From: an uncultured Candidatus Saccharibacteria bacterium
GTDB taxonomy: Bacteria > Patescibacteriota > Saccharimonadia > Saccharimonadales > UBA10212
Length of the DNA: 64,000 nt
Reading direction: 5' to 3'
NCBI GenBank assembly: GCA_964483315.1
Contig: CAZAAL010000001.1
Coordinates: forward strand, 122,850 to 186,849
Part shown: piece after piece, positions 1-64,000 of the stretch
Layout: each line of letters starts with the position of its first letter
Position numbering within the stretch: the stretch's first letter is position 1
Notes under the pieces: model-generated
What the model saw: the letters and a program-made list of their open reading frames with translations, nothing else
What the model was told of the DNA's origin: nothing
Databases searched by the model: none
Position numbers and translations under genes: made by a program

Positions 1-1596
1 ATTTCCATGCCAACTCAAAGTTTTACCATATCTTGGCCCAAAGAACCACCAAAATGCCCGACTTATGACGAGGTCTGTAGGTAGTGGAAAATCAAAGACC
101 CATTCGTAATCAAATATTATTAGATTTTCCTTATCGTCTAATATTATATTGTCGAAGTTTAAATCTATGTTCCCAGGATTAATGTAATTTTTATGATTGG
201 AGGGGTAGTCTTTACCAAATAATAATTTAAAGTCTGCTATGTTTTTGGGGGTTGGTTCTTTGCTATCAGACAATTTGTACATTAGCTTTATATATTTATC
301 AATCAAACCAAATGCTACACCTTCCTCGTTATCAATAATTGATTCGAAGATTAGTCTTTCTAGATCCTTGCCATAAATAAATGGAAAAGATATCGAGTAG
401 TAGCTTGAATGATTTTTTATATTTATAGGTAGCACAAACTTACCTGTATCAAAGTCATGATTGGTAGTCATTTGTTTTGAAAATTCATGTATTCCCTGCA
501 AATGCTTTTTTGAGTATTGAGATGAGTATTTTTCTGCATATAACTTACCTTCTTTTTCAATTATCTTTGTGGTTAGATTATACTTATCTTTTCTGCTTGA
601 GGAAAAAACTGAAAATAAAGGTTGTATTTTAGTATTAGTTTCTTGATAAGTTTCTACAATAAAGGAATTACTAAATTCTCGGAACAAGTTATTTTTTTCA
701 ACTGATAGCATAGCCAACGCCTCTGAAAATAATTCAATTCTATCCCTATCAAAAGTAGGAGTGGGCAACTGACTTAGCGGAAATTCACACACGCCGTCTC
801 CAGGATAGAATCTATCACTATAAATCAGCCTCGGAAACTTATAATCAGGAAATGGGTAGAAAAAATTACTATTCTTGAAACCAGCGTCAAGTAATAGTCT
901 AGTTAGCTCTAATTTGCCAAACGTCTCTATACCTTTACTGTTGGGGTATTTGTTAATTCCGTCAAACAAGCCATTATTATCGTGATCCTCTTTTGCACCG
1001 GTCCAATATTTTAAACCAATCCTATTCTCGATAGCCAATATCAACCTACCATTTGGTGTAAGTAAAGTCCTGAGTAAGCTTAAAAATTTTATGTATGGCA
1101 TGTTCCCTTCAATATAGGTACCAGAATATTCCAAGACACCAACGCATACAATGTAGTCATATACTTCAGTTGTTTGCTTTGCAAAATCTTGTAAATTGCC
1201 TATTACCACTTTAAGATTTTTAGATTTTTTGTTGCGGTGAGCATTTATAAGACATCTTTTTTCCGTGAGCTCTAATGCGGTAACATTAACTTTTTTACTA
1301 ACCAATGACTCTGTTATTGCTCCACATCCTGCGCCAATCTCTAAGACTTTTGATCCAGCCTTAAACTCATACCAGTTAATAACATTTCCTCTATGTTCTG
1401 ATAGATGATAGAAATATGGCCACGATGATTTTAGTAGAGATTCTCTTTTTTCTACACCTAGGTTATTTTTAAATAAATCTAGCAACACATCTTCCGCTTC
1501 ACCATCTGAGTAGTTCACCTTACTGATATTGTAATTATCCGAGCAAGTAAAAATTGGTACATTTCCGATTTTCTTAAACTTTTTTATTGATTCCAT
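1..1596 (-). CDS. class I SAM-dependent methyltransferase, partial (C-terminus beyond window start)
   Basis: Not in the ORF track because it runs off the left edge. Manual minus-strand translation from ATG at 1594-1596 gives MESIKKFKKIGNV... with the SAM-binding motif VLEIGAGCGAITESL. No stop codon before position 1. Overlaps the upstream GT2 stop by 13 nt. Confidence 0.7.
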   Translation of the reverse strand, partial: MESIKKFKKIGNVPIFTCSDNYNISKVNYSDGEAEDVLLDLFKNNLGVEKRESLLKSSWPYFYHLSEHRGNVINWYEFKAGSKVLEIGAGCGAITESLVSKKVNVTALELTEKRCLINAHRNKKSKNLKVVIGNLQDFAKQTTEVYDYIVCVGVLEYSGTYIEGNMPYIKFLSLLRTLLTPNGRLILAIENRIGLKYWTGAKEDHDNNGLFDGINKYPNSKGIETFGKLELTRLLLDAGFKNSNFFYPFPDYKFPRLIYSDRFYPGDGVCEFPLSQLPTPTFDRDRIELFSEALAMLSVEKNNLFREFSNSFIVETYQETNTKIQPLFSVFSSSRKDKYNLTTKIIEKEGKLYAEKYSSQYSKKHLQGIHEFSKQMTTNHDFDTGKFVLPINIKNHSSYYSISFPFIYGKDLERLIFESIIDNEEGVAFGLIDKYIKLMYKLSDSKEPTPKNIADFKLLFGKDYPSNHKNYINPGNIDLNFDNIILDDKENLIIFDYEWVFDFPLPTDLVISRAFWWFFGPRYGKTLSWHGN

Positions 1597-3416
1597 CTAT
1601 TTCCTTTCTTCATTGTGTTCGCGGAGTATATATATTTTCTTGTTTCATGAAGAGCATTTCTTGGGTCGGAAGGTTTTTTAACAAAATGCTTTGTAGCAAT
1701 ACCCAAAGACCTTGGATATTTTATGGCATAATAAGGACTTTTTACTACCGTTTTTACTTTTCTAAATTTATTATTTTTTTCAACATTATTAAAGTATTCA
1801 TTATGAAGTTGGCGCATCGTAAGTTTTAGCTCGTCATGTGATTTTTGGAAAAGTAGATTACGATTAGACCCATCATTATGTTGCCTGTACTTAAATATAG
1901 GTTGTTTATAGTGACCAAATCTAGCCCCAATCTCTGCCAGGGATATATACAGCTCCCAATCTTCAAGCCCCAGACTCATTGCGTCTTTGTAGCCTCCAAC
2001 TTGCTTTACTAAAGTAGTACACATTAGTGCACTATTGTGTATAAAATTACTCTTCACTAATTCATTATCAGTAAAGTCTTTAGAGTAGAACGTTTCGTTA
2101 ATTGAACCAAATAGTAACATATCAGTATAAACAACTTCATAGGACCCTCTGTTTGCAAACCTGACGAGCTTCTCTAAATATCTATAGTCTAATACATCGT
2201 CAGCATCAAGAAAAACCAGCCAATAGGTTGAAACTAAACTTAAACCTATATTTTTTGTTGATATAACTCCTTTATTTTCCTGGTTAACTATAGTTAATAA
2301 AGGGTTATCCTTATATTTCTTAATGACGTTCTTGGTATCATCTTTGGATCCGTCGTTAATCACAATTATATTTAATGGAGTAAGCGTTTGGTTTAATGCC
2401 GATTCTATAGACTCAGTTATGTAATTGCCGTAATTATATGCTGGTATCACGACTGTAACATCTATATTTTTGTGCCTAGAAAGATGTTTGACATAACTTT
2501 TGCCACTGCTTTGAACAGCTTCGCGCTTAGATGATATCAAGCTCGTGTTTTTTTTAACCCATTTAAATGCATCAATTCTGGCTTTTGAGTCAAGGCTTTT
2601 GTTCTTAATGTTTTTTACGACTGCCTTACCGTATTGTTTTTTATAATTTTTCTTAAAAATCTTATAGTATTTGTCATCTAGATTTTTAGCTGCGAAGAGA
2701 TATCTGTTTCTGTGCATTTGATATAAGTAAAAGTAGCTTTCTTGACCACCGCTACTGTGAGCTATTTTGTGCCAAACATAAGCGTTGGGAGTGTAATAAG
2801 CCTTAAACCCGGCTCTAAGCATTCTGGCTATTAAATCGGTTTCTTCATAATATGCGAAGAAATCATCGTCAAAATATCCAACTTTTTCTATAGCTTTTCT
2901 TTTGATAAGCAAGGCGGCTCCTGAAATACTATCAACTTCTTGTGGCACAGCACCACTTAGCATAGTTTTTGCGTAGCCAGTATTTGGGTCAATAACTTGA
3001 TATGAATAGAATTGATTGTTTTTAGAATAAACAGGGTTATCCTTATCCCACCAAAGTGATTTCCCGCCGACAACTGCAATATTATTGTTAGATATAGCCA
3101 AGTTTACAACTTCAATTAACCAATTGGTATCAACGACTAGATCATTATTTAGAATAGCTATAAAATCCCCTGTTGATTTTTTGTATCCTTCTATATGGCC
3201 ACCTGTAAAACCAAAATTTCTATGGAGATTAACAAAAATGATGTCTTTTTGAGAACTTAAGTACTCTTTGGAGCCATCCGTGGAGCCATTATCAACAACT
3301 ATAATTTCAAAATTAGGATAATTTAAATTTCTAATCGACTCAAGGCAATTTTTTGTTTCTTCTAGCCCATTCCAGTTAAGAACAACGATACTTACTTTTG
3401 GAGTTTGTTTTTTCAT
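1584..3416 (-). CDS. two-domain family 2 glycosyltransferase
   Basis: Two GT2 signatures: VSIVVLNWNGLEETKNCLESI...VVDNGSTDGS and VTVVIPAYNYGNYITESIESALNQT...VINDGSKDDT. 610 aa. Confidence 0.85.
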   Translation of the reverse strand: MKKQTPKVSIVVLNWNGLEETKNCLESIRNLNYPNFEIIVVDNGSTDGSKEYLSSQKDIIFVNLHRNFGFTGGHIEGYKKSTGDFIAILNNDLVVDTNWLIEVVNLAISNNNIAVVGGKSLWWDKDNPVYSKNNQFYSYQVIDPNTGYAKTMLSGAVPQEVDSISGAALLIKRKAIEKVGYFDDDFFAYYEETDLIARMLRAGFKAYYTPNAYVWHKIAHSSGGQESYFYLYQMHRNRYLFAAKNLDDKYYKIFKKNYKKQYGKAVVKNIKNKSLDSKARIDAFKWVKKNTSLISSKREAVQSSGKSYVKHLSRHKNIDVTVVIPAYNYGNYITESIESALNQTLTPLNIIVINDGSKDDTKNVIKKYKDNPLLTIVNQENKGVISTKNIGLSLVSTYWLVFLDADDVLDYRYLEKLVRFANRGSYEVVYTDMLLFGSINETFYSKDFTDNELVKSNFIHNSALMCTTLVKQVGGYKDAMSLGLEDWELYISLAEIGARFGHYKQPIFKYRQHNDGSNRNLLFQKSHDELKLTMRQLHNEYFNNVEKNNKFRKVKTVVKSPYYAIKYPRSLGIATKHFVKKPSDPRNALHETRKYIYSANTMKKGNRWNQ

Positions 3417-4723
3417 GTTGAATGAATAATTTTTATAATTTTATTTTTTATTGAAGATACTCTACTATTATTGACTACAGAAATGGTTTGATTATCCGTT
3501 CTCAAGGTATCATTTTTAAAATTTCTATTCTCTCCTGGCTTTACAGAGTCGATAAATTTAACTAGGTCTTCGGTTGTATTATCCCAGGTAAATTTATGTG
3601 CTTCGTTGTGAATATTCTCTCTTATGTTATTTAAAAGGTTAACGTCCATAATTTCTTTTATTGCGTCTGCGAAAGAACGTGATGTACGATCTTTTGTAAC
3701 TATACCCAATTGCCGAGTTTTTATTATTTCTGAGAAAATATCTCCCGGCGGACAAATTGTCGGCAAATCAGTCCATATATGGTCGAGTACCCTTGTTCTA
3801 TGCGAGAATCTTGTTTCGCTTGAGTACTTATCACAATATATAGCTACATCCGCATCAACTAAGTATTCGTCCCTTTTACTGTAGGGTATCCAATCTTCCA
3901 TAAAAAATACTGAACTATTGGTTAGATTAAGTTTATTTGCAATTTTAATTGCTTCTGATGTTGCATTCATTTCGGGGACGTTTTTGTTCGGATGCTTTAT
4001 GCCGAGGAATACTAACTTAACTTTGTTATTGTGTATCTTTGGAATGGCCTCAATAATAGGCACTGCATCAAACCAATCCCAAATGCCTCCCGTCCAAACT
4101 AGTACAAGGTCATCACTTTTAAATCCAAACCTATTCCTTAGTTTACCTTTTTTTACCGGACTTTCTTTGGCAGTGCCCATGGGAACTATACCGAATCTGT
4201 CATATATATCGGACTCAAGTCTTATATTACTTGGTTTTATTATCCCCGAAGATACAGAAAAACCTATCCAAAAGTCCCTCTGTCTTTCATTAGAGCACAC
4301 AAAGTAATTCCCAACTTTTAGGTAGTTTTTATACATCTCAATTATTGCAAAGAATTCCTCGTCTTTGCTGTCAATATTTTTTGTACTAGAAAATTTGAGG
4401 CTCGAAAGGTATTCAATGGGAACTGGTGCGTATAAATCAAAAATAATTATTTTTTTGCCACGAACATACTCTGTCATTTCAGAGCTTAGCCATTGAGCAA
4501 ATATTATGTCACTAGAATCAAACAGCTTTTTATATTCGTCAGTCTTAGGATCTATGTATGAAACTTCGGGTAATCTAGAATTCTTAGGCGTAGGAGCATG
4601 TGTTGCAAGTGTGACGTCAAAATTTCTACCAAGAATTTTTGCTATATAATAATACCTGATTCCTGGGCCTGCCATTTTCTCGCCGATTACATCGTGACAA
4701 AAAACCAAAACTCTTTTATTCAC
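3413..4723 (-). CDS. glycosyltransferase (GT1/GT4-like)
   Basis: 436 aa. Start overlaps the downstream GT2 stop (operon-like). Rossmann-like N-terminus VLVFCHDVIGEKMAGPGIRYYY. Sits inside the polysaccharide locus. Confidence 0.55.
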   Translation of the reverse strand: MNKRVLVFCHDVIGEKMAGPGIRYYYIAKILGRNFDVTLATHAPTPKNSRLPEVSYIDPKTDEYKKLFDSSDIIFAQWLSSEMTEYVRGKKIIIFDLYAPVPIEYLSSLKFSSTKNIDSKDEEFFAIIEMYKNYLKVGNYFVCSNERQRDFWIGFSVSSGIIKPSNIRLESDIYDRFGIVPMGTAKESPVKKGKLRNRFGFKSDDLVLVWTGGIWDWFDAVPIIEAIPKIHNNKVKLVFLGIKHPNKNVPEMNATSEAIKIANKLNLTNSSVFFMEDWIPYSKRDEYLVDADVAIYCDKYSSETRFSHRTRVLDHIWTDLPTICPPGDIFSEIIKTRQLGIVTKDRTSRSFADAIKEIMDVNLLNNIRENIHNEAHKFTWDNTTEDLVKFIDSVKPGENRNFKNDTLRTDNQTISVVNNSRVSSIKNKIIKIIHST

Positions 4724-4745
4724 CAGTACTATTATAGACTATAAA

Positions 4746-6827
4746 TTATAGATTCACCTTAGAAGGAAAGGCTAAACCTATGCTAGGCATAATTAAAGTG
4801 CCATCAATCCCAAAAGTGAAGTACTCCAGGTATGCACCGGTTATTGATGGTGCTCTCCAGTCCATATCAAAAGTTCCGACCTGACCAGGAGGAACAATGG
4901 CTTCTTTCATGCGAACCTGGTTTTTTGTCCCAAGCCAACTGTAGGTTAGCGGAGAAAAAGGGCTATCTTTATATACTGGGTTTGCTACTAGTAGCCTGGT
5001 ATCACCTAATTCAATTTTCCCCCCTGAAACATCTAAAATTTTATGATCAAAATTCCGCCAAATCATATTGCCAGTATTCCTAATTTTAACTTGTCCAGTT
5101 GCAAGCTGATTTGGTTTCATGTTTAAAGGCGGGTTTATTGCGCCCACAAATGAATAAGTTGCAACTGGACTAGGGGTCGATAGTTTTAACTGTATTAAAG
5201 GACCATGCACAAATTTTACTCCATCAAGCACCAAAGAGAAATCATGCACATAGTTACTAGTTGCCTTATATGGAGCAGTAAATACTGCCTGGAAAGTGCC
5301 AATTTGTCCTGGTGCAACAGAGCTCTCAAGCAATCTTATCTGGTTTTTTGTCCCAAGCCATGAGGGATCAGTTCTCGGTTGGGCGTAGGGTGAGTTTTTA
5401 TAGTAAGGAGTTGCTATTCTAACCGGTCTTCTATTAATAGGTAAGGCTGAATCAGAGTACCAAGTTTCTGATCCAGTATTTTTAAGACGGATTTTTATTA
5501 AATACATATCACCTGGTAGTATTCCGACTGGATGATCAGTGGAAATTACAGTATACGCTAAATCAGGGACTGAATTAACTCTAAATTGCAGGCCTAGGTC
5601 ACTATAGACTTGTACTCCGTCTTGTACTAAGACCATGTTTAGTATTTCATTATTTATGCTATATTGAGGTGCTTTTAGTCTAAATTTAAATGTTGCCACC
5701 TCGCCAGGATTAACTTTTTGCTCCAGTAGCCTTATTTGATTTTTTGTTCCAAGCCATGAGGGATCAGAAGTATCTGCGAACGCAGTATTTTGGTAGCCTT
5801 TCATCATTATTCTAAATGGTCGGATTCCATTTGGTAGATTAACATCAGAATACCAAACCATCGATGACCCATTTCTAACCTTAAGCTCAACCTCTGCTAT
5901 GCTTCCATAAGACATGTTTTGTGGCGGATTAACCGCAGATATGAAGCTGTAAAATGGTCCAGTTGTGCTTCCAAACCACTGCTCAAAATTATTAACAAAA
6001 CTAATCCCGCCATTTAAAAACGGAGTATATCTGTAAAGTGCAACAGTAGCTCCATTATCCATGTGGATCGTAGTGCCATTAACGTTTGCATAACCATCGA
6101 AATAGGTTGGAGTTGATTGAGTGTATATTCGTTTGTGCCAACCTTGAGTCATATTTCCGCTGTAATTGGTAGGTGGATCATCTGAGTTATCCCATCCAGG
6201 TTTTTGTACGTTCCAGTTTACATTTCCTTCCGATCTTTCTTGGCTAAATTTGAGCATCCAAGTTGCCTTTATAACCTGCTTACTAAACCCTAGTGAATCG
6301 GTGTCACAATAGTATGGGCAATCATACCCCAATGCAATATAAACACATCCACCTGCATATTGACATGCCGTTACGCAACTAGCATTTGGATTACCATAAA
6401 GTGGTTGAGGGCAGGGAGTTAAAGTGGGGGGTGTACCGTAATAACAACCAGCTCCACCTGTGATTAAGCTTTGCTCTTTTTGTAGTGTTGCTAGGATTAC
6501 CTGAGGATTTAGTCCATAAACCTGTGAAGCACTGGCAATAACCTGACCGGCTGTTACATTAGAGCCAAATAAATATCCTTGACTTGGATTATAGCCAATC
6601 GGGTTGGGCGACGTAAACCCCTTGTTTGGACTGATACAGCTGTTAGGAAACTGATTTAAAAACGCATCAATCTGACCTGCAGACATAGATCCAGAGTTAT
6701 TAAATACAGCAGTGTCAATTAGTTTGTTCTGGTTATATGTAGCATCCACGCTTTGTACTGGCAATAATAAAATTAACCCTAAAGTTAGGGTTGATAAAAT
6801 ATATATTTTTTTTAAAACCTTGTTCAT
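4746..6827 (-). CDS. secreted Cys-rich protein with three ~100-aa repeats (DPSWLGTKNQIRLLE motif)
   Basis: N-terminal signal peptide (MNKVLKKIYILSTLTLGLILLLPVQSVDA). Three internal repeats, each ending ...DPSWLGTKNQIRLLE / YSWLGTKNQVRMKE. Function unknown. Confidence 0.6.
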   Translation of the reverse strand: MNKVLKKIYILSTLTLGLILLLPVQSVDATYNQNKLIDTAVFNNSGSMSAGQIDAFLNQFPNSCISPNKGFTSPNPIGYNPSQGYLFGSNVTAGQVIASASQVYGLNPQVILATLQKEQSLITGGAGCYYGTPPTLTPCPQPLYGNPNASCVTACQYAGGCVYIALGYDCPYYCDTDSLGFSKQVIKATWMLKFSQERSEGNVNWNVQKPGWDNSDDPPTNYSGNMTQGWHKRIYTQSTPTYFDGYANVNGTTIHMDNGATVALYRYTPFLNGGISFVNNFEQWFGSTTGPFYSFISAVNPPQNMSYGSIAEVELKVRNGSSMVWYSDVNLPNGIRPFRIMMKGYQNTAFADTSDPSWLGTKNQIRLLEQKVNPGEVATFKFRLKAPQYSINNEILNMVLVQDGVQVYSDLGLQFRVNSVPDLAYTVISTDHPVGILPGDMYLIKIRLKNTGSETWYSDSALPINRRPVRIATPYYKNSPYAQPRTDPSWLGTKNQIRLLESSVAPGQIGTFQAVFTAPYKATSNYVHDFSLVLDGVKFVHGPLIQLKLSTPSPVATYSFVGAINPPLNMKPNQLATGQVKIRNTGNMIWRNFDHKILDVSGGKIELGDTRLLVANPVYKDSPFSPLTYSWLGTKNQVRMKEAIVPPGQVGTFDMDWRAPSITGAYLEYFTFGIDGTLIMPSIGLAFPSKVNL

Positions 6828-7378
6828 TCAGTAACCTCAAGATTTATCGTATCTTTTGTTGACAAAGTCTTTCCACCCGACGAAGCAGTTGCTGTTATTT
6901 CCCAGGTTCCAACGGATAGCCCAGCATCAACTATATCCCAATCCCATGTGGTTGAGCCATCTGAGCCTACTGTTTGTTCAGCTAAGCTTTTGGTCTGGCC
7001 ATTTTTTTTAAAAGTAATTGAGCACTTAGCACCTGGCGTAGTACTACACACTGATTGCATTTTGCTTAGGCTACTAAGGTTGGGACGATGATTGCTAACA
7101 AAACTACCATAAGGCGAAATTACGTCAACATTTGATTGTGTTGGGGCAGTCTGCTTTTTTTGGTTGCTTTGTGGTTCAGAATTTTTACTATTTGCAGGAG
7201 ATACATCTTTGGCTGGATTATTTTTAGTTTGACTATTCGAGGAAGAAGGAATAACTTCAACTACGCTGTTGTTTTTGCTCTGATAATAGAAAAACGCTAA
7301 GCCAATGAATGCGAAGCAAAGCAAAACCATAAAAACAATTTTACTTTCTTGACTAGTTTTTCTTAATTTTGCTTTCAT
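6824..7378 (-). CDS. membrane-anchored low-complexity (S/T/Q/N-rich) protein
   Basis: TM segment IVFMVLLCFAFIGLAFFYY, followed by a polar low-complexity linker and a small C-terminal domain. Stop overlaps the next gene's start. Confidence 0.5.
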   Translation of the reverse strand: MKAKLRKTSQESKIVFMVLLCFAFIGLAFFYYQSKNNSVVEVIPSSSNSQTKNNPAKDVSPANSKNSEPQSNQKKQTAPTQSNVDVISPYGSFVSNHRPNLSSLSKMQSVCSTTPGAKCSITFKKNGQTKSLAEQTVGSDGSTTWDWDIVDAGLSVGTWEITATASSGGKTLSTKDTINLEVTE

Positions 7379-7429
7379 TTTTGATTTTTTAGTTTATGCA
7401 TATATATTAACATAAAAAGCACAGTTGGG

Positions 7430-8287
7430 TCAGCTTATTGATAATAAATACTGGCCGTAGCCGGATTTTTTTAATGGTTCGGCTAATGCCTGGAGCTGAT
7501 TACGATCAATAAATCCTTCTTTGAAGGCAGTTTCTTCTGGACAGCCAATTTTTCGACCAGTTCGCTTTTCAATAACTTGCACAAACTCGGAAGCATCCAT
7601 CATCGATTCAAATGTTCCCGTATCTAACCAAGCATCGCCTCTATCCATTAACTCAACACGAAGTTTATTTTGCTTAAGGTATTCTTCGTTCACAGTTGTA
7701 ATTTCAAGCTCGCCTCTATCGCTTGGCTTGATTGATTTCGCAATTCTTACAACATCATTGTCGTAGAAGTATAGTCCCACTACGGCAAAATTAGACTTTG
7801 GATTAGCTGGTTTTTCTTCAATCGATGTTGCTCGCATGGCATCATCAAAGGACACTACACCATAACGTTCGGGGTCTGATACTGGATAGGCAAATACGAC
7901 GCCACCTTTAGGGTCTGTATGGTTTTTTAGATTTGCCCCAAAATCTGGACCATAAAATATATTGTCACCTAGAATTAATGCTACCTTATCACCACCGATA
8001 AACTCCTCGCCAATTATAAAAGCTTGTGCAAGTCCGTCTGGTGATGGCTGTACCTCATAATTAAGGTTAATTCCCCATTGAGACCCATCGCCTAACAATC
8101 TTACAAATTGCTCATGATCATCAGGTGTAGTAATAATCAATATGTCTTTTATGCCAGCAAGCATTAATGTGCTAACCGGGTAATAAACCATTGGCTTGTC
8201 ATAAATCGGTACTAATTGTTTACTTATGCCTTTTGTTATTGGGTAGAGTCTTGTGCCTGACCCACCTGCTAGAATAATTCCTTTCAT
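7430..8287 (-). CDS. rfbA: glucose-1-phosphate thymidylyltransferase
   Basis: [46 protein letters not shown]: the classic RmlA N-terminus. Confidence 0.95.
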
Positions 8288-8832
8288 TTATTTCCCCTTG
8301 TTTTTCTTAATTCTGAAAAAAATGGATGGTTGTGATCTTTCTGTGATATAACTGCTTCATCTAGGGGTATAGGCCAATCAATTTTCACCTCAGGGTCAGC
8401 AATATTTAGCATTGTGTAGGTTGCTTCACTCGACCAATGCGAGTCAGTTAGATATGAATATCTAGTATCAGGCTCTAATGTTTGATACGAATTCCCAACA
8501 CCTTTTGGCACAAAAACTACTCTACCTTCGTCGAGGATTGCTGTGTGGATGTTTCCTAGATTGCTACCTTCTCGAAGATCTACCCAAGCACCATATGCGC
8601 TTCCTTTTGCCATTGTAACTAACTTATTCCAGGGTTCAGCATGAATTCCGCGAGTCACTCCAATCTCTAAATTGGCTGAAATATTTTGCTGGACGATTTT
8701 AATTACTTGGGCACCTAAGGTAGTTAATTTTTCCTGATTGTATACTTCACGAAAACTCCCACGTTCATCTTCAAACACATCCAACTCGACTTCATATAAA
8801 CCCGGTATTTCCTTACTATTTGTTATCTTCAT
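8284..8832 (-). CDS. rfbC: dTDP-4-dehydrorhamnose 3,5-epimerase
   Basis: [21 protein letters not shown] is an RmlC cupin motif. 182 aa. Overlaps the rfbA start. Confidence 0.9.
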
Positions 8833-8835
8833 AAT

Positions 8836-11692
<2,857 letters not shown>

Positions 11693-11696
<4 letters not shown>

Positions 11697-12805
11697 ATAA
11701 CCTTTTTGTTAGTAATTTCAGATATGACACAAAGTAAGTTTTTTTTGAAATGACTTGCTGAAAATGTGCTGGTGTACTCACGTATTAATTTACGGTCCCA
11801 GTGGATACTTTCGGTTTTTATGATTGCTTCATTAATTGAAGCTATTGATTGCTCGTTAAAGAGAATCCCCGTTTGTCCGTCAATGACTGTTTCAAGTGCC
11901 CCACCAGATCCATAACAAATAGCGGGCGTACCAGCAGACATGCACTCAACCCAAGATATACCAAAATCCTCTTCGTTTGCAAAAATACAGGCTTTTGCCT
12001 GATTAACTAATTTAGCTAGTTCGCTTTCGCTGACGTATCCTAAAAATTCTATATTTTTATTTGCAATCGATCTTAGGCTATTGTGCTCTGGACCAGTACC
12101 AGCAACCTTAAGTATTAAGCCATTATTGTTAAAAGCCTCAATAATCAAATCGATTTTTTTAAACACTGTATGACGGCCATATGCTAAGTAAAAGTCTAAC
12201 TTGTTTGATTCTGCTAATTTAAACTTTTCTGTATTAACGGGCGGGTATAGAACAGTGCTTTCGCGTTTGTAGTACTGTTTTATTTGTGATTGTATATTCT
12301 TTGAATTAGCCAGTAGAAAATCAGGATTTTGGGCTGACTGATAATCTAGTTTTTTTAAGAGCGGGTTGAGAATTTTTAAAAATATTCTGGCAAGTGGATC
12401 TAAAAAACCAAAACCAGGATTTTTGATGTATTCGTTAAAATAGCGCCAATAATAATGTGGGGGAGTATGTATATATGCAACGTGCATGGCACCTAGTGTA
12501 CGTACGGCTTTATTTTCGGAGCTTGAACTTGTAATTACTAAATCAAAGCCTGAAAGTTTGGTAAATCGCCAAATTAAATATCTTATCGGCGGAAAAAATT
12601 CGTGTTTATATCTAAGTATTGGAATGTGTTGCAGCCAAGAGGTAATAACGATTCTATCTTTTAGTTCGGGAAATTTATTTTTATCATAAACAAGACAGTA
12701 AATTGGTGCTTCAGGGAAGATTTTTGCTAGTTCAAAAAGAACGTTTTCTGACCCACCCCTGACAGTTAGCCAGTTATGAACTAATGCTACTTTTTTTGGT
12801 TTCAA
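11693..12805 (-). CDS. glycosyltransferase family 4
   Basis: 370 aa. GT4-type C-terminal domain (E..E motif region ANEEDFGISWVECMSAGTPAI). Confidence 0.7.
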
Positions 12806-12808
12806 GAC

Positions 12809-14245
12809 CTAATATCCTTTGCCGGTGAACATCACAATTATTGTTCGATAAATTATTTTTAAGTCCATCCAAAAACTCCAATGCTGGACATAAAATAAAT
12901 CAAGACTAACCCTTTCTTCAAATGTCGTGTCGTTGCGACCTGATACCTGCCATAAACCTGTTATGCCAGGCTTTACGCTTAAGAATATAGAGCTAGCTGA
13001 TTTGTATTTTTCTAATTCAACTTTAGTAACCGGCCTTGGGCCGATTAAACTTAATTCGCCTTTTAGTACATTCCAGAGTTGGGGCAGTTCATCTAAACTT
13101 GTTTTGCGTATAAATCGTCCAACAGGCATTATGCGGGGGTCATTCTTGACCTTTCTTGTTTCAGCCCATTCTTTAAGCAAGTCCTCACGACCCATTTCTT
13201 TAAAAATTTGTTCCTCACTTTTTTTACCAACTTGGGAATACTTCCAATACATGCTTCTTAATTTGTAGGCTTCGAACATTGTCCCAAATCTACTTACGCG
13301 TTTGTGTTTGTAAAAAACTGGTCCTTTTGGATCTGTTAACTTGATTATTGCGCCTAATATTAAAAAGATCGGAACACTTATTATAAGTCCCAATATTGCC
13401 CCAAATATGTCGAACATACGTTTTGCTACGCGCCCCCAGCCCACTAATGCAGTTTGATGTACGGCAATCACAGGAAAATTATGGAAAAGATCTATCTCGT
13501 TGTTACCAGTGTAAAGATTTACATTTGTGGGTATAAACTTATATGAGATGTGATTATCGCGAGCTGAATCAATAATTTGCTGGTTAGTATTTTCGTCGTA
13601 TAGTTCAGTTTGAATAATTGTGTGCACATTTTTTAAAGCGCTCAGAGCAGTAGGTAACGAGCTAAAATTGGTTATATTTAGTCGTCTTGGTAGGGTAGAT
13701 TTTTTGCCATAATGCCCCACAATCGAGTAGCCTGTGTTGGCAGTATCAAACAATAAATGAGCCAGTTCTGCTGTTGCTGGTGTGCTTCCAATTAGCATTA
13801 CATTATTTATTCCATAGCCATATGAGAATAAAAGCCTTCGGATACCTCTTAAAAGACTTCTGATTAAGACAACCGACAAAAAGCTGATTACTAGGGCGTA
13901 AACTGGAACGAGACGAGCAGGGAAAATTGGCTCATCATATATAAAATCGAAGGCAATGATTCCCAACATACCGATAACCGTTCCCGAAAAAATCCTGCCA
14001 ACTTCTTGAAAACGCCGCTCATAGATATCTTTTTTGTATAATCCTAAAAGAGCGAACACAACTAAATAAAATGGTATAAGCATGGCAAAAATTGTGATGT
14101 ATGTTTCGCCCGGGACTTGGTCGGCTAGCGGTCGGTCATCTAATCTGACTCGTATTAAATAGGCAGCAGCAAAAGCTGCAAGCAATGCAATAAAATCACC
14201 CACCACCAACAAAAAACCGTAAACTAGGGATGCGTTATTTCTCAT
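12809..14245 (-). CDS. undecaprenyl-phosphate sugar phosphotransferase (WbaP/EpsB-like priming transferase)
   Basis: Multi-TM N-terminus plus a Bac_transf C-terminal domain: KRMFDIFGAILGLII...DELPQLWNVLKGELSLIGPRP. Confidence 0.85.
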   Translation of the reverse strand: MRNNASLVYGFLLVVGDFIALLAAFAAAYLIRVRLDDRPLADQVPGETYITIFAMLIPFYLVVFALLGLYKKDIYERRFQEVGRIFSGTVIGMLGIIAFDFIYDEPIFPARLVPVYALVISFLSVVLIRSLLRGIRRLLFSYGYGINNVMLIGSTPATAELAHLLFDTANTGYSIVGHYGKKSTLPRRLNITNFSSLPTALSALKNVHTIIQTELYDENTNQQIIDSARDNHISYKFIPTNVNLYTGNNEIDLFHNFPVIAVHQTALVGWGRVAKRMFDIFGAILGLIISVPIFLILGAIIKLTDPKGPVFYKHKRVSRFGTMFEAYKLRSMYWKYSQVGKKSEEQIFKEMGREDLLKEWAETRKVKNDPRIMPVGRFIRKTSLDELPQLWNVLKGELSLIGPRPVTKVELEKYKSASSIFLSVKPGITGLWQVSGRNDTTFEERVSLDLFYVQHWSFWMDLKIIYRTIIVMFTGKGY

Positions 14246-14297
14246 TTATTATCTAATCATTATACATCTGTTTATAGACTGTTAAAATAAGTACAAG

Positions 14298-15656
14298 ATG
14301 ATCAGCAACTTACTTGGCGTCTTGAAATCGGTTGATAACCATAAAAAAATGTTATTTACCTTGGCGATCTTACTACCTCTAGAATATATACCTAGTTTTG
14401 AAGTTTACGGCCTTAGGCTGAGACTAAGTTTTTTTGTGGGTGGGCTAATTATAGTATCGGCAATAATTGTTCGCTTTAGCAGGGCAAAAAAATTCAACTT
14501 TTCACTTTCGGAGTGGCTCATTGTTGCGTGGCTTATCTGGCTAATGATTCGCGCTATAGGTGCTGATGATAAAAAGGCAATGCTAAACGTCGTTCTACCT
14601 TTAATGTTTTATGTGCTGTTGGCATTGTCGATAAAAATTATAATAAAAAAAGATTATATAAAGTCTGTACTAAAGGGGCTATTTATTGGCGCTGGTTTAG
14701 CGATTAGCTTTGGATTTTATCAGTTTTTGGCAAATTGGCTTGGTGTTTCACATTGGCTTACGGGCTTAAGGCCTCAATATTCCTGGGAGAGCTTTGGATT
14801 CCCACGGCTTCAAAGCACTGCGCTGGAGCCGCTATACTTTAGTGCCTATTTGCTTTTGCCGTTTGCAATACTGCTTAGCTTTATGGTTCGTTCAAACGAT
14901 TACAGAAAGCCAATCTACCTAGTTTTACTATTTTCGATATTGGTTGCCGATATATTGACACTTTCTAGGGGCGGATTAGTAGCGCTAGTAGTCGAGCTAA
15001 TGGTTATTGGGATTTTTTATATAAGCAGGATAAATGTAAAAAGCCTTATATATATTATTTGTAGTTTTATCGGTGTGGTTATAATTGTTTTTGGTTTAAT
15101 ATCACTAACTGCTAGGCAGGGGCGTGACAGTGATGTCACTTACGGACAAAAAGGTGTAAATACATTGGTATCACACCTTAAAAACTTTAGTTTTTTTGCC
15201 AACAGCAATAATAAAGCCAATGATGACTCTGTCGGACAACGTGATCGGGCAAGAGTCCAGGCTAAAACCACAATAACTGACAATAAAATGGTATTGTTCT
15301 TTGGCGTCGGGCCCGGTCAATATCAAAATTATAACCAAACAAAATATAAGAATCCTGATTTGGGCGAACCAAATAATTTGGTGTTAGAACAAACTGTTCA
15401 GTTTGGTCTAGTTGGAGTGGTATTGTTTTTCATAGCTGGCCTTTCAATGCTTATCGGCTTATTTAATAAGGTAAAAAATAAAAGCTGGCAAATATCAGCG
15501 CTTTGTATAGGGCTGATTGCATATTTTATTGCTTTATTTTTACAGGCACAGACTTTTACCGGCCTGGCATTAACACACTTATGGTTTGCTGTTGGTTTGG
15601 CGTTGTTTTTGGTACAATACCAATCAGAAAAAGCGAACAAAAATGAAAAAACTTAA
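14298..15656 (+). CDS. O-antigen ligase/polymerase (Wzy-like) family membrane protein
   Basis: 452 aa, about 10-12 TM helices with a large periplasmic loop. Divergent from the glycosyl-transfer operon. Confidence 0.5.
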   Translation: MISNLLGVLKSVDNHKKMLFTLAILLPLEYIPSFEVYGLRLRLSFFVGGLIIVSAIIVRFSRAKKFNFSLSEWLIVAWLIWLMIRAIGADDKKAMLNVVLPLMFYVLLALSIKIIIKKDYIKSVLKGLFIGAGLAISFGFYQFLANWLGVSHWLTGLRPQYSWESFGFPRLQSTALEPLYFSAYLLLPFAILLSFMVRSNDYRKPIYLVLLFSILVADILTLSRGGLVALVVELMVIGIFYISRINVKSLIYIICSFIGVVIIVFGLISLTARQGRDSDVTYGQKGVNTLVSHLKNFSFFANSNNKANDDSVGQRDRARVQAKTTITDNKMVLFFGVGPGQYQNYNQTKYKNPDLGEPNNLVLEQTVQFGLVGVVLFFIAGLSMLIGLFNKVKNKSWQISALCIGLIAYFIALFLQAQTFTGLALTHLWFAVGLALFLVQYQSEKANKNEKT

Positions 15657-16092
15657 AAAAGGCCAGAAGCTAGAACTAATCAGAATAATCGAATATATGG
15701 TTAGTGGTGGTGCATATTTTTGGAGCGGGTATCTGTTTTTTGCCTTGGCTGATCAAGTATTTGGCTGGAGCCTTTGGTGGGCAAAATTATCAGCAAATCT
15801 CGTCGGCTGGACAGTTAACTTTATTCTTCAAAGGTACTGGGTATTTAAAAATCCACATCTTAAAGGTCATCTTGGTGATGTAACCACTAGGTATATTATT
15901 CTTACATTATTTAACTTTGTACTCGATTACTTTATTGTATATGGTTTGGTTAAAGTTGGTATTTCGCCATACATTGGCCAATTTATTTCGGCGGGATTCT
16001 TCACAGTTTGGAACTATGTTTGGTACAAGCTGTGGGTCTTTCCGCACCGTTTTCATCCAAAACATAAAGGTAAAATTAGGGCTAGACGATAA
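15643..16092 (+). CDS. GtrA family membrane protein
   Basis: MVSGGAYFWSGYLFFALADQVFGW...LVGWTVNFILQRYWVF. The ORF track starts at 15586, but ATG 15643 (MKKLKKGQ) is the more likely start. Confidence 0.7.
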   Translation: MKKLKKGQKLELIRIIEYMVSGGAYFWSGYLFFALADQVFGWSLWWAKLSANLVGWTVNFILQRYWVFKNPHLKGHLGDVTTRYIILTLFNFVLDYFIVYGLVKVGISPYIGQFISAGFFTVWNYVWYKLWVFPHRFHPKHKGKIRARR

Positions 16093-16578
16093 ATGGATAC
16101 GCAAACTACCATACGACCAACCAAAAAACAGCGGGAGATCCTTACATTCATCGAGGAGTTTATAGCTGAGCACGGATATAGCCCGAGCTATAGAGAGATT
16201 GTGACCGGCACAGATCATAACTCGGTTGCTACAGTCGCTGTCCATATAAATAACTTAATTAAGCGTGGGCATTTAACTAAACGTGATAACTCTGCAAGAT
16301 CACTTGAGGTAACCAGCACAAGTCAGGATGCTGGCTCAAAAGTTTTTGTAAAACAACTAAATGAGACTCAAACAAAATGGTTGGTCGATAAAGTGGATGC
16401 ATTTTTTAAAGAAGCCGAACTAAGTACGCATTTAAGCAATGAGCAAATTGATAAACTATATGTGTTGCTTGGCGCACTGAAGGTCTTAGGATTAGAAGGA
16501 GCAGCTAGCTCATTTATGCCAAGGTTGAGCCAACTAAAGAATAATATGGAAAAATCTAAAGGGGGGTTATATGCCTAA
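16093..16578 (+). CDS. LexA-type winged-helix DNA-binding domain protein lacking the S24 peptidase domain
   Basis: PTKKQREILTFIEEFIAEHGYSPSYREIVTGTDHNSVATVAVHINNLIKRGHLTKRDNSARSLEV aligns with the LexA N-terminal domain. The C-terminal 90 aa is unrelated to S24. Confidence 0.65.
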   Translation: MDTQTTIRPTKKQREILTFIEEFIAEHGYSPSYREIVTGTDHNSVATVAVHINNLIKRGHLTKRDNSARSLEVTSTSQDAGSKVFVKQLNETQTKWLVDKVDAFFKEAELSTHLSNEQIDKLYVLLGALKVLGLEGAASSFMPRLSQLKNNMEKSKGGLYA

Positions 16579-17584
16579 AGTTACCAAATCACAAAAAGGC
16601 ATTGGGTTTATAGGAATCTTTTTGGCTATTGTGGTTTTTGGGCTGTTTGTTGTCACGGGTTACTATGTCTACAACCAGCAAAATCTAAAAGATGAATCTC
16701 AAGATACTACCAGCCAGCTTAAAAAAGCTGAGTTTGCCTTGCTGGTGGTTGGAGATATCGCCTGTGACCCTAATAATCCAAACTTTAATCAAGGTGATGG
16801 TAAAAATGGGGAATGTCGACATAAGGAAGTTGCCGAACTTATGGCTAAGCAAGATTCAGACTACATATTACTACCGGGCGATATTCAGTATAACGACGGC
16901 AGGCTTGAAGCCTTTGAGCAAAGCTTTATACCAACGTATAAACAATTTGGTCCTAAGTTAATTGTTGCAGCCGGTAACCATGACTGGCAAACGGGGAGTA
17001 TAGAAGGCTATAAAAATGCCTTTGAAAAATATATACCTAATGCCAAGGCTGTAGTGGATGGTAAAACCTATTACTCAACTAGTGTTGGGGATTGGAACAT
17101 CTATGTCTTAGACAGCGACTGTGAGTTGGTGGGTGGCTGTAATGTGGGTTCAAAGCAATATGAGTGGTTTAAAGCCGAGCTCGCAAAAGATGAAGCAAAA
17201 TGTTCAATCGCCATGTGGCATCATCCGATATTCACATCTGGTCTTCACAGAGCCGATGATCAGTCAAAGCTACCAGTTGATTTATACGAACTAGCAGATA
17301 CCGGCGGAGTGGACGTTGTGTTAGTTGGACATGATCACAACTATGAAAGATTCGCTAAACAAGATGTGGGGTCAAACGCCTCTGAACAATCGCCACGTTC
17401 GTTTGTGGTTGGAACAGGGGGAGCCAAATTACGTGAGCTTACACAACCATTTGCTAAAGGACATGAGGCGGGATTTTCTGAGCACGGTTTCTTAAAGCTC
17501 AATTTAACTCAGCAGGCTTATAATTGGCAGTTTGTAAATTTGTCGGGTGAATCATTAGACTCAGGTTCTGATAAATGCTACTAA
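16571..17584 (+). CDS. calcineurin-like metallophosphoesterase (purple-acid-phosphatase-like)
   Basis: Motifs GDIACD, GDIQYNDG, GNHDW, GHDHNYER. N-terminal TM anchor. Confidence 0.8.
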   Translation: MPKVTKSQKGIGFIGIFLAIVVFGLFVVTGYYVYNQQNLKDESQDTTSQLKKAEFALLVVGDIACDPNNPNFNQGDGKNGECRHKEVAELMAKQDSDYILLPGDIQYNDGRLEAFEQSFIPTYKQFGPKLIVAAGNHDWQTGSIEGYKNAFEKYIPNAKAVVDGKTYYSTSVGDWNIYVLDSDCELVGGCNVGSKQYEWFKAELAKDEAKCSIAMWHHPIFTSGLHRADDQSKLPVDLYELADTGGVDVVLVGHDHNYERFAKQDVGSNASEQSPRSFVVGTGGAKLRELTQPFAKGHEAGFSEHGFLKLNLTQQAYNWQFVNLSGESLDSGSDKCY

Positions 17585-18531
17585 ACGTAGCCTTTGCTCG
17601 ATATATGCCTAAAAGCTAAATAGCCTGGCAAAATCGGGATCCAGAACGATATAATCCTAAAAAGTAATACCGCCGAAAGCGCTAGCTCGTTATTTACACC
17701 TGAGTTTGTTAAAACAAATGTCATGGCAACTTCTGTTGCGCCTAAGCCATTAGGTGTGGGGCTAATGGCAATGGCGGCCACACCAGCCGTAAAGGCTACA
17801 ATTATTATAGATAATTCTAAATCTAAACCAACGGCTTTGGTGCACAACCCAAAGGCTAGTATGCCGCAAACTGTTATTCCCATACTTGCAAGCATTCCGA
17901 AAAATAACCTATGAGGCTTACTGAGTAATTTGGCCAAGGATTTCCAGGCGTCCTTTAAGGCTTTTTTTAGCTTGTGATGCCTTGATGGCAAAAGTCTAAT
18001 TATTAAGTAAGTTATACTTACACCCATACCGATTGCTAACGAAAAAAGCACAAATCCAGAAAGTGGCGGGGCCGATTCGGAGTTCGACCAACCAACCAAC
18101 AATAGCAACCAAAAAAGAACGTTGTAGCCAATAAATCCAAGTAAATTATTAGCGGTTGCTATTGTTGCTGAGTTAGTTTTACTTAATTTAGCCGTTCGCC
18201 AAAGGTATAGAGTGTTAATCCCTAAATTCCCAAGGCCAGCGGGGGTAATTTTATTAGCAAAGCCACTCGCAATCTGAACCACTATAGTCCTAATTATTTT
18301 TAATCTGCCTGGAACCAAAAATATGTAGACCCAACTGGCAAAAAGATAGGTAAGCATAAAAATTGCTAGCGCTAATCCAAATAATCGCCAATCAACATTC
18401 TTAAAAGAGTAATTACCGGTAAAAAGTCTAATAAGCTGAGGCGTTAGAATAATTAGCGAAATAAAAACAACAGCTAACTGAACCGGCTTACGGTTTAGGC
18501 TAAAAGTTTTTTTATGTGTTTTGGTTTTCAT
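17581..18531 (-). CDS. lysylphosphatidylglycerol-synthase-TM-region-like (UPF0104) membrane protein
   Basis: 316 aa polytopic membrane protein. Family assignment is tentative. Confidence 0.45.
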   Translation of the reverse strand: MKTKTHKKTFSLNRKPVQLAVVFISLIILTPQLIRLFTGNYSFKNVDWRLFGLALAIFMLTYLFASWVYIFLVPGRLKIIRTIVVQIASGFANKITPAGLGNLGINTLYLWRTAKLSKTNSATIATANNLLGFIGYNVLFWLLLLVGWSNSESAPPLSGFVLFSLAIGMGVSITYLIIRLLPSRHHKLKKALKDAWKSLAKLLSKPHRLFFGMLASMGITVCGILAFGLCTKAVGLDLELSIIIVAFTAGVAAIAISPTPNGLGATEVAMTFVLTNSGVNNELALSAVLLFRIISFWIPILPGYLAFRHISSKGYV

Positions 18532-18618
18532 AATTACTTATTTGTCAGTAAAGTATACTTTAAATAGTATCTAAATTTTTGGTTAAATAATATAGGTAAA
18601 ATAAAAAAGCAAATAATA

Positions 18619-18647
18619 TTGACATATATCACCAAGTATTATAAAAT
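18619..18647 (+). promoter_or_regulatory. sigma70-like promoter (TTGACA-17-TATAAAAT) for gene 18672
   Basis: attgacatatatcaccaagtattataaaat sits directly upstream of an SD (taggtgg) and the ATG at 18672. Confidence 0.5.
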
Positions 18648-18671
18648 ATATATTAATTCTTAGGTGGAACT

Positions 18672-19775
18672 ATGAAGCAAGAACAAATCACCAATTTATT
18701 TTCTAGAATGTTGACGCTTAGGCACTTATTTTTTGCGTTGCTTGTAATATCTGCGCTAGTTATATCTTCGATTATTACTTTTAACATAAGACAACAAGAT
18801 GCTAATTCATCGCCTGTAATTTTAACAAGTGAGACTGATTTATTAACAAAAAGTCTGAGTGTTAACACCGATGAATCATACAGCGATGATTGGCGAGGTA
18901 GGCTGTATGCTCCAACTTACGTCAAAAAACTAAACGATAAGTGGTTTATTGTTGACTGTTGGCACAACCGAGTAATTTGGTCAGACGATTTATTTAAGCC
19001 TATTGCACAATGGAACACTTTAGATGGCGATCTGGCTGGACCGCACAGCATTGAATACGCCGAAGGCTATTATGTGGTCGAAGACACAAATCGGCACGCT
19101 GTAAATTTTTATACATTTAATTCAGAGTCAAACAACTTTTCAAAAATCCAAAGCCTAGAGTTAGGTGCAAGACCACATCGGATCCACTATGTCGGCACAA
19201 ACAACAGCTTTTATGTTTTATCATCCGAATCGCAAGATATGCATCGGATACAAATGAAAAACGGACAAGCAACCATTGTTGACGTGCAAAAACTTGGATT
19301 TTTAGAAGGCCAATACACAAGGTCTTTTACGATTGTTGGTAACGAGATGCTCTTTGTATCAGGCCCTAAAAAAGTAATTAAAACTACGTACCTGGGGGAC
19401 AGCTACAATGTTACAGCCAGTTATAATGTCCCAGAAGATTTTAATGGCATGAATGATATTTATTACACTGGTAAAAAGTATATTTTAACCGCTACTTTAC
19501 CCAATGCAATTACAATAGTTGATAGTCTAGAGCAAATACCAAACGCCAAAAACCAAGCCGAAAACCTAGGCTTTAAGGGTCGACCTTACTATGTGTCTAA
19601 AGTTGGTAACGCTCTAATTATTCCAGAGATTGCTGAATTTGCTTCAATTAAATTATTTAGCGTATCTGCAAATGGTGATATTAACCCCTACACAACAATT
19701 CATAAATTTGGCGAAGCTAACGATGCCTCAAAATCAGAAGCTTTCAGGATCCCGCGCGAATCTTACCAAAATTAA
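18672..19775 (+). CDS. hypothetical membrane-anchored/secreted protein
   Basis: N-terminal TM helix. No recognisable motif. Confidence 0.5.
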   Translation: MKQEQITNLFSRMLTLRHLFFALLVISALVISSIITFNIRQQDANSSPVILTSETDLLTKSLSVNTDESYSDDWRGRLYAPTYVKKLNDKWFIVDCWHNRVIWSDDLFKPIAQWNTLDGDLAGPHSIEYAEGYYVVEDTNRHAVNFYTFNSESNNFSKIQSLELGARPHRIHYVGTNNSFYVLSSESQDMHRIQMKNGQATIVDVQKLGFLEGQYTRSFTIVGNEMLFVSGPKKVIKTTYLGDSYNVTASYNVPEDFNGMNDIYYTGKKYILTATLPNAITIVDSLEQIPNAKNQAENLGFKGRPYYVSKVGNALIIPEIAEFASIKLFSVSANGDINPYTTIHKFGEANDASKSEAFRIPRESYQN

Positions 19776-20631
19776 TTTTTCTATCTTTTACCAGCTTAAA
19801 TATATAAATTGTTAGTGCATAGGCAAAAACTGCATAAAATGCACCAAGTATCTCGTCGATGGCATAATGTTCGCCTTGATATACCGTGCCAAAATAAATC
19901 GAAAATGGGTACACCAATGAGACCAATCCCCATCGCCATCTAAACAAAACAAACACCCAAATACTGAACAAAGTAGCAAAACCAGCATGTAAACTCGGTA
20001 CCGCAGCTACTGGGTTAGGTGATATTTTGCTATAAACTGATGGAAAATCTTCGATTCCAAGCGCAAACCATACATCACTGGATATGCGGGTTATAGGTTC
20101 GATTTTACCTAGATCTGATGCCATCCACGGTGGCGCAGCCGGAAAAGCCAGGTAAGTTAAGAATCCTGCGAAGCAAAGTATCAGAAAACTAGTAATATAT
20201 CGCCAATATAATTTTTCACGGTACTTCCAGATTAATAGTGCCAAAGACACTGGCAGAACAAAGTGAAGCACATAAAAACTATATAAGAAAAAATCATACC
20301 ACTGCACCTGCCCGTTCCACAGAGCCTTTTGCAAATTAGTTGTAGGTAAAGTCCCGCCAAACATCCACCTATCAACATCAACCATCCACATAAACTCAAC
20401 TCGGGTATTTAGTTTATCGGCAAATCCTCTAAACATTTCATATACAAGTAATAAACCAACAAACGGAGCAAGTCTTTTAATTAGCTCTAAACCTTTGCCA
20501 AAAATTAAGAATATAAAAAATAAAAATATGAGCAGTTTATCAGGCGTGGGGAAGCTGGGCGAATTTATAAAGATAATAAGACCAGTAAAAGTTCCCAAGA
20601 CGCCAATGATTCGATAGATTTTTATAGGCAT
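19744..20631 (-). CDS. PAP2-superfamily phosphatase-like membrane protein
   Basis: PSLHAGFATLFS and GEHYAIDEILG resemble PAP2 motifs 2 and 3. Polytopic. Confidence 0.5.
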   Translation of the reverse strand: MPIKIYRIIGVLGTFTGLIIFINSPSFPTPDKLLIFLFFIFLIFGKGLELIKRLAPFVGLLLVYEMFRGFADKLNTRVEFMWMVDVDRWMFGGTLPTTNLQKALWNGQVQWYDFFLYSFYVLHFVLPVSLALLIWKYREKLYWRYITSFLILCFAGFLTYLAFPAAPPWMASDLGKIEPITRISSDVWFALGIEDFPSVYSKISPNPVAAVPSLHAGFATLFSIWVFVLFRWRWGLVSLVYPFSIYFGTVYQGEHYAIDEILGAFYAVFAYALTIYIFKLVKDRKINFGKIRAGS

Positions 20632-20717
20632 TACTTAAGCTTAATCCTAACAAATTAAGTGCTATGCATGCAAAAATGATATGATTATTTAGAGCAAAAA
20701 ACTTAAGAGGTAGTTTA

Positions 20718-21917
20718 ATGTTACAAACCGCGCAAGAACTAATTAGGCGGACAGCTATTAAGTCTGGCCTTACAGATAAGCAAATTGACGAACTTATAAA
20801 GGTAGACAAGATTCACGAGTTTGACATCGAGCTTAAAAACGGCAAAAAATACAAAGCTTACAGAGTCCAGCACAACAATAAACTTGGCCCCTACAAAGGT
20901 GGTATCAGGTTTCACCACGATGTAAATCTTGAAGAGACTCGAGCACTTGCAACACTAATGAGCTTAAAAACTTCGGCGGTTGGTTTACCGCTTGGCGGTG
21001 GCAAAGGTGGAGTGGCAGTTAACCCAAAAGATTTATCAGAAGATGAACTCGAAGAGCTAAGCAGAAAGTATTCAAAAGCCTTAAAAGAGCACATCGGTCC
21101 AGACAAGGACGTTCCAGCACCGGATGTAAACACAGATTCTAAAATAATAGACTGGATGGTTGACGAGTTTGAGCACGAGACGGGTGATAAATCAAAAGCT
21201 TCATTTACTGGCAAATCGATAGCTAATGGTGGTAGCTTAGGCAGAGAATCAGCTACTGGCAGAGGAGGAGTCTACGCCTTTGATAAACTATTACAGCTCG
21301 AGGGTAATACTAATAAAAACCTAACATATGCCGTACAAGGCTTTGGCAACGTCGGTTCATTTTTTAGTTTGATTGAGTTCGAACAGAATCCTAGTTGGAA
21401 AATGTTGTCTGCTACTGATTCTAGTGGAGGTATTTACGATGTTGCAGGGTTAAACCCTGCGGAGATTGATAATTATAAGCGTCTGGGTGGTCGATTAGCG
21501 GATTATAAAAATGGTCAAACAATATCTAATGACGAGTTAATCGGATTGGAGGTTGACGTTTTAATACTGGCAGCGCTTGGTGATGCAGTAAACGAATCTA
21601 ATTATAAAAACATTAAAGCAAAGTATATTATCGAACTTGCTAATGGCCCAGTTAGCGAAAAAGCCCATGACGAACTAACTAAAAATGACGTGATAATTTT
21701 ACCCGACATAATTGCTAATTCCGGGGGTGTAATTGTTAGTTATCTAGAGTGGCTCCAAAATAAAAACGACGAAAAGTGGGACGAGACAAAAGTTAATCAC
21801 AAGCTAAAAGAATATATTGATCAGTCAGTTAAGTCGACTTATGATCTTGTTCAAAAAGAAAATTTAAGCCTAAAAGAGGCATCATTTACACTAGCCATTA
21901 AAAGACTAGTAAAATAG
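20718..21917 (+). CDS. gdh: Glu/Leu/Phe/Val dehydrogenase (glutamate dehydrogenase)
   Basis: KGGIRFHHDVNLEETRALATLMSLKTSAVGLPLGGGKGG (catalytic Lys region), followed by a GFGNVG Rossmann fold. Confidence 0.9.
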   Translation: MLQTAQELIRRTAIKSGLTDKQIDELIKVDKIHEFDIELKNGKKYKAYRVQHNNKLGPYKGGIRFHHDVNLEETRALATLMSLKTSAVGLPLGGGKGGVAVNPKDLSEDELEELSRKYSKALKEHIGPDKDVPAPDVNTDSKIIDWMVDEFEHETGDKSKASFTGKSIANGGSLGRESATGRGGVYAFDKLLQLEGNTNKNLTYAVQGFGNVGSFFSLIEFEQNPSWKMLSATDSSGGIYDVAGLNPAEIDNYKRLGGRLADYKNGQTISNDELIGLEVDVLILAALGDAVNESNYKNIKAKYIIELANGPVSEKAHDELTKNDVIILPDIIANSGGVIVSYLEWLQNKNDEKWDETKVNHKLKEYIDQSVKSTYDLVQKENLSLKEASFTLAIKRLVK

Positions 21918-21970
21918 AAGTATGAATCCCGTTATAAGTAAGTATTTTAAATATAAAATCTGCCAATTCT

Positions 21971-22621
21971 TTGGCAGAGAATTGGACTTGTAACGGTATG
22001 AATATTGCAGTCATTGGCGCCAACGGTCGGAGTGGTCAGATCTTTGTACAAACTGCTTTGGATGCTGGACACAATGTTAGAGCAGGTATTAGATTTAACA
22101 GCCCATTTGGCAACCATCCTAATTTATCGGTAATGACCTGTGACTCAACCGTACAACAAGACGTAGAGCGACTAATTCGCGATCAAGATGCGGTCGTAAG
22201 CCTAATTGGTCATGTTAAAGGTTCAGATCCTGATGTTCAAGCAAAATCGACAAAGGTTATTCTAGAGGCCATGGAGGCCGAGCAAGTAAGTCGGTTGGTT
22301 AGTTTAACTGGCACAGGAGTCAGACAGCCAGGCGATAAAATTACATTAATTGATAAAGTTCTTAATTTTGCTGTTAGCTTGGCGGATAAAAATCGGGTAC
22401 AAGATGGCATAGACCATGCAGAACTTATAAAAAATAGTCAGGTTGACTGGACAATCATTAGGGTTTTAAAATTATCAAACTCAAAAGCAAAGCCTTTTAA
22501 ATTAACGAATAACGGCCCGGCTAAAAACAGTACATCTAGGCAAGAGGTTGCCAGAGCGATCTTAGAAGTTTTAGAACAAGGTTCTTTTGTTGGTAACATG
22601 CCAATAATGTCAAAAGCCTAA
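21971..22621 (+). CDS. NAD(P)H-binding (NmrA/SDR-like) protein
   Basis: IAVIGANGRSGQIF glycine-rich loop. 216 aa. Confidence 0.6.
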   Translation: MAENWTCNGMNIAVIGANGRSGQIFVQTALDAGHNVRAGIRFNSPFGNHPNLSVMTCDSTVQQDVERLIRDQDAVVSLIGHVKGSDPDVQAKSTKVILEAMEAEQVSRLVSLTGTGVRQPGDKITLIDKVLNFAVSLADKNRVQDGIDHAELIKNSQVDWTIIRVLKLSNSKAKPFKLTNNGPAKNSTSRQEVARAILEVLEQGSFVGNMPIMSKA

Positions 22622-22689
22622 AATTAGTACTTATCTCTTTTATCAATTTAGCTTATACTAATAAACATTAGATTTAAGGGAGAGGTAAA

Positions 22690-23229
22690 ATGTTATCATT
22701 TTTTGGTCAATATACTTACGAGTATAACGTAGAGACTACTGACACAGGCGGGTTGCTAGCCGTAGGTGGCACATTGTTTGTAGTTTATTTAGTAATTTTG
22801 GTTCTTGCCATTGTTGCTATGTGGAAGCTTTTTGTAAAAGCTGGCGAACCTGGCTGGAAGGCTTTGATCCCGATTTATAACTATTGGACTTTGTGCGAGA
22901 TTGTTGGGCGCCCGGGCTGGTGGTCACTGCTGTTCTTGCCAGCGATGTTATTATTCTTTATACCTTTGATTAATTTCTTGGCGTGGCTGGTCTTGGTTGC
23001 AGTTAGCGTGGTTGTGATGTTAGATCTTGGCCGAGCGTTTAAAAAGACGACTACCTTTTCGGTTGTTGGTCTGATTCTATTTTCGTTAGTTGGTCTTTTA
23101 ATTCTTGGGTTTGGTAAAGACAAATATCATGGTCCAGATCCAGTTAAGCTTGGTAGTCTTGATCCAAAGTACACCTTAAAAGATGGTGGCGCTAAGACAT
23201 CTTCGAGTAAATCATCCAAAGAATCTTAA
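22690..23229 (+). CDS. hypothetical multi-TM membrane protein
   Basis: SD aagggagagg upstream. Four hydrophobic helices. Confidence 0.5.
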   Translation: MLSFFGQYTYEYNVETTDTGGLLAVGGTLFVVYLVILVLAIVAMWKLFVKAGEPGWKALIPIYNYWTLCEIVGRPGWWSLLFLPAMLLFFIPLINFLAWLVLVAVSVVVMLDLGRAFKKTTTFSVVGLILFSLVGLLILGFGKDKYHGPDPVKLGSLDPKYTLKDGGAKTSSSKSSKES

Positions 23230-24488
23230 TTAGAACTGCACAGTAGCTCTAAATAAGCAGTTGAGCCAAATGGTATCTTTTGGGGTAGTTTAGATTTGGT
23301 ATCGTGGGCATTTGCGAATGTAACTGTAAAATTTCCATAACGACCGTTTACATCATCCATCATCTTGGTTAAATCTTCCTCTTTATTCAACTCCTCAAAG
23401 AGGCTGGCTTGACCCCTTATAGATGGCTCGAGCCCATAGCACGTTACGCCCATCTCTTTAACGACTAGTCCAGGACGCTTTTTAAACAGTAAAAGGGCGC
23501 GCCTAAATATATCTTTGTCTGTATATACGCTGGTTTTAAACTTTTTACGAGCGTACCAAAAATCACCGCTACTAAACCGGGCGTAAACATACATGCCCCT
23601 TGCCGATACGTTTTTGTATCTAAGTTTCATGGCTGTTGAGTAGCTTAAATGAGCGAGTCGCTCGTAGATTTGCTCGTCGCTTGGGTTATATATGTCGAGC
23701 ACAAACTGCCTGCCTATTGATCCAAGCTTAGTTGGGTTGCCGTCTACCTCCCATCCACGAAGGCGTTGGTGCCAATCTAGCCCAACAACACTTTTAAAAA
23801 CACTATGCTTTAAAAGATTGGGGTTGGCGTCTAAAAACATCAAAGGAGTATGGATGCCGTAAGCTTTTAGCCTTGCTTCGTAGTGGTCGGCAATCCCGGG
23901 CAAATCGGTTAATTTTAGACTGCCTAAAACGTCTCTTAAATTGCTATGGGTTGTGACATCTAAACCGTCGGGCTTGTGCAGCCCGGCGGATACTTTAGCT
24001 AAAAATCGGTTAGTGGCTATACCTACGTTGCAAGTCACCCAACAGCCAACTTCGTATTTAAGTCGATCTTTTATTTCGTAGCCAATAGTTGTTAAAGTTT
24101 TTTGGTTTACCCAGCCTAGTGTGCCGTTAAAATCAATCACTCCTTCATCTATACTTTTCATGGTTATCTCGGGTGAGTAGCTTTTTAAAATAGCCAAAAG
24201 TTTTTGGTAAACATAGTGGTATTTTGGCGGGTCGGTTTCTAGCATTATAAGATTAGGCGCTAACTCCTTGGCGTCTTGCCAGGCCATTCCGGTTTTTATG
24301 CCTAAAGCTTTTGCCTCGTACGACGCAGCAATAATAATTGAACTTTTAACCAAGCGATTTGTGACTGCAATTGGTTTACCCCTTAGGTGTGGGCGGGCCT
24401 GTTGTTCAACGGTCGCAAAGCACGAATTCAAATCGATATGCATTATATTGGGCTCGGCTTTATTTAGGCTGTAATTAAGGTCGTTCAT
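23226..24488 (-). CDS. Y-family DNA polymerase (UmuC/DinB-like)
   Basis: N-terminal IMHIDLNSCFATVEQQARPHLRGKPIAVTNR (catalytic DxD region of the IMS family). 420 aa. Start ATG overlaps the stop of the upstream small ORF (ATGA). Confidence 0.85.
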   Translation of the reverse strand: MNDLNYSLNKAEPNIMHIDLNSCFATVEQQARPHLRGKPIAVTNRLVKSSIIIAASYEAKALGIKTGMAWQDAKELAPNLIMLETDPPKYHYVYQKLLAILKSYSPEITMKSIDEGVIDFNGTLGWVNQKTLTTIGYEIKDRLKYEVGCWVTCNVGIATNRFLAKVSAGLHKPDGLDVTTHSNLRDVLGSLKLTDLPGIADHYEARLKAYGIHTPLMFLDANPNLLKHSVFKSVVGLDWHQRLRGWEVDGNPTKLGSIGRQFVLDIYNPSDEQIYERLAHLSYSTAMKLRYKNVSARGMYVYARFSSGDFWYARKKFKTSVYTDKDIFRRALLLFKKRPGLVVKEMGVTCYGLEPSIRGQASLFEELNKEEDLTKMMDDVNGRYGNFTVTFANAHDTKSKLPQKIPFGSTAYLELLCSSN

Positions 24489-24772
24489 AGGCTAGCCTCC
24501 GCAATATGAATCAGAGTCCAGGTTAGTCTGGCCGAATCAAACTCTAACCTAAAATCAGCCGAGCCGTCGGACACATCAAAAATATGAACATTGCGTTGAC
24601 CTTTGGTAGTCGGGTGCCTAAGCCCCAGCTCACCAAAAATATAATCACGATTTTTATAGCGCATTTTTAACGGCAAGCAGTAGCGCGCTTCGGCTCCGTT
24701 GTCTTCAAAAATTGCCAAAACTTTTACACGTTTATTTATTTTTATTGGTTGGTTTTCCATACAATCCTCCAA
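24485..24772 (-). CDS. small protein translationally coupled to the Y-family polymerase (YolD-like accessory protein is a hypothesis)
   Basis: 95 aa. Its TGA stop overlaps the polymerase ATG (ATGA at 24485-24488). No recognisable catalytic motif. Confidence 0.5.
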   Translation of the reverse strand: MEDCMENQPIKINKRVKVLAIFEDNGAEARYCLPLKMRYKNRDYIFGELGLRHPTTKGQRNVHIFDVSDGSADFRLEFDSARLTWTLIHIAEASL

Positions 24773-25086
24773 CTAAACAGATTTACTGAATTTGACCAGG
24801 CAGGGATTTATAAGTTGGAGCTAACCGCAACGCCGTTGTTACCGATGCCTATAAACGTTGGCTTTTTAAGCGGGGAGCTATGTGATTGTATGGATGCATG
24901 CTTTTTATGGCAAGCAAAATTTATTAAAGCAACCCAACCAATTTATGAGTAGCTAATAAAAGTATAACCTAAATAATATCTAACTACATAATTGGTACAT
25001 ATGTTAAAAAAATGTAGATGGTTTTAGATATAAAAATAACGCCTATGGGGCGCTTTTTCGAATAATTTAAATTAAAAGTTTGTCTC

Positions 25087-25120
25087 GGGAGGGGTGGTCT
25101 CTTTCGAGACCACCCCTCCC
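25087..25120 (-). terminator. GC-rich hairpin terminator of the foreign gene
   Basis: Perfect 15-bp stem gggaggggtggtctc / gagaccacccctccc with loop tttc, located 10 nt after the minus-strand stop. Confidence 0.6.
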
Positions 25121-25130
25121 TCGCACCGAA

Positions 25131-25838
25131 CTACTCCACCTCGAGGGTGTAGTCGAGCGGGTTCGACCGGACCAGGCCGGCACCGACCGAATCGACGCTC
25201 ACCACCTCTCCACCGTTGCCGGTGGAGACGAACCTACCGGTGGGCTTGCCACCGGCACAGGTCAGGAAATGATTCCCGACCTTGAAGTCCGTCTTCTGGC
25301 TCTTGCTGGCCACTGGCACGCGTGCGCCGGCGTCGAGCTTCTTCTGGGCGACTGCGCGAGAGACGATCTCGATCGAGTTCGGACCCGCGCCGTAGCACAG
25401 GAAGAAGCTTCGATCGCTCATCTGCACGCACTGCCCGCGGGCGACCAGGTAGATCCAGTAGCCTGGATCGAACAGCCCTTCCGGGCTGTCGTATCCCGGC
25501 TCCGGGATGAAGTACAGCACCTTGTCCAGGGGCTGGTAGTAGCCCAGGTAGAGGGTGCTCCTGCTGCCGGGCAGCTGGATCGCGAGCTCGGCGATTCCCT
25601 GCGTCAGGGTCTTCGACCCGTCCTCGTAGTAGATGGTGGTCGGGAGGACTCCTTCCTGCTGGTCGAGGAGCTGGCCGAGCCCGGTGGTTGCCTGGTCGGG
25701 CGTTCCGCCCTTCAGGCAGTACACCGTGTCGGCCGGAGGCATCACGATGTCGTCGCCGCCGTTCGCCAGCGCGGTGCTGGTGAGGACGCTTGCCGTCAGG
25801 ACGAGCCCGACGACGAGTGCGATGAGTCTCTTCAAGAG
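25131..25838 (-). CDS. secreted hypothetical protein encoded in a high-GC (about 65%) foreign island
   Basis: Signal peptide MKRLIALVVGLVLTASVLTSTALA if the TTG start at 25836 is used (GGAGG SD lies 8 nt upstream). The ORF track gives a GTG start at 25844. Codon usage is GC3-rich, unlike the surrounding genes. Confidence 0.65.
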   Translation of the reverse strand, partial: LLKRLIALVVGLVLTASVLTSTALANGGDDIVMPPADTVYCLKGGTPDQATTGLGQLLDQQEGVLPTTIYYEDGSKTLTQGIAELAIQLPGSRSTLYLGYYQPLDKVLYFIPEPGYDSPEGLFDPGYWIYLVARGQCVQMSDRSFFLCYGAGPNSIEIVSRAVAQKKLDAGARVPVASKSQKTDFKVGNHFLTCAGGKPTGRFVSTGNGGEVVSVDSVGAGLVRSNPLDYTLEVE

Positions 25839-25927
25839 ACTCACCTCCTTTCGGTTGTTGAGTTGTATTCGGTGCGCGAGTACATCAAAAAAGCTGTAAA
25901 AGCCCTTTTTGATGTCTCAGAACCAAT

Positions 25928-25956
25928 ACTTTACTAGAAAATTAATAAAATGTCAA
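25928..25956 (-). promoter_or_regulatory. sigma70-like promoter (TTGACA-17-TAAAGT) driving the foreign gene
   Basis: Minus-strand TTGACAttttattaattttctagTAAAGT lies in AT-rich native-like sequence abutting the GC-rich island. Confidence 0.45.
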
Positions 25957-25976
25957 TATATAAACTAATGTTATTA

Positions 25977-26252
25977 TTAAACAACTACGCCGTAAAATCC
26001 TTCAAGCAATTTATAAACTACATAGGCTGGCCACACCAAAGCTTTTAAAAAGCCTGTAACAACGGCGCCAAAACCAACAGCGGCTTGCATCCAATAAACT
26101 AATGCCCCAACAAAGCCAACAAAATAAAGTGCTCCGCTTGTACCATGGTTAGATTTGTTCCCAGGTTTTTTGCTCCACTCTTTCCACTCTTTTGCGCCTT
26201 TTACTCTGGCCTTTATTTCGATTTGTGGGTCTTCTGATTTTTGCTTTGCCAT
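25977..26252 (-). CDS. small membrane protein
   Basis: 91 aa, two hydrophobic helices, K-rich N-terminus. Confidence 0.45.
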   Translation of the reverse strand: MAKQKSEDPQIEIKARVKGAKEWKEWSKKPGNKSNHGTSGALYFVGFVGALVYWMQAAVGFGAVVTGFLKALVWPAYVVYKLLEGFYGVVV

Positions 26253-26303
26253 GATCGCTCCTTTTCGGTTATATTTTTTATTATAGACGAGTATAATTAA
26301 AAT

Positions 26304-26561
26304 ATGAGCGCTAAAAATTTAGAAGGAAAATGTGACAGCTGTTTAATGCCATTTAAAAAAGACCCAAAAGGTGCAGACCGCGAGCATGAAAATTATTGTA
26401 GCTACTGCTACTATGATGGCAAATTGGCTTATGAGGGCGATGATGTAAACGAGTTCAAAAAAGCGATGGTTGATGCCATTACAGCCAGGGGAGAAAGCAA
26501 AACTAAAGCCAAACTATATGCCTGGATGGCTGGTTTTGCCCCACGCTGGAAAAATAAATAA
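26304..26561 (+). CDS. zinc-ribbon-like small protein
   Basis: CDSC...CSYC cysteine pairs. 85 aa. Confidence 0.45.
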   Translation: MSAKNLEGKCDSCLMPFKKDPKGADREHENYCSYCYYDGKLAYEGDDVNEFKKAMVDAITARGESKTKAKLYAWMAGFAPRWKNK

Positions 26562-26574
26562 ATTCTAAAAAGAA

Positions 26575-26805
26575 TTATTCGCCGAGCTCTTGCTCTTTGA
26601 TTTTTTCGACTGCTTTATCGGCTTCGCGATCTTCAGCTGTAACGTTTTTATCTTTTAAGAACAGTACGACTATTAAAGCCAGTAGCCATGATATAACCCA
26701 TGACAACAGTAAAAACAAGATAAAACTGTAGCCTTTTCGTCTTGCAAGCATCGCTGGCCAAAACGCTAACACCACCCAAATAAATATTCCTAAAACCCAA
26801 AGCAT
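26575..26805 (-). CDS. small membrane protein
   Basis: 76 aa, two TM helices. Confidence 0.4.
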   Translation of the reverse strand: MLWVLGIFIWVVLAFWPAMLARRKGYSFILFLLLSWVISWLLALIVVLFLKDKNVTAEDREADKAVEKIKEQELGE

Positions 26806-26894
26806 AAAAACTCCTAATTTAATTTGTATATGTATCTAAGTTAACACAAACTTCAATTAGGCAATAATCACGATCAAACATTTATAATAGTTTT

Positions 26895-27206
26895 ATGAGC
26901 AATAGCAAAGTTACAGGCGGAGTAGTCCATGAAGTTCCGGATGATCTAAAAAAAGCCTTAAAGGCAGATAATTCTGCGCTAGAGCGGTGGGAGGATTTAA
27001 CCCCGCTTGCACGCAATGAATGGATTTGCTGGACTATAACCGTAAAGCAACAAAAAACTCGGGATGAGCACGTTAAACGAGCAGTCAAGGAGCTTAAAGA
27101 AGGTAAACGCCGACCTTGTTGCTGGATTGGTTGTATCCACCGAAAAGACAAGAAGATTAGCCCATCAGTACAATGGGCGCTCGACAAGCAATCAAAATCC
27201 AAATAA
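26895..27206 (+). CDS. YdeI/OmpD-associated family protein
   Basis: LERWEDLTPLARNEWICWTITVKQQKTRDEHVKRAVKEL matches the YdeI family core. It is preferred over the fully overlapping minus-strand ORF. Confidence 0.55.
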   Translation: MSNSKVTGGVVHEVPDDLKKALKADNSALERWEDLTPLARNEWICWTITVKQQKTRDEHVKRAVKELKEGKRRPCCWIGCIHRKDKKISPSVQWALDKQSKSK

Positions 27207-27240
27207 TTATAAATAGCAGACCGCTGATATACTAATCAGC

Positions 27241-27633
27241 ATGAATGAAGACTTAAAAAACTATCACGATAATTTAGTTGATGGCCGGCGAAAAATTTGC
27301 GACCAACTGTTTGAAATCATTAACAAAAATTTATCGTATACCGAAAGCAAAATCTGGCATGGTCATCCTGTATGGTTCATAGCTGGCAACCCGATTGTTG
27401 GCTATAGTTCACTAAAAGCAGGTATTAAATTAATGTTTTGGAGCGGAGCTTCTTTTGAGCAAAGTAATCTGGAACCAGGGACGGGTAAATTTAAAGACGC
27501 CAGCATAACTTACACTGACTTAAAAGATATCAATTCTGTGGATTTAAAGAGGTGGCTACATTTATCAGAGCAGATTCAGTGGGACTATAAGAACATTGTC
27601 AAAAGAAAAGGTAAACTCAAAAGGCTAAAATAA
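27241..27633 (+). CDS. DUF1801 (YdhG-like) domain protein
   Basis: 130 aa with a WHGHPVWFIAGNPIVGYS core. Confidence 0.45.
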   Translation: MNEDLKNYHDNLVDGRRKICDQLFEIINKNLSYTESKIWHGHPVWFIAGNPIVGYSSLKAGIKLMFWSGASFEQSNLEPGTGKFKDASITYTDLKDINSVDLKRWLHLSEQIQWDYKNIVKRKGKLKRLK

Positions 27634-27687
27634 AATTCGAGCATCCTATCTATTTTAGGGGACCATAAAAGAGGCCAAGCTAATTAA

Positions 27688-28416
27688 CTAGCGGTCTTCT
27701 TCTTCGTGGTCTTCGCTGTCTTGTGAGTCGTCACTATCTTCGTTTTCGTGGTCTTCATCTTCGTCTTCATCCTCATTTTCGCTTGAATCTTCAGCTTCAT
27801 CGTCTGAGCTGTCATCCGAATCTTGTTTTGGCTGACCCTTTATCTCGGATTTTAGTATTGATCCGCCTGTCGCGTTAATCTCAATTTTTGATCCGTCTTG
27901 GTATTCGACTTTATAAACGACTTTTTTGTCCTCGACTTCCATTTCGATAGTTTTAATTGGGCTTGAGGATTTTGATGACGCAAGATTATAGGCATCTGCG
28001 AGTGATAGGGTAATTGCAACTCCTGAAGGGATTTTATCGTCATCGCTAATATCAGTAGTTTCGCTAGATATAATACTGCCGTTGTTAGCATCTATGACCA
28101 TTTTTTTGCCGTTACTCAGAACAAGTATGTAAACGTATTTGCCGTCTTTGCTTTCAAGAACAAACTTTACAATTGAAGTGTTAGTGTTTACACCTGCTAT
28201 TTGACCGACCTCATCAATAGTTTTTAGGCTGTTAAGATTTTCTGGCAGTGGTTTGACTTGGTTAGATTGAGAATTATTATCTATATGATTTTGGGTTTTA
28301 TTTGATGATGTTACGCGCCAAGCACTAAATCCTATAACTGATAAGACTGCTACCGCCATAACGATTAAACCCAAGTGCGCCAATCCAGCTTGGTTTTTGT
28401 TGTTTATTTTTTTCAT
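27688..28416 (-). CDS. PepSY-like secreted protein with poly-acidic (D/E/S) C-terminal tail
   Basis: Signal/TM N-terminus. Two PepSY-like beta-rich modules (KYVYILVLSNGKKMVIDANNGSI). C-terminal DSDDSSDDEAEDSSENEDEDEDEDHENEDSDD. Confidence 0.5.
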   Translation of the reverse strand: MKKINNKNQAGLAHLGLIVMAVAVLSVIGFSAWRVTSSNKTQNHIDNNSQSNQVKPLPENLNSLKTIDEVGQIAGVNTNTSIVKFVLESKDGKYVYILVLSNGKKMVIDANNGSIISSETTDISDDDKIPSGVAITLSLADAYNLASSKSSSPIKTIEMEVEDKKVVYKVEYQDGSKIEINATGGSILKSEIKGQPKQDSDDSSDDEAEDSSENEDEDEDEDHENEDSDDSQDSEDHEEEDR

Positions 28417-28619
28417 GACATTTTTGCCTTTGTTTTGTTAATAGATAATTAATTATGATTATGTTTATAAAAATTGTCAAGTTGCAACAGATTGGCTTGG
28501 CATCGGGGACTAAAGGTTTTTGGCGTAACATTTAATATCCGTGTTAGTTGTAAAACCTTTGAAAAAAGTCTATTGCGACAATCGGAATTTTTAAAACATC
28601 TTCATGGTATAGCTTAGTT

Positions 28620-28934
28620 ATGTATACCACAAAAAAAGACAAGCGAACTTATGCCGATAGAAGAGATTATCTAATTAAAGCCGTTAGTAATCGACGCAGG
28701 ATACTTAAGCAAAGATCTATTGAATATAAAGGTGGTAAATGCCAGATTTGTGGCTATAAAAGATTCCAAGGTGCTCTTGATTTACACCATATTGATCCAA
28801 AAACAAAAGAATTTGGCATAAGCTATAAAGGTTATTCAAGATCGTGGGTAAAAATTCAAACTGAACTAGATAAATGTATTCTAGTTTGTGCGAATTGTCA
28901 TAGAGAGATTGAGGGCGGTTTTATCACCATTTGA
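28620..28934 (+). CDS. HNH endonuclease (free-standing)
   Basis: CQICGYKRFQGALDLHHIDP...CANCHREIE is an HNH ββα-metal motif. 104 aa. Ends 13 nt from the 3' end of the intron-containing tRNA. Confidence 0.75.
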   Translation: MYTTKKDKRTYADRRDYLIKAVSNRRRILKQRSIEYKGGKCQICGYKRFQGALDLHHIDPKTKEFGISYKGYSRSWVKIQTELDKCILVCANCHREIEGGFITI

Positions 28935-28946
28935 TTTACATTTCTC

Positions 28947-29245
28947 TGGCTCCGGGGACTGGATTCGAACCAGCGACCTAGTGGTTACACCTTAATCACT
29001 ACTTTCATAATGTGTGGACTATCTTATCATCCGATTACTCGGAGCAGGGCGCTAATGAGAGTTTATTGTTAGGCTCACTCTCTAGTCTCTGAACCTTCCA
29101 AGATCCTTTATCCTAATTTTGGCTTGGCTGCAGATTAGCATATCTTGCGACTTAGCTTTCCCGCAATTCACCCTATTTTCGAGTTTGGTTACCCAAACAA
29201 GCTGCAATTTTACAGCCACCCGCTCTACCGCTGAGCTACCCCGGA
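28947..29245 (-). tRNA. tRNA-Asn(GUU) interrupted by a 224-nt group I intron in the anticodon loop
   Basis: 5' half (minus strand) is TCCGGGG-TA-GCTC-AGCGGTA-GAGC-G-GGTGG-CTGT, at 29212-29245. 3' half is TAA-CCACT-AGGTC-GCTGG-TTCGAAT-CCAGT-CCCCGGA-G-CCA, at 28947-28987. Joined, they give a 75-nt cloverleaf with loop CUGUUAA, U1-A72 and G73, closely matching bacterial tRNA-Asn. Confidence 0.8.
28988..29211 (-). mobile_element. group I self-splicing intron (IC3-like, similar to the cyanobacterial tRNA-Leu intron core)
   Basis: Core motifs GGGAAAGCUAAG, GCAGCCAAGCC and GGUUCAGAGACUAGAGAG are present. The 5' exon ends in U (GCUGU), which can pair with intron GCAGC (P1). The intron ends in G (AAGGUG). 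There is no internal ORF. Confidence 0.7.
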
Positions 29246-29342
29246 ATAAGCCAGAGAAATATAAACCATATTTTTAATGAACAGTTGATTAACAGATGAG
29301 ATTATACGTACGTTATGGTTTAAAATCAACTACGAAAGCAAA

Positions 29343-29372
29343 TCGAGCCTGCTCGCGAACAGGCTCGATAAT
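29343..29372 (-). terminator. hairpin terminator after the fasciclin gene
   Basis: cgagcctg ttcgcgag caggctcg: an 8-bp GC-rich stem downstream of the minus-strand stop at 29391. Confidence 0.45.
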
Positions 29373-29390
29373 GGCTGTGTTTAATTTTAA

Positions 29391-29975
29391 TTAACTAGGT
29401 AACAATACGCCGTTTATGATATGAACTACACCGTTTGATGCATCAACATCGGCTTTTTCAACAGTAACTTTATTACCTTTTGCATCTATCAAGTAGACTT
29501 TTCCGTCGGCTATGTCGACAGTTAATTTACCGCCCTGTACAGTCGTAATCTCTTGCCCGTCTTTAAGATCTTGTGCAAGAACTTGACCTGATACAACATG
29601 GTAAGTCAGGATGGCCTTTAACTGGTCGATGTTCTCAGGCTTTAGTAGTGTATCTAGCGTACCTGCTGGCAACGCTTTAAAGGCATCATCAGTTGGCGCA
29701 AAGACGGTGTATGGTCCCTCGCCTTGCAATGTTTCGACAAGTTGAGCTGCCTTAACTGCGACAACTAAAGTTGAAAGATTGCTAGTTTCGGTTGCAAGAA
29801 CAACAATATTTTTACTTTCTTCTTGCTGATTGGCTGATTCGTTTTGTGATGAATTGGATTCGTTGTTATTTGAATCGTCGCTATCTTTATTTACAAACCA
29901 GAATATTCCGCCGGCTACTAAGATTAGTGCTACAACTACCCCAATTATTTTTCCAGTATTTGATTCGTTTGGCAT
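29391..29975 (-). CDS. fasciclin (FAS1) domain protein, membrane-anchored
   Basis: TVFAPTDDAFKALPAGTLDTLLKPENIDQLKAILTYHVVSG. N-terminal TM plus an N/S/Q-rich linker. Confidence 0.85.
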   Translation of the reverse strand: MPNESNTGKIIGVVVALILVAGGIFWFVNKDSDDSNNNESNSSQNESANQQEESKNIVVLATETSNLSTLVVAVKAAQLVETLQGEGPYTVFAPTDDAFKALPAGTLDTLLKPENIDQLKAILTYHVVSGQVLAQDLKDGQEITTVQGGKLTVDIADGKVYLIDAKGNKVTVEKADVDASNGVVHIINGVLLPS

Positions 29976-30025
29976 TTATTTAACTCCTTGATTTAGTGTT
30001 AATCGATCTAGTTACCCTCATTAAT

Positions 30026-30658
30026 TCATAGGTTACCTCCTGTTGAACTTAGGCTTCTATAAATAAATCGATGGATATAATTAACAATTTTTTTGCGTTC
30101 ATTGCCCGAAGGTGGGTCAGGGTAGTATTCAAGCAAAAACCCGTTTATAGCATGCGTGACCACCTTAGCCTCTGCAACTAAGTTTGAGTTTTTAATTTTG
30201 AATTCACCAGTTTTATTGCCTAGCTCTAAAACCTCAAGAATATGCAGGTAGGCGGTGGCTGGGACATAGCCATCTTTATTGCGAATAAACTCAGGCCTAA
30301 AATGAAGATAAAATTTAAGAATAAAAATTACGTCTTCAATATTTTCGAACTGAAAGTTAATTCTATCTTTAAGCGACTGATTAGCGGTTTTTTGGATGGG
30401 CAATACAGCACGCTTAATGCCCAAATCTTTACTAAGTCTATTAAACAAGTACTCTAACAGCTCATCTTTATCATTGAAGTAGTAATAAATATTGGACAAA
30501 TTGACTCCGCAATCTTTGGCCAGATTACGCATCGATAGACCCTCATAGCCTGAAGTAGCAAAAATTGATTTTGCCGAATCTAAAATTTTTTGTTTTGGAG
30601 ATACTACTAATTTCTGGGGAAGAGCAGATTTTGGTTTGGCCAATTGTTTTTTTGCCAT
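30026..30658 (-). CDS. TetR/AcrR family transcriptional regulator
   Basis: KILDSAKSIFATSGYEGLSMRNLAKDCGVNLSNIYYYF (HTH). Confidence 0.85.
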   Translation of the reverse strand: MAKKQLAKPKSALPQKLVVSPKQKILDSAKSIFATSGYEGLSMRNLAKDCGVNLSNIYYYFNDKDELLEYLFNRLSKDLGIKRAVLPIQKTANQSLKDRINFQFENIEDVIFILKFYLHFRPEFIRNKDGYVPATAYLHILEVLELGNKTGEFKIKNSNLVAEAKVVTHAINGFLLEYYPDPPSGNERKKIVNYIHRFIYRSLSSTGGNL

Positions 30659-30783
30659 TTTAACTTGTCCTTATTCAGTCATATCATTATTTAATTAATC
30701 GAACGCTCGTTCTAATATATATTACAAGCAAGTAGGCTGTCAACAAGTTTTTTAAATCTAGGTATAAGACTTATACTGTTGTT

Positions 30784-31584
30784 ATGGAAGTATTTCAGGC
30801 AATTTTACTAGGAATAATTGAAGGTTTAACCGAGTTTTTGCCCATTAGCAGTACCGGACATTTGATTGTATCTGCCGAGTACATGAGCTTTAAAGACACT
30901 GCCGAGGTGTTTACCGTGGTGATTCAGTTAGGCGCTATGGCTGCGGTTGTCTGGAACTACCGTGAAGATCTATCCAATAAAACCGTCGGACTATTTAAGG
31001 GGAATGACTCATCAAAAAAATTCTGGCTAAACTTACTGATTGCTACTACCCCTGCGGTAGCTTTAGCATTGGCCTTATCTAGTTATCTTGATGAAATAGC
31101 CACGGCTGGCGTAGTCGCGGTTGCTCTAATTCTTGGCGCATTTGTGCTATGGTGGGCGGATTCTATTAAACCTAAAGCTGGTCAAACACCCACCAGGTCA
31201 ATCGCTAAAATTACTTCGAAACAAGCACTAATAATTGGGATAGCCCAATGTCTATCGTTAATTCCTGGAACTTCGCGCTCAGGATCAACTATTGTTGGTG
31301 GCTTAATTGGCGGTCTCGACCGAGTAACAGCGACTGCCTTTTCGTTTTATTTAGGCGTGCCAGTTTTAGCGCTTGCTGGTGCTTATAAACTGATTTTTCA
31401 AGGAGATGAAATAGCGAATGTTAGCGGTGGCTGGCTTAGTATAATTGTTGGTACAATTGTGGCATTTATTACGGCGTTAATTGCTATAAGGTGGCTGTTA
31501 AAATACGTCTCGACTCATAGTTTTGCAATTTTTGTTTGGTACAGACTAATCCTCGGGATTTTGATAATTATATTGCTTGTGTAA
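30784..31584 (+). CDS. uppP: undecaprenyl-diphosphate phosphatase
   Basis: MEVFQAILLGIIEGLTEFLPISSTGHL is the BacA/UppP signature. Confidence 0.9.
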   Translation: MEVFQAILLGIIEGLTEFLPISSTGHLIVSAEYMSFKDTAEVFTVVIQLGAMAAVVWNYREDLSNKTVGLFKGNDSSKKFWLNLLIATTPAVALALALSSYLDEIATAGVVAVALILGAFVLWWADSIKPKAGQTPTRSIAKITSKQALIIGIAQCLSLIPGTSRSGSTIVGGLIGGLDRVTATAFSFYLGVPVLALAGAYKLIFQGDEIANVSGGWLSIIVGTIVAFITALIAIRWLLKYVSTHSFAIFVWYRLILGILIIILLV

Positions 31585-31712
31585 AAACACTTGTCAAACA
31601 GATTAAATTGCTTATACTTAATTATTAGTATCACTGACACACAAATAATTTAACAAAAATTGTGCAGTGGGACTCGCACCCTACTACTGTGAATAAGATA
31701 AAAATAACCTGG

Positions 31713-34700
31713 ATGAGAATATTCATGGTCACTGCTGTTATTGTGGCCTTGTTTTTCGTGGTGAGTTGGGGTGTTTCCAAATTAGTACCGGACAAAGTTA
31801 CTTTTAGGGGTAGCATTAAAACCGAAAAAGGCTCATTGCCCGATGGTTCATATGACGTAAGGGTAAGGTCTTTTAATGCGCTAAACTCATCAGACTTGTT
31901 ATACCAAATGGATTTTAAATCCATCCAGGTTAAAGACGGTCAATATGAGCTTGGCTACAATCTAAACAAAGAGTTTGCTTCTGTGCCTGCAGTAGTGGAG
32001 ATTTGTATAGACTCCGGTGATGGGTTTAAGGATAAGGATGGTAATGTATGTGCCGATGGTAGCTCGGACAGTATTTATGACTATGCACTTTGCCCCTACT
32101 ATATGCGGTCTAGGGCTGATGGATCATTCGCTTGGTTGATTAACCGAAAGGTTTACACCGAGCGCAATATGATTAAATGTCCGAATCTTGAAAAAGGCAC
32201 AACAGCTAGTAGTGAAAGCATAATCGAAAAGGCAAACGAGGCTGGGCTTAACGTATCGCTAATAAGCGCTGGCAATAAAAATCAGGTGGTTAACAACATC
32301 ACGAATATCAACCAAGTTGATGATCCGCAAACTCTAGTTATTGAGGGTAACGTGCTTTATATAAGTGGTGGCAATAGTGTAGTTTTACCAAGCTCTGGCT
32401 ATGGGGATACAGTTGATAATGATACGACTTATAGTGCTGGTAGTGGTTTGGTTTTAAACTCTACGACCTTTAGCCGTGAGTCGGGTTCGACCAATGGTCA
32501 GATTGAGGTCTGGGATGGCTCAAACTGGACTGATTTATCTGCCGGGACTAATGGGCAAGTCCTAACTATCGTGGGCGGTACGCCTGTCTGGCAATCAGGC
32601 GGAGCAGAAACTGATGGTGTAATTGGTAACGAGATAACAAATGTTGATGGAACAACTGGCTTGGCTCGAACTGGTACCGGTACTACTGGTGACCCATTTA
32701 TCGTGGCGCTTACCACAACCGGCGTTAGCGCTGGAACTTACAACAATGTCACAGTTAACGCCTACGGGCGTGTTACGTCTGCAAGCAATATTGCTTATCT
32801 GACATCTGAAACCGATGGGATAGTTGGTAATGAGCTAACTAATCTTACGGCGGGTGATGGTAAAGGCATACTTACCCGTAGCGGTACAGGTACCGGTGGA
32901 GACCCATATACCTTGAGCGTAGCTACTTGTGGCTTAAACCAAATTTTTAAATCTAATGGCAGTAGCTGGGCCTGCTCCTCCGACGTCGACACCGACACAA
33001 CCTACTCAGCTGGTAATGGTCTAAGTTTATCTACCACTACTTTTTCAGTTAACTCACCAACTTGTGCTGGCACCGACAAACTCCAATGGAATGGATCAGC
33101 TTTTGTATGTTCAGCTGATGTAGATACCGATACTGACACCACTGACTTTAATGTTTCAGCTCAAGGTACAGTTGGCTCACAAAACATAGCTGATGGTGGA
33201 ACAGTCTCATTCAGTAACGGCACAGGCACTACCGCCACTCGCTCAGGTTCAGCAGTTACCTATAGCCTAAACGATACAGCTGTAACAACTGGCACATATG
33301 GAACTAGTTCTAGTGTTGCTCAGTTCACAGTCGACCAACAAGGTCGAATCACTGGAGCCAGCTCAGTAGCTATAGACTTTGCCGGTAATGCTGTAACTAG
33401 CGTAACAGCCGGCAGTGGACTAACTAACGGTGGTGGCCCCGGAGCAATCACCATTAATGTTGGAGCTGGTAATGGTATTACAGTAAACGCTAACGACATA
33501 ACCGTAGATACTCTAGACTCAGCCGATGCTTTATCTTCAACCACATCAAATGGTTCTGGCTTAGAAGTCCTAGCTTCTGGTATTGGTCTATTACAAGGCT
33601 GTTCAGATAACCAAATCCTTAAATGGAATGAAGCTGGTGATCTATGGGGATGTGCTAATGACACAGATACCGATACCGACACTACAAACTTCAACATTCG
33701 AGCCAATGCCGGAGCTAGCGCCAATATCTCATCCGGCGGTACAGTTAGCTTTGTAGATGGTACTGGTACCACGGCTTCACGCTCTGGTAATGACATAGCC
33801 TTTAATCTAACTACAACTGGGGTTAGTGCTAATAGCTACGGTTCATCTACTCAAGTACCAGTCTTTACAGTAGATGCCTACGGACGTATATCTAGTGTTA
33901 CTAATACCAGTATTAACTTCCCGGCAGAGGTAGATGGTGTAGTAGGCAATGAAGTTACCAATGCCACATCAAATGCTGGCTTAACTCGTTCTGGTACTGG
34001 CACAGGTGGTGACCCATACACTCTAGGCGTATTACTACCATCTGCTACTGATGCCTTATCTTCAACAACTTCAACAGGCTCTGGTTTAGAACTCACATCA
34101 TCAGGACTTTCATTAATCCAAGGCTGTTCTAATAACCAAATCCTTAAATGGAATGAGACAAGTGATGTTTGGGCCTGCTCCTCCGACGTCGACACCGACA
34201 CAACCTACTCAGCTGGTAATGGTCTAAGTTTATCTACCACTACTTTTTCAGTTAACTCACCAACTTGTGCTGGCACCGACAAACTCCAATGGAATGGATC
34301 AGCTTTTGTATGTTCAGCTGATGTAGATACCGATACTGACACCACTGACTTTAATGTTTCAGCTCAAGGTACAGTTGGCTCACAAAACATAGCTGATGGT
34401 GGAACAGTCTCATTCAGTAACGGCACAGGCACTACCGCCACTCGCTCAGGTTCAGCAGTTACCTATAGCCTAAACGATACAGCTGTAACAACTGGCACAT
34501 ATGGAACTAGTTCTAGTGTTGCTCAGTTCACAGTCGACCAACAAGGTCGAATCACTGGAGCCAGCTCAGTAGCTATAGACTTTGCCGGTAATGCTGTAAC
34601 TAGCGTAACAGCCGGCAGTGGACTAACTAACGGTGGTGGCCCCGGAGCAATCACCATTAATGTTGGAGCTGGTAATGGTATTACAGTAAACGCTAACGAC

Positions 34701-36926
34701 ATAACCGTAGATACTCTAGACTCAGCCGATGCTTTATCTTCAACCACATCAAATGGTTCTGGCTTAGAAGTCCTAGCTTCTGGTATTGGTCTATTACAAG
34801 GCTGTTCAGATAACCAAATCCTTAAATGGAATGAAGCTGGTGATCTATGGGGATGTGCGGCGGATGCAAGCGGTGGCTCAATGACAATTGGCACGATCAA
34901 TTCACAAACAAAAAGCGCTGACGGAGCTGTAATATCATCAGGCGTATTGTATATGCAAACTGCCGACGGCACTAACCCTGGCTTAGTGAGTACTGGTGCA
35001 CAAAGTTTTGCAGGCAATAAAACATTTAGTGATGCATTAATCGCAACTTGTACGAATACTTCTACTAATGTTTTATGTGACGGCGGCAACACTAGGGGCG
35101 CAGGAATCGTCTTAGGATCTAACGATAACTTTGGCCTGACTTTTGAAACAAACAACACTACTGCAATGACAATTGCTAACAATGGTGCAATTACTATTGG
35201 AGCAACAACGATTGATCAGGCTATAACAATTGATAATGGGACAGGTGCGCTTAGCCTAGGTAATAGTAGTGATGCAAAGACAATCAATATTGGTACCGGT
35301 ACTGGTATCGATACTATCAATATTGGTACCGGTGCAACCTCTGCCGATGCAATAACCTTTGGTAATACGGGGGTAGCTACTACCCTAACATTCAACTCTG
35401 GAGTTTCTACTACTACTGCAATGTCATTTAACCTAAATTCATTAACTAGCGGCAACGGACTGGTCTTAAGCGCAACTAGCGTGACATCGGGCGAGGTATT
35501 CGAGATTCTTGGGCCTTCTAGCAGGAGTATTTTAAGAGTCAAAAATGAATCGGCTGACCCACTGGATGATCAACGGGTAATAATTGGTCAGGGTGGTTTG
35601 GCAAGCTCTAAACCGGATGAGCTTGCTCGGGATCAGCTCTATGTGTTTGGTCGAATTAACTATAGCTGGAACATGTTTAGCCAAGATTTTTTGGGTGGAG
35701 CTACGAATCTAACAGCGGATGGCACGGCATTTAACGCATACTATGACGAAGTGGCAGGTTCTGGTGGTACTGCACCATCTGGAGTTATGAACCAACAAAG
35801 TCTTGCATCTGGCTCTGGTGCTGGTCGGTTAACATTTAGTGGTACCCTTGGTACAGGACCTTGGGCTAGCTTGTATGGCACGAACGTTAACGTTACAGAA
35901 CGCTCGCTCAACCCGGTCTTTGAGGCTCGCATACAGGCAAGCTCAAACACAGACCAAAGGGCAATCGCTGGCTTTACAGATATTGCACTTAACACGGCCA
36001 TTGCAGCCGATACAAACAATTCAGCTAACGAGGTATTCTTTAGAAAAACAGCTGCTGGCACAAACTGGGAGGCAGTCACCCGAAACGCAAGCGGAGCAGA
36101 AAATGTCACGGGATTAGGAACCGCTTGTGCTGGAGGTACAGCGTGTACAACTGCTGCAATGCGGACAATGAGGATCGAGCTAGAAAACGTTGGCGCAAAC
36201 GGAACCGCTAGGTTTTATATTGATGGTACATTGGTAGCGACTCATACTACCGCAGCTGTGCCGGCTAACACTACAAGACTTGGCTGGAAGATTGGCACAA
36301 CACCAACCACAACAACCTACACTGGTCGGGTAGTTGATATAGATTACGTTAGAGTTTGGAGTGACGACCCTCCAACTGATGTGTTGGGCCAGGCATTAAG
36401 TACTACAATTATTGATAATTCTAACCAAGAGCAAGTTGATCAGATTGAGCTAACGACATTTGATTTAGTTGGTAACCAAGAAGAGCTAGCTAACTTAATC
36501 GATGGCCTAAGAGATGATGTTAATTGGCTAAAAGGTCAGGGTGTAGCCGATGCAGCTCTGAATGGGGGTTTGGTATCCGGCAATACAACTTTTGCTGATT
36601 TTGTGACATTTAATAGCGGGGTCACGTTTGACTCTACAGTAGATTTTGGAGGGGATGTTAAATTTATTGGTCAGGCTGAATTTGATGGGCACGTAATTTT
36701 TGGAACCGATGGTGCTGGTACGCTCGAGCTTGAAGCGGGTCAAACATCAACTAGATTTGCATTTGCAAAACCTTATCAAAAGCCTCCTGTTGTTACTGTA
36801 ACACCACTTGATTATGATGCCGGTTTTAGGCTCACAAACGTAGACGAAACAGGCTTTACGATTACTATTTCGACTAGTCAGAATACTCAAACTAGGTTTA
36901 ACTGGATTGTTGTTGGGCGTCAATAG
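31713..36926 (+). CDS. giant repeat-containing cell-surface protein with C-terminal H-type-lectin-like domain (candidate adhesin)
   Basis: The ORF track gives a GTG start at 31662. ATG 31713 (MRIFMVTAVIVALFFVVSWG, a TM/signal anchor) is more plausible. The body has ~200-aa G/T/S-rich repeats with the recurring motif GTYG..S.V..FTVD..GRI(T/S). The C-terminus FAFAKPYQKPPVVTVTPLDYDAGFRLTNVDETGFTITISTSQNTQTRFNWIVVG fits the H-type lectin fold pattern. Confidence 0.75.
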   Translation: MRIFMVTAVIVALFFVVSWGVSKLVPDKVTFRGSIKTEKGSLPDGSYDVRVRSFNALNSSDLLYQMDFKSIQVKDGQYELGYNLNKEFASVPAVVEICIDSGDGFKDKDGNVCADGSSDSIYDYALCPYYMRSRADGSFAWLINRKVYTERNMIKCPNLEKGTTASSESIIEKANEAGLNVSLISAGNKNQVVNNITNINQVDDPQTLVIEGNVLYISGGNSVVLPSSGYGDTVDNDTTYSAGSGLVLNSTTFSRESGSTNGQIEVWDGSNWTDLSAGTNGQVLTIVGGTPVWQSGGAETDGVIGNEITNVDGTTGLARTGTGTTGDPFIVALTTTGVSAGTYNNVTVNAYGRVTSASNIAYLTSETDGIVGNELTNLTAGDGKGILTRSGTGTGGDPYTLSVATCGLNQIFKSNGSSWACSSDVDTDTTYSAGNGLSLSTTTFSVNSPTCAGTDKLQWNGSAFVCSADVDTDTDTTDFNVSAQGTVGSQNIADGGTVSFSNGTGTTATRSGSAVTYSLNDTAVTTGTYGTSSSVAQFTVDQQGRITGASSVAIDFAGNAVTSVTAGSGLTNGGGPGAITINVGAGNGITVNANDITVDTLDSADALSSTTSNGSGLEVLASGIGLLQGCSDNQILKWNEAGDLWGCANDTDTDTDTTNFNIRANAGASANISSGGTVSFVDGTGTTASRSGNDIAFNLTTTGVSANSYGSSTQVPVFTVDAYGRISSVTNTSINFPAEVDGVVGNEVTNATSNAGLTRSGTGTGGDPYTLGVLLPSATDALSSTTSTGSGLELTSSGLSLIQGCSNNQILKWNETSDVWACSSDVDTDTTYSAGNGLSLSTTTFSVNSPTCAGTDKLQWNGSAFVCSADVDTDTDTTDFNVSAQGTVGSQNIADGGTVSFSNGTGTTATRSGSAVTYSLNDTAVTTGTYGTSSSVAQFTVDQQGRITGASSVAIDFAGNAVTSVTAGSGLTNGGGPGAITINVGAGNGITVNANDITVDTLDSADALSSTTSNGSGLEVLASGIGLLQGCSDNQILKWNEAGDLWGCAADASGGSMTIGTINSQTKSADGAVISSGVLYMQTADGTNPGLVSTGAQSFAGNKTFSDALIATCTNTSTNVLCDGGNTRGAGIVLGSNDNFGLTFETNNTTAMTIANNGAITIGATTIDQAITIDNGTGALSLGNSSDAKTINIGTGTGIDTINIGTGATSADAITFGNTGVATTLTFNSGVSTTTAMSFNLNSLTSGNGLVLSATSVTSGEVFEILGPSSRSILRVKNESADPLDDQRVIIGQGGLASSKPDELARDQLYVFGRINYSWNMFSQDFLGGATNLTADGTAFNAYYDEVAGSGGTAPSGVMNQQSLASGSGAGRLTFSGTLGTGPWASLYGTNVNVTERSLNPVFEARIQASSNTDQRAIAGFTDIALNTAIAADTNNSANEVFFRKTAAGTNWEAVTRNASGAENVTGLGTACAGGTACTTAAMRTMRIELENVGANGTARFYIDGTLVATHTTAAVPANTTRLGWKIGTTPTTTTYTGRVVDIDYVRVWSDDPPTDVLGQALSTTIIDNSNQEQVDQIELTTFDLVGNQEELANLIDGLRDDVNWLKGQGVADAALNGGLVSGNTTFADFVTFNSGVTFDSTVDFGGDVKFIGQAEFDGHVIFGTDGAGTLELEAGQTSTRFAFAKPYQKPPVVTVTPLDYDAGFRLTNVDETGFTITISTSQNTQTRFNWIVVGRQ
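32967..33655 (+). repeat. 689-bp direct repeat, copy 1 (inside the giant gene)
   Basis: Identical to 34170-34858 (offset 1203 bp). Encodes an identical 229-aa block. Confidence 0.85.
34170..34858 (+). repeat. 689-bp direct repeat, copy 2 (inside the giant gene)
   Basis: By eye it is a perfect copy of 32967-33655. The 514-bp segment between the copies is a diverged relative of the same unit. Confidence 0.85.
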
Positions 36927-36970
36927 ATTTGACTCAGTAGCCATAGGGTCTGTAAAATCATAAGGAGTAT

Positions 36971-37672
36971 ATGGAAGAGGGCAAACCAAAAAAGCGTGTT
37001 CCAGGTGTTTCTGTAAACAAAGATTCACTAAAACGTAATAAAATTACGATAGCTTTAATAGCCGTAATTGTATTACTAGCTGGTTTTGGGGGGTACTATT
37101 ACATGCAGTACCAAGATCAAAAACAAAACCCCGAACAAGCCCTAAAAGAACAGCAAGAAGCCGAACTTAATGAAGTGGTAGCTAAAGTTGGTGCATTATA
37201 TGCTTTACCCAATGAAGAGAAACCCAGCTTAGCAACAGTCCAAGACATAAATAAACTAAAAGATCAGCCATTTTTTTCTAACGCTCAAAATGGCGATAAA
37301 CTATTAATATATTCAGCGGCCAAACAGGCAATAATTTTTAGACCAAGCACAAATAAGATAATTAATGTCGGGCCAATAGCAATCACTCAATCACCGGATA
37401 AAGCTAGTATCAGAATAACTGGCGCTCAGGCTGACCGAGATTCTGCCGAAAAGTTGATGCAGGCGTTTGTGGCCGAAGCAATTGTTAGTGGTAAGGGCGA
37501 TGCCAAAGACGCCTACAAAAACACTTACGTAATAGATTTAACAGGAAAAAACCCAACTTTGGCTAGCCAAATTGCCTCAAAGTTTAAAAACGGCAGTGTA
37601 ACTACGCTACCAGCAAACGAGACCAAACCTGAAGGTGTAGATATCCTAGTTATCGCTGGTTCAGCTCGTTAG
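36971..37672 (+). CDS. hypothetical membrane-anchored protein
   Basis: K-rich N-terminus, one TM helix (ITIALIAVIVLLAGFGGYYY). 233 aa. Confidence 0.5.
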   Translation: MEEGKPKKRVPGVSVNKDSLKRNKITIALIAVIVLLAGFGGYYYMQYQDQKQNPEQALKEQQEAELNEVVAKVGALYALPNEEKPSLATVQDINKLKDQPFFSNAQNGDKLLIYSAAKQAIIFRPSTNKIINVGPIAITQSPDKASIRITGAQADRDSAEKLMQAFVAEAIVSGKGDAKDAYKNTYVIDLTGKNPTLASQIASKFKNGSVTTLPANETKPEGVDILVIAGSAR

Positions 37673-38650
37673 GCTTCGTGGGTCGTCGTACCTTACTCTT
37701 GCACCATTACCCACTAATTGTTCGTACTTGTAACTCATACTAATCATCAAATTATGGATGGTATCAGGAGTTTGAATTTTTGTTAGGTTGCCAACTGCAA
37801 AACTCATCTGCTTATCCTTACCTTGGAACATTGTAATTGGTAAAGCAGAATCAAATTTTCCGTAAAGAATTTTTTCGGCTAAGGCTTGATTAACTGGCTG
37901 CATTGTTACATCACCAGTATCTGGATCAACAATATCAAGACTCCCTGAAGCAGCCACAACAAGTACCTTTCCTCGACCATCGCCTATTGCTTTTGGGTGG
38001 TAGGTTCGTATAATCTTGAATCCACTTTGTTTGTTGAATTCTTGGGCAAAACCGTTTAGATGGAATTTTTCAGCGCTGGCTGTTTGAGGTACAGTTGTGT
38101 ATATATTGCAAAATTGTCTTAACAGCTCTATTGCGCCCATAGTTTGCTCGGGTTTGCCATCAGTATTTTTTTTAGTAACAATATCTAACCAACCTAGCGT
38201 GTTGCTAATTATGATTCCAGATTCTTTAGCAAAACCTTGCCTATCCACAGCGTTATATAGCCCAGCTTGTAATACAGCAATATTCATTAACCACGGGTGA
38301 TTTGTTAATATGGCAATATTTTTACCTTGGCTCTGTAAATCTTCAATTTGCGCAAGTAAATCTTGTTTTTGTCTTATTGCTTCAACAAATTTCTTAAATC
38401 CATCTCCACTTATAACACGCTCACCAATTTTATCAGCAGTAAATTTTACAAATTCGTGTCCTTCTACAGTATCGCCTATTTCAGAGGCTAGATAAGGCTG
38501 GGCATCAACTCTTGTATACTCGTCATTTTTACTTAACACAAAATCGCCGTTTGAACGGCTAACAAGATTTTCGCCCCATGCTTTAAATTTTTCAGTAGTA
38601 CTGAGTTTAGGAATATCAAACTCAGCAACGTGTAAACTTTCAGGATTCAT
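37661..38650 (-). CDS. hypothetical protein
   Basis: 329 aa with no confident motif. Has a long (about 350 nt) structured upstream region. Confidence 0.5.
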   Translation of the reverse strand: MNPESLHVAEFDIPKLSTTEKFKAWGENLVSRSNGDFVLSKNDEYTRVDAQPYLASEIGDTVEGHEFVKFTADKIGERVISGDGFKKFVEAIRQKQDLLAQIEDLQSQGKNIAILTNHPWLMNIAVLQAGLYNAVDRQGFAKESGIIISNTLGWLDIVTKKNTDGKPEQTMGAIELLRQFCNIYTTVPQTASAEKFHLNGFAQEFNKQSGFKIIRTYHPKAIGDGRGKVLVVAASGSLDIVDPDTGDVTMQPVNQALAEKILYGKFDSALPITMFQGKDKQMSFAVGNLTKIQTPDTIHNLMISMSYKYEQLVGNGARVRYDDPRSLTS

Positions 38651-38754
38651 TATTTTATATTATAGAATAAAACAAAACATTAATCAATAACTAATAAATT
38701 ACTACAGACATACTATATTATTCATGTTAGCATTAATTTACTTAACAAATAATT

Positions 38755-38905
38755 TGCTGGAAGCCGGTGTAAATCCGGCACTGTGCCGCAACGGTTACTA
38801 TGAGACACCCTTAAAAGGGTTTCTCATCGCGCGGGGCCATGGAATGAATCCATCGCTCCGGCTGCTCTTGCCAGAATAGGAAAAGAGCAGGAGCGGTCCG
38901 CAATA
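38755..38905 (+). promoter_or_regulatory. cobalamin (B12) riboswitch-like element
   Basis: cuGGAAGCCGGUGUAAAUCCGGCACUGUGCCGCAACGGUUAcu matches the conserved cobalamin-riboswitch core (GGAAnCCGGUGnnAAUCCGGnGCnGnnCCGCnACnGUnA). A B12-box-like GGCCAUGG follows. Recalled from memory, not searched. Confidence 0.45.
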
Positions 38906-38964
38906 ATTTGCGGATTCGAATTTATTTCGAAAGCTCCGATGAGAAAAACCTGGGTTTTTCTCAT
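38879..38964 (-). repeat. structured repeat element, copy 1 (hairpin A ATGAGAAAAACC/GGTTTTTCTCAT + two-hairpin domain + UGCUCUUUUCC)
   Basis: Shares its ends and overall architecture with 54352-54438 in inverted orientation, with compensatory changes in the enclosing stem. Confidence 0.6.
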
Positions 38965-39062
38965 AGAAAGTCCGATACAGCTTAAATTCTCTCGAGCAAG
39001 AGTAATACTTAACGTGTTAAGTATATATTTAACCCTTGCTTTAGTGGAGTAGGGGTATTTTT

Positions 39063-40382
39063 GTGTCAGTTCTAGAATTCGAACCTGTCGTAAAATCTAG
39101 TATAGAGCCAAATCTTGAGTCTTTAAGGGCAAAAAGAGTTGCTAGTTCGGTTATGGCATTTAGACGTGCCGAGCAAGAACCTGATCCATATATTCGTAAA
39201 GCTATATATGAACACGTTTATGATCAAGAAACCACTCATATTTGTGAGATTTTAAATGGCAAAGTCGAAACAGAGATTCCATTTGAGGTTCGTAAAGGCC
39301 GACTTACGGCGATTTGCGAAGATGGGCCAGTTGACTGGCAAGAATTTAGCAAAAACAACTTTTTGTATGCTGATTTGTTAGCTAAAAGCGACTCATCACT
39401 AAAACCGTATTTAAGGATTGCCGAGGTTGAGGTGGAAGAAGCATTAGAACAGCTCGAGATAGTTAAAGCCGGCGAACCAAAAACTACTGTAAGACTATCG
39501 CTTTGTGGCGATGACATCTTTTCGTCCAATGCACTTAAAAAAATTGGAAGATTGCCTGAAAAACAAAGAGCTATGCTAAGAGTTAGTGTTTTTGATGGCC
39601 AAAACTTAAGGCTGTATACTCGATCAATTGATGGAATGAGCTTAGAATCTGGAAAAAAATTTTTAAAAGAAAATTTTGGCATCGAGCTACCTGATAGGGC
39701 TGATTCAGTAGACGTTCTAAAGGCACGACCAACTTTAGATGGCGCTCATCATGAGCTAGCCGATAACTTAACACCTTCACAAACGGGGATAGATACTTAT
39801 AAATTTGTTATAAATCGCCCAGACTTATTAAAAGTATATTTAAAATCATTAGAAGATCTAGCGCGCTCTGATTATGATTTTGAAACAATTGTTTTGCATG
39901 CAAATGAACTACGAAACGATATTATGGCCAGTTTTAGTGAAGCGTTTGAGGGAAAGGCAATTTTAGCTACAGCTGAGTCTATTGCTGGTGCAGGTGAGCG
40001 GGCACGTCAAGAAGGCAAGGAGTTTTTTGGGTGCGATATGGTAGTAACGAGCATGCACGAAAAAACTGGTCTTGGCATTAGGCAGGGCGAAGTCGATGTA
40101 GACTGCGTAAAATGTCCAAAATGCTCACACCTTGGTATGGATAAAGGATCATTTAGACAAGGATTTTGGCATTGTAGGGGCTGTGGGGTAAAAAAGGCAT
40201 TTAATAAAAATGGCCAAAAAGTTTTGAATCAAAAACAAAAAAAGGATAATCTTAACCAAGAAGGATTATATGAATGGTGGACACTAGTAAAACAACAAGA
40301 CAAAATGAAGCGTCAGCAAAAAATGATGCAAGAAAAATCTCGGCAGCAAATCGAAAAAGAGAAGCTAGCGCATGCAGCTTAG
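39063..40382 (+). CDS. hypothetical protein with C-terminal zinc ribbon and K/Q-rich tail
   Basis: GTG start with an AGGGG SD upstream. CVKCPKC...CRGC near the C-terminus. 439 aa. Confidence 0.5.
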   Translation: MSVLEFEPVVKSSIEPNLESLRAKRVASSVMAFRRAEQEPDPYIRKAIYEHVYDQETTHICEILNGKVETEIPFEVRKGRLTAICEDGPVDWQEFSKNNFLYADLLAKSDSSLKPYLRIAEVEVEEALEQLEIVKAGEPKTTVRLSLCGDDIFSSNALKKIGRLPEKQRAMLRVSVFDGQNLRLYTRSIDGMSLESGKKFLKENFGIELPDRADSVDVLKARPTLDGAHHELADNLTPSQTGIDTYKFVINRPDLLKVYLKSLEDLARSDYDFETIVLHANELRNDIMASFSEAFEGKAILATAESIAGAGERARQEGKEFFGCDMVVTSMHEKTGLGIRQGEVDVDCVKCPKCSHLGMDKGSFRQGFWHCRGCGVKKAFNKNGQKVLNQKQKKDNLNQEGLYEWWTLVKQQDKMKRQQKMMQEKSRQQIEKEKLAHAA

Positions 40383-40491
40383 AGTACTTTTGTGAGATGT
40401 GTGATTATTATCCACTCATTCCCGTACACGGCCACTACGAATGCCCGCAGTGTAAATACAAAACCAAATGTTGCGAGGGCGCACCACAAGA

Positions 40492-42264
40492 CTAGCTCTT
40501 GGTGGGTGAATCTCGGGTTGTAACTCCAATGTTTTCTAATATTGTATGGCCGATATGTTTGTGGTGAGACTTCTCTTCTTCTGTTTGACGTCGATGTTCC
40601 TGTAGGTATACTAGGTGTTTTTCGCGGAATTTTTTAAATTCAGCCTTGCTTAAGCCATTGCGTTTTATAAATGCGCTAATTTTTTCGCTACCGATATAAT
40701 GTGGAATCATAACGTAGCTGGCACCTAAGTCATATAAGGCATGGGCTTGTTCGGCGCTATCGGCATGGCAAATTACTACTGCTTTTGGATTGTGCTGATT
40801 CATAAATGTTAGCAAAAACTGAGTCGCATCGTGGTCTGTAATTGTAGCAACAACAAGTTTGGCATTTTTTATTCCAATTTCGTCCAGCATCTCAATGTCA
40901 GTTACATCGCCATATTGGTAATTTATATCTTTACGATCAAGCATGTCGACTACATCCGGATCATAGTCAACTACAATATAGCTTTTCTTTAACTGCTTAA
41001 ACACTTTAATAAATTCATGACCGCCTCTTTGGTAACCAATTAAAACAAAATCATAAGTAGCTTTCTTTTCGTGATTGTTTTTAGTATTTTTTCGCTCGAA
41101 TAATCCAAGATATGGTTCAAACTTAGCAAAAACTTTGTCACTGTAAATTATTAAGTACGTTGAAATTGCGATAGTAATAATTGCTATCACAGTTAAGGCA
41201 CCTACCATTTTATCGCCTACTAAGCCCTTTTGTTGGCCTAAAACAACCATAATTAGCGAGAATTCGCTTATTTGGGTCATGGCCGTAGCTGTTTTAAAGC
41301 TTGTTTGTTTGGTATAGCCTAACAGCCCAATTGCGCCTAATATTGCAAATGGCTTTAGTAACAGTACTAATGCTGTACCAGCAAGGATAATTGGGATTGC
41401 ATCAATTACAACGTCAAATATTAATCCACTACCTAATGATATAAAGAAGACGATAATGAAAAAATCTCTAAGTGGCCGCAGTCTGGCTGCAACCTCTTGG
41501 GCATAAGGGAGAGTTGACCAACAAATACCGGCAAACAATGCTCCAACCTCTAGCGAGAACCCAACGGCTTCAAATAATGTGGCGCTTCCAAAACCCCAAG
41601 CCATCGCAAACAAGAACAAAAACTCTTGACTACCAGCAACCATATTTTGGAGTTTAGGCAGTAACCTGGTGCTTATGTAATACATTGGCACGCCAACCAG
41701 GGCGCCTTTTAGAGCGAGTAAAAGCAGTGGTCCAATTTCCCAATCGCCTTGACTGCCACGACTAGCGATAATCAACAAGGCAACTGTTACTGTTACGTCT
41801 TCGACCAAAGACATACCGATTGCTATCTTGCCGTATAGCCTGGATTGGTCCCGTTTATCGCTTAAGAGTTTAAGAATAATAATAGTACTAGATATAGCTA
41901 AACCAAATCCAAAAAAGACTGCCTCGGTGTCGTTTAACCCAATCAACCGACCAACAAAAAAACCACCAATAGTGGTAATAACCACTTGTCCAAGTCCAGC
42001 AAAGATCGACACACTGCCGACCTCCTTAACGACTTTAGGGTTAAGACCAAGACCAATGATAAACAATAAAAGTGCAATACCGATACTGGCAAAAGTTTCA
42101 AAGGTTTCAGGGGATTTAGTAAATCCAAATACCAATGGTCCGACAATAACACCGGTAATGATATAGCCAATTACCAATGGCTGTTTTACCAGACGCATGA
42201 TAAAAGAGACTATCGCAGCAACGGCAAGAACTAAACTTAATTCTGTAAATACACTGGCATGCAT
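40492..42264 (-). CDS. cation:proton antiporter (CPA2/Kef-type) with C-terminal RCK/TrkA-N domain
   Basis: 12-13 TM helices, then a VLIGYQRGGHEFIKVF Rossmann (TrkA-N) domain. Confidence 0.8.
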   Translation of the reverse strand: MHASVFTELSLVLAVAAIVSFIMRLVKQPLVIGYIITGVIVGPLVFGFTKSPETFETFASIGIALLLFIIGLGLNPKVVKEVGSVSIFAGLGQVVITTIGGFFVGRLIGLNDTEAVFFGFGLAISSTIIILKLLSDKRDQSRLYGKIAIGMSLVEDVTVTVALLIIASRGSQGDWEIGPLLLLALKGALVGVPMYYISTRLLPKLQNMVAGSQEFLFLFAMAWGFGSATLFEAVGFSLEVGALFAGICWSTLPYAQEVAARLRPLRDFFIIVFFISLGSGLIFDVVIDAIPIILAGTALVLLLKPFAILGAIGLLGYTKQTSFKTATAMTQISEFSLIMVVLGQQKGLVGDKMVGALTVIAIITIAISTYLIIYSDKVFAKFEPYLGLFERKNTKNNHEKKATYDFVLIGYQRGGHEFIKVFKQLKKSYIVVDYDPDVVDMLDRKDINYQYGDVTDIEMLDEIGIKNAKLVVATITDHDATQFLLTFMNQHNPKAVVICHADSAEQAHALYDLGASYVMIPHYIGSEKISAFIKRNGLSKAEFKKFREKHLVYLQEHRRQTEEEKSHHKHIGHTILENIGVTTRDSPTKS

Positions 42265-42303
42265 GGTAAATCTATAACTAGTATTGTAACAGCTAAAGCT
42301 TAT

Positions 42304-43725
42304 CTAAAATAATGAGTAAATGGCGCCAAGGCCCGCGATTGCCATAATCGCGGTGACCCCCCAGCCAAAGGCAGTGGTGAATGGTTTGTTAACCCAATCG
42401 CCCATAATCTTTTTGTTCGAACTAAGCAGTACTATTAACGCTAAGATAACTGGGGCTACCAAGCCGTTAAATACAGCCGAATATATTAGGGCCTTAATTG
42501 GGTCAATCCCAAGAAAGTTAATGCCCAGACCAATTAAAATTGATATGATAATTACCCCATAAAAGGCATGGGCTTGTTTTAGAGTTTTATTTAAGCCTGA
42601 TTTGCGCCATCGCATACTCTCGCTAACAGCGTAACTACTACTGCCAGCTAAAACTGGGATAGCCAGTAGCCCGGTGCCAATTATGCCGATCGAAAATAAT
42701 AGCTTGCTTGATTCACCGGCAAAAGGTTCGAGTGCTGCTGCGGCTTCGCCTGCGGTTTTAATATCAGTAATACCTTGGCTAAACAAAACTGCTCCACAAG
42801 CTGCAATTATAAAAAACATCACAAGGTTAGATAAAAACATTCCGGTCCAAACATCAGCCCGCATTTTCTTTACTTCTTCGCCAGTTGCACCACTGCGTGA
42901 AGCTATATTGGTTTTGCCTTCTACTATTTGCTCTTCCACCTCTTGCGAAGTTTGCCAAAAGAACAAATATGGCGAAATGGTGGTACCAAGGATAGCACAA
43001 ACCAGTAGTAGTAAATCTTTGTTCCACTCAAGTTGTGGTGAAAAAACTGCCTTCCATACTTCGCCCCAGTTGATATCCGCAAGCATCGCAGCAAAGATAT
43101 AGGTAAACAAAACTAGGGCAAGCCATTTTAAGTATTTCGCATACTGCGCATAAGGTGTAAATATTTGCATGGCAATACTAAAAAGTGCAAATAAAATAAC
43201 CAACATGTTAAAACTAAGCCCAGGGTTTAAAAGGCGTGTGGCTTCGGCCATTGCTCCCAGATCAGCACCAATGTTTACGGCATTGGCTACAAAAAGTAGC
43301 AAAGTGCACATATATAGAATTTTCTTTGAAAAATGTAGACGAATGTTTCCAGCCAGACCACGCCCTGTCACTAAGCCAATACGGGCGCACATTTCTTGAA
43401 CAGCCGCCATCATTGGGAACGTCACAAAGGATAACCAAAGTAACTGGAACCCATATTTAGCACCGGCTTGAGAATAAGTTGCAATACCCGAAGGATCATC
43501 ATCACTAGCACCCGTAGTTAAGCCAGGTCCTAGTGTGTGCCAGAATTCTTTAGTTTTTTGGGTTGATTTCTTTATTCCGTCTTTGCTTTTTTGGATAGTT
43601 TCTTTGCCCATCTCAAGGGTCTCTTTGCCATGCAGGGTTTTGGCTACTTTTCCGGTTTGGGTAACGGTTTTATCAAGAGCTTCAGCGGGTGCTTCTGCAA
43701 TTTTTTCAATAATATCTTTAGCCAT
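42304..43725 (-). CDS. mntH: NRAMP family divalent metal (Mn2+/Fe2+) transporter
   Basis: GPGLTTGASDDDPSGIATYSQAGAKYGFQLLWLSFVTFPMMAAVQEMCARIGLVTG is the NRAMP consensus. Has an extra ~60-aa K/E/T-rich N-terminal extension. Confidence 0.8.
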   Translation of the reverse strand: MAKDIIEKIAEAPAEALDKTVTQTGKVAKTLHGKETLEMGKETIQKSKDGIKKSTQKTKEFWHTLGPGLTTGASDDDPSGIATYSQAGAKYGFQLLWLSFVTFPMMAAVQEMCARIGLVTGRGLAGNIRLHFSKKILYMCTLLLFVANAVNIGADLGAMAEATRLLNPGLSFNMLVILFALFSIAMQIFTPYAQYAKYLKWLALVLFTYIFAAMLADINWGEVWKAVFSPQLEWNKDLLLLVCAILGTTISPYLFFWQTSQEVEEQIVEGKTNIASRSGATGEEVKKMRADVWTGMFLSNLVMFFIIAACGAVLFSQGITDIKTAGEAAAALEPFAGESSKLLFSIGIIGTGLLAIPVLAGSSSYAVSESMRWRKSGLNKTLKQAHAFYGVIIISILIGLGINFLGIDPIKALIYSAVFNGLVAPVILALIVLLSSNKKIMGDWVNKPFTTAFGWGVTAIMAIAGLGAIYSLF

Positions 43726-43765
43726 GGTTATTGCTTATGTTAAACCGACAATCCAATTTATACAA

Positions 43766-43795
43766 CTATCATTACGTTTAAGCTTATGCTACAAT
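43766..43795 (+). promoter_or_regulatory. promoter-like motif ATTACG..TTATGCTACAAT (extended -10)
   Basis: Near-identical to the motif at 54470-54488. Would drive plus-strand transcription across the small SD-ORF at 43941-44033. Confidence 0.35.
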
Positions 43796-44057
43796 ATCTG
43801 CATTGCTGTAACTTTAAGAATAACTAAACTCTCGCAATTGTAGTTATCAAGCAAAAAGTTACACCAAAGATAAAAACTTAGGGTAAAAATCGTTGTGAGA
43901 GCGACTACCCAAACAAAAATAATAAAATCGGAGGCTGGGAATGCCAGTTAAAATTACCATTGTGCCCTCACGGCCACGCAAGGTATCGGTGCGTGTTTTA
44001 CGCGCTCCATGGCAACAATTTATTGCATATTAAGTACTAGGTGGAGTAACTAGTATT

Positions 44058-44738
44058 TTACTGGTTTTGGCCAGAGTTTGACTGTTTAGCAATAGCTTCG
44101 TCGATTAGCTTGTAAAAGCTTTCGATGTCGCGTGGAGTAGATTCTACTTTAACCCCATTTATGAAAAAGGTTGGCGTAGACGAGACCCCATTGTCTTTAC
44201 CTTTGCTTATATCGGCATTAATAATGCCATTTGTTTCAGAACTGGCTACATCTGCTCGGAACTGGTCCATATTTAAGCTAAGTTGAGTTGCATAGTCTTC
44301 AAAAATTCCTTTTGGATCAGACACAGACTCCCAAGCCTGTTGGTTTTCGTACAATTTGTCGTGCATTTCCCAGAACTTGTTTTGTTTGGCTGCCGCTTCG
44401 GCGGCTCTGTGGGCAGCTCGGGCATTTTGGTGGATGCTATCAAGTGGGAAATTAATAAACTGAAAGGTAATGTCTTCTTTGTACTTTTCTTTAACTTGTT
44501 TGATGATTGGGAAGTAGGCAGCACATGCCGGGCACTGAAAGTCAGCATATTCTGCCAAAGTGACGTTTTTTTTGCCCTCTCCATACGTATGGTTAGAGGT
44601 TTGAGCTTGAGCTGAGCTGTTGCCACCATTGTCGCTGGAGTCTTTTTTGTTAAATGCCAAAAATCCACCAAATACCACCGCAAGTAAAACTAAAATTAGT
44701 ATAAATCGTCGTTCCATCAGTCCCTCACTTTTATTCAA
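44058..44738 (-). CDS. DsbA-like thioredoxin-fold thiol:disulfide oxidoreductase, membrane-anchored
   Basis: CPACAAY (CxxC) active site. N-terminal TM helix. Confidence 0.8.
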   Translation of the reverse strand: MNKSEGLMERRFILILVLLAVVFGGFLAFNKKDSSDNGGNSSAQAQTSNHTYGEGKKNVTLAEYADFQCPACAAYFPIIKQVKEKYKEDITFQFINFPLDSIHQNARAAHRAAEAAAKQNKFWEMHDKLYENQQAWESVSDPKGIFEDYATQLSLNMDQFRADVASSETNGIINADISKGKDNGVSSTPTFFINGVKVESTPRDIESFYKLIDEAIAKQSNSGQNQ

Positions 44739-44800
44739 TATTACTATTTTATAATAACAGGCTCTGGCATAAACAGGGCTATAAGCTGTAAGATTATGTC

Positions 44801-45874
44801 ATGGGTGTGCTATTTATCTACATTTTACTGTTGGTACTTGTTATTGCGTCAATCTCCACACTAAAGGCCTATAAATCGGTTCCGCTAAAAGAACTAAGGC
44901 GTCGTGCGCGTAAGGGTAACAAAGCTGAATCATCATATTATAAAGTCGCGAATTATGGCAGAAGCGCTGATATATTACTATGGGTATTGATTAGCTTAGG
45001 CTCGGCCGGGTTGGTTATACGGCTTTCGGGCGATTTGAACACTTGGTTAGCTTTTGGTCTTGTCTTCATATTTGTTGTGACATTTTTTTGGCTTGCACCT
45101 TCAAGGCAGGTTTCGGTTATAAATCAAAAAATGGCAATATTATTCTCACCGATTTTTGCAAAGCTTTTATCTATTTTAATGCCCATATTAAAGTGGCTAG
45201 AACTTAAGCTTGATAAATTTGTCCCAATAAATTTTCATAATGGTGTATACGAAAAAGAAGATCTTATTGAACTGCTTGAATCACAGAAAACGCAACCAGG
45301 CAACCGACTAACCGAACAAGAGCTAACAATTGCGATTAATTCACTTAGTTTTTCTGACAAAATAGTTCGTGATGTCATGACACCAAAACGAGTAATGAAA
45401 AGTTTAATGGCCTCCGATCAAATAAGTCCACATATTTTAGATGAGATTCATTCGTCTGGTTTTAGTCGAATCCCCGTCTACGAAAAAGACGAAGAAGGCC
45501 GGGAAAAAGTTGTCGGAATTTTATATACAAAAGATTTAATTGATGCTGTGCATGCCGGCTCTGTTGGTGGCGTTATGGATAAAAAAGTTTACTATGTTCA
45601 AGAAGAGCTTGATCTTGGTCACGTTTTGAGCGCATTTTTAAAAACAAAACATCATCTTTATGTAGTTGTTAATAATTTTGAGGAAGTTGTTGGCGTGATA
45701 AGTATCGAAGACGTTCTAGAACAAGTAATTGGTGTAAAAATCGTAGATGAATTTGATAGTTTTGACGATTTAAGAGCAGTTGCTGGGCTCGAAGCTAAAA
45801 AAGATAAAAAATCAAACAATCATGCGGTCGAGCCCGCAAAACCTGAACAAACAGATGAAATAGTGGTAGAATAA
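44801..45874 (+). CDS. CNNM/CorC-type (DUF21 + CBS pair) Mg/Co transporter-like protein
   Basis: TM DUF21 region followed by a tandem CBS domain (DVMTPKRVMKSL...; VISIEDVLEQVIG). Confidence 0.7.
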   Translation: MGVLFIYILLLVLVIASISTLKAYKSVPLKELRRRARKGNKAESSYYKVANYGRSADILLWVLISLGSAGLVIRLSGDLNTWLAFGLVFIFVVTFFWLAPSRQVSVINQKMAILFSPIFAKLLSILMPILKWLELKLDKFVPINFHNGVYEKEDLIELLESQKTQPGNRLTEQELTIAINSLSFSDKIVRDVMTPKRVMKSLMASDQISPHILDEIHSSGFSRIPVYEKDEEGREKVVGILYTKDLIDAVHAGSVGGVMDKKVYYVQEELDLGHVLSAFLKTKHHLYVVVNNFEEVVGVISIEDVLEQVIGVKIVDEFDSFDDLRAVAGLEAKKDKKSNNHAVEPAKPEQTDEIVVE

Positions 45875-45881
45875 TACCGAT

Positions 45882-47195
45882 ATGAAAAGAGTTTTAACCA
45901 GTGATGTGTCTGCTCACATTGGCAAAGAGGTTTTTTTGCAGGGTTGGCTACACAAAAAACGACTTTTAGGTGGGCTAACTTTTATTAACTTGCGAGACAG
46001 GCGTGGGATTGTTCAGATTTTAATTGAAGATAAAGACGAGGTTGAAAAACTTCGTGGTCTTCAAATTGGTACGGTTTTAGAAGTTACCGGTAAAGTTTAT
46101 GAGGAGCCACGTGCGCCAGGTGGGGCCGAAGTCCATGAGCCAAAGCTAAACGTTATCATGCCGGTTACTGACGAGCCACCAATTGAGATTGATAAGCCGT
46201 TAAGTCATAAACCAGATCATCTAGATACGCTATTGGATAACCGCGTCATTGGGCTACGTAATCTACAAGAAACTAAGATTTTTAAAATTCGTAGTTCTTT
46301 AGTCCGTTATATCCGCGAATTTTTATATGAGCAAGATTTTACCGAAATCCAAACTCCTAAATTACTTGCTGGTGCTACTGAGGGTGGTGCCGAGGTTTTT
46401 AAAACCGATTATTTTGGCAAAGAGGCTACACTAGCCCAAAGCCCACAATTTTATAAGCAAATGATGGTAGGTGTTTTTGAGCGCGTGTTTGAAATTGGCC
46501 CAACCTTTAGAGCTGAGCCCAGTGCAACAACCCGCCACGTGTCAGAGGTAACCATGCTCGATATCGAGATGGGTTTTATAAAAGGCCATTCAGATGTTTT
46601 GGATATGGTCCAAAACCTTACATATAGTGTTTTAACAAGAGCATACAAAGACCATGCAGACGACCTAAAAAGCCTAAATGCACCGGAGCTAGTTTTAAAG
46701 CCCGAGTTTCCACGCTTTACGGTTGATGAGGTTCACGAGATGTACACCAAAGCAACCGGCACAAAAACTGTAGGCGAAAAGGATCTACGCCCAGACGAAG
46801 AAAAATGGATATGCGAACACGCGCGTAAAGAACTTGGATGCGAGGCAGTTTTTGTTAGCGAATTTCCAGTTGAGGCTATGAAGTTTTATCACAAAATTAG
46901 CCCAGAAAATCCCAAAAAAGTTTTGTGGGCCGACTTATTGTTTAGGGGCTTAGAGATTGCAACTTGCCCAATGCGTGAAAACGACCACAAAAAACTTATT
47001 GAGCAAATGAAGTCGGCTGGTGTCGACCCTGAGCACCCAGGCTTTAAGTACTTTTTACAGGCCTTTAAATATGGCTTACCACCACACGGTGGCTGTGGTT
47101 ACGGAATCGATCGACTAGTCGAAAAAACAATTGGGCTAAACAACGTCAAAGAGGCAATCTTATTCCCCCGCGACATCAACCGCCTAACCCCATAG
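45882..47195 (+). CDS. aspS: aspartate--tRNA ligase, archaeal/type-2 form
   Basis: Class II motifs FRAEPSATTRHVSEVTMLDIEMGF and GLPPHGGCGYGIDRLV. C-terminal ...ILFPRDINRLTP is typical of short archaeal-type AspRS, not AsnRS. Confidence 0.75.
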   Translation: MKRVLTSDVSAHIGKEVFLQGWLHKKRLLGGLTFINLRDRRGIVQILIEDKDEVEKLRGLQIGTVLEVTGKVYEEPRAPGGAEVHEPKLNVIMPVTDEPPIEIDKPLSHKPDHLDTLLDNRVIGLRNLQETKIFKIRSSLVRYIREFLYEQDFTEIQTPKLLAGATEGGAEVFKTDYFGKEATLAQSPQFYKQMMVGVFERVFEIGPTFRAEPSATTRHVSEVTMLDIEMGFIKGHSDVLDMVQNLTYSVLTRAYKDHADDLKSLNAPELVLKPEFPRFTVDEVHEMYTKATGTKTVGEKDLRPDEEKWICEHARKELGCEAVFVSEFPVEAMKFYHKISPENPKKVLWADLLFRGLEIATCPMRENDHKKLIEQMKSAGVDPEHPGFKYFLQAFKYGLPPHGGCGYGIDRLVEKTIGLNNVKEAILFPRDINRLTP

Positions 47196-47212
47196 GTAGT
47201 AAAGGAGTAATA

Positions 47213-47596
47213 ATGATAACTATTTTAGTAGATGCGATTGACGGCCTAATAAATGATGACGGAACGGTTTTTGAGGAAATGCATTCACTGCTCGAGACAT
47301 ATCCTAACAATAAAATTGTTTTAACCGGTGCGAACGATGAGCAGTTTAAGCAATTTAAGTTAGATAAGTGCCCGTATCCAGTTTTTACGCTTAAACATAA
47401 TCCTGAAAAAACAGACCCACAATATTACAAAATTCTTCTTAAAAACTACAATTTGAAAGCCAATGAAGTTATATATTTTGAGCATAATGAAGATGCTGTA
47501 AAAAGTGCCAAGTCGGTTGGAATAAATTCCTACTTTTATGACCATACAAAAAAAGATTTAGCCAGTTTAAAGAAATTTATCGACATTAACCTATAA
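47213..47596 (+). CDS. hypothetical protein
   Basis: 127 aa with a good SD (aaaggag). No motif recognised. Confidence 0.45.
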   Translation: MITILVDAIDGLINDDGTVFEEMHSLLETYPNNKIVLTGANDEQFKQFKLDKCPYPVFTLKHNPEKTDPQYYKILLKNYNLKANEVIYFEHNEDAVKSAKSVGINSYFYDHTKKDLASLKKFIDINL

Positions 47597-47605
47597 AAAG
47601 CGAAT

Positions 47606-47639
47606 GCCCCGCACCCAGTCCGAAGACCAAGTGCGGGGC
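47606..47639 (-). terminator. GC-rich hairpin terminator of the second foreign operon (possibly bidirectional)
   Basis: gccccgcac ...16 nt... gtgcggggc, followed on the minus strand by auucgcuuuuu. Confidence 0.6.
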
Positions 47640-47650
47640 AGGTTGTGGGT

Positions 47651-47743
47651 TTACTTGTTTCTCTTACTCCTGCGCCACCTGATGACCGAGAGCAGAACTC
47701 CCGTGACAGCGAGAAGCAGGATGATGGTGATAACACCGTTCAT
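47651..47743 (-). CDS. 30-aa hydrophobic peptide (MNGVITIILLLAVTGVLLSVIRWRRSKRNK), translationally coupled
   Basis: Its ATG overlaps the TGA of the upstream 130-aa ORF (cgATGAac). GC-rich codons. The ORF track's longer 47651-47860 frame is rejected upstream of this ATG. Confidence 0.45.
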   Translation of the reverse strand: MNGVITIILLLAVTGVLLSVIRWRRSKRNK

Positions 47744-48132
47744 CGACAGTACCTCCCGATTTTGGGATCGGATGGACTGTAGGCGATTGGCACGATCTGC
47801 GGAGCAAAGGGCACAGGTACTATCTTGATCCTGATGCACTTGCCGTCTGCCAGAGCCCACGCTGCTCTTGCTGCGACCAGCGACAAGCCGGCCGAAACAA
47901 TCACGTTCGCAGGCGGAGGCAGTGCAGCTGCCAACGCCGAACCAGCTCCCGTTCCGATTCCGAACTTTTCAGTGCCACGCTTGGACAGGTAAACGTCACC
48001 TGTCACCCGGTGCCACTTAAAGACGTAGTCGGGCGGTTGCCGTTTGGGCTTATCGCCAGCCAGCGCCGGTGTTGCCACCAACGCTGACAGGCTTAGCCCA
48101 ATGAACAGTGTCACAATCTTGAGCTTCATCAC
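47740..48132 (-). CDS. secreted hypothetical protein in the second high-GC foreign island
   Basis: Signal peptide MMKLKIVTLFIGLSLSALVATPALA. SD GGAG 8 nt upstream. GC about 58-60% against about 38% background. Confidence 0.6.
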   Translation of the reverse strand: MMKLKIVTLFIGLSLSALVATPALAGDKPKRQPPDYVFKWHRVTGDVYLSKRGTEKFGIGTGAGSALAAALPPPANVIVSAGLSLVAARAAWALADGKCIRIKIVPVPFAPQIVPIAYSPSDPKIGRYCR

Positions 48133-48223
48133 TGAAGCTCCTTTCGATTAGGGGTCAGTTTACCCAACCCCCCCATTCGAAAGTGATACATCACGGAGAG
48201 TCCCACCTCACCGCAATCACGCT

Positions 48224-48252
48224 ATTTTACCATAACCATAATAAAAAGTCAA
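48224..48252 (-). promoter_or_regulatory. sigma70-like promoter (TTGACT-17-TAAAAT) for the second foreign operon
   Basis: Minus-strand ATATATTGACTTTTTATTA... is nearly identical to the -35 region upstream of the first island (ATATATTGACATTTTATTA). Confidence 0.45.
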
Positions 48253-48333
48253 TATATTACTAACTAAAGTCCACTTTACTAGATTTAATTTTATTGGTGG
48301 TTTATATTCTGTTTAGCTAAGGAGTTAAAGCTT

Positions 48334-49035
48334 ATGGCTTACGAGGCAAAAATTCACAACGCTCAGACCAGCATTTTGCGGGAGCTATTATTTAGGCCAT
48401 CTGCTGGGTATGCCGAACTCCAAAAACCGACCAAGCTAACGAGTGATCACTTTAACTTTCATATTAGCCGATTAGTTGAAATTGGCTACGTTGAAAAGGT
48501 ATCACGCGGAAAGTACAAGCTAACTCCGCGCGGAAAAGAATATGCCAACAAACTTGATACCGATAGAAACATCATAGAGCCACAACCAAAAAGTGCCGTT
48601 ATTTTAGCAATTAGGCGAGGTGATGAGTTTTTGTTTCAGGAACGCTTAAAGCATCCATACTATGGATTTTGGGGATTCCCTTCAGGCAAAATTCGATGGG
48701 GTGAAAGAATCCTAGAGACCGCCGAGCGAGAACTTATGGAAGAAACCGGACTAACAGCCGAAGACTTTAACCATAAAGGTATATATCATGAGCAGGTTTT
48801 TCAGGCCGAAAATGGCGAACAGCTTGAGGACAAAATTTTCCATATAATTCTGTGCACCAATACCCAAGGCAAACTGATTGAAAAGTTTGAGGGTGGGCGC
48901 AACGCATGGATGAATCTAGAACAAATATCTAAAGAAAAAAAGATATTCGAAAGCTATAAGTTTGAGGCAGATATTGCACTTGGCAAATTAGAATTTATCG
49001 AACGAAAAGTTCAGTACAAAAAAACCCAATTCTAA
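48334..49035 (+). CDS. winged-helix + NUDIX hydrolase domain protein
   Basis: N-terminal wHTH (ILRELLFRPSAGYAELQKPTKLTSDHFNFHISRLVEIGYV). Nudix box GKIRWGERILETAERELMEETGL. Confidence 0.7.
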   Translation: MAYEAKIHNAQTSILRELLFRPSAGYAELQKPTKLTSDHFNFHISRLVEIGYVEKVSRGKYKLTPRGKEYANKLDTDRNIIEPQPKSAVILAIRRGDEFLFQERLKHPYYGFWGFPSGKIRWGERILETAERELMEETGLTAEDFNHKGIYHEQVFQAENGEQLEDKIFHIILCTNTQGKLIEKFEGGRNAWMNLEQISKEKKIFESYKFEADIALGKLEFIERKVQYKKTQF

Positions 49036-49083
49036 AAGCAAAATGATAACTTAAATGATAAACTTAAGCTAATTAGCTTAAAG

Positions 49084-49674
49084 GTGCTGGTGGTGCAAAA
49101 ACTCAAACAACCAATTCTAGTTATAATGGCGCTGTTATTACTTTTTTGCTCGGTCGGAGCATTTATATATTTAAATGACCAGCAAAATAAAAAAGTTAGA
49201 GAACAACAAGAAAAAGATGCGAACATAGAATACAATACGATTATTGTTCATGCTTGTGATATATACCAACTTGCTGATGCCCAAAAACTTCTAGGTGACC
49301 AAGTTAAATATGAGGATACGACCGTCGGTGCTGAAAGTTCTGGCGACATTGATGTATCAGCTTGCTCTTACTCTACACCATTTAAAACCGTGACCGAGCT
49401 AAACTCTGCAAAAACATCAAGTCTTTTAGTAAGAACCCCCAAAACTGCCAAGGGGGCACTTGCCAATAGGGATAACTTTAATAATGAAAAGCCAGCTGAT
49501 GCGCAAGACATTTTAGGCTATGGTAATCAAGCATATTGGGTGCCATCAAAAGCCCAACTAAAAGTATATAAAGATGGTAATTTGATTATAATGAGCGCCG
49601 GTAATTTAAGAGTTGAAAAACGGACACTAGAAGAAACTAAAAAATTAGCCGACATTATTATGCCAAAAATTTAG
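49084..49674 (+). CDS. hypothetical secreted/membrane-anchored protein
   Basis: N-terminal TM (ILVIMALLLLFCSVGAFIYL). 196 aa. Confidence 0.45.
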   Translation: MLVVQKLKQPILVIMALLLLFCSVGAFIYLNDQQNKKVREQQEKDANIEYNTIIVHACDIYQLADAQKLLGDQVKYEDTTVGAESSGDIDVSACSYSTPFKTVTELNSAKTSSLLVRTPKTAKGALANRDNFNNEKPADAQDILGYGNQAYWVPSKAQLKVYKDGNLIIMSAGNLRVEKRTLEETKKLADIIMPKI

Positions 49675-49724
49675 CTTGGCAAAATAAAACAAAAGCATAT
49701 AATTCAAACTAATAAATAGGGTAG

Positions 49725-51569
49725 GTGACAATGGGTAATAAAAAAGAGGATAAAGCGTCCGAGGATATTAATCCAGCAACCGAAAGTAATGAAGTGGTTT
49801 TAGAGGGTGTATCGAGTGAGGCACAAGCAAGCAAACCTGGCATTAAGGCAAAACTCCACAATTTTAAAAACTGGTACTTAACTCATAAAAAAATAGCGAT
49901 TCCTCTTACAGTTGTGGCGTTACTTTTATTATTAATGCTTGTTCCGTATACTCGATACAAAATCTTAGGACTGTTCATCCAAAAAGACGTAACTGTTTTT
50001 GTAACCGACAGTAAATCAGATTCGGTTGTTAGTGACGCTGACGTTAGTATTGGCTCAGTTAGTTCCAAGACCAACGGTAAAGGGTTGGCTGAGCTAAAGA
50101 ATGTTCCTGTTGGACAATATACACTAAAAGTTACAAAAAAATATTATAATGATAGCCAACAAAATATTACTGTAACAACAGCCGAGAATCAGGCTTTCAA
50201 AGTAAAATTAGAGGCAACAGGTAGGCAGGTTAGTGTAAAGGTAAGCAATAGCATTAGCCAAAAAAGTGTTGAGGGGATTAGTATAAAAGCGGGTGAAGCT
50301 GAGGCTAAGACCGACGATAAGGGGGAGGCTGTATTAGTTTTGCCGGTAGGTACAACTAAAGTGAATGCTGAACTTTCTGGTGAAGGATATGTTGCTAAAA
50401 AAATTGAAATCGAAGCGAGTGATACTGAGATAAAACAAAATGATGAAACGGTTACTCCGGCAGGCAAGATCTACTTTTTATCCAAGGCGAGTGGCAAAAT
50501 CGATGTCGTAAAAACTAACCTAGACGGAACTGACAGAAAGGTAGTGTTAGCCGGGACGGGCAAGGAAGAGGAGTATGGCACAGTATTACTTGCTAGCCGT
50601 GACTGGAAATATTTAGCCTTGCATTCAAAACGGGACGACAAACCGGCCAAACTATACTTAATCGAGACTAATGGCGATAAGTTAACCACAATGGACGAAG
50701 GCGATGCTAGCTTTGATTTAGTTGGTTGGAGCAACGATAAATTTGTCTACAAGGTTACCCGAAATGCTCCAAAGCAGTGGGAGTCAAAAAAGTATGCCCT
50801 TAAAAGCTACGATGCACCTGCTAAAAAAATAAACTTGATTGATGAGTCTCAGGCAATAAAAAAAGATTATACCTATACTGATCCCGAAACAAACACAACT
50901 TTTGTATCTGGCTCAAGTTATGCATGGCAGATTTTTGGGAGTGTTTATATCATCGACTCAAAGCTTATTTATGAAAAAGACTGGTCGCCTGACAGTTTTT
51001 ATTCAGATGTTATAAACGATAAAAAAGACGAAGTTCTGCAAGTATCGGATACTGGTGGTGGTAAAAAACTATTAAAGGATTTCCAAAACATAAGTGGTCA
51101 AGTTAGTTACTTGCAATCATTTTTATATGAGCCTCGTGAAATCTATTACAAAGCTAGCTATAGCGGTGCCGAAAAATACTATGAATATACATCGGATGGT
51201 CAGTTTAAGGAGGACTCTGGTATAAAGAATGATTTTGAAAAATACTATGGCCCGACTGGTTACTACAAGACATACTTGTTATCGCCTTCTGCTAAACAGA
51301 CTTTCTGGTCCGAAGATCGGGATGGCAAACGTGTTTTGTTTACAGGCAATCAAGATGCTGAGGGCGAAAAACAGGTGGCAGTTGTATCGGATGGCCAAAC
51401 CTACGGCTGGTTTACAGATGATTATTTACTAGTTAGTAAAAAGTCTAGCGAACTTTATATTATGCCTCAAACAGGTATATCCAACGAATCCCAACTTGTT
51501 AAAATAAGTGATTATCACAGACCAGCATATCAGTACTATGGCTATGGTGGTGGCTACGGCGGACTTTAA
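49725..51569 (+). CDS. membrane-anchored protein with CarboxypepD_reg-like domains and TolB-like beta-propeller region (paralog A)
   Basis: TM at aa ~55-75. Ig-like segments (VFVTDSKSDSVVSDADVSIG..GQYTLKV). Paralogous to 52374-54341. Confidence 0.5.
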   Translation: MTMGNKKEDKASEDINPATESNEVVLEGVSSEAQASKPGIKAKLHNFKNWYLTHKKIAIPLTVVALLLLLMLVPYTRYKILGLFIQKDVTVFVTDSKSDSVVSDADVSIGSVSSKTNGKGLAELKNVPVGQYTLKVTKKYYNDSQQNITVTTAENQAFKVKLEATGRQVSVKVSNSISQKSVEGISIKAGEAEAKTDDKGEAVLVLPVGTTKVNAELSGEGYVAKKIEIEASDTEIKQNDETVTPAGKIYFLSKASGKIDVVKTNLDGTDRKVVLAGTGKEEEYGTVLLASRDWKYLALHSKRDDKPAKLYLIETNGDKLTTMDEGDASFDLVGWSNDKFVYKVTRNAPKQWESKKYALKSYDAPAKKINLIDESQAIKKDYTYTDPETNTTFVSGSSYAWQIFGSVYIIDSKLIYEKDWSPDSFYSDVINDKKDEVLQVSDTGGGKKLLKDFQNISGQVSYLQSFLYEPREIYYKASYSGAEKYYEYTSDGQFKEDSGIKNDFEKYYGPTGYYKTYLLSPSAKQTFWSEDRDGKRVLFTGNQDAEGEKQVAVVSDGQTYGWFTDDYLLVSKKSSELYIMPQTGISNESQLVKISDYHRPAYQYYGYGGGYGGL

Positions 51570-51679
51570 TACTAACCACATAAATTAACTCAGACAGCTA
51601 TCTACATAATTACACCATATGGTGTAATTATGTAGATGATTTAAGGAGTTATTTTTAGTTAATTTATAAAAAAGTCAAA

Positions 51680-52300
51680 TTATTTGTTAGCTAGGGATTT
51701 CCAGATGTACCAGCTGGCTACCGATTCGTATGGCGACCAACCATTCTTTTTAGCGATTTTTTGCATAACTAAAGCATCTGGTAAAGCTTTTAAGTTGTAT
51801 AAGTGCATAATACCTTTTTTAATTCCCAAATCGCCTACCGGTAAAATGTCGAGCCTACCAACACTAAAAATCATAAACATATCAGCACTCCATTGACCAA
51901 TGCCTTTAACTGAGGTTAGCTGTTGGCTAAGCTCAGAGTTAGGTAAAGTGGCTATATGAGCCATATCCAGACGGCCATCAATGATGTGTTGAGCCAGGTC
52001 TTTCATATAATTTATTTTTTGATAACTAACCCCGCAAGCCCTTATTTTATCGTTGTCAGCAATAAGTAGTTGCTGAGGCGATGGAACTTGGCCATTAAAC
52101 AAATCAATCACTCGTTGCCAAATGGTTGAGGCAGCTTTTGTTGATAACTGTTGGCTTACGATACTACTTACAAGCTCACCGTAATAATCTTTGTGTGGCT
52201 TAATCGTACAGTCGCCATATTTTTTTATGACTGATCCGAGGATTGGATCATTTTTTTCAAGATGATTTTGTGCAATTTTAATTTTAGCTTTAAAGTTCAC
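51680..52300 (-). CDS. HhH-GPD family DNA glycosylase (3-methyladenine DNA glycosylase II/AlkA-like)
   Basis: LTSVKGIGQWSADMFMIFSVGRLDILPVGDLGIKKG carries the helix-hairpin-helix and catalytic Asp. Confidence 0.8.
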   Translation of the reverse strand: MNFKAKIKIAQNHLEKNDPILGSVIKKYGDCTIKPHKDYYGELVSSIVSQQLSTKAASTIWQRVIDLFNGQVPSPQQLLIADNDKIRACGVSYQKINYMKDLAQHIIDGRLDMAHIATLPNSELSQQLTSVKGIGQWSADMFMIFSVGRLDILPVGDLGIKKGIMHLYNLKALPDALVMQKIAKKNGWSPYESVASWYIWKSLANK

Positions 52301-52373
52301 AAGTTCAGTATAACTGCCAATCTGTTAATCCAAAATGTTTATGCTATGATTAAGCAAAGAATACTCAGTAAAA

Positions 52374-54341
52374 ATGGCAAAGATTATTGTAAAAAACCAT
52401 GATGATGAAGAAACCGACAAACTCAGTGTCGAAGAATTAAATGCGCGCCTGAAAGATTCTATAAAAACTGAACCAGATGAAATAACAGAAGAAGAAATTG
52501 AAGATGAGCTAAAACAAAACCTAGAAGACCCTGCTGATGATGAGCAGTGGCTAAACGAGTTTGGCGATGAGCCAGATGAGAAAGATGCTCCCAGCGAACC
52601 TGACAATCCAGAAGATACAAAAGTTGATGAGCAAGAGCTTGATGACGCCGAGCTAAGTCAGGCAGTTGAGGACATAGAAAAAACCGATAGTAACGAACTG
52701 CTGCAAAAACAAGACGAAGAAATTGCAGGGCAAGAGGCAGTATCAACACCAAAAGGGTTAAGGGCTAAAATCAGCCACTATTTTAAAAGCTGGTGGAATA
52801 ACAAACGTCTGCGTAATCTAACCTTTTTAGGTATTGGGATTTTTGTTTTGGCGATAATGCTAATACCTACTACTCGTTACTTTATCTTGAATGCATTTGG
52901 AGTAAGAGCAACATCATCACTTACAGTACTAGACTTAACTACCAGTCAGCCATTAAAAAACGTAACAGTTGAGCTCGCTGGACAATCTGCTCAAACAGGC
53001 AGTGATGGAAAAGCTTATCTGAGCAACTTAAAACTTGGCCCAACCCAACTTTATATTCATAAAACTGCCTTTGCTGATGTTACCCAGGACATGACGATTG
53101 GTTTGGGCTCTAACCCTTTAGGAGAATTTAAACTTAAAGCAACAGGGGCTCAGTATAGCTTTGTTGTAACTGATTGGCTTAGCGGGCAACCCATCGAAAA
53201 GGTTGAAGCAAGCTCCGGTGATGCTAGTGCGGTATCTGATAAGGACGGAAAAGTTGTATTGACTGTACCTAACCCAGAATCCGAAACAGTCGAAGTCCAA
53301 ATATCTTACAATAACTACCGAACCGAAAAAGTAAAAATCAACGCGGATGATAAATCTGTCCAAAAAATATCGATTGTGCCTGCCAGAAAACACATATTTG
53401 TGAGCAATAGAACAGGTAAATTTGATGTATATAAAATTGATGTTGATGGTAAGAACGAACAAGTTTTGTTGGCTGGAACAGGCAGCGAGCGCGATGACAT
53501 GGTTTTAATGCCACAATACGATGGTGGGGTAGTCGCACTTGTATCTACACGAGAAAATATTCGCAACAAAGATGGGTATCTGATGAGTGGACTTTACATG
53601 GTAGATGTAAAAACTGGCACAACCAAAAAAGTAGTTAGTTCAGAACGTATTCAGCCGATTCAGTGGATAGGCAAGCGTTTAATCTATGTAACAATCGCCG
53701 AAGGCGCAAGTGCCGAAAACCCAAAACGTCACAGACTGATGACCTATAATCTAGACGAAAATACCAACAAAGAGATATCAGCAACAAATTACTTTAATGA
53801 TGTTATGGTAGCGGCTGGTAGGGTTTACTATGCACCAAGCAACGCATACAATATCAATCCAGCCAACGCTCGATTATTTGTGGTTAATGCTGATGGTGGC
53901 AATAAGCAGACCATCTTAGGGCAAGAAGTTTGGAATATATTTAGATCAAGCTATGAAAAATTATCACTTGCCACGTCTACTGATTGGTATAGCTATAAAC
54001 TAGGTGATTCAACTGCTGTAAAACTAGGCGGTCCACCATCTAATCAAACTAGCCGACTTTATGTTGATAATAATGATTTTACAAAGTCAGTATGGAGCGA
54101 AGAACGTGACGGAAAAGGCACTTTGCTAGAGTATGATATTAAATCAACCAAGGATAAATTACTAAAATCTCAAGCGGGCATTAAAGCCCCATATTATTGG
54201 TTAAGTCCGAGCTATATTGTTTATAGACTCAATAGTGACACCGAAACAGCTGATTATGTAATTAGTACGCAGGGTGGTGAAGCTAAAAAAATTAAAGATG
54301 TGTCTAATATCGGTGGCATAGATCGTTGGTACTACTATTAA
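52374..54341 (+). CDS. membrane-anchored protein with CarboxypepD_reg-like domains and TolB-like beta-propeller region (paralog B)
   Basis: Acidic N-terminal 130 aa, a TM helix, then the same domain order as 49725-51569 (e.g. KFDVYKIDVDGKNEQVLLAGTGSERDD versus KIDVVKTNLDGTDRKVVLAGTGKEEEYG). Confidence 0.5.
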   Translation: MAKIIVKNHDDEETDKLSVEELNARLKDSIKTEPDEITEEEIEDELKQNLEDPADDEQWLNEFGDEPDEKDAPSEPDNPEDTKVDEQELDDAELSQAVEDIEKTDSNELLQKQDEEIAGQEAVSTPKGLRAKISHYFKSWWNNKRLRNLTFLGIGIFVLAIMLIPTTRYFILNAFGVRATSSLTVLDLTTSQPLKNVTVELAGQSAQTGSDGKAYLSNLKLGPTQLYIHKTAFADVTQDMTIGLGSNPLGEFKLKATGAQYSFVVTDWLSGQPIEKVEASSGDASAVSDKDGKVVLTVPNPESETVEVQISYNNYRTEKVKINADDKSVQKISIVPARKHIFVSNRTGKFDVYKIDVDGKNEQVLLAGTGSERDDMVLMPQYDGGVVALVSTRENIRNKDGYLMSGLYMVDVKTGTTKKVVSSERIQPIQWIGKRLIYVTIAEGASAENPKRHRLMTYNLDENTNKEISATNYFNDVMVAAGRVYYAPSNAYNINPANARLFVVNADGGNKQTILGQEVWNIFRSSYEKLSLATSTDWYSYKLGDSTAVKLGGPPSNQTSRLYVDNNDFTKSVWSEERDGKGTLLEYDIKSTKDKLLKSQAGIKAPYYWLSPSYIVYRLNSDTETADYVISTQGGEAKKIKDVSNIGGIDRWYYY

Positions 54342-54351
54342 CGCTTTGCTT

Positions 54352-54438
54352 ATGAGAAAAACCTAGGTTTTTCTCATCGGACCTGACGTAATAAATCCGT
54401 CTTTCAGCCTTTGGCTGAAACCGGTCCTGCTCTTTTCC
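54352..54438 (+). repeat. structured repeat element, copy 2
   Basis: Hairpin A ATGAGAAAAACC ta GGTTTTTCTCAT, then the outer stem CGGACC/GGTCCG enclosing hairpins GACG..CGTC and TTTCAGCC..GGCTGAAA, then UGCUCUUUUCC. Begins 10 nt after the stop of 52374-54341. Confidence 0.6.
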
Positions 54439-54458
54439 TAAAAATTACTTAAGCTGAG

Positions 54459-54488
54459 GTTTATTTGAGATTACGCTTATGCTACAAT
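54459..54488 (+). promoter_or_regulatory. promoter-like motif (GTTTAT-18-TACAAT with TGc extended -10) for gene 54523
   Basis: ATTACGCTTATGCTACAAT is shared with 43771-43795. An SD (aaagagggga) follows. Confidence 0.4.
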
Positions 54489-54522
54489 TCTCTAGTAGAA
54501 AATCAATCAAAAGAGGGGAAGC

Positions 54523-55167
54523 ATGTTAATTAAATCTTTACTCGCAATTGCTATATTTGCACTAAGCTTTAATGCTGTTGGTGTTATAGCCCTTGCTCAA
54601 ACTGGTGGTAATACAACCACTCAACCAACTACTACAGATGTTAAATCAACCGATAAAAATTTGTCACAAAGGATTGCTGAGCGCAAAGCAGCTTTAAAAA
54701 CGACTTTAGACGCAGCTGCACAAACTAGAATCAAGGCAAAGTGCGCAGCCGCTCAAAAATTAGTTACAGCGTCAAAAACTAGATCCGATAAAGCCATCCA
54801 AAATCGTCAAAAAGCCTATGAATCAATCAGCGCTAGAATGGCGAATCTGCTAACCGTTTTAGAAAAAAATAATGTAGACACTACCACCATTAAAGACCTA
54901 CAAGCACAGGTTAAAACAGCAGTTGAGAAGCTAAAAACCGACGTCAATACCTATAACCAGACTTTAACAGACTTGTCAGCGATGGACTGCACAGCTGATC
55001 CAACTGGCTTTAAGGCTTTACTTGATACAGCACGGACACAACGACAGCAAGTTGCTAAAGATGCTGCAGCCCTTAGAACACTAACAGGCAAAATTACTGC
55101 AGAGTTGGCTAAGATTAAAGGTCAAAATGCTACTACAAATACAAATTCAACAGGTGGAGGTAACTAA
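54523..55167 (+). CDS. secreted coiled-coil hypothetical protein
   Basis: Signal peptide MLIKSLLAIAIFALSFNAVGVIALA. A/K/T-rich helical repeats. Confidence 0.5.
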   Translation: MLIKSLLAIAIFALSFNAVGVIALAQTGGNTTTQPTTTDVKSTDKNLSQRIAERKAALKTTLDAAAQTRIKAKCAAAQKLVTASKTRSDKAIQNRQKAYESISARMANLLTVLEKNNVDTTTIKDLQAQVKTAVEKLKTDVNTYNQTLTDLSAMDCTADPTGFKALLDTARTQRQQVAKDAAALRTLTGKITAELAKIKGQNATTNTNSTGGGN

Positions 55168-55169
55168 AA

Positions 55170-55742
55170 ATGGATATATTGGGTAGGCATCCACATCAAA
55201 ACAACAATAGTACAGATGGAGTTTCACCTCCGCCAAGGCCACAAGGATATAGCGATCCGTCAAGCCGAGCAAATATGGATGGGTTTACGCCTGCTCCTCA
55301 GCCAGCGCCTCAGCCAGTTCAGCCAACTCAACCTCAACCTGCGCCTGTGCCCCAAAACCATAGTGGTCATCAGCAAGGTTCGACTGATTTTCAGCAACCG
55401 AGCCAACCGTTAAACGAAGCTCCACAGCCTCAACCTCAAGTCTTAGAGCCAACGCATGAACATCATCGTTCATCAAAACCTGTTATTCTTGCGATAATTA
55501 CTTTATTAATTGCTTCAGGCTTAGCAGTCGCGGTGTTCTTTGCCTTTAGGCCAGAGACCGAAATAAAATCCAACAAGGTTAATGTGCCAACCAGTTCAAA
55601 AACCAATACCAGCAGTTCGACCACCAATACTGCCGATGAAGTAGATTCGGCAACTAGCGACATCAACAAACAAGTCGAGGGACTAAATGATGCTCAGGAC
55701 TTTGCAGATACCGAACTAAGCGATCAATCGCTCGGACTGTAA
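55170..55742 (+). CDS. Pro/Gln-rich membrane-anchored hypothetical protein
   Basis: P/Q low-complexity N-terminal half. TM helix VILAIITLLIASGLAVAVFFAF. Confidence 0.45.
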   Translation: MDILGRHPHQNNNSTDGVSPPPRPQGYSDPSSRANMDGFTPAPQPAPQPVQPTQPQPAPVPQNHSGHQQGSTDFQQPSQPLNEAPQPQPQVLEPTHEHHRSSKPVILAIITLLIASGLAVAVFFAFRPETEIKSNKVNVPTSSKTNTSSSTTNTADEVDSATSDINKQVEGLNDAQDFADTELSDQSLGL

Positions 55743-55745
55743 TTC

Positions 55746-56600
55746 TTACATTTTAATCTTTGCTTTATCAAAATCTTTTTTAAGTTGAGTTAAAAACTCG
55801 CTCTTAATTTGTTTTTGGCTACTAATTGAGACTTTTCCAAGAATTTTTACGGTTATACCGTCACTACCGATTGCCGAAACACGTTCAAAGGCTGGTGGCT
55901 CAGAAATTTTATGAGCAAATTCAGGGATGTCTGCAACTTTTTTGCCTGCTGCGTTGATGACTTGTTCAAGTAATTTAATATCTGTATCAGCCTTTACTTT
56001 AATTTCTTCGTGGATTCTGCCATAGTCCATAGTTCGATTGGTAGTCAAGGTAATGCTACCATTTGGGATATGGTGGACATAGCCGTTCAAATCTCTGAGC
56101 ACAGTCGTTCTTATGGTGATGTTTTCGACCTTTCCGCTTACGTTGTTAATTGTAACGATATCACCTACGCGGTATTGATTTTCAAAAATAATGAACATCC
56201 CATTTGTAAAATCCTTTATTAAGCTTTGTGCGCCAAAGGCTAAACCAAACCCAATGATGCCAGCGCTAGCAAATAAAGTAGCTGCATAGCTTGGCTTAAG
56301 TTCGCTAATTATAAGGATAATAGCAATCGTCCACGTGCCGACCGTAAATACTGCACGTATGATGCTTGAAAGAGTCTTTAGGCGTTTTTTTCTGTCTGTC
56401 TCGGTAGGATAAAGATCTGCTCGCACAGTGCCCTTAATTACTTTCATCACGAACGGTGGGCCCATTTTTCGTACAACCCAAGCTATAAATAGTATGAGCG
56501 CTATGTTGATTAGATGAGCTTCTAGCCAGACGGTTAAATTGTCATAATAATTGCGATATAGTGGCTCAGTTTCGGCTTGGGCAAATAAAAACATAACCAT
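55746..56600 (-). CDS. small-conductance mechanosensitive channel (MscS family)
   Basis: TM3-like ASAGIIGFGLAFGAQSLIKDFTNGMFIIFENQYRVGDIV is the MscS signature. Confidence 0.85.
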   Translation of the reverse strand: MVMFLFAQAETEPLYRNYYDNLTVWLEAHLINIALILFIAWVVRKMGPPFVMKVIKGTVRADLYPTETDRKKRLKTLSSIIRAVFTVGTWTIAIILIISELKPSYAATLFASAGIIGFGLAFGAQSLIKDFTNGMFIIFENQYRVGDIVTINNVSGKVENITIRTTVLRDLNGYVHHIPNGSITLTTNRTMDYGRIHEEIKVKADTDIKLLEQVINAAGKKVADIPEFAHKISEPPAFERVSAIGSDGITVKILGKVSISSQKQIKSEFLTQLKKDFDKAKIKM

Positions 56601-56623
56601 TTAAGTATAACCTAAAAACTTCT

Positions 56624-57931
56624 CTATTGTTTATGGCTGAACTTGGATCTAACCCATTCGTCTAAGCTGTCGCCACCACCCCCGCTTAAACAAACCACCA
56701 GATCATTATTAGCTAAGTGTTTGGCGATATTATTTTGGAGTTGATCATCCAAACTAGCTGGCTCAGCAATTAATTTTAACTTAGGATTAAGTTCGTCAAT
56801 CAACTCGCTTGGGCTAAGAATTTTTTGATTTGGATCTTCACGAGCTAGATGACTTGGGACCCAGTATATTTTATTGGCTCCTTCAAATACATCCTTATGC
56901 AGATGTTTCATGTAATGCATTCGTCGGTTGGTCAAAGGCTCATAAACTATTACAAGTTTTTGGTTAGGTAATAGCGATTCTTTTGCGACGCTCATAACAC
57001 CCTGAATTTTTTCAGGAGTGTGAGCATAGTCGCTGTATAGATTTTGTGTAATTTTTTCGAACCTTCTAGACAATCCAGGAAAGTTACTTAACACGTTAAC
57101 TAATTTATCAATTGGTATGTCTAAAATATTACTCATTGAAGTCGCCACCAAAAACGCATCTCGCCTGTTAAACCGACCCTTTAGATTAATTAAGTTAATT
57201 CTAGGATCAGATGGATCAAGGACGATAGATTTATCATCAGGATCAAAATTTAAATATTGCTTATCTTCTTGCCAGACAACTTTAAAATGGCTTTGATCTA
57301 AAAATTGTAAAAAAGCTTGATTATAATTATCTTTGGTTGGGAATATTTCATGATGGTCCCAGCTGACCCCAGTTATCATTGATACATATGGTGTAAATGC
57401 TAAAAAGTTTCTATCAAACTCATCACACTCATAAACAAAGTACTGACTTTTTGGATCAAAGTGTCCCATATCTCCAAAACCTAGCTTTGCACCTACGGAA
57501 TAGCTGATTGACAGGTTAAGTTTTTTAAACGCCCATATAGCCATGGCTGTTGTTGTGGTTTTACCATGAGTGCCCGCAATGGCAAGCATTTTTAAGTTTT
57601 TTTCTTCAAGAATTTGATTTAATAACTCATCACGTTTAGACATTTTAATGTTATTTTGTCGGCAAAAAACTAGTTCGGGATGGTTAGGGTTTTCTTTTTC
57701 AACTGCTGAACTATACACATACCAATCAATTGATTTTTGTTGGTGATAATTTTTAATAAACTCATCTGTTGTTCCGATCCCAATATTTTCGATGCCAGCC
57801 TTACGGAGTAAGTTCAAATATGGGCTACTGTCTTTTTTATCGGTGCCACTTACGTCGTATCCAGCTTGTTTGGCGATTAGCGCTAAGGGGCTGATTCCGC
57901 CACCGCCAATGTATGAAAAGAAAATATGCAT
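56624..57931 (-). CDS. Mur ligase family protein (MurC/Mpl-like UDP-N-acetylmuramate--L-alanine ligase)
   Basis: N-terminal HIFFSYIGGGGISPLALIA (compare MurC HIHFIGIGGxGMS). ATP-binding AIAGTHGKTTTTAM. Confidence 0.7.
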   Translation of the reverse strand: MHIFFSYIGGGGISPLALIAKQAGYDVSGTDKKDSSPYLNLLRKAGIENIGIGTTDEFIKNYHQQKSIDWYVYSSAVEKENPNHPELVFCRQNNIKMSKRDELLNQILEEKNLKMLAIAGTHGKTTTTAMAIWAFKKLNLSISYSVGAKLGFGDMGHFDPKSQYFVYECDEFDRNFLAFTPYVSMITGVSWDHHEIFPTKDNYNQAFLQFLDQSHFKVVWQEDKQYLNFDPDDKSIVLDPSDPRINLINLKGRFNRRDAFLVATSMSNILDIPIDKLVNVLSNFPGLSRRFEKITQNLYSDYAHTPEKIQGVMSVAKESLLPNQKLVIVYEPLTNRRMHYMKHLHKDVFEGANKIYWVPSHLAREDPNQKILSPSELIDELNPKLKLIAEPASLDDQLQNNIAKHLANNDLVVCLSGGGGDSLDEWVRSKFSHKQ

Positions 57932-57999
57932 ACAAATAGTTTAACTGATTTTCGAGTAAAAGATGGTCAATAAACTGCTAAAGCTTTATAGTTTTATAT

Positions 58000-58611
58000 A
58001 TGCATAAACGCAGATTGCATCACTACTGGCATATGCTTCGAGGATCTAACTATTGGGTATTTTTCGTAATTTTTGTAATAAGCGGTCTGATATCGATTTA
58101 CGCACTCAGACAAAATAACCTAACAATGCTTAGGCTAAGAGAAGCTGTTTATGTTGCAGATAAAAATAACGGGGATACTGAATCTGCACTTAAGGATCTA
58201 CGCGTATACATTTACTCTCATATGAATACCAGCCCATCTAGTGGCGGTATTGCCATAAAGCCTCCTATTCAACTCAAATATACATATGAACGGCTTGTGT
58301 TGGCCGAAAAGGCTCGTGTAGCTGCTGCCAACACTAAAATTTATAGTAATGCCCAAAGTTATTGCGAATCACAAATAGATTCTTTTAGTGGTCGGAGCAG
58401 GGTGCCGTGTATCGAAGATTATGTGGCCAAAAACGGTGTAAATGAAAAACCAATTGAGGATAGCCTATACAAATTCGATTTTGTTAGCCCAAAATGGTCA
58501 GCAGATGTAGCCGGTATTAGCTTATTGGTCTCAATAGTAAGTTTGGTAGTATTTGCAGTATTATTTTTGTTAGATAAATGGGCTAGGTGGGAGTTAAGTC
58601 GTCATCAATAA
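58000..58611 (+). CDS. hypothetical two-TM membrane protein
   Basis: 203 aa with N- and C-terminal TM helices. Confidence 0.45.
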   Translation: MHKRRLHHYWHMLRGSNYWVFFVIFVISGLISIYALRQNNLTMLRLREAVYVADKNNGDTESALKDLRVYIYSHMNTSPSSGGIAIKPPIQLKYTYERLVLAEKARVAAANTKIYSNAQSYCESQIDSFSGRSRVPCIEDYVAKNGVNEKPIEDSLYKFDFVSPKWSADVAGISLLVSIVSLVVFAVLFLLDKWARWELSRHQ

Positions 58612-58642
58612 AAAACCACCCACACGAGGGTGGGTGGTTTAA
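58611..58642. terminator. bidirectional rho-independent terminator between convergent genes
   Basis: aaaaaCCACCCACacgagGGTGGGTGGttt: a perfect 8-bp GC-rich stem flanked by A and T runs on both strands. Confidence 0.7.
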
Positions 58643-58658
58643 CTAGTTTAAGCTTAAA

Positions 58659-59282
58659 CTAGTTTCCTGAATTATTGTTCTTGTTGGTGTTGGTATTCGT
58701 ATTGGTGTTAGTGTTGTTTGATTCGGTTGATTGGTTCGCTGCATCTGGATTTTCGTTGTATTTGTTGATAGCTTCAACGACTTTACCGTCGTTCTTAATG
58801 TTCTCCCAGAAAGTAACTTGTGAAGTGTTGATTACCATAGTGTCGTCTGGACTATGCAACTCGCCTTTGCCAAGTTTTTGTAGTACCAAGTTGTTATTGT
58901 TGTTGCTAGATTGACCAGGTTGTACATTACTTGTTTGATTTACCTGAAGGTAAAAAACATCATCCAAAAGCATGTAATCATTGTTCAATTTTGTAATTTT
59001 ACCAAAATATACCTGGTTGTTATTTAAGAACACGGCTTGATAACGGCTTTCATCTACATATTTAGCTTGACCTGTATTCCGGCCATTGCCAGTAAAGAGT
59101 GAAACTATTAGTAACACTAAAATTATACCGACTCCGCCAACTAGAACTAAAAACAAATAGCGAGATAAGCTAGATTCGCCACGTTTCTTACCACGATGTC
59201 CACCTGTGTCGCCATTTAATGTTGTGCCTGATGCTGTTTGTGGTGCGGGGGTTTGACCTCGTCCGCGAGACATAAATTCCAT
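58659..59282 (-). CDS. membrane-anchored hypothetical protein with N/T-repeat tail
   Basis: TM helix LFLVLVGGVGIILVLLIV. C-terminal NTNTNTNTNTNKNNNSGN, encoded by imperfect GTTGGT/ATTGGT repeats. Confidence 0.45.
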   Translation of the reverse strand: MEFMSRGRGQTPAPQTASGTTLNGDTGGHRGKKRGESSLSRYLFLVLVGGVGIILVLLIVSLFTGNGRNTGQAKYVDESRYQAVFLNNNQVYFGKITKLNNDYMLLDDVFYLQVNQTSNVQPGQSSNNNNNLVLQKLGKGELHSPDDTMVINTSQVTFWENIKNDGKVVEAINKYNENPDAANQSTESNNTNTNTNTNTNKNNNSGN

Positions 59283-59450
59283 ATAGTGTTTCCACCCTCT
59301 CCTTATCTTTATATACCATGTATATTACGACATAAGCGTTTTGGCTTCAAGCACATTTTAAGGTTAAAAAATTAAAAAGGTGTTGACAATCGAATTCTCA
59401 AAGGAGTATGTTAGGAGTACTATTAATAACCTAACAGAGAGGGACAAGGG

Positions 59451-59651
59451 ATGGCTTACAAGCACACTAATAGTAAAGGCGTAACTTACTACTTAAATTC
59501 AAAAGAGGTAACTCTACGCGGTGGTAAAAAGCAAACTATTTATTACTTTTCTAAAGACGATCGACCAGAAACTGGTTGCGAATTGCCAGCAGGCATGAGT
59601 GTTAACGAAAATCCACGAAACGGATTTTTAACTGTAAAGCGCGACAAATAG
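59451..59651 (+). CDS. small hypothetical protein (66 aa)
   Basis: TTGACA-17-TATGTT promoter-like sequence and SD gagaggga upstream. A strong terminator follows. Confidence 0.4.
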   Translation: MAYKHTNSKGVTYYLNSKEVTLRGGKKQTIYYFSKDDRPETGCELPAGMSVNENPRNGFLTVKRDK

Positions 59652-59668
59652 TTTTACTTTCGTTAATA

Positions 59669-59701
59669 AAAATACCCACAAAGTCTTTGTGGGTATTTTT
59701 T
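59669..59701 (+). terminator. rho-independent terminator
   Basis: aaaaTACCCACAAAGtcTTTGTGGGTAtttttt. Confidence 0.75.
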
Positions 59702-59749
59702 AATTTTGGCTTATTAATATCAGCATCTGTCCTCTATAATAAATAGCAG

Positions 59750-61330
59750 ATGAATCGGCTATTAAACCGTGCCAATCGGCGAATTTCTTTAACAAGCGCC
59801 GCTACTTTACTAGTGGTGGCTACTTTATTTGGCCAATTACTCGGATTTATAAGAACCCAGTTAGTAAATGCTAACTTTGATGTTTACGGTCCAAATAGCA
59901 CCGATGCTTACTTTGCGGCCTTTAAAATTCCAGATTTTTTCTTTTTTGCAATTGCAGCCGGTGCGCTTGGTGTGGCGTTTATGCCATATATCTCAGATAA
60001 GCTTCAGAAAGGTGATAAAAAGGCCGTTTGGGAGCTAACATCAAGTCTGCTTAATCTGATGGGTATTATCATGATTGGCGTAGGTATAGTAATTTTAGTA
60101 TTCGCCGACGAGCTAATTAAACTTTTAATGGGTTCAGATGCTAATCCACAACAACTACACAATGCGGCTACAATTATGCGCCTTGTGGCGTTAAATCCTT
60201 TGCTCTTTACTATATCGGGCATACTAACCAGTGTTCAACAAACATATGGACGATTTTTCTTTTTTGCAATTAGCCCCATTATTTACAACTTATCAATTAT
60301 CGCTAGCGTTTATGTTTTTAAAGATTTAACTGGCTTGGGTGTCGGTGCGTTAATTGGCGCTGTATTGCAATTGGTTGTCGTCTGTCTGGGGCTATATGGG
60401 CTAGGTTTTAAATACTACCCATACATCAAATGGAAGAGCAACGACTTCAAGGGCATTTTAAGAGCCATCCCGCCACGAGCAGTAGATCAAGGGATTGATT
60501 CAATTAACACGATTGTTGAGACAAACCGAGCTGCTAATCTGGGCGTAGGTAACGTAACGCATTACGAAAACGCCTATATTCTACATACGGCACCGATTTA
60601 TCTGGTTGGTAACTCAATATCTACGGCTGCTTTTCCACGCTTAATGGCCAGGCTTAGTCAGGGCAGACCAGACTTGTTCAGGAAAGATTTTACACAAATA
60701 TTAAGGGCAATGGTTTGGATAATTATCCCGATTGTTGTTATTGGTTATTTTGCTAGAGCTTATCTTGCACGCATGATTTTTAAAAATTCAGCCCCTGAAA
60801 TTGCATTAGTTTTTGGTTTTTTTGCAGGAGCTATATTTTTTAGGACAATTTATACACTTGTATCTCGGTATTTTTACGCGAATAAAGATACACGAACTCC
60901 GCTTTATGTGTCGCTGTTTGCAATTGCTCTAAACATCTTTTTGGCTTTTAGTTTGTCCAGACCTGATGTCTATAAAGTAGAAGGATTGGCCATGGCGCAG
61001 TCGATAGTTGCAGCAGCTGAAGTATTTTTACTAATGATAATTATTGCTTGGCGTGATCCGAAGGTGTTTGATAGAACATTTTGGGGTGGCATACTCAAGA
61101 TGCTCTCGGTAACTGGATTTACTATTTTGACGGCGTTGGTTATGGTAACAATCGTGCCTCTTTCTAATTTTGATAAGGGCTTTACGACACTTGGCACAAA
61201 GTTTTTCTTTATTGCAGTACCCGTATTACTTGTTCATCTAGCGGTGTCGTCAATCTTTGGCCTTGAAGAGGCTCGACCAGTTATTAATAAAATCAGACGG
61301 ATAATTCTTAAGCCGATTAAAATACAGTAA
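59750..61330 (+). CDS. murJ: lipid II flippase MurJ (MviN)
   Basis: 14-TM protein. N-terminus LLVVATLFGQLLGFIRTQLVNANFDVYGPNSTDAYFAAFKIPDFFF is typical of MurJ. Confidence 0.8.
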   Translation: MNRLLNRANRRISLTSAATLLVVATLFGQLLGFIRTQLVNANFDVYGPNSTDAYFAAFKIPDFFFFAIAAGALGVAFMPYISDKLQKGDKKAVWELTSSLLNLMGIIMIGVGIVILVFADELIKLLMGSDANPQQLHNAATIMRLVALNPLLFTISGILTSVQQTYGRFFFFAISPIIYNLSIIASVYVFKDLTGLGVGALIGAVLQLVVVCLGLYGLGFKYYPYIKWKSNDFKGILRAIPPRAVDQGIDSINTIVETNRAANLGVGNVTHYENAYILHTAPIYLVGNSISTAAFPRLMARLSQGRPDLFRKDFTQILRAMVWIIIPIVVIGYFARAYLARMIFKNSAPEIALVFGFFAGAIFFRTIYTLVSRYFYANKDTRTPLYVSLFAIALNIFLAFSLSRPDVYKVEGLAMAQSIVAAAEVFLLMIIIAWRDPKVFDRTFWGGILKMLSVTGFTILTALVMVTIVPLSNFDKGFTTLGTKFFFIAVPVLLVHLAVSSIFGLEEARPVINKIRRIILKPIKIQ

Positions 61331-61333
61331 ATT

Positions 61334-63115
61334 ATGAATCAAAGCCATATACGGAATTTTTGCATAATTGCTCATATCGATCATGGAAAGTCGACTCTAG
61401 CAGATAGATTGCTCGAAAATACCGGCACAGTCGATAAGAGGAACATGAAAAGCCAACTGTTAGATAAAATGGACCTTGAGCAAGAGCGTGGCATAACTAT
61501 CAAGTTAGCTCCTGTTCGGATGCAATATCAAGGTTATGAATTAAATCTAATCGATACACCAGGTCATGTTGATTTTAGTTATGAAGTGTCACGTTCATTG
61601 CAAGCTTGCGAAGGAGCCATACTGGTGGTAGATGCTAGCCAGGGGATTCAGGCGCAGACTCTTGCCAATGTATATCTGGCAATAGAGGCTAATCTTACAA
61701 TTATCCCAGTGCTCAATAAGATTGACTTACCCGCCGCTAATGTCGAAAAGGTCAGCCAAGAAATAATTAATTTGCTTGGTTGTAAAAGCGAGGATATTTT
61801 AAAAATAAGCGCGAAAACGGGCGAAGGCATAAACGAGGTTTTAAAAAACATTATCCAAAAAGTTCCACCTCCGCAAGGTCAAGATAATCAAAGCACTAGA
61901 GCATTAATTTTTGATAGTTATTACGACGATTACCGGGGTGTAATCCTCTATTTAAGAGTTATAGATGGCGAAATCCACAAATCGGATCAAATAAAAATGA
62001 TAGCCACATCGGCTGAAGGAATCGCTCTTGAGGTAGGTTTTTTAAATCCTGAAATGTCACCTTTAAAAACATTAAATACGGGTGAAATCGGCTATGTAGT
62101 GACTAACCTAAAAAGCACGCGCCAAGCCAAGGTAGGTGACACCGTAACCCTATTAAAAAATCCAGCCTTAAATGCCCTACCAGGGTATCGCGAAATACAT
62201 CCCTTTGTTTACGCAGGATTTTATCCAGATAGTAACGAAAACTACCAGCTTTTAAAAGATGCAGTTGAAAAACTATCTTTAAGTGATTCCGCCTTGCAAT
62301 ACGAACTTGAAAATTCTCCAGTACTTGGTTTTGGGGTTCGAATCGGCTTTTTAGGGTTGTTGCATATGGATATTGTTAAAGAGCGACTTGAACGTGAGTA
62401 TAATCTGGAACTAGTTGTAACTAATCCATCAACCGATTACGAGGTTAAGTTAGTAAGTGGCGAGGACGTTTCTATTAAATCAGCATCTGATTTGCCAGAT
62501 GTTGCAAAAGTAGCAGAAATCCGTGAGCCATGGATAAACGGTGAGATCGTTTGCCCATCTGACTACGTTGGTTCGGTTTTGCAACTGATTACTAACCTTC
62601 GTGGTAGGCAAAAAAATCTAAGTTATATGGACCAAACATTAGCTGTAATAACTTTTGAAGCACCTTTGGCAAACATGCTTACTGATTTTTATGATCGGTT
62701 AAAAAGTCTAACAAGTGGATACGGCTCATTTAACTACGAATTAGCTGACTACCGAGCAGACGATTTAGTAAAGCTAGATTTTTATGTGGCTGGCGACAGA
62801 GTTGATGCACTGAGTCTGATGGTCCATCGTTCAGAAGCCCAAAGTTTAGCGCAAACAACAGTCAAAAAGTTGAAAGAGATTATTCCAAGGCAAAACTTTC
62901 AAGTAAGCCTACAAGGGGCAATTGGCGGAAAGTTTATTGCTCGCGAGGACATATCGGCTTACCGAAAAGACGTTACAAGTGGTTTGTACGGTGGTGATGT
63001 TTCTCGAAAAAAGAAGGTGCTTGCTAAGCAAAAAAAAGGCAAAGAACGTCTGAAAAGATTTGGTAAAGTAGATATCCCAGCGGAAGCATTTACTGTTCTT
63101 CTAAAACGTGACTAA
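61334..63115 (+). CDS. lepA: elongation factor 4 (LepA)
   Basis: IRNFCIIAHIDHGKSTLADRLLE G-domain and a LepA-specific C-terminal domain. 593 aa. Confidence 0.95.
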   Translation: MNQSHIRNFCIIAHIDHGKSTLADRLLENTGTVDKRNMKSQLLDKMDLEQERGITIKLAPVRMQYQGYELNLIDTPGHVDFSYEVSRSLQACEGAILVVDASQGIQAQTLANVYLAIEANLTIIPVLNKIDLPAANVEKVSQEIINLLGCKSEDILKISAKTGEGINEVLKNIIQKVPPPQGQDNQSTRALIFDSYYDDYRGVILYLRVIDGEIHKSDQIKMIATSAEGIALEVGFLNPEMSPLKTLNTGEIGYVVTNLKSTRQAKVGDTVTLLKNPALNALPGYREIHPFVYAGFYPDSNENYQLLKDAVEKLSLSDSALQYELENSPVLGFGVRIGFLGLLHMDIVKERLEREYNLELVVTNPSTDYEVKLVSGEDVSIKSASDLPDVAKVAEIREPWINGEIVCPSDYVGSVLQLITNLRGRQKNLSYMDQTLAVITFEAPLANMLTDFYDRLKSLTSGYGSFNYELADYRADDLVKLDFYVAGDRVDALSLMVHRSEAQSLAQTTVKKLKEIIPRQNFQVSLQGAIGGKFIAREDISAYRKDVTSGLYGGDVSRKKKVLAKQKKGKERLKRFGKVDIPAEAFTVLLKRD

Positions 63116-63163
63116 GCATTAATCTAAATTTACGATAAATCTTATTTTGCTTATACTTTTATC

Positions 63164-63874
63164 ATGAGCGATTTGATTAGGCATAAGCTATCATCGGCAA
63201 TTAGGGATTATCATATGTCTGAAAAAGCCAAGAATCTTATTGAAGCATCAAACCCGCTGCTTATATGTGGCGTATCGGCAGCAGGCAAAAGTACGGTCAT
63301 TAACAAGTTGCTGACTCATGCTAAATTTGCGCAGGTTATCTCTCATACCACTAGACAGCCAAGACACAACGATGGTCATCTTGAGCAAAATGGCGAGCAT
63401 TTTTGGTTTGTAACAGAGGCTGAAATGTACGAAATGGTCCAAAGGCAGGAGTTTTTGGAAGTTAAAGACGTACATTCTGGTTGGTTTTACGGCAAAAGCA
63501 TCTTTGAGCTTGATAAGGTTGTATCACATGGTAAACGAGCAATTTTTGATATCGATGTCAGGGGGGCTTTGGATTTTATTAAAGTATCATCAAATATCAG
63601 CCCAATATTCTTGTTGCCGCCAAGTTACGAAATTTGGATGCAACGACTTAGCTCAAGAGGCAATATGAGCGATATCGAAAAATCTAAACGACTCAGAAGC
63701 GCCAAAAATGAAATCCAAACAGCAGTCAATAATCGCCATTTTATTTTAGTAATAAACCATGAGGCCGAAGAAACAGTTAGTGATGTTTTAAGAGGTACAT
63801 ATAAAAATCCACAACATCAACACACGGCCTATCATTTAGCGCTTGACTACCTACAATTTCTAAAAGACTATTAA
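63164..63874 (+). CDS. guanylate kinase-like P-loop kinase
   Basis: P-loop GVSAAGKST and SHTTRQPRHNDGHLEQNGEHFWFVTEAEMYEMVQRQEFLEVKDVHSGWFYGKS, resembling Gmk. Has an N-terminal ~25-aa extension. Confidence 0.6.
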   Translation: MSDLIRHKLSSAIRDYHMSEKAKNLIEASNPLLICGVSAAGKSTVINKLLTHAKFAQVISHTTRQPRHNDGHLEQNGEHFWFVTEAEMYEMVQRQEFLEVKDVHSGWFYGKSIFELDKVVSHGKRAIFDIDVRGALDFIKVSSNISPIFLLPPSYEIWMQRLSSRGNMSDIEKSKRLRSAKNEIQTAVNNRHFILVINHEAEETVSDVLRGTYKNPQHQHTAYHLALDYLQFLKDY

Positions 63875-64000
63875 CTGGACTTTTTCACTCACATTTTCGG
63901 TACGTATATTATAAAAATGAGGATCGTTATAAAATATGTTGGCACTCTTGACATGCGACTGCCAATTTTAGTACACTAGCAGTAAGCACACGTGAGTGCT

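Follow-up and report, generated by a model that had tools for sequence, protein, structure and literature searches.

Sec-dependent class II/III bacteriocins of Gram-positive bacteria are produced as signal-peptide precursors, yield a small mature protein, and are accompanied by small membrane immunity proteins. Immunity proteins against membrane-depolarising toxins are often embedded in the membrane themselves. Toxin domains that depolarise membranes, with their cognate immunity proteins, are also known as cargo delivered by Rhs, CDI or LXG proteins (PMC10684867, PMC11630599, PMC12744356, PMC3482391), and in polymorphic toxin systems the position directly after the RHS core is the toxin site (PMC3482391). 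The locus compared here with these systems, island 2, occupies positions 47600-48260 on the minus strand of the window, by which we mean the whole 64,000-nucleotide stretch of DNA that was analysed, from the genome of a Candidatus Saccharibacteria bacterium of 39% GC.

Saccharibacteria live on Actinomycetota and draw resources from them, and we know of no mechanism by which they damage or exploit the membrane of the host. Gene flow between Saccharibacteria and their hosts was reportedly not evident in experimentally profiled pairs (PMC8406219), and recent work has shown that hosts fight back against Saccharibacteria with secreted effectors (PMC13622651). Island 2 offers a small, concrete and testable effector candidate from a family that is without annotation or structural relatives, and whose members link Saccharibacteria to the toxin systems of Actinomycetota, including an RHS protein of Frankia. 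On balance, and with moderate confidence, we read it as a horizontally acquired toxin-immunity module that targets membranes. The first product would be exported through the Sec pathway, and its mature domain of about 105 amino acids is one that in Actinomycetota makes up the C-terminal part of polymorphic toxins, secreted and RHS-type; a helical hairpin within it would insert into the target membrane and depolarise or permeabilise it. The second product, a 30-residue single-pass peptide made by translational coupling through an embedded GGGAGG Shine-Dalgarno sequence and an ATGA overlap, would be the cognate immunity factor that shields the producer's own membrane. If the toxin and immunity functions were confirmed, the module would represent a new toxin domain family, and an instance of weapons that a parasite and its host have in common.

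With the class II/III bacteriocins, as they are generally known, the cassette shares a signal peptide, a small mature protein with two conserved cysteines (a possible disulfide), a co-transcribed hydrophobic gene that is a candidate for immunity, and a compact operon with its own promoter and terminator. Unlike them, it matches no Pfam bacteriocin family; its mature protein, at about 105 amino acids, exceeds the usual size of a class II peptide and has homologues in the C-terminal domains of large proteins from Actinomycetota.

The likeness to Rhs/YD-repeat toxins such as Tse5-CT/Tsi5 of Pseudomonas aeruginosa (PMC10684867; framework in PMC3482391) lies in a hydrophobic, helical domain that, in the Frankia protein P0033, follows an RHS-associated core, and in the small multi-TM protein encoded directly downstream of the long forms of the family. 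In contrast to Tse5-CT/Tsi5, there is no detectable similarity in sequence or fold to any solved structure, the island 2 protein has no RHS shell (it consists of a Sec signal peptide and the domain only), the partner is a 30-residue single-pass peptide, and the producer is a Saccharibacterium, with no T6SS. Small-xxx-small repeats within hydrophobic helices recall the CdiA-CT ionophores (PMC11630599) and the LXG toxin EsxX (PMC12744356), as do the adjacent small gene, a candidate for immunity, and the presence of the same C-terminal domain on different N-terminal modules. Neither, however, gives a sequence match, and delivery of the island 2 protein would be by Sec secretion; the CDI ionophores are, moreover, predicted five-helix bundles, whereas the island 2 domain has two helices between two beta-hairpins, together with two conserved cysteines.

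Anatomy of the cassette

Every feature of island 2 that the first-pass annotation had described was recovered in place. Read 5' to 3' on the minus strand, the parts are a promoter, a leader, a large ORF, a peptide ORF and a terminator. The promoter (48224-48257) is a strong one of the sigma-70 type with an AT-rich flank upstream, and combines a -35 element TTGACT (48252-48247), a 17-nt spacer and an extended -10 element TG-n-TAAAAT (48229-48224), for a fit at 10 of 12 positions between 48252 and 48224. A structured 5' leader of some 85-90 nucleotides (48133-48217), with hairpins P1 and P2, separates it from the ORF for the secreted protein (47740-48132). This ORF encodes 130 amino acids from a GTG at 48132 or 129 from an ATG at 48129; the ATG is better suited to the Shine-Dalgarno sequence AAGGAG (8-nt spacing) and agrees with the gene call on the sister contig. 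The predicted Sec-type signal peptide, MKLKIVTLFIGLSLSALVATPALA (approximately 48129-48058), would be cut before GD.

Close to the 3' end of the large ORF, the Gly-Arg codons of a conserved C-terminal GRYCR contain the internal Shine-Dalgarno sequence GGGAGG (47752-47757), 8 nt 5' of the ATG that opens the peptide ORF (47651-47743). This ATG overlaps the TGA stop codon of the large ORF to give ATGA. The 30-residue product, MNGVITIILLLAVTGVLLSVIRWRRSKRNK, has a single TM helix followed by a polybasic C-terminal tail, and is the candidate immunity or partner protein. An intrinsic terminator (47595-47640) closes the cassette, with a GC-rich stem of 16 bp (47640-47605) followed by TTCGCTTTTT; its U-tail, which runs to 47595, abuts or overlaps the stop codon of a convergent HAD-like gene on the plus strand (47213-47596).

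A second GC-rich block of the window, island 1 (25038-25961, minus strand), had been assigned the same layout, and this stands in part. Promoter, secreted protein and GC hairpins are present in both islands, which in island 1 take the form of TTGACA-17-TAAAGT (25956 to 25928), a single ORF of 234/237 amino acids (25131-25844), and hairpins at 25085-25118 and 25054-25038; the coupled small peptide belongs to island 2 only.

Foreign composition, distribution and selection

In bins of 50 nt, GC content climbs to 0.52-0.68 over positions 47600-48100, whereas the mean for the window is 0.394 (sd 0.041, 600-nt windows). Island 1 aside, only a few windows approach these values, and they lie within a 1754-residue ORF near 35600-35800 (0.49-0.50). 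The claim that the block is foreign in composition is borne out at the codon level, as the large ORF has a GC3 of 0.63 (z=8.1) and the peptide ORF one of 0.71 (z=10.4), both outside the range of 50 window ORFs (background 0.335±0.036, maximum 0.428). With island 1, where GC3 reaches 0.87 (z=14.9), there are two clear cases of high-GC genes in a single 64-kb window of the genome of an epibiont at 39% GC, and one of the two has named actinobacterial relatives.

It could be argued that the block arose from chimeric assembly or binning, or else that it is an ordinary, vertically inherited gene whose GC content follows from an Ala/Gly/Pro-rich protein, and we consider this extremely improbable. The genome is probably a MAG, and the large protein is indeed rich in Ala, Gly and Pro, with a GC2 of 0.52 that approximates the background maximum of 0.523. 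GC3, however, is independent of amino-acid composition, and because it is raised at the codon level, by 8-10 sd above background, the high GC goes beyond what mere Ala/Gly/Pro-rich composition would give. An assembly artefact is contradicted by the sister strain L001, an independent Logan assembly in which the cassette is found at the corresponding site, beside the same NUDIX-HTH gene, and in which the junctions with NUDIX and with the AT-rich promoter both recur. The AT-rich promoter and the terminator are also integral to the cassette in five other lineages. Finally, no syntenic homologue of the island 2 protein lies beside AspRS in about 45 representative genomes of Saccharibacteria; the flanking HAD and NUDIX genes are missing from those loci as well, so none of them is a true empty site. 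The AspRS gene that adjoins island 2 has its own best matches, at 73-75% identity, in MAGs of Saccharibacteria/Saccharimonadales.

The distribution of the protein appears to be patchy, which would likewise fit the original suggestion of foreign origin. A scan with close-relative patterns found no close relative among 185,579 GTDB species representatives, and only 8 matches with E<1e-10 were found among 1.84 billion representative proteins. As for signatures of mobility, a search of the borders for direct repeats or att-like sites gave only short repeats at chance level (13 nt, 85% identity), and the ORFs adjacent to island 2 include neither integrase nor transposase. A phage or plasmid as the vehicle is unsupported, since blastn and tblastn matched nothing in collections of plasmids and phages and the viral_contigs scan gave no relative. 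We infer from composition and distribution that island 2 is a self-contained two-gene cassette that was acquired horizontally by this lineage.

Comparison with L001 shows that the cassette is under purifying selection. The large ORF, at 96% nucleotide identity, has a dN/dS of 0.05 (dS 0.14), and the peptide ORF, at 81% identity, has a dN/dS of 0.23 (dS 0.58), the peptide gene being the faster-evolving of the two between the window strain and L001. A 237-nt stretch of the NUDIX gene shows 100% identity with L001 where the background identity is 88%, which suggests homologous recombination through the flanks of island 2.

A secreted domain family and its downstream partners

The secreted domain belongs to a family that is rare and undescribed, without a match in Pfam, NCBIfam or the PDB. 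An exhaustive HMMER search yielded 29 matches with E<1e-3, consisting of short forms of 120-137 amino acids and the C-terminal domains of proteins of 150-480 amino acids, which align well with one another. In a word-index protein search the single sequence recovered the sister-strain copy only and the alignment at least 7 members, while a metagenome scan with family alignment A4 gave no match. The junction motif GGGAGGTACTGYCGATGA retrieved 35 loci, among which L096 and L099 (P0027 type) and L111 and L122 (long form, 75% GC) are true members and the rest are chance matches. The named members are from Frankia sp. AiPs1 (annotated as RHS), Streptomyces flavofungini and Jatrophihabitans sp., all of them Actinomycetota.

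Searches of Pfam, NCBIfam and PADLOC with the proteins of both islands, the peptide and several homologues gave no match except for the RHS core of P0033. Pfam matches on P0025 and P0028-30 had zero significant stretches and were taken as low-complexity noise. Foldseek returned no significant match in the PDB (best E 0.49) or BFVD, and the best result of an HMM search of PDB sequences (E 0.056) was an unrelated DUF2807 protein.

Three architectures occur in the family: a signal peptide with the domain; a signal peptide, an N-terminal domain of about 150 amino acids and the domain; and an RHS core with the domain. The last has one example only, Frankia P0033, in which TIGR03696 (Rhs_assc_core) matches residues 221-300 with 58.9 bits (cutoff 32.5) and the family domain begins directly after the DPSGQ motif. 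Its gene and an RHS ORF upstream of it overlap in different frames, so that the gene may have suffered a frameshift or may be an orphan C-terminal module. In the manner of polymorphic toxins, one C-terminal domain is carried on different N-terminal modules, including RHS in this single instance, and each of the loci examined has, directly downstream, a gene for a small TM protein, the putative immunity gene.

In the mature domain of about 105 amino acids, a hydrophobic, Gly/Ala/Ser-rich helical hairpin of 41 residues, with PPP at its turn, stands between two beta-hairpins; the AF2 model (pLDDT 80.4 overall and about 90 over the domain) has the same order, with two long helices of about 20 residues each. 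The length of the helical hairpin is 41 residues in 20 of 23 sequences, its composition is 44% Gly/Ala/Ser, and small-xxx-small-xxx-small motifs average 3 per sequence. These features fit a membrane-inserting segment without being diagnostic of one, as the mean Kyte-Doolittle hydropathy of +1.0 is moderate and the hairpin sits inside a soluble-looking domain in the AF2 model. Two cysteines of the secreted protein, C98 and C128, are conserved and could clamp the fold as a disulfide.

Searches by family and by structure found no known toxin fold and no catalytic motif in the secreted protein, and the model is compact and not obviously that of a membrane protein. These observations would suit a non-toxic envelope or host-interaction factor, with a secreted domain that binds or remodels a surface component (in epibiont attachment, for example) and a peptide that serves as its anchor, receptor or chaperone. 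Island 1, which has a similar promoter and encodes another secreted protein from a high-GC lineage, could in that case indicate a set of surface factors. We regard such a role as a possible but unlikely one. The site directly after an RHS core is a toxin position (PMC3482391), variable N-terminal delivery modules joined to a constant C-terminal domain and a strictly adjacent small TM gene form a toxin/immunity signature, and the hydrophobic hairpin is of constant length and rich in small residues. A membrane-attacking toxin with its own antidote is the most likely reading because the domain is related to the toxin end of Actinomycetota proteins.

The pairing of the secreted protein with a 30-residue TM peptide through translational coupling, proposed at the outset from the one locus, is confirmed by its conservation in six cassettes. 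Five diverged lineages retain the whole layout, with an invariant GGGAGGTACTGYCGATGA junction that in one of them has GTGA as its overlap. At the nucleotide level, 6/6 short-form cassettes share GGGAGGTACTGY and then CGATGA, or AAGTGA for the P0022 lineage, at this junction, although their proteins are only 33-47% identical; in all of them the large ORF is intact with its signal peptide. Peptides of 27-38 amino acids with a TM helix, a basic tail and an ATGA or GTGA overlap are found at L001, L085-87, L089, L091, L092 and L099, and those of L001 and L092 are called as genes; GC hairpins 3' of the peptide ORF are also present in L085, L089 and L092. For a candidate immunity protein this size range is unusually small, and the cassette adds a conserved structured leader.

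The actinobacterial-type long-form loci that were examined (L088, L090, L093, L094/95 and L111/L122) all encode a protein of 79-93 amino acids directly downstream; those among these proteins that were scanned by hydropathy have 1-3 TM segments. The first-pass annotation had offered immunity, anchor or partner as roles for the small peptide, and the context of downstream TM genes argues best for immunity as its putative function. By eye, which is the extent of the homology judgement, the 30-residue peptide resembles TM1 and the basic loop of the 79-93-residue partners.

If the peptide does confer immunity, the cassette might be kept mainly for that purpose, against toxins of the same family made by actinobacterial hosts, with the secreted protein incidental or of use in kin competition only. 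Actinomycetota actively antagonise Saccharibacteria through effectors that they secrete (PMC13622651), toxin-like proteins of Actinomycetota contain homologous domains, and the faster divergence of the peptide gene (81% versus 96% identity; dS 0.58 versus 0.14) fits immunity retargeting or recombination. Against this stand the strong purifying selection on the large ORF (dN/dS 0.05), its integrity in all six short-form cassettes, and the fact that no orphan peptide gene was seen without a large ORF, and we find the proposal improbable.

For the toxin-immunity module as we read it, the ultimate source would be Actinomycetota, since this is the sole phylum named among annotated family members and also the phylum of known Saccharibacteria hosts. 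More immediately, the module probably came from another bacterium with a cassette of the short form, given that the short forms have promoter, leader, junction and terminator all conserved. The taxonomic placement of the other short-form contigs is weak, as only L092, L096 and L099 have best matches to Saccharibacteria loci (41-50% identity). The short-form clade has a bootstrap of only 52% in a neighbour-joining tree, which leaves uncertain how many transfers there were and in which direction.

Promoter and leader RNA

The -35 regions of the two island promoters had been described as nearly identical, and the resemblance is real. A 19-mer, ATATATTGACWTTTTATTA, has exactly 2 copies in the window, one per island (25943-25961 and 48239-48257); of 100 shuffles, a single one produced two or more matches even with 3 mismatches allowed, and the flanks of the 19-mer are found at none of the window's 13 other TTGACN promoter-like sites. 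The further step, from shared promoter to a common acquisition route or co-regulation, is not supported. The 19-mer fails to establish a common route, as conservation of it does not extend to the sister strain, where the same promoter matches at only 16/19 positions. The promoter motif (as a 17-mer) was not found in 130 other loci, and the proteins of islands 1 and 2 are unrelated. The AT-rich promoter had also been taken for native wiring at the insertion site, but promoter, leader and terminator travel with the cassette across the short forms. All of these have a promoter of the form TTGACw-17-TGnTAnAAT, and L091 has GGTTATGGTAAAATAG in common with island 2.

In island 2 the leader has an MFE of -36.5 kcal/mol (z=-3.2), with hairpin P1 at approximately 48217-48190 and hairpin P2 at approximately 48189-48137. 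GAAAG in the Shine-Dalgarno region (AAGGAG, approximately 48143-48138) forms the 3' arm of P2. Single-sequence folds and hand alignment give two hairpins in the leaders of all five lineages, and the outer stem of P2 covaries (CGA/UCG versus CAG/CUG). The leader has no Rfam match, at gathering thresholds or at E<=10. Predicted pairing of the Shine-Dalgarno sequence is 0.5-1.0, which does not clearly exceed the mean of 0.65 for 10 control genes of the window; no riboswitch is claimed.

A fuller scenario can be drawn in which the obligate epibiont took a membrane-permeabilising toxin from the antagonism arsenal of its host phylum, cut it down to a Sec-secreted domain of about 105 amino acids and a 30-residue immunity peptide, and uses it against the host membrane, to leak nutrients or kill, or against rival epibionts, under the gating of a conserved, hitherto undescribed leader RNA that pairs with the Shine-Dalgarno sequence. 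As a whole, we hold this to be doubtful.

The leader also contains a run of seven G residues (48174-48168; C7 on the plus strand at 48168-48174), which the first-pass annotation had flagged as a possible slippage site, a reading that finds no support. The tract, which lies in the inner stem of P2, is G7 in L001 as well, with no variation in length, and it is a variant of a conserved leader motif, GGGAGGGUGGG, that is paired within a hairpin.

Layout of island 2 and its copy in a sister strain

Island 2 (window 47595-48257, minus strand) is a real, selected and horizontally acquired two-gene cassette, arranged in the order promoter, leader, large ORF, peptide ORF and terminator. The AT-rich promoter reads TTGACT-17 nt-TG-n-TAAAAT, with 10 of 12 positions matched, and is separated from the large ORF by a leader of about 90 nt (48133-48217). 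The large ORF, encoding the secreted protein, begins either at GTG 48132 (130 aa) or at ATG 48129 (129 aa); the latter is better spaced from AAGGAG and is also the start called in the sister contig. The ATG of the 30-aa peptide ORF overlaps the TGA stop of the large ORF (ATGA), and the terminator consists of a GC-rich 16-bp hairpin and the downstream TTCGCTTTTT. The first-pass annotation had described this layout correctly, and its claim of a foreign, high-GC composition also holds: 50-nt bins have a GC of 0.52-0.68, compared with a mean of 0.394 over the window, and in the codon-level comparison, which is the decisive composition test, the large ORF has a GC3 of 0.63 (z 8) and the peptide ORF one of 0.71 (z 10), versus 0.335±0.036 in 50 other ORFs (maximum 0.428). 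Third in GC richness among the stretches of the window is a 1754-aa ORF (31662-36926, plus strand), where GC is moderately raised to 0.44-0.49.

The AspRS gene some 400 bp from the island is most similar (73-75% identity) to sequences from Candidatus Saccharibacteria/Saccharimonadales MAGs. An assembly chimera is excluded because L001, an independent 1,225-bp Logan assembly from a sister strain, has this cassette too, adjoining the same NUDIX-HTH gene. How closely the two strains match varies as a mosaic along the segment (window 48334-48800 was compared with L001 1-537 on the NUDIX-HTH side). Nucleotide identity is 87.8% in the distal part of the NUDIX gene, 100% in the 237 nt adjoining the island, 91.9% in the intergenic region and promoter, 93.4% in the leader, 96.2% in the large ORF and 81.1% in the peptide ORF. 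The dN/dS ratios of 0.05 for the large ORF (0.007/0.139) and 0.23 for the peptide ORF (0.135/0.585) show that both genes are under purifying selection. The dS of the peptide ORF is four times that of the large ORF, which, together with the mosaic identity, suggests recombination breakpoints within and around the cassette.

The secreted protein and its family

The island 2 protein belongs to no described family: it has no match in Pfam, NCBIfam or PADLOC, and the plasmid, phage and viral collections searched contained no match. Searched exhaustively with HMMER, 1.84 billion representative proteins yielded 29 hits at E<1e-3, eight of them at E<1e-10, which fall into two groups. Short forms (120-137 aa) consist of a signal peptide and the domain and share 33-47% identity with the window protein. 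Long forms (150-480 aa) carry the domain at the C-terminus. Named long forms are an RHS repeat-associated core protein of Frankia sp. AiPs1, a Streptomyces flavofungini protein and a protein of Jatrophihabitans sp. DSM 45814; all three genera are Actinomycetota, and their loci have a GC of 63-76%. In the family alignment, the conserved features are one Trp, the E-T motif, a turn formed by PPP, a pair of Cys residues and, at the C-terminus, G-[RY]-x-C-[RK].

TIGR03696 (Rhs_assc_core) covers residues 221-300 of the Frankia protein, scoring 58.9 bits (cutoff 32.5 bits), and the family domain starts directly past the DPSGQ motif. This is where the variable toxin module of polymorphic toxin systems sits, right past the RHS core (PMC3482391), with the caveat that part of the Frankia gene is shared with an upstream RHS ORF read in a different frame.

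An AF2 model built from a 23-sequence alignment (pLDDT 80.4 overall, about 90 over the domain) predicts a β-hairpin, helices at 50-69 and 74-94, and a second β-hairpin. Of the 23 sequences, 20 have 41 residues between the E-T motif and the first Cys; this segment has a mean Kyte-Doolittle value of +1.0, it is 44% Gly/Ala/Ser with few charges, and small-xxx-small motifs are repeated along it.

The coupled peptide, promoter and leader

Every short-form cassette that could be read (window, L001, L085-87, L089, L091, L092/96/99) encodes a 27-38-aa peptide with a single TM helix and a polybasic tail, its start overlapping the stop codon. The junction GGG AGG TAC TGY (CGA|AAG) TGA puts a Shine-Dalgarno, GGGAGG, 8 nt ahead of the peptide's start codon. 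These nucleotides are conserved between cassettes whose proteins have diverged, which argues strongly for a real and translationally coupled peptide. The actinobacterial-type loci examined (L088, L090, L093, L094/95, L111/L122) are each followed immediately by the gene for a 79-93-aa protein in which hydropathy detects up to three TM segments; its first TM helix and basic loop (e.g., MPSIVGPLILPLGAIAFAVVTYFRDRRQRQ) resemble the short peptides as judged by eye. With moderate confidence, the pair is most likely a Sec-secreted, membrane-targeting toxin and a minimal membrane immunity peptide. The mode of action would be like that of the membrane-depolarising Rhs/CDI/LXG toxin–immunity pairs (PMC10684867, PMC11630599, PMC12744356). 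In one short-form lineage (P0027), the cassette immediately follows an ABC transporter pair, ATPase and ABC-2 permease (L092 2318-3870, L099 7949-9501), that recalls bacteriocin export or immunity operons and is absent from the window.

All short forms have in common the promoter type TTGACw-17-TGnTAnAAT, a two-hairpin leader (MFE z-scores -2.3 to -5.1) and a GC-rich terminator; L091 also shares GGTTATGGTAAAATAG with the window promoter. Since promoter, leader and terminator thus belong to the conserved cassette, the earlier view of the AT-rich promoter as native wiring at the insertion site falls away. Comparison of the leaders (window 48133-48217, minus strand; L085, L089, L091, L092) revealed a common G-rich motif, GGGAGGGUGGG, and a second hairpin, in which GAAAG from the Shine-Dalgarno region forms the 3' arm and two compensatory changes occur (CGA/UCG versus CAG/CUG). 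The leader, with its conserved hairpins, GGGAGGGUGGG and covarying Shine-Dalgarno stem, matches no Rfam family and is thus possibly a new cis-regulatory element. We assign it no mechanism, because the predicted Shine-Dalgarno pairing is not clearly above that in control genes. The anti-Shine-Dalgarno CUUUC could instead pair with the G-rich motif. The G7 tract (48168-48174), proposed earlier as a slippage site, is a variant of GGGAGGGUGGG; it is of equal length in both strains and lies within a conserved, paired motif, so that phase variation through it is unsupported.

Origin of the cassette and comparison with island 1

The short forms cluster in a neighbour-joining tree (bootstrap 52%) and come from contigs of 48-54% GC. 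The sole short-form contigs with usable flanks (L092/96/99) best match Saccharibacteria loci. Cassette GC3 is 0.61-0.73 in every host context. The most economical history, in which the direction of transfer is inferred, would comprise an ancestral capture, from Actinomycetota, of the domain at the C-terminus together with the beginning of the partner gene, spread among Saccharibacteria-like genomes, and rather recent entry into this lineage of 39% GC. The presence of the cassette in an epibiont, and of its relatives in the phylum of the hosts, bears on current work on Saccharibacteria-Actinomycetota antagonism (PMC13622651, PMC8406219).

Island 1 (25038-25961, minus strand) was said to have the same architecture, and this holds with one correction: it is a single gene for a secreted protein of 234/237 aa, with no coupled peptide. 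Its GC3 is 0.87 (z=15), and its homologues, which have no Pfam family, are 41-57% identical and lie on contigs of 68-74% GC with actinobacterial-looking gene content; island 1 thus independently points to high-GC donors. The proteins of the two islands are unrelated.

The promoter likeness between the islands is real and above chance: within the window the 19-mer ATATATTGACWTTTTATTA occurs only at islands 1 and 2, and its flanks are not common to 13 other TTGACN promoter-like sites. The common acquisition route proposed from it was not demonstrated, as the sister strain matches 16 of the 19 positions at the same promoter, other family cassettes differ in the flanks, and the 17-mer core was not found in the 130 other loci compared. 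We regard the likeness as that of two strong promoters with similar AT-rich flanks, which may have been homogenised or similarly selected in this genome.

Adjoining island 1, a 91-aa small membrane protein (25977-26252, minus strand) is 50% identical over 44 aa to L099 2914-3045, on a contig that carries a P0027-type cassette; it may simply be a small membrane protein that is widespread in Saccharibacteria. Elsewhere in the window, where ARAGORN reported no tRNA, the anticodon loop of a tRNA gene (28935-29250, minus strand) harbours a group I intron (Rfam RF00028, 28996-29221, 72.5 bits), with the exon halves GGGGTAGCTCAGCGGTAGAGCGGGTGGCTGTAAAA and ACCACTAGGTCGCTGGTTCGAATCCAGTCCCCGGAGCCA on either side.
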